NCBI GenBank assembly: GCA_031316235.1
Contig: JALDRA010000001.1
Span: 1,620,001-1,652,000 of the forward strand
Length of the DNA stretch: 32,000 bases
From: Candidatus Scalindua sp.
GTDB lineage: Bacteria; Planctomycetota; Brocadiia; Brocadiales; Scalinduaceae
Direction: 5' to 3'
Shown: positions 1 through 32,000 of the stretch, in pieces
How positions within the stretch are numbered: position 1 is the stretch's first letter
Layout: each line of letters begins with the position of its first letter
The notes under the pieces: model-generated
Seen by the model: the letters and a program-made list of their open reading frames with translations, nothing else
Databases searched by the model: none
Told to the model about the DNA's origin: nothing
Program-made: the position numbers and the translations under genes

Positions 1-295
1 AGAAGCCCAACGGTGTTATCTCTGCCATTATAATTTCCAAATCGATATCAAACGCTGCATTTACTGTCTTGCCTGTATTGATGTAATGCCCGTAGATTGC
101 ATCAAGATGGCAAAGGATGTCCAGGTAACTGAAGATGGGAATTTACACTATGTTGAGACAAAAAGATGGGATGAGGTAGAGGCTATTACAATCGACAATG
201 ACAAGTGTATCCGCTGTGGAAACTGCGTCAGAGCATGCCCTGTAGACTGTATCTCTATTTCCAAATACAAACTGGAACAGGTTGAAAAGAAATAG
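1..295 (+). CDS. C-terminal part of a 2x[4Fe-4S] ferredoxin-domain protein (5' end outside window)
   Basis: The frame is open from base 2. It has two cluster motifs, CIYCLACIDVMPVDC and CIRCGNCVRACPVDC. Stop TAG at 293-295. Confidence 0.75.
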   Translation, partial: EAQRCYLCHYNFQIDIKRCIYCLACIDVMPVDCIKMAKDVQVTEDGNLHYVETKRWDEVEAITIDNDKCIRCGNCVRACPVDCISISKYKLEQVEKK

Positions 296-395
296 AGACG
301 GGGCACAGACAAGATATTATCGAAGTGACAAAAACCAGTGCCTGAACGGAAAGCCAGTGGTTGAACCAGAAAAGGAATAAAGGAGCAGATGCAAA

Positions 396-1397
396 GTGAA
401 GAGTGTTATTATTGGTGCTGGAATCGCCGGAATAACAGCAGCCAAAACCATCAAAGAGATAGACAAAGATGCTGAAGTGGTTGTTATAGGAGATGAGATG
501 TTTCTCCCATACAAGCGCTATTTATTGACCGAACTGCTGTGCGGCTTATCAGCTCAGGATGATTTACTATTCCTGCCTCTGGAATTATTAAACAAACTGG
601 ATATCAAACTGCGCATTGGAGAAACTGTCAAAGCCATCGAACCGTCGAAAAAGTTAATCACACTTCACCACAATGAAACCATGCACTACGATAAACTCCT
701 CATTGCCACCGGGTGCATACCGAGCCTGGGACTCACATTACGTCCCTATAAGAATTATATCCAGAACTATTACTCTCTGAATGATATCCTTGTGTTGAAA
801 AAAAGAGTGCCGGAAATTCAAAAATGTATTGTTTTCGGGAAAGGCGTAAGTTGCTTAGACCTGATTAGCGGCTTGTACAATCTTGGAAAACAGATTATTT
901 ATATTACGAAGGGAAAACGTGCTCATTTTGGTTTAAAGGAATCTGAGTTTAAGGACACATTGCATGATTTTCTTGAAGAGAAGGGTATAGACATAATAAC
1001 AGAGGATAGAATTGTATCAATTGATACGTCAAAGCACGGTTACCGGGCCGACACATTAAGGCAAAAGAAAATCACCGCTGATATTATCTTTGGGTGGGAT
1101 CATTATAACCCCAATATTTCATGTGTCGAAAATACATCGATTGAAAAAAGGCTAGGGATCCTCGTAAACGCTCAATTGGAAACATCTGAGAAAGATATCT
1201 ATGCAGCGGGAAATTGTATGGAGATCTACAACCCGTTTTTAAAAAAATACTGGTTCAATTTTGGTTTACCAAATGCTTTGGAACAGGGAAGAGTTGCCGG
1301 AAAAAACATGCTGGGGCAAGAAGAAGAGTATAAAATCCATGAAACCATTACCTTCAATCTGATGGGAAAATCACTAAAGGCAAGGTGGTGGAGATGA
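396..1397 (+). CDS. FAD/NAD(P)-dependent pyridine nucleotide-disulfide oxidoreductase family protein
   Basis: GTG start preceded by AGGAG. N-terminal dinucleotide-binding motif VIIGAGIAGITAA and a second Rossmann-like stretch IVFGKGVSCLD. C-terminal AAGNC-type FAD motif. Confidence 0.8.
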   Translation: MKSVIIGAGIAGITAAKTIKEIDKDAEVVVIGDEMFLPYKRYLLTELLCGLSAQDDLLFLPLELLNKLDIKLRIGETVKAIEPSKKLITLHHNETMHYDKLLIATGCIPSLGLTLRPYKNYIQNYYSLNDILVLKKRVPEIQKCIVFGKGVSCLDLISGLYNLGKQIIYITKGKRAHFGLKESEFKDTLHDFLEEKGIDIITEDRIVSIDTSKHGYRADTLRQKKITADIIFGWDHYNPNISCVENTSIEKRLGILVNAQLETSEKDIYAAGNCMEIYNPFLKKYWFNFGLPNALEQGRVAGKNMLGQEEEYKIHETITFNLMGKSLKARWWR

Positions 1398-3151
1398 GAT
1401 ATTCCGAGATAACCATTCGGTTTTGTGGAATAGCGGGTGATGGTGCTGTCTCATCAGGAAAGATTTTTGCGGGAGCCTGTGCCAAAATCGGACTGCACGT
1501 AATGGTAAATGCTATCTACAGCGCTGAGATCAGAGGCTTGGGCAAATCATCTTCGACAATCAGGTTTTCAACATCAAAACTCAATAGTATGGGTGACGGT
1601 ATAGATCTTCTTGTTGGCATGGCAGCAAAGGAATCGATTGTTGATTTGCGTGATATTAAAGAGGAGGGTAGTGTGATTTATGATATCAGTACCCCCGGTA
1701 CCGTAACAGAGAAAGACAGTCTTGCTGCTCACATCATTCCAGAAATTAATGGCTACGGAGTACCCATAAAACAACTTGCCAATGAGGCATCCGGTACCAA
1801 TCAGGGAAAAAACCTCGTTGCAATTGGAGCGATATGCTACTTTTATTCTCTACCACCCGACATGTTTGTCGATCAAATAAAGGCGATATTTGCCCGTAAA
1901 GGAGAACGAATCGTAGAGATTAATATTACGGCCTTTCGTTTAGGGTATGAATATTTCAAGGAACACTATCCCTTAAACAACCAGTTTGAAATCAGCAAGG
2001 GATTAAAAGCCAGAAAATTAATTAGCGGTAATGAAGCTATTGCCAAAGGTGCTTTGGATTGCGGGTTAAAATTCTTTGCCGGATATCCCATTACACCTGC
2101 AACAAAAATTATGGAGATAGCAGCAAAGGAGTTGCCGAAATTGGGGGGCTGGACTCTGCAGATGGAAGACGAAATTGCTGCGATCAGTGCGGTATTAGGG
2201 GCTGGTTTTGCGGGAAAACGTTCAATGACTGCGACTTCCGGACCAGGCCTCTCCCTGATGAGCGAAATGATTAATATGTCAGTAATGGCGGAAATTCCCG
2301 CAATCATTGTAAATGTTCAACGTGGTGGACCATCAACTGGTCTTCCCACAAAAGTAGAACAGGGCGATCTGAATATTGCCCTTTATGGTGGCTCAGGAGA
2401 TTCACCCAGGGTGGTAATGGCACCCTGTGATTCTGAAGATTGCTACCATGGTATCCAGTTAGCCTTTGATATTGCAGAAAAATATCAGACACCTGTTATT
2501 TTTCTCAGCGATCTGTTCCTCGGGCAACGCATAGAAACTGTTGCAATTGAAGCAAACATCGATAGAGAGAGATGCACACGAAAGAGACCAACTTCTGAGC
2601 AGTTGAAAAATTATCTGCGTTATCAGATTACCGATGATGGCGTTTCACCCCTGATCGTTCCTGGAGAATCAGGCGCCATATACTCCGTAACAGGACTGGA
2701 ACATTCTGTCACCGGCAATCCCAACTACGAATCAGACGTGCACAGCATGATGACTGCCAAACGATTTCGCAAATTCGAATCCATGGTAACAGATCTTCCC
2801 CAGGCAGATATCATCGGAGACGAAAAGGGTGTAATAGGATTAGCTGGTTGGGGTTCTACGATCGGTTCAATTCTTGAAGGAATGGAAATCGCCAGGAAAC
2901 GTGGTGTTCCCTCAAAATTAATAAAATCAATTATGATTCATCCGCAGCGAGAGGATTCATTTCAGGAATTTTTTGCTTCCTGTAAGAAGATTATCGTACC
3001 TGAAATGAATTATCAGGGACAATATGCTGCACTGTTGAAATCACGCTACGGTATAAAGCCGATAGAAGTTCATATACCTTCGGTCAATCCCGTCAGTCCC
3101 TTGAAAATTGCCCAGAAAATTATGGAGGCCAATGATGAGCTTTCTCAGTAA
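1394..3151 (+). CDS. korA: 2-oxoacid:ferredoxin oxidoreductase alpha subunit (fused gamma+alpha type)
   Basis: ATGA overlap with the upstream stop, with RBS GGTGGTGGAG. N-terminal GIAGDGAVSSGKIF matches the gamma domain. The YPITPAT and TSGPGLSLM motifs are typical of KorA/PorA. I prefer the ATG at 1394 over the track start at 1385. Confidence 0.85.
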   Translation: MRYSEITIRFCGIAGDGAVSSGKIFAGACAKIGLHVMVNAIYSAEIRGLGKSSSTIRFSTSKLNSMGDGIDLLVGMAAKESIVDLRDIKEEGSVIYDISTPGTVTEKDSLAAHIIPEINGYGVPIKQLANEASGTNQGKNLVAIGAICYFYSLPPDMFVDQIKAIFARKGERIVEINITAFRLGYEYFKEHYPLNNQFEISKGLKARKLISGNEAIAKGALDCGLKFFAGYPITPATKIMEIAAKELPKLGGWTLQMEDEIAAISAVLGAGFAGKRSMTATSGPGLSLMSEMINMSVMAEIPAIIVNVQRGGPSTGLPTKVEQGDLNIALYGGSGDSPRVVMAPCDSEDCYHGIQLAFDIAEKYQTPVIFLSDLFLGQRIETVAIEANIDRERCTRKRPTSEQLKNYLRYQITDDGVSPLIVPGESGAIYSVTGLEHSVTGNPNYESDVHSMMTAKRFRKFESMVTDLPQADIIGDEKGVIGLAGWGSTIGSILEGMEIARKRGVPSKLIKSIMIHPQREDSFQEFFASCKKIIVPEMNYQGQYAALLKSRYGIKPIEVHIPSVNPVSPLKIAQKIMEANDELSQ

Positions 3152-3989
3152 AAGGTCTGTTCTTGAAGGTTTAAAGAGCGCCAAGGCATCAAAAACAAAA
3201 GAGTGGAGAGATAATCTGCCCACCTGGTGTCCGGGATGCGGCCACTTTACCGGACTACATGGATTATACGAAGCGGTAGAAAGGCTCAAAATACCGCAGA
3301 AAGACTTTGTCGTAGTCTCCGGTATTGGTTGTTCCGGCAGGTTTCCTTTTTTCATCAAAGGGTTTGGTCTGCACGGATTGCACGGCCGAGCCCTCCCGAT
3401 AGCCACCGGCATCAAGATCGCCAATCCTGCACTGACAGTTGTCGTGGTAGGCGGTGATGGAGACGGTGTCGGAATCGGGGGAGGTCATTTTCCTCATGCC
3501 GCAAGAAGTAATTTCAATCTGACCTATATTCTCCTGGATAATAGCATCTACGGTTTAACCAAGGGGCAAATTTCTCCAACCTCACCAATGGGTATGAAAA
3601 GCGGCACATCTCCTTATGGAAATATTGCACGTCCAGTTAATCCTACCACGCTCGCCCTGGCATACGGAGCCACATTTGTTGCACGGGTCTTTTCTCGTGA
3701 AAGAGATATGGTGTCTGATGTAATTACCAGGGCGATCCAGCATAAAGGGTTTTCCTTTATCCACGATCTGTCACCCTGTGTGGTATTTAATAAACTGGTT
3801 ACGTATAACAGCTGGCATGAAGTGGTAACAGATCTTCCCGCGGATTATGACACCCAAGACCGTTCAAAAGCAATGGGATTGGCTGGAAGTATTGATCCCA
3901 TATATCTGGGTATTTTCCTCCAGGAACATATCCCCTCCTTTGACGATCTGTCGCAGCAGGTCAAGAAAGGGCTTATCCACCCGGCTTAA
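3132..3989 (+). CDS. korB: 2-oxoacid:ferredoxin oxidoreductase beta subunit (TPP-binding)
   Basis: Has the CPGCGH motif and the GGDGDGVGIGG thiamine-diphosphate motif. GGAGG lies just upstream of the ATGATG at 3132-3137. The track start at 3108 lies inside korA. Confidence 0.85.
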   Translation: MMSFLSKRSVLEGLKSAKASKTKEWRDNLPTWCPGCGHFTGLHGLYEAVERLKIPQKDFVVVSGIGCSGRFPFFIKGFGLHGLHGRALPIATGIKIANPALTVVVVGGDGDGVGIGGGHFPHAARSNFNLTYILLDNSIYGLTKGQISPTSPMGMKSGTSPYGNIARPVNPTTLALAYGATFVARVFSRERDMVSDVITRAIQHKGFSFIHDLSPCVVFNKLVTYNSWHEVVTDLPADYDTQDRSKAMGLAGSIDPIYLGIFLQEHIPSFDDLSQQVKKGLIHPA

Positions 3990-4164
3990 GAGACCAGGAA
4001 AAATAGAGAGTTATATTTCCTGAGCCCCTGAGCTAAAAGCAAAATGAAACTTGCTGCGCCTGATTGATTTCATTAAGTTCTACGAAGTGTTCTGACACAA
4101 TCTAAAACATCCAAAAAGAAGACTGGTGTACTCGTAACTCTTACAAGCGGAGAGCAAACAAAGA

Positions 4165-4202
4165 ATAGAGAGGAACACCGAAGCATTCCCCTCTATCTTT
4201 TT
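4165..4202. terminator. Possible bidirectional intrinsic terminator between korB and the convergent desulforedoxin gene
   Basis: Stem ATAGAGAGG (4165-4173) pairs with CCCCTCTAT (4188-4196). It is followed by CTTTTT on the plus strand and a T-rich run on the minus strand. Confidence 0.4.
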
Positions 4203-4235
4203 ACGTACATACCTAGACAGAACGAATCCCTTTTG

Positions 4236-4355
4236 TCAGTCCTGTAATGTCATTGGCTGACCACAGCACTCTAAGGTCCCCGCTCCCCCCTCTTTTACCT
4301 CAACAACTGAACCACAAATTTCACACTCGTATGTTTCACCACTTTCTGTTGGCAT
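4236..4355 (-). CDS. Desulforedoxin-like small rubredoxin-type iron protein (39 aa)
   Basis: Not in the ORF track because it is under 60 aa. Translation is MPTESGETYECEICGSVVEVKEGGAGTLECCGQPMTLQD. It has the CxxC...CC pattern and close resemblance to D. gigas desulforedoxin (..[30 protein letters not shown]..). GAAAGGAAAAATATCA lies immediately upstream of the ATG. Confidence 0.8.
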   Translation of the reverse strand: MPTESGETYECEICGSVVEVKEGGAGTLECCGQPMTLQD

Positions 4356-4699
4356 TGATATTTTTCCTTTCTCTTTTAAGGTTAGCAGTGTAATAAAAAA
4401 ACCATTATTACCTCATTTTTTTGCCCATCATGAAAACTTCATTTATTCTATCCACTTATGCGGAAAGCGCAAGGAAAAGTTAGTCCAAAGCAAGGTTTGG
4501 TAAACAATGTTTATAGAATTCCAATACCTTAGAAAAACATGTAACTTTCTGGATCTTTCCCCTCCATAACAGATTACCTGTGAACGCGGCAGTATGATAA
4601 GTCTCTTTGGTATAACAAATTACAGTCAAAAATAAAACCTGTATTTTGTTGGCACAATGATTGCGCTTTACTAAAAAAAGGAATTGAGGCAAAAGCGAT

Positions 4700-5764
4700 A
4701 TGAATATTGCAGTGATTGGTGCATCTGGGTCTATCGGAAGCGAGCTGGCACGGCAAATTATAGCCACCCGCCTGCTGGAACCTGGCGAACGCCTGCAGTT
4801 GATTGGGAGGGAAGGCAGGCCGAGCTCCCAGATACTGTACGGGCTCTTTAACGACCTCAAGGATGCATATGATGAGATATGTCCGACTCTGGAAGTAATA
4901 CTCAATACAAAAGATATTTCAGCCGACATCGTTATTATGGCTGCCGGCACAACCGCTGCTGTAACCCTTCCTCCAGAGAGTCTCTCCAGAGACAGGTTGG
5001 CCAGGAAAAATATACCGATCTTTAAATACTATGCATCTGCCCTGGCGCAGCATGGGCATGGCAGCGAAATTATAATTTGTGTCTCTAATCCCAACGAACT
5101 GAATGTGGAGATTTTTGCAAGACACCTCGATCGCAAACGGATAATTGGCATGGGTGCGTATCTGGACTCCTTACGATTTAGAAAGGAAATTGCTAAAGAA
5201 CTTGGTTTACATCGACAGAAAATACATGGTTTTATGGTCGGAGAACATGGTTGCAACATGGTACCCCTCTGGAGCAGCGTCCATATTTATGGCCTTCAAA
5301 AAGATGCCGTAAAAGCGGCAATAGATAAAATACGCAAGGGCCGGGCTACGATTAACTTTCAGGATGATATTGCAGAGGCCAGAGAGCAGATTAATATATT
5401 AATTCAAGAAGGTAAAATCCGTCATGCATACGAACTTGCGGATCAGTATCCACCGGATATGAGAACGGTGTTGAATCCGGACATTACACACTTCAGCGGC
5501 TCTAAAACAATAACAGGCACGGTTAATGCAACACTTGAGCTGGTGAATACTATCACCATGGGCCACGATGCACTTATTTCGGGACAGATCAGGCTGGAAG
5601 GTGAGTTTTATGGTGTATATGGAACGATTGGCGTTCCCTTTGTGATAGGCAATTGCGGAGTAGAAAAAGTGCTTGAAGTCTCTCTTGAAAAAGATGAAAA
5701 AGAGCTGTTCATTAAAAACGCAAAAAATATTAATAAGAAAATCTGTCACTGGTTAGGTGCTTAG
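4700..5764 (+). CDS. Lactate/malate dehydrogenase family protein
   Basis: N-terminal NIAVIGASGSIGSELA Rossmann motif, VSNPNE, and the catalytic-loop-like MVGEHGCNMVPLWS. At 354 aa it is longer than typical Mdh/Ldh. Confidence 0.75.
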   Translation: MNIAVIGASGSIGSELARQIIATRLLEPGERLQLIGREGRPSSQILYGLFNDLKDAYDEICPTLEVILNTKDISADIVIMAAGTTAAVTLPPESLSRDRLARKNIPIFKYYASALAQHGHGSEIIICVSNPNELNVEIFARHLDRKRIIGMGAYLDSLRFRKEIAKELGLHRQKIHGFMVGEHGCNMVPLWSSVHIYGLQKDAVKAAIDKIRKGRATINFQDDIAEAREQINILIQEGKIRHAYELADQYPPDMRTVLNPDITHFSGSKTITGTVNATLELVNTITMGHDALISGQIRLEGEFYGVYGTIGVPFVIGNCGVEKVLEVSLEKDEKELFIKNAKNINKKICHWLGA

Positions 5765-5857
5765 AGTACCAAAGCTGCCACCATGTTGCCGTTGTTTTAT
5801 AAGTTGTTAAATACCTTCTGTCTAAACTGATAGTTTCAGATAAAATTACTGATGCTT

Positions 5858-5935
5858 ACGCAGAGCCGCAAAGTTCGCTAAGAAAAAATATGGTCCAAAA
5901 GCTAAATCCCCTTTGCGTTCTTTGCGCCTTAGCGT
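5858..5935. repeat. REP-like inverted pair (arms 5858-5882 and 5910-5935)
   Basis: ACGCAGAGCCGCAAAGTTCGCTAAG faces the reverse complement of a related 26-mer. The same family recurs at 7254-7382. Confidence 0.5.
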
Positions 5936-6086
5936 GAGGAAAAATAAGTTCTCCTTCTCTATATTGTATTATTCCATAACAACGTTACCAACTACTGTGT
6001 GTTACCAATCTTATTTTTCACCGTTATCCTTTGTGTCTTTGTGTGTTACATTTAAATTAGGACAATTAACGAAAGAGAGGTCAAAA

Positions 6087-6842
6087 ATGTTTCACTATTA
6101 CTTTAAAAGAGTTGTGACCGGAGCAGCAACAATTGGTTTCACCCTGTTTTTCGGTCTGATGATCATGCTCCAAACTGCTGCCGCATCAGAAAAAGAGGAC
6201 TGCGGTGTTGACAGTGTCAGCCAATTGAAATTTGCAGATCCCGTAAAGGACATTCATCTATATCTCAACGCCTTTCACACCGCGAAGGAAAATCCAGAAT
6301 TTGAGATAGAGGCCCATCACTACTGTTCGATGCGGAATCTCGACGTCCAGGGAGAAAGCCTTCATCAATGTGCGGTGTATGACTCCAAGGAAGCACCTGC
6401 CAGGCTCATCGGGATAGAGTATATCGTCAGCAATGAGACCTATCAGAAGCTCCCCTCCGAAGAGAAGAGATATTGGCATCCTCATGCGTATGAGGTAATA
6501 TCGGGCCAGCTCATTGCTCCCGATCTGCCCGATATGGGTAACGAGGCGCTTGGAGGATATATTACAAGCTGGGGGAAGACATTTCACACCTGGCCGGACC
6601 CTAAAACCAGTATACCAATGGGAGAACCTATACTGATGTGGTCTGCCGGTGCGGATGGACAGATCAGCAGGGAGATGATTGATAAACGCGATAAGAGTTT
6701 CGGTATCTCTTCCGATGAGCTCCGTGAGCAAAGAAAGAGTTACGGTTATCAGGTCCCAACCGTTGAGGTGCCGCATTCTGTTGATGAAATCGGCCGGCAA
6801 TGGACAAGTAACGGACCAGACGAGCCCAAACAGTTAAAATAA
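6087..6842 (+). CDS. DUF1264 / OBAP-like protein with N-terminal signal/TM segment
   Basis: ATG at 6087 preceded by AGAGAGG. Hydrophobic N-terminus. Motifs as I recall them for DUF1264: HHYC, QCAVYDS, ARLIGIEYIVS, YWHPHAYEVISGQL. The upstream extension of the track ORF (5913-6086) runs through a REP-like repeat. Confidence 0.55.
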   Translation: MFHYYFKRVVTGAATIGFTLFFGLMIMLQTAAASEKEDCGVDSVSQLKFADPVKDIHLYLNAFHTAKENPEFEIEAHHYCSMRNLDVQGESLHQCAVYDSKEAPARLIGIEYIVSNETYQKLPSEEKRYWHPHAYEVISGQLIAPDLPDMGNEALGGYITSWGKTFHTWPDPKTSIPMGEPILMWSAGADGQISREMIDKRDKSFGISSDELREQRKSYGYQVPTVEVPHSVDEIGRQWTSNGPDEPKQLK

Positions 6843-7003
6843 AAGCGATCTTTTTCAGCGTTGTCTGTTGGATTATTGAAGAAAACCAACACGGCAACGC
6901 TGAAATTTTTTGTAAGTCAGGAGAAATTTTGTAACAGATGTAACTTCAGACTTCCTGACCTCACGAATCATGATTTGTCCCTGATGATCAAGAACAAATT
7001 TCG

Positions 7004-7094
7004 AATATCGAACAAGGAATAATGAATATCGAAGGACAAGGGATTATTTGATCTTGAGGAACGTTTCATAGAATTTGCTGTCAGAATTATTCAC
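7004..7094 (+). pseudogene. Fragment of a four-helix-bundle (23S rRNA IVS-type) protein gene
   Basis: Encodes NIEQGIMNIEGQG, then FDLEERFIEFAVRIIH in a different frame. This matches the N-terminus of that family as I recall it (FDLEERL.EFA.RII). The rest of the gene is absent. Confidence 0.45.
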
Positions 7095-7253
7095 ACATTG
7101 GAATTGCAAATACTGCAAGGCAAAAGAAAACTTACCCTTTCACTATCTTTCACCAAATATTTCAATAGTTTTTTATGGATGCATTTTTCAGCGTGTAGCA
7201 GCGCAGCAATCTTAATTCGATTTAGGAGTTCCATTTTAATTAGTTTTTTTCTT

Positions 7254-7382
7254 AACGCAGAGGTCGCGGAGGACGCAGAGTAAAGATAGGTATTCCTATT
7301 TTGCCCGACCGACTCAGCCGTTCGGACGGGAACTCCAGCAACAAAATTTTGTTTTTCTCTGCGATCTCTGCGCCTCTGCGTT
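7254..7382. repeat. REP-like inverted pair (arms 7254-7280 and 7357-7382)
   Basis: AACGCAGAGGTCGCGGAGGACGCAGAG faces the reverse complement CTCTGCGATCTCTGCGCCTCTGCGTT. Same family as 5858-5935. Confidence 0.5.
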
Positions 7383-7536
7383 AAGGCATCTTAGTCTAAA
7401 ATTATCCGTTTAAGCACCATGAACACAGCTACTTATAAAACGACTGCAACATGTTAGTAACTTTGTCACTCTAAGCACCTATACTAAAACCGATCTGGTT
7501 TTCGGTTTTACCGGAAACCAGATCTTGGTGAAGGTA

Positions 7537-7591
7537 TACTCGCTCAATTTTATCTCGGATTTTATCCGAAAACCATTGTAAGATGAGTATA
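7537..7591 (-). repeat. About 50-nt structured repeat, copy A (inverted relative to copy B at 17998-18047)
   Basis: On the minus strand: TATACTCAT..TTTCGGATAAAATCCGAGATAAAATTGAGCGAGTA. It is near-identical to copy B. Confidence 0.7.
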
Positions 7592-7614
7592 TAATGTATA
7601 TTCAGATAGTCGTC

Positions 7615-7860
7615 TTACTCATTATGAGCAGGAATCCATGTCTTCTCTTCGTATTCCTGCCAGTGACCAGAGGGTACAACTCTATTTTCATAATGTCCCT
7701 CGATCCTTCGGTCACCCTCATAACGTTCCGCAACCCACACCCTCTCTTTCTCTGAAGCATCAACCCACATTCTCTTCTTCACATACTCATAATGGCCTTC
7801 AACATAGTTTCCCCCCTGCCCAGATCTGGATTGTCTCTCCATCTGAAGCTGTCTGTCCAT
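7615..7860 (-). CDS. GHYE/W-rich small protein, or the frameshifted C-terminal part of the upstream glycine-zipper lipoprotein
   Basis: 81-aa ORF with repeated GHYE..VW motifs. It overlaps the 3' end of ORF 7799-8110 in another frame. Confidence 0.5.
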   Translation of the reverse strand: MDRQLQMERQSRSGQGGNYVEGHYEYVKKRMWVDASEKERVWVAERYEGDRRIEGHYENRVVPSGHWQEYEEKTWIPAHNE

Positions 7861-8110
7861 TTGTGCATATTCTCTCTTCCCTCTTTTTGTCTAAATGGTC
7901 TCCAACCAAAGCTCCACCGAGAGCCCCTGCTCCAGCACCAATTGCTGCGCCCATACCGGCATTACCCGTCAAGGCACCTATAATTGCACCGGTAGCCGCT
8001 CCCGCTCCGGTCCCAACTGCTGAGCTTTTTTGAGTTGTTGTTAAACAACCTGTAGTGAGAGTGCTTACTGTCACAACACATATTGTCATAATAATTATTT
8101 TTCTATTCAT
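7799..8110 (-). CDS. Glycine-zipper lipoprotein
   Basis: ATG at 8110 preceded by GGGAGAAAGC. Signal peptide with lipobox LTTGC. Gly/Ala zipper GTGAGAATGAIIGALTGNAGMGAAIGAGAGALGGALVG. Confidence 0.75.
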   Translation of the reverse strand: MNRKIIIMTICVVTVSTLTTGCLTTTQKSSAVGTGAGAATGAIIGALTGNAGMGAAIGAGAGALGGALVGDHLDKKREERICTNGQTASDGETIQIWAGGKLC

Positions 8111-8255
8111 GCTTTCTCCCACCTTAGACGATCTTCGTTCTGAGAAAGTTTCATAAAAAAAAATATTCAAGCAGATTACGTGTATCAACATGTTTCAGCC
8201 AGACTTTGTATAATACGAGCGTAAAGTTATTGTTTTGAGAACCCTAATGATCAAT

Positions 8256-8318
8256 CCGCTAACGTTTATGCTAAGTGGCGCGAGTTTACGAGCGTCCACT
8301 TGAGCTGCTTGTTAGGGC
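8256..8318 (-). other. attC-like recombination site D (63 bp), overlaps the 3' end of the TIR-SIR2 gene
   Basis: Minus strand: GCCCTAAC-aagca-GCTcAAGTGGaCGC-loop-GCGCCACTTAGC-ataaac-GTTAGCGG. Spacers are 5 and 6 nt, and there are two unpaired bases in the 5' arm. Confidence 0.75.
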
Positions 8319-9647
8319 TATTTTCTGCAAAATACCAGGTATTTCCCGATAGTCTTCAACCCATATCATGCTAAGCCCAAGTTCATTTGCATCTTGCTCT
8401 TCAAGGAGCAGTGCTAGCTGATCCATTGGGTCACGCGTTTTGGAATTGGATGGTACTTTCTTAATGAAATAGTGATTCAACGACTTGTCGGGATTTTTTC
8501 TATTGGCAACATCGAGCAAGCGCCTAAGATTCGGATCAGTTAAGCTCAGGCCAATAAACAGACATGTATTCTGACTCAACTTGTTTAACTGGATAAGGTT
8601 AGACCAGCTAAATGGCTCAATAAATTGGCTATGATAAGCATCTTCACTAAATACTACCTCCATATTTGGAGGGATTCGGCCTTTACGTGGAAGAAAACCG
8701 TGTACGTGATATACCGGTAATTCACTTGGTGAGTTACGCACCCCCTCACCATAAACCGCTTTATGGTTTATGTTTTGCTTCTCTAAATTTTCTTCTAACA
8801 AAGCATCAAAGTTAAAAGTAATTATTGAATCAAGTGGTTTACCATCTCTTTGAGGACGGGAAAGATCAACTATGGAATCTAAAATCTCGCAGGACTTTGG
8901 ATCGGATGCATATAGAGCGTCTCTGAGCTCTTTTAGGAAGTCCTTTCCAAGGTTGGTTTTTAGATACTTGCCCACCACAAGAGATGAAGGAGAATACCTT
9001 GAATGGAATTTATTGGCATCTAAATCCGCCATTGGTAAGGCGTGATCTGATGACATCCTCGACATCATTTCACTTAACAGCCTAAGTAATAAATCATTCC
9101 ACGATGGTACACCTGCACCCACGGACACACCTGCACCGCATACCAATGTCAAGCGGCCTCCATGTAGTGCCTTAGCGAGGTCTATTATCTTATTTTCTCT
9201 AACATCTTCCTTTTGTTCCTTTTGTATTTCCTCATCTGAGTGATCTGACTCCTCTCGACCCTCTTTTGTTATTGTGGCAACAAGGTTACGGATACCAAAT
9301 TCTATATCCGACGAAATATCAGCATAAACATAATTAGATAGATAACTTGGGATCGGTCCGTTATCTATTAAAACAGGGATTATTCTCGTTGTTTGCTTAG
9401 ATAGCTCATTAAATGCTATCGCAGAAAACTCATGCATCACCCATTTTGATTTTGATGAGTTTCGGCTAACTATCAGAATCACTATATCAGCTGACTTAAC
9501 GCCTTCTGATATTTTCTTTAGAAGGTTGTCACCAGCTTTTAAGCTCCACGAGTCATACCATACCTCATGGTTTGCTTCCTGTAGCTTATTTGCTAATAGC
9601 GAAGCGTATTTTTTATCTTGGCTGCTATAGCTGATGAATATCTTCAT
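8286..9647 (-). CDS. TIR-SIR2 fusion protein (putative NAD-consuming defence effector)
   Basis: The N-terminus MKIFISYSSQDKKYA...SKWVMHEF is TIR-like and has a conserved Glu. The C-terminal half is SIR2_2-like: LVCGAGVSVGAGVPSWNDLL, ITFNFDALLE, VYHVHGFL, LFIGLSLTDPNLRRLL. Confidence 0.8.
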   Translation of the reverse strand: MKIFISYSSQDKKYASLLANKLQEANHEVWYDSWSLKAGDNLLKKISEGVKSADIVILIVSRNSSKSKWVMHEFSAIAFNELSKQTTRIIPVLIDNGPIPSYLSNYVYADISSDIEFGIRNLVATITKEGREESDHSDEEIQKEQKEDVRENKIIDLAKALHGGRLTLVCGAGVSVGAGVPSWNDLLLRLLSEMMSRMSSDHALPMADLDANKFHSRYSPSSLVVGKYLKTNLGKDFLKELRDALYASDPKSCEILDSIVDLSRPQRDGKPLDSIITFNFDALLEENLEKQNINHKAVYGEGVRNSPSELPVYHVHGFLPRKGRIPPNMEVVFSEDAYHSQFIEPFSWSNLIQLNKLSQNTCLFIGLSLTDPNLRRLLDVANRKNPDKSLNHYFIKKVPSNSKTRDPMDQLALLLEEQDANELGLSMIWVEDYREIPGILQKIALTSSSSGRS

Positions 9648-9668
9648 TGTTTTTGATCCGTGTGTATT

Positions 9669-9742
9669 GCCCTAACGTTGCGCTCTGCGGAAATTTTGGA
9701 GCGCAGCGGAAAAATTGTCCGACAGCAGCGCCTTGTTATAAC
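9669..9742 (-). other. attC-like recombination site C (74 bp)
   Basis: Minus strand: GTTATAAC-aag-GCGCTgCTGtCGGA-loop-TCCGCAGAGCGC-aac-GTTAGGGC. It starts 3 nt after the upstream stop and has two unpaired bases (g, t) in the 5' arm. Confidence 0.75.
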
Positions 9743-9744
9743 TT

Positions 9745-10482
9745 TTAACCAACAATCTTCTTTTGCCTCTCGTACTCTGAATTTAGCTGTAAAAAAAGAG
9801 CATTAATATGATTGAATAAAATGCTATTTATTTCTCTGAACTCAGACTTCTTTTCAGATAAAACTTTTTTGAGACGCTCCGTTCGTATATGCTTGTATGC
9901 TTTCACTTGATCCTCGTCATCAATGTGCTCGAAATTATTAAGATAAAACAACTCAATTTTATTTAAGTCTTTATCAATTAACGAATGCCGATGAATAAGT
10001 GTATGTCTGATTTGCTCGTGCTCACTTAGATATTTGCTAATGGCTTTAACTGCCTTAAGAATTTCTGGGCGGTGTTGAACCTTATAGTTGCTGACTATTA
10101 CGCCATGATTTACATTTGCTTCATTAATGCACAGATGAAATACAGCATTTACCAACTGAAGAACTCGATCGTGTACAGATTTTATACGAATTAAGTAGTT
10201 TTCAATATTGTAAATTAGATGATCTGCCCGTGAAGCTTCTTTTTTTGAGTAATCAAAGTTCGATAGCAGCTCAATAGCTAAATCGAGTTGCCTACACCAA
10301 GAAATTGTATTAACTAGATAGAAACCTACTTTCTGGACGTAGTATTGATATTCAGATAATTCGATATCTTCAGGAAGCTCCGTAGCTAGTTTATCAACTT
10401 CGATGTCAGAAAATGCTACCTCTCCGTCTTTAAGAACAGATACCAAGAAAGAATTTTCATCTAATTCCGTAAATTTACTCAT
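9745..10482 (-). CDS. Hypothetical alpha-helical protein with a HEPN-like Rx4H motif
   Basis: ATG at 10482 preceded by AGGAG. EQIRHTLIHRHS gives R-x4-H at residues about 160-165. I tentatively recall similarity to the Cthe_2314-type HEPN family (YNIENYLIRIKSVHDRVLQLVN). Confidence 0.45.
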   Translation of the reverse strand: MSKFTELDENSFLVSVLKDGEVAFSDIEVDKLATELPEDIELSEYQYYVQKVGFYLVNTISWCRQLDLAIELLSNFDYSKKEASRADHLIYNIENYLIRIKSVHDRVLQLVNAVFHLCINEANVNHGVIVSNYKVQHRPEILKAVKAISKYLSEHEQIRHTLIHRHSLIDKDLNKIELFYLNNFEHIDDEDQVKAYKHIRTERLKKVLSEKKSEFREINSILFNHINALFLQLNSEYERQKKIVG

Positions 10483-10493
10483 CACACTCCTGA

Positions 10494-10619
10494 GTTATAA
10501 CGTTTTGCATAAGCAACCACCACCTGTGCGTATGCTTGCAAGAGAAACTTAAAGCGGTAGCCTTGATAAATATTAAACCGCATAGTTATTGGTGGTTGAC
10601 TTAATGTGATTGTTATGTG
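10494..10619 (-). other. attC-like recombination site B (126 bp)
   Basis: Minus strand: CACATAAC-aatca-CATtAAGtCAACCACCA-long loop-TGGTGGTTGCTTATG-caaaac-GTTATAAC. Spacers are 5 and 6 nt, and there are two unpaired T in the 5' arm. Confidence 0.7.
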
Positions 10620-11358
10620 ATTTTTAATATCCTTTAGAATATTATATAATATTTCTTGTTTCTCATATTGCATTCGAAAAAAAATAAATCATCCCCCAAG
10701 AAGAACATTGGCATATGTGGTAACGAAAAGACCGAGACAGAACCAACCGAGAAGCGACTGAATAGTAGCAAGCATCTGGGTAGCTGGACGGCAGGGATCA
10801 ATATCACCAAAGCCAAGCGTACTAAAAGTCGTTGCAGAAAAATAGATACATTGAAAAAGTGCGGAATCAAATGGTTTATCACATTCTTTTTTAATTGTAA
10901 TAATACATTTCTTAAGAAAGAGAAAAAACATTGGCACACTATAAATTTTATGTTTGTTTTGAACTTTAACTTCACAAGAGGAAAAAAATTTACTACTTAA
11001 CTTAAAAACGCTAATAATGAATTGGCTTGGATAAACTTCAACAAATTTTCTAGCAGGATCACGGAGCAACTGAAGGCCTGTGGGATTTAGAAGATAATAA
11101 AGCAGAGCAAAAACGATGATAATTACACCTCCCGTTGGAAATATTCGCAAAGGTCGAACACCAAATCCGCATATCAGCCAGTTTAGGTTGTTGAAAATCC
11201 ATATAAAGGGACTTACCGGTAGTTTCTCCCAAGCTGGATAGTTTTTTCTCTCCCAATTTTTATACTCGTAAAAAGCTTCTAAAGCAATATCGGGTCTACC
11301 AGCATTTTTGATACTATCCATTAGAGGATAGTAAGTTCTTTTTCGATCAATATCCCTA

Positions 11359-12579
11359 GTGTCACGTCAAGCTAGAATTGTCGTATATAATAGATTATAA
11401 TATCTTCATAATTAAATTTTTTTCGGGAGATTTAGATTATGAAGAAATACATAGTAACTCTTGATTGCGATGAACGTAACAGGCTTGTTGCTTTAACGTC
11501 TAAAGGGATGCATAGATCCCAAAAGATACTCAATGCATTACTATTATTAGCTTGCGACCAGGGTGAGTATCAGGGCAAACGTTCGACCAACGTTGAAATT
11601 GCCCGTGTTCTTAAAATAAGCATGAAGAAAATTGACCGGGTAAAGAAAAGATTTGTTGAAGAAGGTTTTGAAGTTGCGCTTAATGGACGCAAAGGCAATC
11701 GAGTATATGAAAAGAAGACAGATGGTGACTTTGAAGCCCACCTGGTAGCGTTAAGTTGTAGCGAGCCGCCAGAAGGTTTTGCAAGATGGTCTCTGCGATT
11801 ATTAGCAGACAAGGTAGTAGAACTTGAATATACTGACAAAATTTCCCACGAAACAATACGCCGTATATTAAAAAAAACGAAATTAAGCCCTGGCAACGAA
11901 AAGGTTGGGTAATACCGCCAAAAGAAAACGGCAGTTTTGTCGCTAACATGGAAATGGTGCTGGATGTATACAAACGTCCATATGACGCTAAGTATCCAGT
12001 AATATGTATGGACGAGTCACCAAAGCAACTTATATCAGAGACAAAGATGCCAATTTCTGCTTCACCAGGGCAACCGGCTAAGTATGACTATGAATATAAG
12101 CGTTGTGGAGTGTGTAATATTTTTCTGGCCTTTGAACCATTGGCCGGGAAACGTATAGTAAAAATAACAGAAAGAAGAACTAAACAAGATTGGTCCTATT
12201 TTCTGGAAGACGTTGTTAATACATATGGTCATGCGAACAAAATAACATTAGTAATGGACAACTTGAATACTCATGATGCTGGATCGTTGTATGAAACGTT
12301 TGTGCCGGATAAAGCAAAGGAAATTTTAGATAAATTTGAGTTTGTCTACACCCCAAAGCATGGTAGCTGGTTAAATATGGCAGAAATCGAGTTGAATGTA
12401 CTTGCTGGACAGTGTTTAAACAGGCGGATTGATAATATTACAAAGATAAAAAAAGAAGTACAGTCATGGCAGAAATTTAGAAACAATAAGAAATCAAAGG
12501 CTAACTGGCAGTTTACTACGATTGATGCCAGGATAAGATTATCTAAACTTTACCCGACACTTGATGATTGACGTGACAC
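11359..12579 (+). mobile_element. IS630-family insertion sequence (1221 bp)
   Basis: 12-bp perfect terminal inverted repeats: GTGTCACGTCAA at 11359-11370 and TTGACGTGACAC at 12568-12579. TA is duplicated at 11357-58 and 12580-81 within a CTAG target. Confidence 0.9.
11439..12571 (+). CDS. IS630-family DDE transposase, two frames joined by a -1 shift at an A8 run
   Basis: ORF1 is the HTH part and ORF2 the DDE part. Shifting -1 at 11870-11877 reads LKKNEIKPWQRKGWVIPPKENGSFVANMEMVLDVYKRPYD, which is the canonical IS630 junction. Confidence 0.85.
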
Positions 12580-13518
12580 TAGATAAAAAATTTACATTTT
12601 TTTTGTCATCGAAAGAAAGGAGACCTGCAAGTTGGGACCAATCAGTAAAAGAAAGTCTTGAGTGAGATGACCAACCTAGCTGAATTGTACCATTGAACTT
12701 AGTTTTATGAAAAGCCCCAAATTCTCTAAAACTTGAATTTGGGAAAAAAACAGAACCTTCAAATTCAGTAAAAGAAAAATATGTATCCCCACGAAATTTA
12801 GTTCCATCAAAAACTGCATCACTTTTAAACTTAGCTCTCATAAACTGAGCATCTTCATCAAAATGTGATTTAGTAAAGTCTACTTTCTGATAAAATTCTG
12901 TACTCCAGAAATCAGCCTGCTTACCAAACTTTACCGCAAAGAATTTTATAACTTTACTTTTTCCCTTGTTAGTATTAGCGAATTTAGCATTACTAAAGCC
13001 AGAGCCTTCTTTAAAATTTGCATAAGAGAAGTCAGTTTTTCCATAAAAAATTGATTTATGAAAATCAGCCATTTTTTCAAAGTTTGTTGCAAAGAAATTT
13101 GTTGAATTCTTGAAAATAGAATCGCGAAAAGATATTTCTTTTTTTATATGTAAACCATGAAAACCAACATCACTATCAAAAACGGATGAGACTATTGATA
13201 TTTCCCTTTTAATGTCAAATAATTCTCCTTCATTTCCTGGAATCGATAATTTTCCTATTACCCACAACTTTGACACTTTTAATGGTGTATTGGTATCTTT
13301 TATAATTTCTTTTCTAAGATTTTCTGCTGTTACCCAATAATATCCATCCTTTTTTAGTTCACCTGAAATGTAAATGTTGCAACCAGGGGAAGCGTCTTTG
13401 TATGCCATCACAGTTCCTGGCAATCCCACTATTAGGTGAATTATCAAGATACTAAGCCAAAATACTAATATCACAGAATGGTTGGTAAGATTAGTAATTA
13501 TTTTTTTCTTATAAGTTA

Positions 13519-13607
13519 ACATAACGCCTCGCATCACCGGGCGCAAAAAGCAGAGCGAGGAACGAGCGGCGCTTTTTGCGATCCGAGTGCATGCGATTGT
13601 TAGGGGC
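13519..13607 (-). other. attC-like recombination site A (89 bp)
   Basis: Minus strand: GCCCCTAAC-aat-CGCATgCACtCGGatCGCAAAAAGC-loop-GCTTTTTGCGcCCGGTGATGCG-aggc-GTTATGT. It starts 2 nt after the upstream stop. The ATG of the next cassette lies inside R'. Confidence 0.75.
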
Positions 13608-13608
13608 T

Positions 13609-14304
13609 TTAGCCTTGCTCACGCCCCGACCGTTCACGAAGTGTTTTTACTGCGTAGGCACCGCCAGCGAGAAACACCCCCGCGCCAGCTAAGATGCCGC
13701 CTATAATTTCACCTACGTTGAATTCAATATTTACGGTTGGCTTTTCCGCCCACCCAAGATAAACGATGTAACCAACTATCACGCTGATTAGCCCAAAGAT
13801 TGCAACGTAGAGCCAGTTAACAGCGGATTTCTTCTTGCCGGTGGTCGATTTTATTCTTCGCCTGACGCTAGACAACTTCTTGAGAAGTTGCCATTTTCTA
13901 GCCCAAGCTCGATTTTGCTTTTGAATGGATTTTGTTTCTGGATCAATAGATGAGGCAGTGAGCTCATCAATTGAAGATTTCAGCATTGGGTAGAGAACCG
14001 CATTCTTTTTAGAATTGAGATAGCCTCTCTCTTTATCAGTGACCTGAATAGGTCGAACAATACCATCTTTCGATGTCCGAAAAACAAGGTGCCTATGAAG
14101 CACCATGCGCGTGAGGCCAAAGCTGTCGTGCTCTTGATGTTTGAAATTAAAGTTATCAACGATTTCCTTCGCGTTGACGCCGTCATATTCTGAGGCTGCC
14201 ATTAGTTGGCAATACAATGAAATGCGCGCCTGAGGTGACAAAGCGGTCGCATAGGATGCGATCCACTTCCTATATTGTTCAAGTTTTTCTTCGTATTCAG
14301 GCAC
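13609..14304 (-). CDS. Hypothetical membrane-anchored protein (231 aa)
   Basis: GTG start with GAGGAACAGCA upstream. A soluble N-terminal domain of about 110 aa is possibly winged-helix-like. It is followed by a Lys/Arg-rich linker and two C-terminal hydrophobic helices (WLYVAIFGLISVIVGYIVYL, IIGGILAGAGVFLAGGAYAV). Confidence 0.6.
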   Translation of the reverse strand: MPEYEEKLEQYRKWIASYATALSPQARISLYCQLMAASEYDGVNAKEIVDNFNFKHQEHDSFGLTRMVLHRHLVFRTSKDGIVRPIQVTDKERGYLNSKKNAVLYPMLKSSIDELTASSIDPETKSIQKQNRAWARKWQLLKKLSSVRRRIKSTTGKKKSAVNWLYVAIFGLISVIVGYIVYLGWAEKPTVNIEFNVGEIIGGILAGAGVFLAGGAYAVKTLRERSGREQG

Positions 14305-14340
14305 TGCTGTTCCTCGCCCCTAACAGTTAAATATACAACT

Positions 14341-14389
14341 ACTATGATATCAGAAATATACGGCAGCCGTATATTTCTGATATCATAGT
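14341..14389. repeat. 49-bp perfect palindrome
   Basis: ACTATGATATCAGAAATATACGGC-A-GCCGTATATTTCTGATATCATAGT. The arms are 24 bp with no mismatch. Confidence 0.9.
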
Positions 14390-14689
14390 CATCGTTTATA
14401 TTATTTTAAAGCAATTTTCAAGTGAAATTTCAAAGTTTTTAGAAACAACTTGACTTTCAACTGCTTTCACCTAAAGAAAAAAACAACAAGCCGTTGATCT
14501 ATTATGGATGATATGGAGGTGTGTTATGGAAAACAAATTGTAGTAACGCAAGCATTTTTCATATGTGACAGGTATTTCTGCTCTTACTACATAAATGTTT
14601 TGATTATACCCGTCACAAATTTTAATAATTGAATTAAAGCACTTTTTTTATACTATGAGGGAACTTTCACTCCTTTTCCCTGTCTAACT

Positions 14690-14818
14690 AGTGGTTGAAC
14701 GAAAACTACCCATCTACGGCGTTGCTGTAACAATTTCGTAATCCTCAAGTACAAATTGTACGTTCCGGTTACGAAATTGTTACGCGCCTTGTATCTGGGC
14801 AGTTTTCTTTCAACCACT
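14690..14818. repeat. 129-bp imperfect palindromic element
   Basis: The arms pair as GTGGTTGAA/GAAAACT/CCCA/GTAACAATTTCGTAA/GTACA blocks separated by internal loops. GTCTAAC (14682-14688) lies just outside the left arm. Confidence 0.8.
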
Positions 14819-14862
14819 GGGTTTCCGTTCAAGCACTAATTATGTGATAACTGCAAAGGATA

Positions 14863-15423
14863 ATGGATAACGTAACAGAAAAGACAATTACCATGGCGTC
14901 AGAAGGAGACATTGATTCATTTGAGACTATCTATAATGAGTATTCCGGCTTAGTCCATAATGTTGCATTTCGGATTGTTCGTAATAGTGATGAGGCACAA
15001 GAGGTTACTCAAGAGGTGTTTCTTGCCGTGTACCGCAAACTTAAGACTTTTAAGTTTCAATCCTCTTTTAAGACATGGATTTACCGGATAGCGGTTAATT
15101 TTGCCCTCAACTATGCAAAAAAAGAGTTGAGAAACCAAGGCAGTACGGTTGAATTTAATAATAATACGCCGCTCAATAAAGCCATCGATTCCATAGATGA
15201 AACTATCGAAAAAGAGCAGCATGAGAAAAAAATATCCACTTTACTGGAGGCTCTCAATCCGGACCAGAGAGCCTGTATCGTATTAAGGAGCCTGGAAGGT
15301 CTCAGTTATCAGGAAATAGCGGACTCATTAAACATTAATGTGAATACCGTACGTTCCAGGCTCAAGCGAGCCAGGGAAAAACTTGTCACTTTAAGAGAAG
15401 AGATGGTGAAAAATGAAATGTGA
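14863..15423 (+). CDS. ECF-type RNA polymerase sigma-70 family factor
   Basis: Region 2 (FETIYNEYSGLVHNVAFRIVRNSDEAQEVTQEVFL) and region 4 HTH (LSYQEIADSLNINVNTVRSRLKRAREKL). Confidence 0.85.
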   Translation: MDNVTEKTITMASEGDIDSFETIYNEYSGLVHNVAFRIVRNSDEAQEVTQEVFLAVYRKLKTFKFQSSFKTWIYRIAVNFALNYAKKELRNQGSTVEFNNNTPLNKAIDSIDETIEKEQHEKKISTLLEALNPDQRACIVLRSLEGLSYQEIADSLNINVNTVRSRLKRAREKLVTLREEMVKNEM

Positions 15424-15904
15424 AACGGTTAAAGAGCTAATCCTAACCGATTATGTCGATGAACAGCTGAGCGAAGAGAAAAAAAAGCTGGTTGAGCAAC
15501 ACTTAACAATGTGCGAGCATTGCCGAGAGTACGGACTTTTAACGAAAGAGTTCGTTATTGAACCATTCAATTACGCAGAACGTATTAATCCTCCTATGGC
15601 TGCATGGCATACGATTAAGGAACAGATTGAAGGAGAAGAGCGAGAAGGACCCTGTTCCGGTTTGATCTTTAAGATTAAGACCTTTCTGTTTATTCCAAAG
15701 CCAGCCTTGGCTGTTGCTTCGGTAGTAGTTGTATTACTTCTTATGCTTACTCTTATAAAGTCACCATCGAATAACCAGACTACGCTGAATGGAGACCCTG
15801 AGAATCAGGTTGAGTGCATAACTTATTTATTAAGCATTTTTGACCAGGATTCAGCAAACGAAAATGACGATCTCGGAACTTCCATAGAGGACTTTTTCTT
15901 ATAA
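15413..15904 (+). CDS. Anti-sigma factor (zf-HC2 type, single TM)
   Basis: Overlaps the sigma gene by 11 nt. H-x3-C-x2-C motif HLTMCEHCREY and a central TM helix LAVASVVVVLLLMLTLI. Confidence 0.75.
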   Translation: MKCETVKELILTDYVDEQLSEEKKKLVEQHLTMCEHCREYGLLTKEFVIEPFNYAERINPPMAAWHTIKEQIEGEEREGPCSGLIFKIKTFLFIPKPALAVASVVVVLLLMLTLIKSPSNNQTTLNGDPENQVECITYLLSIFDQDSANENDDLGTSIEDFFL

Positions 15905-15909
15905 TGAAT

Positions 15910-16077
15910 CAGTAGTGTCCGGTTAGGTTTTTTGCGTATTTAATTTATTGTTCAAAAGATGTCATTCCCGCATGTTTTTAGCGGGAATCCAGGATGAATG
16001 AGACTCTCTGGATACCCGATAAAAGCTCTCGGGTATGACAAAAGCCGCACGTGCAAATTCCTAACCGGACGCTACTG
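15910..16077. mobile_element. MITE-like non-autonomous element (168 bp)
   Basis: 18-bp TIRs, CAGTAGTGTCCGGTTAGG and CCTAACCGGACGCTACTG, matching 17/18. Flanked by the direct repeat ATAATGAAT at 15901-15909 and 16078-16086. The interior has two 8-bp-stem hairpins. Confidence 0.85.
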
Positions 16078-16125
16078 ATAATGAATGGTATTATTTTAAT
16101 TTCTGAAAATGAAAGGAGCAACAGT

Positions 16126-16602
16126 GTGAAAGTTACCCTTAAACAATTCGTATATTCATTGTGCATCATCGTGGTGATGCTTTTTTCATCCAATGTTTAC
16201 TCGCAAACATCAGGTGATCGTTCCTTAAAACATGAAGCAGTGAGAGAAAAGATGAAAGCCCGAATGTTAGAAATTTTCAAACAGCTCAATTTAAGTCCCG
16301 AACAAGAAAAACAGTTAAAGGCTCATCGAAACAAACATCGAGAGAGTGCTGGGGTATTTCGCCAAAGCATAAGAGCTAAAAAAGAGGAGATAAGAATCGA
16401 ACTCCAAGAAGAAGTGCTGAACATGGAGAAAATCAACAAATTACATTCTGAATTAAAGAATTTATACTCAACAAAGGCTGACCACAGGCTTGAGGGGATA
16501 CTGGAAGTGAGGAAAATCTTAACACCTCAGCAATTTAGGAAATTCAGTGAATTAAGAAAAGATATGAGAGCTGAGAGGAAAGGTCGAGGCAAATTTAATT
16601 AA
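16126..16602 (+). CDS. Spy/CpxP-family periplasmic protein
   Basis: GTG at 16126 is 7 nt after AGGAG. Signal peptide ending NVYSQ. Repeated LxPEQ-type motifs (LNLSPEQEKQLKAHR, LTPQQFRKF). The upstream extension of the track ORF derives from the MITE. Confidence 0.65.
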   Translation: MKVTLKQFVYSLCIIVVMLFSSNVYSQTSGDRSLKHEAVREKMKARMLEIFKQLNLSPEQEKQLKAHRNKHRESAGVFRQSIRAKKEEIRIELQEEVLNMEKINKLHSELKNLYSTKADHRLEGILEVRKILTPQQFRKFSELRKDMRAERKGRGKFN

Positions 16603-16839
16603 ACACCCCGAAATCCATCAAGCAGACAGTTACTCAATAATTTGCGGCAAACTTTTTTCAAATATTCAGGGTTCAGAAAAAAAATAACTTTACAACTTAT
16701 GGCGCTCAGGTTTAGGTCAGATCTCTTGGATCTGACTGAGCTGAACCGCATGCGTAGCCTAAGCTACGTTGAGGATTCAGCGAATGAAGATCGGACAAGG
16801 ATGGTTTGAAAATAATTCTTTTTTTGGATAATAGCAGCT

Positions 16840-17100
16840 CTACCAATAGTTGCGGGGTCCCCTGCCTGTGAGTTGCCGACTCCCGGCTTCAATCAGCGCC
16901 TGCGAGCTTTGACTGGAAAGAATTCTTTCGTAGTATTGCGACTGAATCTGACCTTCCAGATCCCGCTTGTCCCATCCGCATTCTGCGGCTTCATTTTCAT
17001 AGAATTCTCTGGCCTTCTTAACTTTAACCTGCATGAGCGCTGGGTAGACGACGTACTGGCCAGGAAAAATGGATTGGGGTTTTAGGCAAAATTTGATACA
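16840..17100 (-). pseudogene. Internal fragment of a DUF1016/YhcG-type (PDDEXK nuclease) gene
   Basis: AREFYENEAAECGWDKRDLEGQIQSQYYERILS resembles the E. coli YhcG segment RLWYAQQAIEHGWSRNVLVHQIESQLYQRQ. The N-terminus and the nuclease domain are missing. Confidence 0.45.
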
Positions 17101-17285
17101 ATTCAGTAATTCTTTCAGGGGGAAAAATGCCAAAACGTCCGGATAATAAGTCACCAATAAAAGTATTATATGTACTAACAAACGTAAAATAAGGGGCGAT
17201 TAGTACTGCTAATTCTTATTGGCTGTACTAATCATTAGACGACGGAAATTTGTGTAAAAAAAGAAAATGACAGAAGGGGTGAGTT

Positions 17286-17510
17286 ATGAAAAGATATAAA
17301 ATAATTGTAGAGAAACATCCTGATGGTTATGTAGCTTATCCCCTTGGTATAAAAGGTGTACTTGTAGGGCAAGGAGATAGCTATGAGGATGCCCTTACCG
17401 ATGTAAAATCAGCAATTAAATTTCATATTGAAACATTCGGTGAAGAGATTTTAGATATTGATCCTCCAATACTTGAGGCATTTGTTGCTGAAGCAGGAAT
17501 TGAGTCCTGA
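17286..17510 (+). CDS. hicB: HicB-family (UPF0150) antitoxin
   Basis: 74 aa: [46 protein letters not shown], typical of short HicB. Stop overlaps the hicA ATG (ATGA overlap). Confidence 0.8.
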
Positions 17511-17751
17511 TGTCAAAATTTCCAGTTGATGCTCCAAAACGAAGAGTTATTAAGGCTTTAGAGGTTCTTGGATTTCAAATTGTAAGAGAGAGAGAGAACA
17601 TATTTCTATGGTTCGAGAAAATCCTGATGGAACAATAACTCCTTTGACGATGCCTAATCATCCTAAAATAAAGGCTTCTACATTAAGAACAATATGTACA
17701 CAGGCAAGCATTACACGTGAGAAATTTTTAAATGTTTACAATACTACATAA
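17510..17751 (+). pseudogene. hicA: HicA-family toxin gene with a frameshift in an (AG)n tract
   Basis: The N-frame reads [29 protein letters not shown]. The C-frame reads [51 protein letters not shown]. The frames change inside AGAGAGAGAGAGA at 17585-17597. Total length is 242 nt, not a multiple of 3. Confidence 0.8.
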
Positions 17752-17997
17752 GTAGGAATGTTGGGCCAAACTTAATCTATTGACAAAAATGCAGTTTATT
17801 CTAACGGTCTCCATACAAAATCAATAAAACATTCAAGGAATAACCTCCTTGCAATAACCGCTTGACCTCATTGCTTGAAGAAACAAACGTATCATTTTTA
17901 TTGCAGTATTGAGGTTTTTTTGACAATGCTATGAGAGGAAGAAGGTTTATCCCTGATCATTGATTATAGATTTGATACAGATTATTTGAGGGGTATT

Positions 17998-18047
17998 TAT
18001 ACTCATACTGGATTTCGGATAAAATCCGAGATAAATTTGAGCGAGTA
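17998..18047 (+). repeat. About 50-nt structured repeat, copy B
   Basis: TATACTCAT..TTTCGGATAAAATCCGAGATAAATTTGAGCGAGTA. Its partner is at 7537-7591 in inverted orientation. Confidence 0.7.
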
Positions 18048-18200
18048 AAGCAATGCTTCAAGGGCCAGACCTTCATTTTTCAATTAACAACTTTTACATA
18101 ATACATACAAAGGACCACTATGGAGTGACCATTGCTGTTTGAATTTGATCCAAAGAGTCGCCTTTTAAGGTATTAAGATTGGTGTCAAGAGTCAGAATGC

Positions 18201-19067
18201 TTCATAGATTATCGTGATCAGGATGAAATTGAACACACCGTTGAAGAACTGATTTCTCAACGAGTATATGGGATAGCATTAGGATACGAAGATTTAAATG
18301 ATCATGACAGTTTGCGGGCTGATCGTTTGCGGGCAATATTATGTGGGAAGGAAGACCCAAGTGGCCAGGATCGACGCTGTGCAAGAGACAAGGGGAAAGC
18401 ATTAGCAGGTTAGAGTACTTTGAACAGACTGGAATTAACGCCTCCTGATGCTACGAGGAAAGACCGTTATAAAAAGATAGTGTATTGTAGAGAAAAGGTT
18501 GAAGAATATTTTGTAGACATTTTTTTGCGTTCCAGAGAAGAGATACCAGATCAAATAATACTGGACCTGGATGCGACAGACAATCCCCTTTATGGTAACC
18601 AGGAAAATCGTTTCTTTCATGGATATTATGACAGTTACTGTTATCTGCCCTTGTACATTTTTTGTGGAAGCCAGTTGCTGTGTGCAAAGCTGAGGCCTTC
18701 GGATATTGATTGTAGTGAAGGTTCTAAAGAAGAAGTAGAAAGAATTGTCAAACATATCCGTAAACAGTGGCCAGATGTGAGAATTATTCTACGGGGTGAT
18801 TCTGGCTTTGCGAGAGAAGAATTGATGAAGTGGTGTGAGGCGAACGGTGTTGACTATCTATTTGGTTTAGCAAAGAATTCGCGCCTCATAAAGATGATCG
18901 AAGGAGAACAGGAAGAAGCCCGGAAAGAATATGATCGGACAGAGCAGGCGTCTCGTGTGTATAAAGACTTTGTATACAGGACCCTGAAAAGTTGGTCAAG
19001 AGAAAGACGGGTTGTTGGCAAGGCAGAATATTTGAGGAGGGGTCCCAAAAAGTTTTCAGGATCTTAA
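18201..19067 (+). pseudogene. IS1380-family transposase pseudogene
   Basis: QRVYGIALGYEDLNDHDSLRAD, ILDLDATDNPLYGNQ and FFHGYYDSYCYLPLYIF match the IS1380 family as I recall it. An in-frame TAG sits where the family has AGKSTLNRLE. The N-terminus is degraded (stops upstream of 18201) and the C-terminal half is missing. Confidence 0.75.
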
Positions 19068-19151
19068 CCCGCAATTTATGAAAGTAATTGGAGGTTGGAA
19101 TAAATATGTGGTATGAACTGGCGGATACTAGATCAGGGAGAGGAACCACAG

Positions 19152-19517
19152 ATGGGCACAGATAAGCACAGATAAGCACAGATTATTGGATGTGTATTTG
19201 AAGTTTTGAACACACTTGGTCATGGTCTTCTTGAAAAACTCTATGAAAATGCACTTGTTGTTGAATTTGGTATAAAACAAATACCGTTTCAGCAACAGGT
19301 ACGGTTACCGGTAATTTATAAATCTGTACAAGTTAGTGAATATATCCCCGATCTGATTGCTTTTGATAAAATTATTGTTGATATCAAAGTCATTGAGAAG
19401 ATTGGCAATAACGAAATAGCTCAAATCATCAATTATCTAAAGATTATCGGGTTGAGAGTAGGGCTGGTATTAAACTTTAAACATGCCAAACTTGAAGGGG
19501 AGAGAATTATCTTATGA
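19152..19517 (+). pseudogene. GxxExxY-family (PD-(D/E)XK-like) protein gene with an in-frame TAA at codon 8
   Basis: MGTDKHR*AQIIGCVFEVLNTLGHGLLEKLYENALVVEF... has the hallmark GxxExxY motif. The stop at 19173-19175 lies inside a 10-bp tandem repeat. It may still be expressed from the downstream TTG at 19206. Confidence 0.6.
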
Positions 19518-19723
19518 AGAAAAGGACACAGTTAGACACGGATTTTGTATTATCGAAAAACAGAATTATTAAAAATATTATCTGTGTGAACCAGTGTTCA
19601 TCTGTGATCAAAGAAAAAGTTGTTCCATGAGTATGAATGAAAAGGAACTCTTAAAACTGCCGAGAGGGTTGAGGGTCAAATCTTTCAAATTGACAAACGT
19701 TTTGTTTGAGATATTCTTTTGTA

Positions 19724-19845
19724 ATGGCAAGGTCATTATGCATACAATACGAAGGCGCTTTATATCATGTTACCTGTAGAGGGAACGAGCGGAGGGAGCT
19801 CTACAAAGATGATGAGGACAGAAATGTATTTCTTGATTATTGGTA
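19724..19845 (+). pseudogene. N-terminal fragment of an IS200-like/REP-associated Y1 transposase
   Basis: MARSLCIQYEGALYHVTCRGNERRELYKDDEDRNVFLDY matches the conserved N-terminus. The HUH and Tyr parts are absent. Confidence 0.6.
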
Positions 19846-20330
19846 TCGGAGAAGAAAACGGACGGCCTGTCTTACCTCCGAAGGGGTTAAACAGCAATCA
19901 GGTTTACAAGATTCAGAAGGAGGTTACTGAACTTGGTTATACAATCCAGCCGTATTATCATCCTATCGTTATTCCCTGCACATATAAGCGGAAAAATATT
20001 CTGGTCTTATGGGTTGTTTGAGGGTAGACCAGTCCTTATAAAGCTCCTGTCTTGTTGTCTAAATCAAATAAGCGCTATGTGTACTATATTCGCAAGACAT
20101 CTAAAACCGTTATTGCCAGGGCACGGGATGAGAAGAAGTTGTTTGAACTGGCATCCACCGTTCCTTTTGATGACCGCATGCATACCAGCGCGACTATTAA
20201 TGATCTCGATCTGGGACTCATACGGGCATACCTGCAGCAGGTAAAAAGTGATCTGTTTGTAGAGACGTCCAGGATCGATTTTGTGCAGTTGTGCCGCAAT
20301 ATGAATATTGTTGACGGGCCGGATCAATAT
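19838..20330 (+). pseudogene. AlbA_2/Schlafen-type DNA-binding domain protein pseudogene
   Basis: YFLIIGIGEENGRPV...IQPYYHPIVIPCTYKRKNILVLWVV*G*TSPYKAP...KRYVYYIRKTSKTVIARARDEKKLFELASTVPFDDR. There are two in-frame stops (TGA 20022-24, TAG 20028-30), and the gene is truncated at both ends. Confidence 0.55.
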
Positions 20331-20592
20331 ACAATAAATTGTTATAAGTTATTTGTATTATGTAATTGGTATTGTTTTGCTTATACTCTTAGTTAATTTT
20401 TTTTCGATAAATTAAATTTTCTTTCTGATAATGAAACGCTAGTGATTTACGGTTGATTGATATTCAGATTAAAATGGGATAGCCGTATCTGTTATTTTTT
20501 CAGTTGAGTTACAGGTTTATCTGGCTATTATTGCGATAGTGATGTCATTCAGAAACTGGTGATCTTCCTGTTAGGAGAAATGGAAAATAGTC

Positions 20593-21384
20593 ATGGCTCA
20601 ACAGCAACTTCTTTATAATTTCTCCAGCATTGTTATTACAGCAACGCTTTTTGTTTTAATAATTTTATTCAATGAAATCGGTTTTCATATTGGTCGTTTT
20701 ATTCAGCACCGCACCGATACAGAAATCAAGACGTTGACTGGCGCGATTCAGGCCAGTATTTTAGGCTTGCTGGCTCTTCTGCTCAGCTTTACATTCAGCA
20801 TGTCAATGCAGCGATATGATAACCGGAGCCAGGCTCTGATCTCTGAGGCAAACTCAATACAAACTGCTATGTTAAGGGTTCAATTGCTGCCAGAGCAATA
20901 CAAAAACAAGGCTATCCATATGCTTCACAGGTATGTCGATTTGCGAATTGCCATTAGTCAGATAGACATGACAAGACGGGAAGAACGAAAAGAGTACAAC
21001 AGACAGATTTATGAGGTTCAAAATGATCTTTGGTCATTGGCAGTTATGGCGGCAAAAGAAGATCCGCGACCGGTAACATCCGGAGCATTCATAATATCGT
21101 TGAATGAAGTTATCGACATCCAGGGAAAAAGGAATGCCCTGCTTCAGATGCATGTTCCGGAAGTCGTATTATTCTTGCTGTTTATGGTGTTTATCGCATC
21201 AGGGGGTATTTTAGGCTATTCGAGCGGATTAAGCGGTAAACGTGTTGTCGCGCCAACGATAATGGTTTCGTTCTTAATTGCAATGATAGTATTTATCATA
21301 ATTGACCTGGATCGGCCTAAGCGCGGAGTAATTCAGGTGGACCAAACAAGCATACTTGAGCTTCAAATGAATAACCATAAGTGA
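20593..21384 (+). CDS. DUF4239-like (bestrophin-like) membrane protein
   Basis: Multiple TM helices. The segment RYDNRSQALISEANSIQTAMLRVQLLP resembles the DUF4239 signature as I recall it. Confidence 0.5.
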   Translation: MAQQQLLYNFSSIVITATLFVLIILFNEIGFHIGRFIQHRTDTEIKTLTGAIQASILGLLALLLSFTFSMSMQRYDNRSQALISEANSIQTAMLRVQLLPEQYKNKAIHMLHRYVDLRIAISQIDMTRREERKEYNRQIYEVQNDLWSLAVMAAKEDPRPVTSGAFIISLNEVIDIQGKRNALLQMHVPEVVLFLLFMVFIASGGILGYSSGLSGKRVVAPTIMVSFLIAMIVFIIIDLDRPKRGVIQVDQTSILELQMNNHK

Positions 21385-21911
21385 GCACAAGGTAAAGTCT
21401 TTGGATGGCTTCAGAAAGAAACAGAGAAACTGTTTGTTGCCTATCCCTCCTTGTGAAGGTGCCTACTATATGATTATCAAACCTAATCTTTTGACAAACA
21501 ATCCCGCATAATGATTTAGAAACATGTTTCCGGAAAATTGAAGTTGCTTAATAAAAACAGCGCGGTACATGGTTACGAGAAATTGCCTTTTGTTCAATGT
21601 ATCACCCCCTTTAACGGTATCAGAAACACAATATCTAACTACTTGTTTATTCGTCACAAGTGAGTTAATTCTGGTCCGGCATTTTAATAAAATACTTGAT
21701 TTCTCTTTGTCGTTGTATTATTCTCACTCTGTTCCTGAAAAAGCAATTTACTATCATCCACAAAAACAACTAAACAAGCAACAAAGTCAGGTGCTGGTGT
21801 TCTTTCAGGTATGCTGTTACGTATGGGATTTGCGTTGATATTGTAAATACTAATGAGTTCGTTGCATACATACGAAATTTTTCAACTCTTTCATTTTTAA
21901 TTATATATGCT

Positions 21912-22745
21912 ATGAAAATTCTTGTACCAACCGATTTCTCCGCACTGTCAAAAGTAGCGGTGTTGTATGCCGCTAATATGGCAAAAAAACTATATGGAGC
22001 AGAAATAATCCTGCTCCATATAGTTTATATTGATGCCTCTGCAAGGACACAGGTAGCCATGAAAGAAAAACAACTATTAGATGCGATGGCTGACAATGCT
22101 ACACAGGAATTTGTTCTACTGACCAATGAAATAAAAAAGCTGGATGGTTCTGAAGTAAAGATAACTCCGAAGATTGTGAAGGGGTGTCCAGTAGAAGATG
22201 TTATTGAAAATTTTGCATACCATAATAATATCGATTTGATCATTATGGGAACCAAGGGTGCCAGCGGGATTAAAAAAGTATTGATGGGCAGTAATGCTGC
22301 GGCGGTAATCAGCAATAGCACCATCCCAGTCATAACAGTACCGGAGCATTCCAGATTTAAACCAATCAAGAATATTATTTACGCCACAGATTTACAATCT
22401 ATAGAAAATGAGATTAAGGCGCTTATACCGCTTGCACAGCTTTTTGAATCTACCGTACATATCCTGCACGTTATTTCACCAGACTCAAAGAAAATAATTG
22501 ACAAAGCACAGATCAAGAAAGATATTGTCAGCAAATATACGTATCCGCATATCTTTGTTCAGGTTTCCATAAGCGATGACATTACCGAAGGTATTGGCGA
22601 ATATATTGTCCAAACAAAAGCTGACATGATTGCAATGTTTACACACAAATTAACATTTTTTGAAAAACTATTTGGTAAAAGTTTTACCCGAAAAGTGGCA
22701 TTTCACACATGGATCCCGCTATTGGCAATTAAAAAAGCCTTCTAA
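21912..22745 (+). CDS. Universal stress protein with tandem Usp domains
   Basis: MKILVPTDFS..., LLHIV and the MGTKGASGIKKVLMGSNA ATP-binding-type motif. A second Usp-like half follows. Confidence 0.8.
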   Translation: MKILVPTDFSALSKVAVLYAANMAKKLYGAEIILLHIVYIDASARTQVAMKEKQLLDAMADNATQEFVLLTNEIKKLDGSEVKITPKIVKGCPVEDVIENFAYHNNIDLIIMGTKGASGIKKVLMGSNAAAVISNSTIPVITVPEHSRFKPIKNIIYATDLQSIENEIKALIPLAQLFESTVHILHVISPDSKKIIDKAQIKKDIVSKYTYPHIFVQVSISDDITEGIGEYIVQTKADMIAMFTHKLTFFEKLFGKSFTRKVAFHTWIPLLAIKKAF

Positions 22746-23071
22746 GCAGACTCTGTGGGTCAATCCTGATCTATTGAGAATGATTGGAAATATTTTTGTT
22801 TACAACTGCAACTGCTTTTTATAGAATCTGACTTAAATACCTTCTGGTATTTAGAGGCAGCTACCCACATTTTATACCAAAGAGTCACTATTCGTGATAA
22901 AGACGTTGACTAACGTTACATAGTTAAACTCACTTATTTCCGGGTATAAGAAATCAGACCATATATCATCATATAACATTGTAAGTTCCACGAAACGTTT
23001 CAAATAGATTCATCTTATTTTCTGATTTTCAACAATACGTTTGTTGAACTTTTTCGAAAGGGGAGGGACAG

Positions 23072-23983
23072 ATGAAAAAAGGACATTCGCACTTCTTTGT
23101 TTTTGTCGTAATCATGGCAATAGGTTCTTTAATGGGATACACGTCTTCAGTAAGCGCTGAGTTTTCAGCAATTGAAGCAGCAAAGTCTGAGCATCTTGAG
23201 AGTGATGCCATAAAAGCTGGATCAGCAGCAGCCGAAGCAGCAAAATCCGGGAATCTCAAGGCTGATGCCATAAAAGCCGGATCGTCGGCAATTGAAGCAG
23301 TAAAATCCGGGAATATCGAGGCTGACTCCATAAAAGACGGATCAGCAGCAATTGAAGCAGCAAAGTCCGGGAATCTCAAGGTTGATGCCATAAAAGACGG
23401 ATCGTCAGCAATTGAAGCAGTAAAGTCTGAGCATTCCAAGACTGACGCCATAAAAGACGGATCAGCAGCAGCCGAAGCGGCAAAATCCGGGAATCTCAAG
23501 GCTGACGCCATAAAAGCTGAAGCTTCAGGGACTGAAACAGCAAAAGTTGAGCACTCCAGGGCTGATGCCACAAAAGCTGGCTCTTTTTCAGCAGGATTTC
23601 CCTATGGATATCAAGGCTGGACAAATACTTTTGCCAAGGTAGTCCAGGCAAAAGGGCCATTTTACGGTTTTCAACGAGTACTTGTCAGTTTGCAGGCACT
23701 TGACGCTTACACAAACAACAGCAGCGGATATGAAAACGGAGATGTATTGGTTCTTGAATTCAACGAAATAGAGAATGAAAATGACGGTATGGTCAAAGGA
23801 GAAGTTAACTGGATAGCTGTTATGGTGAAAGATTCATCAGCAACAGAAACAGGAGGATGGAGATATGCTGCTTATGATGGAAAAACGAAAATGCCAAAAG
23901 AAGAAGTTGATCCTGTTACCGGTTGTTATAATTGCCATATGGCAGTCAAAAACAGGGATTATGTATTTTCTGAATTAAAATAA
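23072..23983 (+). CDS. Secreted cytochrome P460-family protein with an N-terminal tandem-repeat region
   Basis: Signal peptide. C-terminal WIAVMVKDSSATETGGWRYAAY...CYNCH...RDYVF with the CxxCH haem motif typical of the P460/c'-beta family. RBS GGGGAGGGA. Confidence 0.7.
   Translation: MKKGHSHFFVFVVIMAIGSLMGYTSSVSAEFSAIEAAKSEHLESDAIKAGSAAAEAAKSGNLKADAIKAGSSAIEAVKSGNIEADSIKDGSAAIEAAKSGNLKVDAIKDGSSAIEAVKSEHSKTDAIKDGSAAAEAAKSGNLKADAIKAEASGTETAKVEHSRADATKAGSFSAGFPYGYQGWTNTFAKVVQAKGPFYGFQRVLVSLQALDAYTNNSSGYENGDVLVLEFNEIENENDGMVKGEVNWIAVMVKDSSATETGGWRYAAYDGKTKMPKEEVDPVTGCYNCHMAVKNRDYVFSELK
23156..23584 (+). repeat. In-frame 60-bp (20-aa) tandem repeat, about 7 units, with alternating subtypes
   Basis: Units are AIKAGSAAAEAAKSGNLKAD and AIKAGSSAIEAVKSGNIEAD and so on, with boundaries every 60 bp from 23207. 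The A-type/B-type alternation gives a 120-bp super-period. Confidence 0.9.
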
Positions 23984-23994
23984 AATAACCATAC

Positions 23995-24526
23995 CAGCGA
24001 GGGGTGTCTCCAAAGAGGGAGAAGATGAGTCACCTGTTGAGATACTTCAGGAACAAAGCCCCCGTTGATCAGCCTGCAAATTCAACGGGGAGGTAAACAG
24101 ACTCTTCCTTCAGGATTATTCCTCAATTAACTGGTTAATCATGCCGGATAAAAGTTACGCAGATATTAAAATTACTTTCACCCTTCACTCACAGAGAGGG
24201 TGGAAGTAATTTCCGCTTCTTATACAGGCTCTTTAATTCAAACCTCTCGATTCCACTACCCGCTGAAACACTGGATTTATACTACCCGTCTATACCTTAT
24301 CAGTCACGTGGAACAAATTGTTCTTCAGGGTCAGCAGAAAAGAGAAATCAGCAATGACATTGACCCGGCAACAGTTTCTCTGATATTCCCGGGGATGGTT
24401 CAGCCGGCAGCAATTCTCTGGCACATGAGTGACGGCGACTTTGATGTGACAAAGCATGTGGAGAGAGCCTGGAAGATATTCAAGAACTGCATCCAGGCCA
24501 AAATAAATCCACCGCCAGAGAGATGA
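23995..24526 (+). pseudogene. Decayed TetR-family regulator at the ybiH/cecR position
   Basis: An HTH remnant (RGVS...HLLRYFRNK) lies in one frame. A TetR-C-like ORF (24200-24526, ..GQQKREISNDIDPATVSLIFPGMVQP..) lies in another. The N-terminus is missing. Confidence 0.4.
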
Positions 24527-24578
24527 GATATTTTTTTCTTTATTATGTGAATAAACATTCACACATGGAGCAAAAGAG

Positions 24579-25592
24579 ATGATAAGAAAATCAAAAGTAC
24601 TGTTTGTTTTAATTCCCATTCTGGTAACTGCGGCAGTGATGGCTTACTTGAACCTTCACGGCATATCACCAGCTGATTTGAATCGTATTCGTGTTTCCGG
24701 TAACATTGAGGTTACTGATGCCGAGGTGAGTTTCAAGATTTCAGGACATATTGACAAACGGCATGTGGATGAAGGTGAACTGATCAGAAAAGGTGACATC
24801 GTGGCAACCCTCGACAGTTCTGACCTGGAAGACGAGGTGGCAATCAGAGAGGCAGAACTGCAGCTGGTACAGGCTGACCTGGCAGAACTTACGGCTGGTT
24901 CACGTCCTGAAGAAATTTCTGCGGCTGAAGCAAACATGAAGGCAACAAAAGCAGATAAAGAACACAAAGAAAGAGATTTTCATAAGGCAGAGGAACTATT
25001 TAGAAAAAAAGTGATCTCTGATGAAGAGTATACGCATGCGGAGGGAAATTATGAGGTTGCCTTAAACAGATTGCGGGAGGCTGAGGAACTGTTCAATCTG
25101 GTCAAACTGGGGCCACGCAAGGAAACCATAGAGCAGACAAGGGCCAGGATCAGGCAAGCCATAGGATCTCTTAAACTTACCCGGACTCGATTGGGCTATG
25201 CTAAACTTTTTTCTCCACTCTCCGGCATTGTACTGTCAAAGAACGTTGAGCCGGGAGAATATGTTGCTCCCGGAACTCCGGTCGTTACGGTTGGAGCGCT
25301 TGAGAGTGTATGGCTGCGCGCTTATATAAACGAGACCGACCTGGGACGTGTAAAGGTGGGACAGCAGGTGAATGTCTTAACTGATACCTATCCTGACAAG
25401 ATATACAAGGGGCATATCTCATTCATCTCCCCTCAAGCTGAATTTACCCCGAAGACCGTTCAAACCGTGAAACAGCGGGTCAAACTTGTCTATCGGATAA
25501 AGGTAGAAATTCCGAACCCCAACATGGAACTCAAACCCGGCATGCCTGCTGACGCGGACATCCTGTTGGAGCAGGTTCAAGGAGGCAAGTGA
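24579..25592 (+). CDS. HlyD-family membrane-fusion protein (YbhG-like)
   Basis: N-terminal TM, coiled-coil middle and lipoyl/beta-barrel motifs (VSGNIEVTDAEVSFKISGHI, LKPGMPADADI). Confidence 0.85.
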   Translation: MIRKSKVLFVLIPILVTAAVMAYLNLHGISPADLNRIRVSGNIEVTDAEVSFKISGHIDKRHVDEGELIRKGDIVATLDSSDLEDEVAIREAELQLVQADLAELTAGSRPEEISAAEANMKATKADKEHKERDFHKAEELFRKKVISDEEYTHAEGNYEVALNRLREAEELFNLVKLGPRKETIEQTRARIRQAIGSLKLTRTRLGYAKLFSPLSGIVLSKNVEPGEYVAPGTPVVTVGALESVWLRAYINETDLGRVKVGQQVNVLTDTYPDKIYKGHISFISPQAEFTPKTVQTVKQRVKLVYRIKVEIPNPNMELKPGMPADADILLEQVQGGK

Positions 25593-26536
25593 TGGAGGCA
25601 ATCAGAACTGAAGCCCTGACAAAAACATTCGGAGGGATGATTGCAGTTGACTCTCTTACTTTTACTGTTGCTAAAGGTGAGATATTCGGCATTGTAGGGC
25701 CCGATGGCGCGGGCAAGACAACAACAATGCGTCTCCTGACCTCGATTATGGAGCCCACATCAGGTGATGCCTGGGTGGGAGGTCTCCATATTGTGAATGA
25801 AGCGGAGGCTATCAAGGAAGAAATCGGCTATATGAGTCAGAGATTCGGCCTCTATGAGGATCTCACCGTGGAGGAAAATATTGACTTTTATGCAGACATA
25901 TATAGAGTGCCGCGTAAAGGTCGAAGGGCAAAAACAGATCGCCTCCTGGCATTCAGTAATCTGACCTCTTTCAGGAAACGTCTGGCCAGGAATCTCTCAG
26001 GCGGAATGAAACAGAAACTCGGTCTTGTCTGTGCTTTAATCCATACCCCAAAGGTGCTCTTCCTGGATGAACCTACGAATGGTGTGGACCCCGTAGCTCG
26101 CCGTGATTTCTGGCGTATTCTGTATCATTTACTCCACGAGAAGGTCACAATCTTTGTATCGACTGCCTATCTTGATGAGGCCGAGCGGTGCAACAAATTA
26201 GGGCTCATACATAAAGGCAGGCTACTCGCCTCTGGAACACCGGAAGAGGTGAAGAAGCTTATGAGCGGTACGATCATGGAGATTCGTTCTTCAAAACCTC
26301 GCAGGGCAATAGCCGTACTCCGCGAACAACTCCAGGCCGATTCTGTGGGACTTTTTGGTGACTGTGTACATGTTGTTACCCATGAACCGGACAAGACCAT
26401 AACTCAAACGAAAGAGGCGCTTATGAAGGCAGGTCTCAAACTCAGCAGCATAAAAACTATCGAACCTTCACTTGAAGACGTCTTCATTTCAGTCATTGCC
26501 GGGAGAGAAGGGGGTAATTATCCTGAACGCCATTGA
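25592..26536 (+). CDS. ABC transporter ATP-binding protein (first NBD, YbhF-like)
   Basis: Walker A GPDGAGKTT, signature LSGGMKQKL, Walker B LFLDEPTNGVD. The ATG overlaps the hlyD stop. Confidence 0.9.
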   Translation: MEAIRTEALTKTFGGMIAVDSLTFTVAKGEIFGIVGPDGAGKTTTMRLLTSIMEPTSGDAWVGGLHIVNEAEAIKEEIGYMSQRFGLYEDLTVEENIDFYADIYRVPRKGRRAKTDRLLAFSNLTSFRKRLARNLSGGMKQKLGLVCALIHTPKVLFLDEPTNGVDPVARRDFWRILYHLLHEKVTIFVSTAYLDEAERCNKLGLIHKGRLLASGTPEEVKKLMSGTIMEIRSSKPRRAIAVLREQLQADSVGLFGDCVHVVTHEPDKTITQTKEALMKAGLKLSSIKTIEPSLEDVFISVIAGREGGNYPERH

Positions 26537-27497
26537 TAGCGAGAAAGCCGTTATTGCAAAGGGACTGGAAAGGCGATTTGGCAATTTTATTGCGGTGAAT
26601 CACATCAGTTTTGAGGTTGCCAGGGGCGAGATATTTGGTTTCCTGGGCCCCAATGGAGCCGGCAAATCCACAACAATACGGATGCTCTGCGGTCTTCTTA
26701 CACCAACTGGTGGTACGGGAACCGTGGCCGGGTACGACATCAGGACTGAAGCAGAACGGATTAAAAATCACATTGGTTACATGAGCCAGAAGTTTTCACT
26801 CTATGAAGATTTAACGGTTGAAGAAAATATTAATTTTTACAGCGGAATTTATCGCATCGATCCAGAAAAGAAGAAGGAACGTAAGGAGTGGGTTATTGAG
26901 ATGGCCGGTCTCAGGGAGCACCGGCAGTCACAGACGGCCATTCTTTCGGGTGGCTGGAAGCAGAGGCTTGCACTAGGGTGTGCAGTCCTCCACGAACCAC
27001 CCATACTATTTCTTGATGAACCGACTTCTGGTGTTGACCCCCTCAGCAGACGCCAGTTCTGGGACCTGATCTACGAACTCTCTGGAAGAGGTGTAACAAT
27101 ATTTGTTACCACCCATTATATGGACGAGGCGGAATATTGTGACAGAATAGGGCTTATCTATCGTGGAGGGTTAACCGCCATAGGCACACCGGCTGTGCTT
27201 AAGACAGAACTCATGCAGGATGATGTCCTTGATGTCCAGTGTGAACGCCCCCAGGATGTAATGGATAAGCTTGAAAAGCTTACGGGAATTAAGGAGGTGG
27301 CGCTGTTTGGTAAAGGACTCCATGTCATTGTTGAAGATGCAGAAACTGCAACAGGCACAATACGAGATTTCCTCAATAAACAAGGTTATCAGGTTTCACG
27401 TGTCGAAAAGATAGTTCCCTCGATGGAGGATGTGTTTGTATCGCTCATAGAGTCCCGTGACAGGGCAGAACAGCCTCAACATGAGGTACGGCAATAA
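26472..27497 (+). CDS. ABC transporter ATP-binding protein (second NBD); start uncertain
   Basis: Walker A GPNGAGKST, signature LSGGWKQRL, Walker B LFLDEPTSGVD. The only in-frame starts are TTG at 26472 and 26493, both inside the preceding gene. Confidence 0.8.
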   Translation: MKTSSFQSLPGEKGVIILNAIDSEKAVIAKGLERRFGNFIAVNHISFEVARGEIFGFLGPNGAGKSTTIRMLCGLLTPTGGTGTVAGYDIRTEAERIKNHIGYMSQKFSLYEDLTVEENINFYSGIYRIDPEKKKERKEWVIEMAGLREHRQSQTAILSGGWKQRLALGCAVLHEPPILFLDEPTSGVDPLSRRQFWDLIYELSGRGVTIFVTTHYMDEAEYCDRIGLIYRGGLTAIGTPAVLKTELMQDDVLDVQCERPQDVMDKLEKLTGIKEVALFGKGLHVIVEDAETATGTIRDFLNKQGYQVSRVEKIVPSMEDVFVSLIESRDRAEQPQHEVRQ

Positions 27498-27532
27498 AGT
27501 AATTTTTATTCCATAAAGAGTATTGAATAACG

Positions 27533-28666
27533 ATGAAATTATTTCGTGTTCGGGCGATCGCCCGTAAAGAATTCATACATATCTTCCGCGATCCAAGGAG
27601 CCTGGGCATGGCCGTAGTCATTCCTATGATGCTGCTGGTATTATTTGGTTATGCATTGAAGCTTGATGTCGAGAACGTGCCTATGGCAGTCTGGGACCAG
27701 AGTGAATCCCAGATAAGCAGGGAGTTTATCGCTCGTTTTGAAGGCTCTCGTTACTTCTCGCTTCATGGCTATGTTCGCAACTACAGGGAAATAGAAAGGG
27801 CTATTGATTCAGGTGACGCGTTTGTAGCCCTCATTATTCCACCGGACTTTGCCGGTCTTATCGAGTCAGGTCGCTCAGCCCCGGTCCAATTGATTGTAGA
27901 CGGGAGCGATTCCAACACCGCGACGATCGCAATTGGATATGTTGATATGGTTGCCCAGACCTATTCTCAGGATATTGCTGTTCGTGATATTCAGCGTATC
28001 GGTGGGCGTACACTCTATCCACCCGTAGACATGCAGACACGTGTCTGGTTCAATGCAGATATGGAATCTAAAAATTACATCATTCCCGGGCTCATTGCCG
28101 TGATTATGATGGTCATTGCCGCCCTCCTTACCTCACTGACCGTAGCCCGCGAGTGGGAACGGGGTACCATGGAGCAACTCATCTCTACGCCCGTAAAACC
28201 ACGTGAGTTAATCCTTGGCAAACTTCTGCCTTACTTTGCCATCGGTATGTTTGATGTATTTCTCGCAGTGGTTATGGGTGAGTATCTTTTTCATGTACCG
28301 CTTCGCGGCAATATAGCATTACTCTTTGGCATGACAGCGATCTTTCTGGCAGGCGCACTGTCACTGGGCATGGTGATAAGCATACTTACTAAAAGTCAAC
28401 TTCTGGCCAGTCAGTTAGCTATGGTGTTGACGTTTCTCCCCTCATTTCTGCTTTCTGACTTTATGTATGCGATCAGTAACATGCCGAAGGTTATTCAGCT
28501 TATCACTTATGTTATTCCGTCGAGATATTTCGTGATCATGCTCAAAGGCATCTACCTGAAGGGTGTAGGGCTTGAGATACTGGTTGTAGAAGCCGGACTT
28601 TTGACCATCTTTGGTGCAGCCATGGTGGTACTGGCCAATATAAAATTCAAAAAGAAACTGGAGTAA
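27533..28666 (+). CDS. ABC-2 type transporter permease (YbhS-like)
   Basis: About six TM segments. Motifs REWERGTMEQLISTP and PSRYF typical of the ABC-2 family. Confidence 0.85.
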   Translation: MKLFRVRAIARKEFIHIFRDPRSLGMAVVIPMMLLVLFGYALKLDVENVPMAVWDQSESQISREFIARFEGSRYFSLHGYVRNYREIERAIDSGDAFVALIIPPDFAGLIESGRSAPVQLIVDGSDSNTATIAIGYVDMVAQTYSQDIAVRDIQRIGGRTLYPPVDMQTRVWFNADMESKNYIIPGLIAVIMMVIAALLTSLTVAREWERGTMEQLISTPVKPRELILGKLLPYFAIGMFDVFLAVVMGEYLFHVPLRGNIALLFGMTAIFLAGALSLGMVISILTKSQLLASQLAMVLTFLPSFLLSDFMYAISNMPKVIQLITYVIPSRYFVIMLKGIYLKGVGLEILVVEAGLLTIFGAAMVVLANIKFKKKLE

Positions 28667-28669
28667 GCC

Positions 28670-29800
28670 ATGTTTGAACGTATTACGCATATACTCATCA
28701 AGGAATTTATTCAGATATTCCGAGACCCGAAGATGAAGGGGATGATCTTCCTGGCCCCAATTGTCCAGGTGCTCGTATTTGGCTACGCGGTGACTACTGA
28801 CGTCAAACAGATTGCCACAGCAGTCCATGATCTTGACAACAGCGTTGTGAGTCGGGAGTTGGTGAGCAGGTTTGTGAATTCCGGATATTTTGATATTGTG
28901 GAGTATATTGAGAGCAAAGGTCGTGACCAATATTTAATAGACCGTGGTAAAGTCAGGGCAGTCCTGCGCATGAACAAGGGTTTCGGAGAAGACCTGCGGG
29001 CGGGAAGAACCGCCCAGCTCCAGGTAATCGTGGATGGGACCGATTCCAATACTGCAGGGATCGTGCTTGATTATAGCGCCAGGATAGTTGGTCAGTTTTC
29101 ACAGAAAATTCTCATTACACGATTTACACGGCTGAAAGGTCATGCTCTGAAACCTGGCCGCGTGGAAATGCAGACGCGTGCATGGTTCAATGAAAATCTT
29201 GAGAGCCGTAACTTTTACGTCCCCGGGACAATCGCTATCATTGTGATGCTTATCACCCTGATGCTTACGAGTATGGCAGTTGTACGAGAAAAGGAAATCG
29301 GAACTATGGAACAGATCATGGTCACTCCGATCACTCAGACAGAGTTCATACTCGGCAAGACCGTCCCTTTTGCTCTGATCGGGTTTGCCGATGTGGTTAT
29401 GATTACCTTGTTGGGAGTGTTCTGGTTCGAGGTCCCTATACGGGGCAGTCTATTATTACTCTTTGTTGCGACAATACTATACCTGATGACAACACTGGGT
29501 GTGGGGCTTCTTATTTCAACGATAAGTCATACTCAGCAGGAGGCTATGATGAGCACCTTCTTTTTCTATTTTCCTGCAGTACTCCTTTCAGGATTCATGT
29601 TTCCCATCGCTAATATGCCGGTAGTTGTCCAGTGGTTTACCTACCTCAATCCACTCCGATACTTTCTTGTAATCATACGCGGAATATTTCTCAAGGGTGT
29701 GGGTCTGGATATTCTCTGGCCGCAAATGGCTGCCCTGGCAGCGATGGGCCTGGCCACGTTATGGCTGGCATCGAAACGGTTCAAAAAAACCATCTCATGA
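28670..29800 (+). CDS. ABC-2 type transporter permease (YbhR-like)
   Basis: Paralogue of the preceding gene (REKEIGTMEQIMVTP, NPLRYF). Confidence 0.85.
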   Translation: MFERITHILIKEFIQIFRDPKMKGMIFLAPIVQVLVFGYAVTTDVKQIATAVHDLDNSVVSRELVSRFVNSGYFDIVEYIESKGRDQYLIDRGKVRAVLRMNKGFGEDLRAGRTAQLQVIVDGTDSNTAGIVLDYSARIVGQFSQKILITRFTRLKGHALKPGRVEMQTRAWFNENLESRNFYVPGTIAIIVMLITLMLTSMAVVREKEIGTMEQIMVTPITQTEFILGKTVPFALIGFADVVMITLLGVFWFEVPIRGSLLLLFVATILYLMTTLGVGLLISTISHTQQEAMMSTFFFYFPAVLLSGFMFPIANMPVVVQWFTYLNPLRYFLVIIRGIFLKGVGLDILWPQMAALAAMGLATLWLASKRFKKTIS

Positions 29801-29927
29801 TAGAAGCCCCCTTTGTCGGGCACGTTTATCCGGTTGATTAATCTTGTTTGCTGGTAAAAACAGAGACTATTTTTTATTGCCTGAAATGAATTCAGCCACT
29901 TACGGTAATACTCTCTGGATCTTGAAG

Positions 29928-30538
29928 TTAAATCCCAATTCCCTGATGATATATACTCCACAATTGCAAGTGCAATTCTTCCGGAACAAAATCAAACTTT
30001 TTATATGACCACATCGTAATGCTGGATTGAATAAGTCCAAAAAAGGCGATAGAAGATGTTTTTGGATCAATTTCACTTTTCACCTTTCCTGACTGTATGG
30101 CCGCTGAAAGGATCTCTTCTATGTTGCATAAATACTTTTCTATCAATTGTGAAATCTTTTTTCGTATGACAGGGTCACTGAATTGCATTGCTCCTAAAAT
30201 AACAACCAATGATGTCTTGTCGCGGTTTTTTGCCAGGGTGAGCTGGTTAAGCAGGAGGTTTTTCAGATTTTGAATCGGATCATTATCCATTGACGATTTC
30301 TCAATAACCTCCATGAGGGTTTCTTCAATATTCTCTATTAAAAGATTCAATATATCCCTTTTACTCTTAAAATGACGGTAAATAGCTCCTTTGGTAATTC
30401 CCATTTGCATCGCTATTTCACTTATGGTTACGCCTTCAATTCCTTTAGATGAAATTATGCTTCGAATAATATTTATAATCTGCAGTCTTCTGATTTCTGT
30501 AGATTTTCTAACTTGCACAGATTTCCTCCTTCTGTAAT
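29928..30538 (-). CDS. TetR/AcrR-family transcriptional regulator
   Basis: GTG at 30538 lies 6 nt after AGGAGG. HTH GIEGVTISEIAMQMGITKGAIYRHFKSKRDIL. The upstream extension of the track ORF lacks support. Confidence 0.8.
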
Positions 30539-30791
30539 GGATGGATATGAATTTTGCAGAAACACATAAGCCGCTGAAACTAGTCAACAACAGACGGGAA
30601 CCGACTATGGTAAGGTAAGAAAAGAGCCGTAAAGTGCAGGAATAAAGCACAAGAGGTACCATCTTTTATGTATTCACAATAAAATTTATACCTTTTTTAC
30701 TTACTCCATTTTGACAACACCTGGATCTCCCCCATAGATCTTTCCTTGATCTTGCAGTTCTTTCAGGTCTGCCGGTTATTTTACTATTATC

Positions 30792-31349
30792 TTATTCATG
30801 ACTCCCAGACTTCTTTTTTTGACTGCTTATATCCAACGCGTCCCTCAACCACTGAATTGAATAACCAAATTCATTATAATCTGTGTTCTGTTTCATTGTT
30901 TCAGGAACACTATTATACCGCTTTGACTGAAGTGTGGTAACCGCAGCCTGTAAATCATGTTCAATTTCCTGAATCTTACCTAACCTCGCGTCAAGCTCAT
31001 TGATATGTTTTTTCGTTTCGGAAAGCCCCTTTCCAAGTGAACAGTTATTTATCTCAACCCTGCAAACGAGTCCATTCAGTGCCGCCTGAAGTTCTGAGTA
31101 ATTTCCCCCTATGGTATCAATTTTTTGAAAAAGTTCTTCAATCTGCCTTTTCATAATTTCCCTGTCATGGTTGAATGATTGCAAATTTAAGAGTTCCTGT
31201 TCATGATACCGGATTTTTTTATCAACAATTATCAGCCGTTTTTCCTGTTCCTTTTGAATGGCGGCAATCTTTTTTGAAAACCCGCTGCATCCCATAAACA
31301 GGGAAGAGAGGCTGACTACAAGAGAGATAAGAGAAATGTATTTTTCCAT
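30792..31349 (-). CDS. Coiled-coil lipoprotein, function unknown
   Basis: MEKYISLISLVVSLSSLFMGC has a lipobox. The remainder is heptad-rich and charged. Confidence 0.6.
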   Translation of the reverse strand: MEKYISLISLVVSLSSLFMGCSGFSKKIAAIQKEQEKRLIIVDKKIRYHEQELLNLQSFNHDREIMKRQIEELFQKIDTIGGNYSELQAALNGLVCRVEINNCSLGKGLSETKKHINELDARLGKIQEIEHDLQAAVTTLQSKRYNSVPETMKQNTDYNEFGYSIQWLRDALDISSQKKKSGSHE

Positions 31350-31623
31350 TATTGTGAAATCAGATTTTATCGAATACAAACACGATGATCATCAACCTTT
31401 TTCACCGTCCCAGGCATTTCGGACCAACGGCATCGGGATTATACAAAAGCTCTTTTTATAAGTAAACAAATACTTACTTTTTCTTGACAAACAAGTAAAC
31501 CTGTGTACACTTATAGAGAGGGCAGGGAATTTCAGATAATCATTAAAACCGATTTGGTTTTAGTAATTATCTAAACCCTGTAAAGTCTTTAGTCTCATTC
31601 ACCTTTGCATGGAGGCCGTAGAG

Positions 31624-31971
31624 ATGAAAAAGATATTTATCATGGTAGTATTTTTTCTGTTTTGCTTTCATGGGATATGGATACCCCGGGGAAATGCAAA
31701 AACTGTATCGGTATGGCATGGTCCCATTATAGTGAAGGATCTGGAAAAGGTCCCTGTCGACAACGAAAAGAAACTTTTCTCACTTAATGAAGAAAAAAAA
31801 ATGCTCCCGACTCTTCCAGATCTGGTCCTTTCTGACGATGGTTATGATGTAAGCAATGCGACAGACCCGGCTTCTTCAGACCAGGACTGGTCTGCTCAAC
31901 CGGCATCAAATACAAAATCTTATCCTAAAGTGTATTTGAATCTGTGGCGTTTTATCATACTTAGCGGGTAA
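31624..31971 (+). CDS. Small secreted protein, function unknown
   Basis: ATG lies 8 nt after GGAGG. Signal peptide MKKIFIMVVFFLFCFHGIWIPRGNA. Confidence 0.55.
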   Translation: MKKIFIMVVFFLFCFHGIWIPRGNAKTVSVWHGPIIVKDLEKVPVDNEKKLFSLNEEKKMLPTLPDLVLSDDGYDVSNATDPASSDQDWSAQPASNTKSYPKVYLNLWRFIILSG

Positions 31972-32000
31972 GAATAAGAGGAAACATTAATTCATTTACC

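Follow-up and report, generated by a model that had tools for sequence, protein, structure and literature searches.

Four consecutive minus-strand open reading frames lie between two core genes on the chromosome of the anammox planctomycete Candidatus Scalindua, one core gene encoding a glycine-zipper lipoprotein and the other an ECF sigma factor (Table 1). Throughout the window, the 32-kb stretch of this 4.15-Mb genome that was analysed, coordinates are counted from its first base. Each of the four ORFs is followed by an imperfect palindrome, and all were found where the first-pass annotation had placed them. The resulting units share one orientation, each consisting of a compact ORF and then its own attC site, with 8-30 nt between crossover point and start codon. 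Neighbouring units also differ in GC content, as had been noted (Table 1), with 41-43% in the flanks.

The glycine-zipper gene has no attC site after it by either attC model. On the other side, 539 bp separates the array from the ECF sigma gene, which the earlier reading had rightly described as abutting it. This gene is 66-71% identical to one in Ca. Scalindua/Scalinduaceae MAGs, and occupies the place usual for an integron integrase. As expected, no tyrosine recombinase was found among the ORFs of the 32-kb window using Pfam, and a tblastn search of the window with IntI1 gave a best match of E=2.7, on the wrong strand. The perfect stem just upstream of the array folds strongly (z = -9.4 to -9.6) and without bulges, matches neither attC model, has no other copies that could be found, and may be part of the element or independent of it. 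Two stretches, 14692-14822 and 7250-7390, hold unrelated palindromic repeat families that another Scalinduaceae genome also carries, and a transposase fragment is present at 18420-19067.

Table 1. Features of the locus in window coordinates. R1 and R2 are attC covariance models made for this analysis rather than those of IntegronFinder, and their E-values are calibrated only roughly.
Feature	Position	Strand	Description
Glycine-zipper lipoprotein gene	7615..8118	(-)	core flank, not a cassette; frameshifted here
attC site D	8257-8317	(-)	61 nt; R'' CCCTAAC, R' GTTAGCG; R1 36.4 bits, E=4e-7; R2 50.9 bits, E=5e-10
Cassette 4	8263..9675	(-)	1413 bp; 40.5% GC
Cassette 4 ORF	8286-9647	(-)	453-aa TIR_2 + SIR2_2 fusion
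attC site C	9670-9741	(-)	72 nt; R'' TTATAAC, R' GTTAGGG; R1 16.9 bits, E=0.041; R2 33.2 bits, E=8.5e-6
Cassette 3	9676..10500	(-)	825 bp; 35.3% GC
Cassette 3 ORF	about 9745-10482 (or to 10485)	(-)	245-aa HEPN_Cthe2314
attC site B	10495-10618	(-)	124 nt, long variable loop; R'' ACATAAC, R' GTTATAA; 5/6-nt spacers; R1 10.9 bits, E=1.4; R2 23.6 bits, E=0.0017; structural descriptor match
Cassette 2	10501..13524	(-)	3024 bp with IS; 1801 bp, 33% GC without IS
Cassette 2 ORFs as called	12539-13546 + 10689-11321	(-)	pentapeptide repeats; Ion_trans_2
IS630-family insertion sequence	11359..12579	(+)	1221 bp; NCBIfam transpos_IS630, 152.7 bits
attC site A	13519-13605	(-)	87 nt; R'' CCCTAAC, R' GTTATGT; 5/6-nt spacers; R1 20.6 bits, E=0.0046; R2 37.0 bits, E=1e-6
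Cassette 1	13525..14323	(-)	799 bp; 47.4% GC
Cassette 1 ORF	13609-14304	(-)	231-aa protein, no assigned function
Upstream array boundary	14316..14324	(-)	G|TTAGGGGC; crossover base G = 14324; cassette 1 from TT at 14323
Stem-loop	14340..14386	.	perfect 23-bp stem, 3-nt loop; 15 nt upstream of first crossover point
ECF sigma factor gene	14863..15423	(+)	core flank; Pfam
Anti-sigma factor gene	15413-15904		after ECF sigma gene

attC sites and cassette boundaries

Model R1 was trained only on 18 class-1 attC sites, all from plasmids of enterobacteria or Pseudomonas, and R2 is R1 broadened with environmental attCs, without any window sequence. With R1, three sites (A, C and D) reach E<0.05 and site B E=1.4, all as full-length matches on the minus strand. 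With R2 the four score between 23.6 and 50.9 bits, and the runner-up reaches 11.7 bits, on the strand opposite site D. Site B is significant with the broader model only, and its R' crossover is confirmed by Shewanella homology beginning at 10501. An attC covariance model had been proposed as a check on the palindromes; the independently trained models match exactly these four sites, one base inside each previously assigned limit, and neither model reveals a further attC site on either strand of the window. Across 1.24 Mb of other loci, the only R1 matches are five clustered attC-like sites in one Omnitrophota contig, joined by a sixth with filters off. A strict structural descriptor matches sites B, C and D, as compared with 0.045 matches per shuffled window, and its single match in the same background lies inside the Omnitrophota attC array.

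Read from its minus-strand start, every site has a 7-nt box ending in TAAC, a 5-nt spacer, 3 bp and one bulged base at position 16; the second bulge follows 3 bp further in sites A, B and C, and 6 bp further in D. After the stem, the 3' side continues with 3 bp and a spacer of 6 nt, or of 5 nt in C, and GTTR follows. The 5- and 6-nt spacers originally attributed to sites B and D are present in both, but site A has them too. Folding also bears out that the unpaired extra bases of all four sites lie on the minus-strand 5' arm, which on the bottom strand is the 3' arm; in sites A and B this places the bulges on the R''/L'' arm, with two single ones in B.

The cassette starts were expected to complement the inverse core of their own downstream site. 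For cassettes 1-4 they read GTTAGGGGC, GTTATGTTA, GTTATAACT and GTTAGGGCA, and the reverse complements of the respective inverse cores GTTAGGGGC, GTTATGTGA, GTTATAACT and GTTAGGGCT. At the four positions after GTTR, 15/16 are complementary to the cassette's own inverse core (binomial P ~1e-8), as against 5/16, the chance level, for the core physically attached to the palindrome. In cassette 1, complementarity to the inverse core at 13599-13607 extends over 9/9 positions. No match to R1 or R2 lies upstream of 14324, where the junction TTTAACTG|TTAGG presents G|TT after DNA that is not an attC, and the last crossover point of the array is the G at 8263, in site D.

Cassette contents and recurrence in other genomes

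Cassettes 1, 3 and 4 are also present in unrelated bacteria, each bounded exactly where predicted, so that their reading as discrete units, with homology limits at the predicted G|TT, is upheld in other genomes and arrays. Cassette 1 is 97.1% identical over 805 bp (window 14324-13520) to a marine ENA metagenome contig (L114), the homology beginning exactly at 14324 with unrelated flanks on both sides; there, the counterpart comes first in the sequenced part of an array that has five attC matches. The C-terminal part of the encoded protein (~140-225) is glycine-rich and common to many short proteins. Only 117 representatives are homologous at E<1e-3, nearly all aligning to this part alone, the exception being one near-identical 231-aa protein (95%).

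Over 830 bp (window 10501-9672), cassette 3 shares 92.5% identity with Shewanella marisflavi DNA (CP022272.1), with unrelated DNA upstream, and site C differs from the Shewanella copy by four compensatory base-pair changes, one wobble and one broken pair among 24 pairs. Its ORF, preceded by a ribosome-binding site (AGGAG) 5-6 nt upstream, encodes a HEPN protein 95% identical to that of S. marisflavi. The protein has an RX4H motif (RHTLIH) and probably acts as an RNase toxin or in abortive infection.

Cassette 4 encodes a TIR-SIR2 protein whose final 11 codons lie inside attC site D, and which has 1812 homologues across many phyla. A homologue with 77% protein identity is attC-flanked in another array (L093), where the homology begins at G|TTAGGGC and the attC is homologous to site D with one compensatory change, T-A to C-G. 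A third context (L095/L096) has a homologue of 68% protein identity with attCs on both sides, and six further metagenome contigs combine the site D attC type with other cargo. The protein has GAGVS, TFNFD and HVHG motifs in its SIR2 part and WVMHE in its TIR part, and probably acts as an effector against phages by consuming NAD+.

The gene of cassette 2 is a single 536-aa fusion of pentapeptide repeats with a two-pore-type K+ channel (Ion_trans_2), its start ATG (13520-13522) lying within the core site. The channel fusion recognised from the letters is present but not intact, having been split into two parts (12582-13522 and 10689-11356, minus strand) by an IS630-family element. This element has transposase ORFs at 11439-11912 and 11948-12571, 12-bp terminal inverted repeats (GTGTCACGTCAA) and a TA target duplication (11357-11358 and 12580-12581), and taking it out restores one in-frame ORF; its insertion indicates that decay of the array has begun. 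The protein has no close homologue, the best match being 27% identical, and one match shares the Pentapeptide_3 + Ion_trans_2 architecture.

The suggestion that the cargo is oriented towards defence holds only in part. TIR-SIR2 is the only PADLOC match in the array, with matches at no more than domain level to ThsA-SIR2 and several TIR defence models; the HEPN protein matches no defence model, and cassettes 1 and 2 are near-orphans.

Origin of the array

The segment at 8257-14324 on the minus strand is, with very little doubt, a real integron cassette array, comprising four mobile cassettes with no integrase in the window, i.e. a CALIN as defined previously (PMC4889954). On this point the attC models, the boundary pattern, the recurrence of cassettes and a relative without the array all agree with the first-pass annotation. 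Ordinary intergenic hairpins, whether REP-type repeats or transcription terminators with coincidental TAAC and GTT ends, have next to no probability, even though the window contains unrelated palindromic repeats and the fold z-scores of the four sites against shuffles are weak (-1.5 to -3.8). T-tails are absent at all four palindromes, which are single-copy, with none found in the rest of the window or in 1.24 Mb of other loci, and thus are not REP elements; they match attC-trained models, as true repeat families do not, and bound units that recur in other phyla. The hairpin reading is refuted by these models, by the own-cassette complementarity and by the limits of the Shewanella and L114 homologies. 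It is also very improbable that foreign, e.g. Shewanella-like, cassette DNA was misjoined to a Scalindua contig in assembly or binning. The 92.5% identity of cassette 3 to Shewanella DNA and the deviating GC of the cassettes would fit such an artefact, but the Shewanella homology ends exactly at the cassette boundaries and the junctions are reproduced by independent Logan assemblies from two samples. One of these (L001) runs from the glycine-zipper gene through cassettes 4 and 3 into cassette 2, and another (L112) from the upstream spacer through cassette 1 into cassette 2; the second sample also shows the junction of cassette 1, and the Logan contigs break only at the IS630 element and at a repeat.

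How the array came to lie here can be approached through relatives of only ~70% DNA identity. In one Scalindua MAG (L004) the glycine-zipper and ECF sigma genes are separated by ~650 bp that contain no array, indicating that the four genes are not a conserved core locus; in a second (L005) the same two genes are adjacent, with an oddity at the junction. Intergenic DNA of these relatives shows no similarity to the 539 bp upstream of the array, which leaves the ancestral target beyond reconstruction and any account of the array's origin tentative. Most likely, with moderate confidence, the cassettes were inserted at a secondary G|TT site of the genome lying between the two genes, and they would have arrived either one by one or as a multi-cassette circle. 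Such insertion has been described at attG sites, 5'-GWT-3' (bioRxiv 10.1101/2022.09.11.507474). A possible but more doubtful origin is a complete integron, with intI and attI upstream of cassette 1, that captured its cassettes in situ and later had its integrase deleted or displaced. Integrase loss is a classical route to CALINs (PMC4889954), the upstream junction resembles an attI junction, mobile-DNA debris (the IS630 element and the transposase fragment) is nearby, and stepwise capture fits four cassettes of very different GC and attC types. However, tblastn and Pfam found no intI remnant in the spacer up to the ECF sigma gene, and published surveys report no intI pseudogene close to 95% of CALINs (PMC4889954), a figure counted against this origin; as the flanking genes adjoin in related MAGs, this origin would require a whole integron to have been inserted and precisely its integrase module to have been lost afterwards. 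That the array belongs to a larger integron, either extending further or with its platform split off by an IS or an inversion and its integrase beyond the window, is improbable. The IS elements in and near the array, and the finding that half of CALINs occur in genomes encoding IntI elsewhere (PMC4889954), speak for it, but at both ends the array meets core genes whose synteny is shared by relatives, and the window holds no more attC sites, which argues for a closed four-cassette insertion rather than the edge of a longer array.

Recombination and comparison with known sites

The bottom strand of an attC site folds to a hairpin in which R' and R'' pair and the central spacer stays unpaired; the extra bases left extrahelical on the R''/L'' arm tell which strand recombines. 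IntI binds this folded strand, cuts between A and C of AAC, equivalent to G|TT on the top strand, and swaps the cut strand with a partner site, the product being resolved by replication. In the present array the bottom strand is the plus strand of the window. As the cut falls at G|TT, a linear cassette begins with the TTxxxx formerly paired to its own R'', giving the chimeric boundary pattern seen here. In the secondary-site insertion favoured above, IntI acting in trans, from elsewhere in the genome or from a transient mobile element, would have placed the cassettes. The array would be static unless IntI were again supplied in trans, and cassette expression would rely on upstream read-through or internal promoters.

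As a type of element, the integron cassette array is already well known. The bulged bases are C/A in site A, A/A in B and C/A/G in C, and are canonical in site D only. There, the geometry is that of attC-aadA1: a 5-nt spacer, 3 bp, a bulged C, 6 bp, a bulged A and a 6-nt spacer, so that the extrahelical bases of the bottom strand are G and T.

Architecture of the array and its attC sites

Between positions 8257 and 14324 every gene (n = 4) lies on the minus strand, and each of the four cassettes consists of a single compact ORF, oriented like the others and with an attC site at its 3′ end (sites A to D, belonging to cassettes 1 to 4). The crossover-to-start-codon distance ranges from 8 to 30 nt, the start codon of cassette 2 lying within the core site, and the ORF of cassette 4 terminates within its own attC. 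Consensus promoter-like matches are no commoner in the array than in shuffles. The first-pass annotation had described four genes, including a channel fusion, each followed by an imperfect palindrome; the genes and palindromes are present where it placed them, but it had not mentioned that the channel gene of cassette 2 is split by an IS630-family element, deletion of which, together with one TA, yields a single 536-aa ORF. This element is probably multicopy in the genome, as independent short-read assemblies break there, and its insertion shows that selection no longer maintains cassette 2, at least.

Features of the array, its surroundings and a related metagenome contig
Feature	Coordinates	Strand	Description
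Cassette 1 gene	13609–14304	minus	231-aa protein without assigned function
Cassette 2 gene, two pieces	12539–13546 + 10689–11321	minus	pentapeptide-repeat + Ion_trans_2 channel
Cassette 3 gene	9745–10485	minus	Cthe_2314-type HEPN protein
Cassette 4 gene	8286–9647	minus	TIR_2 + SIR2_2 fusion, 453 aa
IS630-family insertion sequence	11359–12579		1221 bp; TA target duplication; 12-bp terminal inverted repeats GTGTCACGTCAA
Hairpin	14340–14386		perfect 23-bp stem, 3-nt loop, z ~ −9.5; unique; 15 nt upstream of first cassette boundary
Imperfect palindrome	14692–14822		~130 nt; inner perfect 15-nt arms GTAACAATTTCGTAA; ~40 nt upstream of ECF sigma gene; 75% identical, non-syntenic copy with 2 compensatory pairs at L003:14961–15104 (Scalinduaceae MAG)
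Palindromic repeat	7250–7435		CTTAACGCAGAGGCGCAGAG ... CTCTGCGTCCTCCGCGACCTCTGCGTTAAG; 77% identical copy at L003:16515–16698
DUF1016 N-terminal fragment	16840–17181		mobile-DNA debris
Truncated DDE_Tnp_1_4 transposase	18420–19067		mobile-DNA debris
PDDEXK_3 nuclease gene	19206–19517		mobile-DNA debris
ENA ERZ23486241 scaffold_10075	L114:1–5627		five attC hits, six genes

Read on the minus strand, each site opens with a 7-nt box whose last four bases are TAAC; a spacer of 5 nt and 3 bp of pairing lead to a single bulged base at position 16. A second bulged base follows 3 bp later in A, B and C and 6 bp later in D, beyond which lie the stem and a variable loop, and the site closes with 3 bp, a spacer of 6 nt (5 in C) and GTTR. 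The extra bases of all four sites lie on the R″/L″ arm, an asymmetry by which known attC sites distinguish their recombinogenic bottom strand; the annotation had correctly assigned them to the 5′ arm, while its attribution of 5-nt and 6-nt spacers to B and D holds for both and has to be extended to A. On the bottom strand the bulged C and A of site D read as G and T, and this canonical bulge identity is found in D only, sites A to C keeping the geometry with other bulged bases.

The covariance-model search suggested at the first pass recovers all four sites with two models trained independently of this DNA. The class-1-only model, R1, was trained on 18 aligned attC sites from eight plasmid-borne class 1 integrons fetched via the IntI1 gene; it has 14 outer base pairs and includes nothing from the window or its relatives. 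With filters off it gave full-length, minus-strand matches to D (36.4 bits, E=4e-7), A (20.6 bits, E=0.0046), C (16.9 bits, E=0.041) and B (10.9 bits, E=1.4, ranking fifth in the window). The broader model, R2, draws on class 1 integrons and environmental contigs, which supplied 42 matches, none from the window and two of them wrong-strand hits to palindromic attC. It scored D at 50.9, A at 37.0, C at 33.2 and B at 23.6 bits (E from 5e-10 to 1.7e-3); its next-best match, at 11.7 bits, is the reverse strand of site D (against 50.9 forward), and neither model found attC sites in the window beyond A to D. In 1.24 Mb of unrelated loci the sole R1 matches were five clustered attC-like sites in one Omnitrophota contig, which implies a very low empirical false-positive rate. 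That contig (L011:17541–20150, MAG JBDRPX010000037.1) holds an attC array in its own right, comprising the five R1 matches and a sixth with filters off, and no integrase was seen within the stretch examined.

A hand-written structural descriptor, with 0.045 matches per shuffled window, matched B, C and D; in A a greedy G-T wobble step put the stem out of register and the site was missed, but the covariance models recover it. An Rfam scan of the whole window at the gathering threshold returned no match, attC-like or otherwise, and the repeat search did not recover the attC palindromes, their arms being gapped. Dispersed palindromes of the REP/BIME type were considered and rejected, each of the four sites being unique in the window and absent from 80 related loci.

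The cassette boundaries provide a separate line of evidence. The crossover G bases lie at 14324, 13525, 10501, 9676 and 8263, and over the four positions following GTTR the cassette starts match the reverse complement of their own downstream inverse core at 15 of 16 bases, as against 5 of 16, the chance level, for the physically attached upstream core (binomial P ~1e-8). This substantiates the chimeric, own-cassette core pattern noticed at the first pass, and the same rule is seen in real class 1 arrays, in which the arr-3 cassette starts G|TTATGCA and has TGCATAAC as its R″. Homology to loci carrying relatives of cassettes 1, 3 and 4 (L114, L108 and L093, respectively) has its limits at the five predicted G|TT points, and the neighbours of cassette 2 fix where that cassette starts and stops; all five crossover points are thus verified, since these three cassettes recur elsewhere with homology ending at G|TT.

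The published definition of a CALIN requires two attC sites or more on one strand, spaced by less than 4 kb, and no intI in the vicinity (2016, PMC4889954). The four-cassette array is accordingly a CALIN: sites A to D share the minus strand, with a largest gap of ~2.9 kb (A to B). Within the window, which reaches 8.2 kb beyond the array to one side and 17.7 kb to the other, no integrase lies within 4 kb or, with pseudogenes included, within 10 kb; no ORF has a PF00589-type tyrosine recombinase hit, and the best tblastn match to IntI1 has an E of 2.7. A complete integron was rejected, as the place that intI, attI and Pc would take upstream of cassette 1 is filled by the ECF sigma gene and a non-coding stretch of 539 bp. 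The initial observation of an integron cassette array without an integrase or other tyrosine recombinase in the window is therefore confirmed, and its interpretation is supported by the attC models, the boundaries and recurrence elsewhere.

Recurrence and cargo of the cassettes

The recurrence of the cassettes as discrete units in other genomes is the strongest evidence for the array. Cassette 1 shares 97.1% DNA identity over 805 bp with an ENA metagenome contig (L114), the match extending across window 14324–13520, with the first crossover G at one end, R′ of site A at the other, and unrelated sequence on both flanks. On that contig the homologue is the first sequenced cassette, accompanied by genes for a 204-aa protein, DUF4917, a CAP12/Pycsar-type TIR, Mrr_cat and one further ORF, so that the contig looks like a defence-rich integron array. 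The cassette 1 protein is nearly an orphan, its glycine-rich C-terminal module alone being common to other short proteins.

The cassette 3 protein is 95% identical to one from Shewanella marisflavi, and the DNA is 92.5% identical to CP022272.1 over 830 bp, crossover to crossover (window 10501–9672), with unrelated DNA upstream. The two attC sites differ at 16 of 72 bases; eight of these differences combine into four compensatory pair changes, another produces a wobble, and a single base pair is disrupted. The four compensatory changes indicate that the hairpin structure, rather than the sequence, has been conserved. Two Shewanella frigidimarina loci (L110 and L111) present a different junction, as their homology with cassette 3 stops inside the R″ box (GTTATAAC|A), not R′, with different sequence beyond; the 3′ end of their HEPN gene may reflect an alternative attC or an R″ rearrangement.

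Cassette 4 belongs to a large TIR-SIR2 family: among the candidates that were scored, 1812 are homologous at E<=1e-10. The top 120 are 55–79% identical and come from Proteobacteria, Bacteroidota, Chloroflexota, Ignavibacteriota and Planctomycetota. One of these genes (L093, 77% protein identity) has attC sites on both sides; homology with cassette 4 starts at G|TTAGGGC, and its 3′ attC is homologous to site D with one compensatory T-A to C-G change. A third context (L095/L096) places attCs before and after the gene, with a different neighbour. In Vibrio sp. (L091/L092) and Desulfosediminicola (L094/L098), homologues that are 69–73% identical (gene at 10001–11362) are solitary genes flanked by housekeeping genes; all that is left of their 3′ attC is a decayed remnant, and they look like old, domesticated single-cassette insertions. 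A DNA pattern search with site D found the same attC type with other cargo in six further metagenome contigs. In the plasmid collection there was no homologue of cassettes 1 or 3, and cassette 4 had distant SIR2 matches only. The homologue search with the cassette 2 protein returned no close relative, which is why site B has no independent context.

The GC contents of cassettes 1 to 4 (47%, 33%, 35% and 40%) bear out the differing composition of neighbours reported at first reading, and these unequal values, like the lack of relatedness among the attC types, indicate that the cassettes differ in origin. Cassettes 1 and 3 were acquired recently, as their near-identity to marine sequences indicates.

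A defence-oriented cargo had also been proposed. Of the four proteins, TIR-SIR2 is the sole one with a PADLOC match, at domain level only: ThsA (E=5e-24, residues 271–444) and several TIR families, along with a ThsB_TIR Pfam hit, these defence-model matches being partial and far below the NCBIfam cut-offs. The protein carries GAGVS, TFNFD and HVHG, which we take to be the SIR2 NAD-binding and catalytic motifs, and what we take to be a TIR WxxxE motif. An RHTLIH (RX4H) motif is present in the HEPN protein. Phage-defence genes in integron cassettes, CALINs included, have already been published (bioRxiv 10.1101/2024.07.02.601719; bioRxiv 10.1101/2024.07.02.601686), and a HEPN-only cassette, ‘Esos’, was reported protective (bioRxiv 10.1101/2024.07.02.601719 / 10.1101/2024.07.02.601686); the main text of both papers mentions neither TIR nor SIR2. 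The proposal thus survives as a plausible phage-defence reading for two of the four cassettes, which are candidates.

Genomic setting and origin

The ECF sigma factor beside the array is 66–71% identical to the versions in Scalindua and Scalinduaceae MAGs. The comparison with related genomes that the first-pass annotation had proposed shows that in one Scalindua MAG (L004) the glycine-zipper lipoprotein and ECF sigma genes are ~650 bp apart, whereas in the window they are separated by 6.7 kb with the array between them; the array is accordingly an insertion between two syntenic core genes and not a conserved locus. A second Scalindua MAG (L005) has the same gene adjacency, with an odd junction that could be an assembly problem or a deletion. 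The array junctions are reproduced in independent Logan assemblies from two samples, which break at the IS and a palindromic repeat only, arguing against chimeric assembly. The glycine-zipper gene (7615–8191) is frameshifted into two ORFs (7799–8191 and 7615–7860), also in an independent Logan assembly, in comparison with one intact 170-aa ORF in L004 (8836–9348). As a fifth cassette (7615–8118) it was rejected, because relatives keep it in synteny with the ECF sigma gene and no attC comes after it. Downstream of the sigma/anti-sigma/LTXXQ operon, 16840–19520 contains mobile-DNA debris.

Three further palindromes were weighed as integron remnants and discarded. The hairpin next to the first cassette boundary is unsuitable as the attC of a lost upstream cassette, having a perfect stem, no spacers or bulges, and no model match; it may be a terminator or insulator, or may have belonged to the original target site. 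The candidate degenerate attC or attI at 14725–14785 (~9–11 bits on both strands, no bulges) is part of the 130-nt repeat copied in L003, which has no Rfam match at gathering thresholds and resembles a REP/MITE-type repeat or a family of structured RNAs belonging to the Scalinduaceae. A fifth attC at 7250–7390, a superficially attC-like TTAAC...GTTAAG palindrome, has no attC-model match and belongs to a repeat family, given its copy elsewhere in L003.

The anatomy of the array fits the established integron mechanism, in which IntI binds the folded attC bottom strand and cleaves AA|C, the top-strand equivalent being G|TT. Recombination then takes place with attI, another attC or a secondary genomic 5′-GWT-3′ site (bioRxiv 10.1101/2022.09.11.507474), the last being the target of the secondary-site (attG) route (Loot et al., bioRxiv 10.1101/2022.09.11.507474). 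We consider it somewhat probable that the array arose by insertion at such a secondary site, with an integrase acting in trans, as G|TT stands at both outer junctions and the upstream one has a partner other than an attC. The less likely alternative is that a resident integrase was lost: the 539-bp spacer contains no integrase remnant, and the flanking genes are syntenic neighbours in relatives, both of which favour secondary-site insertion.

Two wider readings are advanced tentatively, and we hold them to be rather doubtful. In the first, IntI would have built the array at a G|TT site outside any integron, its cassettes (3 and 1 in particular) having been taken very recently from a marine pool shared with Gammaproteobacteria; the attG route would then be seen at work in nature across phyla. 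In the second, the TIR-SIR2 protein would be a self-contained, single-protein, NAD+-depleting anti-phage system, predicted from its domains to be a fused, sensor-less relative of Thoeris, and would spread as an integron cassette that is occasionally domesticated after attC decay.

Relation to known systems

The result is mainly confirmatory, as the element type is well described: the array is a clean further example that standard software run on the public MAG should report. Its value lies in being an unusually clean natural example, with all five crossovers of a four-cassette array checkable from sequence alone. It suggests that anammox bacteria, slow-growing and uncultured in pure culture, take part in a marine cassette pool shared with Shewanella-type Gammaproteobacteria, and it nominates TIR-SIR2 and Cthe_2314-type HEPN single-gene cassettes as phage-defence candidates. 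A literature search on integrons in Planctomycetes turned up one passing mention.

With regard to cargo, the BRiCs of mobile integrons (bioRxiv 10.1101/2024.07.02.601719) and the defence cassettes of Vibrio chromosomal integrons (bioRxiv 10.1101/2024.07.02.601686) have the same compact single-gene form and defence-type domains, here TIR, SIR2 and HEPN. The cassette 4 protein resembles Thoeris in its ThsB-like TIR and ThsA-like SIR2 domains. However, Thoeris comprises two genes, ThsA, which couples a SIR2 or TM effector to a SLOG sensor, and the TIR gene ThsB, whereas cassette 4 encodes one fused polypeptide in which no SLOG/STALD sensor domain was detected, with no second gene. Assignment to Thoeris itself was rejected, since the protein is a single fusion and its hits are domain-level and far below curated cut-offs.

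Among individual sites, D has a structural parallel in attC-aadA1, extracted from class 1 integrons (GTCTAAC-AATTC-GTT-C-AAGCCG-A-...). Their layout is identical: R″ xxxTAAC, a 5-nt spacer, 3 bp, a bulged C, 6 bp, a bulged A, a 6-nt spacer and GTTRRRY. Sites A to C depart from class 1 attC in the distance between their two bulges, 3 bp instead of 6 bp, and in the identity of the bulged bases; beyond the boxes there is no sequence identity with the attC sites of class 1 mobile integrons, and the array is without intI1, attI1, Pc and the 3′ conserved segment.

As in attG insertions and SALINs (bioRxiv 10.1101/2022.09.11.507474), the array lies outside an integron platform, between two housekeeping genes, and both of its outer G|TT junctions fit the 5′-GWT-3′ consensus; the lone, attC-decayed TIR-SIR2 copies of Vibrio and Desulfosediminicola resemble old single insertions of this kind. 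It differs in having four cassettes rather than one, and the attG route is here a probable one, for a target whose ancestral form is not reconstructable. Compared with published CALINs (PMC4889954) there is no essential difference: both are small arrays with no nearby intI or intI pseudogene and with cassettes mostly of unknown function, the present one being hosted by an anammox planctomycete and having one cassette disrupted by IS630.

Follow-up and report, generated by a model that had tools for sequence, protein, structure and literature searches.

A TIR-SIR2 fusion gene carried as a single-ORF integron cassette in Candidatus Scalindua, a candidate Thoeris-like NAD-consuming protein

We examined a 32,000-nt stretch of DNA from Candidatus Scalindua sp. 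(GCA_031316235.1, contig JALDRA010000001.1, positions 1,620,001-1,652,000, forward strand), referred to below as the window, which represents 32 kb of a 4.15-Mb contig. Its minus strand carries an array of integron cassettes, one of which holds a single gene joining a TIR domain to a SIR2 domain. The features, in window coordinates, are as follows:

8286..9647, minus strand: TIR-SIR2 ORF, stop codon included, 453 aa, ATG start
9267..9647, minus strand: TIR domain, residues 1-127 (TIR_2 match), with the Glu73 codon at 9429-9431
9174..9266, minus strand: acidic linker, residues 128-158 (AF2 secondary structure and pLDDT)
8313..9173, minus strand: ThsA-like SIR2 (SIR2_2) module, residues 159-445 (SIR2_2 match, ThsA/DSR2 alignment, Foldseek)
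8811-8813, minus strand: Asn279 codon
8700-8702, minus strand: His316 codon
8263..9675, minus strand: TIR-SIR2 integron cassette (G/TT to G/TT), 1413 bp, one ORF, 25-nt 5' leader
8257..8317, minus strand: the cassette's own attC, 61 nt, with R'' CCCTAAC, paired L''/L' and R' GTTAGCG
9670..9741, minus strand: attC of the upstream HEPN cassette, 72 nt, with R' GTTAGGG at 9670-9676
7250..13605, minus strand: cassette array (CALIN-type) with five attC sites
13519-13605, 10495-10618, 9670-9741, 8257-8317 and 7250-7386, minus strand: the attC sites of the array
11356-12582: IS630 element inserted in the array, with inverted repeats and DDE_3
994-1045, minus strand: stray attC-like site outside the array, scoring at least 17

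A first-pass annotation of this DNA had proposed an ORF at 8286-9647 encoding a TIR-SIR2 polypeptide, and the reading frame, minus-strand orientation, ATG start and length are borne out; an identical protein (P0001) has a record under the title 'TIR domain-containing protein [Candidatus Scalindua sp.]'. The motifs quoted at the time are all found in the protein (MKIFISYSSQD, SKWVMHEF, LVCGAGVSVGAGVPSWNDLL, ITFNFD, VYHVHG and LFIGLSLTDPNLRRLL), and the codon of E73 lies where it had been placed. The Pfam search that the annotation called for recovers both domains in the one polypeptide above the curated cut-offs, TIR_2 on residues 3-114 (E=1.5e-28, 100.1 bits, cut-off 28) and SIR2_2 on residues 274-400 (E=8.8e-18, 65.2 bits, cut-off 24.5). 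Moreover, the catalytic positions it had singled out, E73, N279 and H316, all match experimentally defined residues in alignments and hardly vary, being retained in 213, 225 and 221 of 225 family members, respectively.

The best sequence matches for residues 3-92 are TIR NADases of the AbTIR/PdTIR/BtpA type (E about 1e-10). An alignment to these three proteins puts E73 on the W..YE Glu of AbTIR and PdTIR, with the preceding Trp aligned as well; the domain combines a TIR fold with the conserved catalytic Glu of an enzymatic TIR. Proteins of this type are TIR-only or coiled-coil-TIR and, unlike TIR-SIR2, none is fused to SIR2. The acidic linker suspected between the two domains is present at about residues 128-158; the AF2 model, which gives no oligomeric state, has low confidence at residues 132-134 and forms one long helix over residues 135-162 that runs into the SIR2 module. 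This helix belongs to the SIR2 chassis, since the match to sister proteins begins at about residue 145.

In the SIR2 half, N279 aligns with ThsA N112, and H316 with ThsA H152 and DSR2 H171, giving the module the catalytic Asn and His of a ThsA effector. The best Foldseek match for the protein is the activated BcThsA filament 8bto (E=5.7e-10), followed by other ThsA structures, DSR2 and KomC, and the PADLOC ThsA1 model matches the SIR2 part at 5.3e-24. Spanning ThsA residues ~20-282, this half covers the entire SIR2 module and ends where SLOG starts. Family-wide, conservation is far higher here than in the TIR half, and residues 223-267 and 334-383 include many invariant positions that are not catalytic. 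The earlier reading that no recognisable sensor domain is present holds, in that TIR (1-127), linker (128-158) and SIR2 fold (159-445) fill the protein; Pfam and PADLOC models detect no SLOG or other ligand-binding domain in a chain that ends at ThsA residue ~282.

The annotation had also described a single-gene cassette of about 1.4 kb, which is real: the G/TT-to-G/TT unit measures 1413 bp between two attC sites, its bounds (8263-9675) being derived from the two R' cores. The attC at 8257-8317 takes in the stop codon of the ORF and the ~10 codons before it, a layout shared by three relatives (L001, L016, L025), in which R'' also lies within the ORF. At the other end, R' of the HEPN-cassette attC supplies the TTAGGG with which the TIR-SIR2 cassette begins, and this 5' end is complementary to the cassette's own R'' (CCCTAA). 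Of 21 family cassettes, 17 show exact complementarity of this kind, with nine different cores, against 2% in permutations. Furthermore, an attC sits at the stop codon in 23 of 90 homologue loci and in 1 of 270 control windows, the former count being a lower bound from a detector that uses a home-made core-plus-stem score and not the IntegronFinder covariance model; its specificity was checked by shuffles, internal control windows and a covariation test. Six sites score at least 17 on the minus strand of the window, compared with 0.6 +/- 0.7 per 32 kb in Markov shuffles. The TIR-SIR2 gene and its attC make up a genuine single-ORF integron cassette.

The ORFs of the array are co-oriented, with one attC in each spacer between them. 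None of the window's annotated ORFs (90 aa or longer) encodes an integron integrase, so the array is CALIN-type or its intI lies outside the window. A promoter and terminator scan around TIR-SIR2 returns sites no more often than shuffles do, with none just upstream on the gene's strand, and an Rfam scan of the whole window finds no RNA family. With a leader of only 25 nt, no promoter-like site upstream and no integrase or Pc in the window, the cassette may be silent in its array. The product of the neighbouring cassette is a HEPN protein that bears an Rx4H motif. This neighbour was considered as a functional partner and rejected, since an attC separates the two genes and makes them independent cassettes. 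Integron cassettes are documented stores of defence systems, according to a review and a preprint. The integron-cassette defence genes of recent work cited there (Darracq 2025, Kieffer 2025, Getz 2025) are likewise compact, promoterless, single-ORF attC cassettes in chromosomal arrays; the TIR-SIR2 family is not listed in the accessible papers.

Relatives of TIR-SIR2 comprise 628 representatives of 50%-identity clusters at E<=1e-30, a count that includes sister proteins sharing only the SIR2 module. Members occur in at least seven phyla, with 55-79% conservation across phyla and frequent horizontal spread, a pattern that fits a defence gene. A search of 72,556 plasmids gives no full TIR-SIR2, only partial SIR2-only matches, which means that the gene is not a clinical mobile-integron cassette. 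The phage collection searched likewise yields partial SIR2-only matches and no full TIR-SIR2, and IMG/VR yields 2 loci among 2.9 million contigs; taken with the plasmid result, this indicates that it is not a typical phage or plasmid gene. Whether the architecture had already been catalogued was left undecided by the first-pass annotation, and the question can now be narrowed: neither PADLOC-DB v2 nor NCBIfam r20 has a full-length model for it, and none of the four Thoeris types defined by January 2026 has this architecture. The literature searched contains no description of the fusion (subscription-only papers or supplements may mention it), the sole full-text trace being a passing figure-legend mention of SIR2_2 proteins carrying TIR. 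The family is widespread, highly conserved and apparently unstudied.

The gene is solitary in its own clade. TIR-SIR2 is the only TIR-matching ORF in the window, and its clade (the window's copy, L001, L025/L024, L013, L015 and L016) has no partner gene even on long contigs; the Vibrio and Desulfosediminicola copies stand alone among housekeeping genes, and most of the ~100 sampled contexts lack a second TIR gene. An all-vs-all BLAST of neighbours in 13 loci returned no conserved partner and seemed conclusive, until look-ups of ~61% homologues exposed a DUF1883-TIR gene, which a wider count confines mainly to one clade. In this sister clade (about 60% identity), DUF1883-TIR directly adjoins TIR-SIR2, and both gene orders occur; 6 of the 80 metagenomic loci have the pair. 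The two genes lie within one attC pair with no attC at their ~30-nt junction, L028 3638-5762 being one such two-gene cassette. The description of the cassette as self-contained is accurate for the gene's own clade, but the sister clade packs DUF1883-TIR into the same cassette, so that some dependence on a second TIR protein is conceivable. The TIR of this partner scores 147-154 bits on the PADLOC ThsB model, and a distant family member (L012) has a DUF1883-TIR gene 2 kb away. The PADLOC candidate PDC-S66 (a 282-position profile) matches TIR-SIR2 at positions 151-240 only, in the TIR part and not over its full length; the partner matches positions ~137-281 far better (233-246 bits). That a ThsB-like TIR is co-packaged hints at a receiving role for the fused TIR in place of a sensing one. 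Additionally, some homologues adjoin defence-type genes, such as SLATT with ThsB_TIR, DUF4062-HEAT and ScoMcrA_N.

The same SIR2 chassis also occurs with other N-termini: a D..ExK nuclease-like domain, in 52 of 67, as well as LRR-Roc-COR and Mrr_N. The nuclease-SIR2 sister family (470-520 aa) shares ~40% identity with TIR-SIR2 residues 145-443, linker helix included, has the same invariant SIR2 residues and, like TIR-SIR2, is closest in fold to ThsA and KomC, although the whole-model Foldseek result is dominated by the SIR2 part. In place of TIR, its N-terminus has an alpha-beta-beta-beta-alpha-beta topology. PADLOC and Pfam have no model for these proteins beyond SIR2, and searches of PDB profiles and Pfam give no meaningful match for a nuclease fold, so that we describe the N-terminus as PD-(D/E)xK-like from its D..ExK motif and the secondary-structure topology predicted by AF2. 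The idea that it is a diverged TIR was rejected, its profile scoring 1.2 bits against the query TIR. A constant chassis with varied N-termini points to a constant effector combined with a variable input module. What is new here is the sister-clade cassette with a ThsB-like DUF1883-TIR gene, together with the SIR2 chassis bearing nuclease-like or LRR-Roc-COR N-termini.

Bacterial immunity has two main NAD-cleaving modules, TIR and SIR2, each with relatives in eukaryotic immunity. To our knowledge, characterised systems either place the two on different proteins that communicate through a diffusible signal or equip one with an obvious sensor. Type I Thoeris (ThsB TIR plus ThsA SIR2-SLOG) has the same two enzymatic domains, and its ThsA is nearest to the SIR2 half of our protein in sequence and fold, with the N112 and H152 equivalents conserved. 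However, TIR and SIR2 are separate in Type I Thoeris, whereas here they form one polypeptide, with no separate thsB adjoining it in the window or its clade and one present only in the sister clade. A fusion without SLOG or separate thsB does not require a diffusible-signal step, and such a step may not exist. DSR1 and DSR2 are also single-gene systems whose SIR2_2 NADase is of the N-terminal type and has the conserved Asn and His, but at 1000-1250 aa they include a large C-terminal sensor, whereas TIR-SIR2 has 453 aa with TIR placed N-terminal to SIR2; the Dsr1 models of PADLOC and NCBIfam match it only over profile positions ~12-236, the C-terminal sensor region being absent. SPARTA and SPARSA use TIR or SIR2 as NAD-depleting effectors activated by oligomerisation, with the two domains as alternatives where TIR-SIR2 has both together, and no APAZ or PIWI/Argonaute match was found in TIR-SIR2 or its annotated neighbours.

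We consider it probable, from domain content and gene context, that TIR-SIR2 is an autonomous Thoeris-like NAD-consuming abortive-infection protein in which TIR is the trigger and SIR2 the effector. The C-terminal ThsA-type SIR2 module would deplete NAD+, and the N-terminal TIR would act as the input, taking the place of ThsA's SLOG ligand sensor. In uninfected cells the protein would be auto-inhibited; an infection cue would then drive TIR-mediated self-association, a step suggested by the need of enzymatic TIRs for TIR-TIR contacts to form the active site, and the assembly would switch on SIR2 through the connecting helix. Activation by higher-order assembly, as proposed here, is a property of ThsA, KomBC, Avs5 and FAM118B, and PMC12700824 describes filament-dependent activation for ThsA, Avs5 and FAM118B. 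The conservation of Glu73 suggests that the TIR may also turn over NAD+, either as a second NADase or as the maker of a locally acting ADPR-type product. That the gene forms a one-ORF cassette, a minimal mobile unit of function, counts in favour of an autonomous protein. Several points count against it: PADLOC and NCBIfam have no full-length model, TIR-SIR2 has no ligand-binding or dedicated sensor domain, fusion in cis gives up the signal logic of known Thoeris, where the TIR product is diffusible and amplifying, the sister clade co-packages a ThsB-like TIR, and the cassette may be silent in its array. A much less probable version of the mechanism casts the fused TIR as a protein-protein switch and not chiefly as the maker of a diffusible messenger, with TIR-TIR assembly clustering and activating SIR2. 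The phage would be detected either by the fused TIR or, where the sister clade is concerned, by the ThsB-like DUF1883-TIR packaged with it, and this detection would nucleate the assembly.

Other readings distribute input and output differently. TIR-SIR2 could be the effector half only, a ThsA analogue fed by a separate ThsB-like TIR protein elsewhere in the genome through heterotypic TIR-TIR assembly or by binding the partner's product, in which case a lone cassette would not be self-sufficient. The sister clade lends this some weight, with DUF1883-TIR directly adjoining TIR-SIR2 in both orders, sharing its attC pair and scoring as ThsB, and so does the occurrence of this partner near L012. 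However, the window's own clade is partnerless, long contigs included, the family has many single-ORF cassettes whose ends match, and most of the ~100 contexts have no second TIR gene, the view of Scalindua being 32 kb of 4.15 Mb; we judge this reading unlikely. We think it just as unlikely that both domains destroy NAD+ in parallel, possibly to different products that hinder NAD+ reconstitution by the phage, with the SIR2 module itself sensing infection, for example through its invariant helical insertion (~199-267) or the 334-350 loop. Strong selection on both active sites is consistent with such a dual effector, as are the much higher conservation of the SIR2 half with its invariant non-catalytic residues, the effector-type, nuclease-like N-terminus of the sister family and the interchangeability of TIR, SIR2 and nuclease domains as effectors in short-pAgo systems, as given in reviews. 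Nevertheless, the LRR-Roc-COR and Mrr_N variants resemble input modules, no known SIR2_2 NADase senses phage via its catalytic domain alone, and ThsA, DSR2, SPARSA and KomBC each use an added domain or partner, as the titles of their structures indicate.

A role outside defence appears very unlikely, whether as a toxin that stabilises the cassette or array, as an interbacterial toxin, or as a regulatory sirtuin or ADP-ribosyltransferase with host proteins as its targets. Toxin genes are frequent in cassette arrays, and the adjacent HEPN cassette with its Rx4H motif is in keeping with this, but the TIR-SIR2 cassette contains no antitoxin or immunity gene, secretion signal or toxin-delivery domain. 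Its SIR2 is of the SIR2_2 immune type, nearest to ThsA, DSR2 and KomC rather than to the canonical deacylase sirtuins, its TIR groups with NAD-cleaving bacterial TIRs, and the conservation and horizontal spread across phyla also fit a role in defence.

The TIR-SIR2 family joins both NAD-cleaving domains with nothing else, and a 1.4-kb integron cassette carries it between phyla. Should it protect against phages, it would be among the most compact NAD-depletion systems known, and would pose the sharp question of how two 'effector' domains alone detect infection and otherwise stay off. Were the fused TIR a switch, the protein would be a bacterial counterpart of animal TLR/MyD88-style cooperative TIR assembly joined to a NADase effector, and would represent a new Thoeris-like type without a ligand-binding domain, with solitary and two-gene cassettes as natural 'sensor-fused' and 'sensor-split' versions. 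The two-gene sister cassette with its ThsB-like gene and the nuclease-SIR2 family offer ready comparisons for separating input from output. Scalindua, an anammox planctomycete, adds an environmental, non-Vibrio example to the idea of defence-gene storage in integron arrays.

Both domains of the TIR-SIR2 protein are supported by profile searches: residues 3-114 match Pfam TIR_2 with 100 bits (E=1.5e-28; threshold 28) and residues 274-400 match SIR2_2 with 65 bits (E=8.8e-18; threshold 24.5), in line with the first-pass annotation, whose quoted motifs all occur in this ORF. The features of the gene are as follows.

Features of the TIR-SIR2 gene and its cassette
8286-9647, minus strand: TIR-SIR2 ORF, ATG start, 453 aa
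8257-8317: the gene's own attC (cassette recombination site), overlapping the last ~10 codons of the ORF
8263-9675: recombination unit, 1413 bp, with a 25-nt leader

PADLOC-DB v2 matches the protein by single domains only, with ThsA1 (5e-24) for the SIR2 part and PDC-S66, bSEFIR, Aga_TIR and ThsB for the TIR part, and NCBIfam r20 gave nothing more than domain matches below threshold; the identical protein is recorded from a 4.15-Mb contig under the title 'TIR domain-containing protein [Candidatus Scalindua sp.]'. The best solved-structure matches to residues 3-92 are NAD-cleaving bacterial TIRs (7uxr, PdTIR 3h16, AbTIR 7uwg/8g83 and BtpA/TcpB), and alignment to them places E73 (WVMHEF) at the Glu of their W..YE motif. 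The C-terminal half is alignable to ThsA (8wc0, 6lhx, 7uxt, 8bto) and DSR2, N279 falling on BcThsA N112 and H316 on BcThsA H152 and DSR2 H171, so that all three residues proposed as catalytic find their counterparts. The aligned span (ThsA residues ~20 to ~282) is the entire ThsA SIR2 module and stops at the start of the SLOG sensor. An AF2 model from 53 homologues (pTM 0.79, pLDDT 77.6) contains a TIR fold (1-127) that a short, acidic, low-confidence stretch and a long helix (135-162) connect to a SIR2 Rossmann fold, itself interrupted by a helical insertion. In Foldseek the model matches the activated BcThsA filament best (8bto, E=5.7e-10); other ThsA structures, DSR2 and KomC come next. Neither the structure alignments nor the model leave residues for a further domain, which agrees with the earlier reading that no recognisable sensor is present.

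The gene is almost certainly an integron cassette. Sites of the attC type, each built of R'' (NNNTAAC), an imperfectly paired L''/L' stem and R' (GTTAGNG), occupy the 97-nt spacer upstream of it and span its stop codon. Between 7250 and 13605 lie five attC sites, one per spacer, every spacer separating co-oriented minus-strand ORFs; at a score of at least 17, this strand holds six sites, including a stray one at 994-1045, against 0.6 ± 0.7 per 32 kb in Markov shuffles. Because the gene's own attC overlaps the end of the ORF, the C-terminal '...IALTSSSSGRS' is partly attC-encoded, and R'' likewise lies inside the ORF in the closest relatives, from Desulforhopalus (78% identity), MAG contig RRYU01018034 (77%) and Thiodiazotropha (70%). 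An attC begins no more than a few bases from the stop codon in 23 of the 90 homologue loci with sufficient flank, compared with 1 of 270 intragenic control windows. The first bases of an integrated cassette come from its own R' and must therefore complement its own R''; this complementarity, the decisive test for cassette status, is exact in 17 of 21 family cassettes with nine different cores (2% in permutations). The mobilisable unit put at about 1.4 kb is thus confirmed, as 1413 bp between attC sites. Cassette-borne members are dispersed across the family in a rough NJ tree, and the copies of Vibrio sp. and Desulfosediminicola flagellatus are solitary, inserted between housekeeping genes, with decayed attC. 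No integrase is found in the 32-kb window, and the array is therefore CALIN-type (an attC array without integrase) or its intI lies outside the window. In Paenibacillus macquariensis, a Firmicute, two similar attC-like repeats of 147 and 163 nt (ATATAAC...GTTAGSY; 5089-5235 and 7348-7510 of homologue locus L007) flank a TIR-SIR2 homologue; this phylum is not usually credited with integrons.

Other features of the array and its surroundings were also recorded. The product of the cassette at 9745-10485(-) is HEPN_Cthe2314-like, 246 aa long, and contains the Rx4H motif RHTLIH. This cassette has its own attC (9670-9741) and may act alone, as an RNase-type toxin or in defence; a site nearly identical to this attC lies 3' of a 58%-identity TIR-SIR2 homologue in loci L039 and L070. 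The cassette at 10689-11321(-), whose attC is long at 124 nt (10495-10618), codes for an Ion_trans_2 (K+-channel-like) membrane protein of 210 aa. An IS630-family element (11356-12582; 28-nt inverted repeats) is inserted in the array, its HTH orfA (11439-11912) and DDE_3 orfB (11948-12571) probably joined by frameshifting; a pentapeptide-repeat ORF (12539-13546) has lost its 3' end to the insertion. Upstream of the array's first ORF (13609-14304) stands a palindrome (14331-14399; 34+34 nt, 88% complementary, arms 1 nt apart, then a GTTAGGGG core) that could be an unusual attC or an attI-like array boundary. A DUF1264 gene (5913-6842, + strand) and the array's last attC (7250-7386) lie between the two arms of an 87-nt inverted repeat (5754-5840 / 7395-7481; 75% complementary), possibly a MITE or the remnant of a transposon. 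A 46-nt inverted pair (7537-7582 / 18002-18047; 89%) spans ~10.4 kb, covering the whole array and an ECF sigma/anti-sigma pair; a DDE_Tnp_1_4 transposase gene, degenerate and frameshifted (18420-19067), has the second copy ~250 nt upstream. The pair is probably what remains of IS ends and may record an earlier inversion or a composite element. Elsewhere, ORF 23072-23983 contains six tandem 60-nt (20-aa) repeats (23105-23583) and a C-terminal Cytochrome_P460 domain.

The family is widespread. A word-indexed search returned at least 1837 matches, of which the best 120 are all 425-485 aa long, carry both domains, are 55-79% identical and are distributed over Planctomycetota, Desulfobacterota, Gamma-, Beta- and Alphaproteobacteria, Bacteroidota, Ignavibacteriales and Chloroflexi; to these, a genome scan added Paenibacillus and Anaeromonas, both Firmicutes. 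Exhaustive HMMER searching of 1.84 billion 50%-identity representatives gave 628 matches at E<=1e-30, a count that takes in sister proteins with the SIR2 module alone in common. Of 225 members aligned over both halves, 213 have E73, all have N279 and 221 have H316; D281, H314, D371, R375 and R376 are invariant. Conservation is markedly stronger in the SIR2 half than in the TIR half. Searches of 72,556 plasmids and 50,697 phage records did not find the full-length gene, and IMG/VR has it on 2 contigs only.

In many representatives, 470-520 aa long, the match is confined to query residues ~145-443. SIR2_2 is present in all 78 examined, with TIR in 6, LRR-Roc-COR in 1 (P0177 or P0240) and the likewise rare Mrr_N in 1; in the rest, the N-terminal ~170-200 aa have no Pfam or PADLOC match, and apart from SIR2 these sister-family variants have no PADLOC or Pfam model. 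One N-terminal family (proteins P0186-P0270) accounts for 52 of 67 unmatched N-termini and has a nearly invariant D..(16)..E-x-K; in an AF2 model of this domain (m83342eabd666, made for P0195; pLDDT 88.4), the core is alpha-beta-beta-beta-alpha-beta, with Asp on strand 2 and ExK on strand 3. From this PD-(D/E)xK pattern we infer a restriction-endonuclease-like domain; profile searches against PDB and Pfam gave no confirmation. Catalytic and many non-catalytic SIR2 residues are identical between this family and TIR-SIR2. A constant SIR2 joined to a variable N-terminus speaks for SIR2 as output and the N-terminal domain as input.

SIR2_2 domains of the ThsA and DSR2 types are NADases that deplete NAD+ once activated, and enzymatic TIRs require TIR-TIR assembly and a catalytic Glu. 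The TIR-SIR2 protein is probably an NAD-consuming defence protein; more tentatively, it might act through a specific assembly mechanism with TIR as input and SIR2 as output. The protein would be auto-inhibited until infection provoked TIR-driven self-association, which would switch on the SIR2 NADase via the linker helix, and the loss of NAD+ would abort infection; as the conserved Glu73 suggests, the TIR would also consume NAD+. Filament formation activates ThsA, Avs5 and FAM118B (PMC12700824), and the top Foldseek matches are helical assemblies of ThsA and KomBC.

A different reading makes the protein an effector half that needs a ThsB-like TIR in trans. Relatives P0033 and P0037 (~61% identity) have a DUF1883-TIR gene (256 aa) as direct neighbour, on the upstream side in one context and on the downstream side in another; among 80 metagenomic loci, 6 carry it immediately upstream of TIR-SIR2, and in one distant Saprospiraceae member it lies 2 kb away. 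The PADLOC ThsB model gives the partner's TIR 147-154 bits.

Loci with the TIR-SIR2 and DUF1883-TIR pair (own coordinates)
L018: 3202-5329
L021: 2198-4384
L028: 3638-5762
also L027, L029, L031, L033 and L048

In L028, L031 and L027 the order is attC, DUF1883-TIR, a ~30-nt junction without attC, TIR-SIR2, attC, with the R' before the pair matching the R'' after TIR-SIR2; the pair is a two-gene cassette. Partner-bearing members cluster in one clade of the rough NJ tree; its sister, the clade of the window gene, has no partner, even on long contigs. All-vs-all comparison of 13 loci found no shared neighbour besides TIR-SIR2, and the window has no second TIR ORF. The claim of self-containment thus stands for the window gene's lineage, but the family also has a Thoeris-like split version, in the sister clade; dependence on a partner in trans appears unlikely. 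The conserved Glu73 would also suit a dual effector with sensing within the SIR2 module, which we consider improbable. A non-defence toxin or regulatory sirtuin is very unlikely for a protein aligning with ThsA and DSR2.

The protein would resemble type I Thoeris in its manner of working, but two defining features of that system, SLOG and a separate thsB, are absent; without the C-terminal sensor it is not a DSR, and without APAZ and pAgo it is neither SPARTA nor SPARSA. Every Thoeris type described up to January 2026 keeps the TIR on a protein of its own and has a ThsA domain that binds ligand, and in reviews TIR and SIR2 appear only as separate proteins or alternative effectors. PADLOC-DB v2 and NCBIfam r20 hold no TIR-SIR2 model, and the open-access text of 7.7 million PMC papers and 0.34 million bioRxiv preprints yielded no description of the family, the sole trace being a figure legend that mentions a TIR on some SIR2_2 proteins. 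The interest of the gene lies mainly in its being a compact, very widespread, cassette-borne candidate for defence, and its family poses a clear mechanistic puzzle with natural comparators built in.
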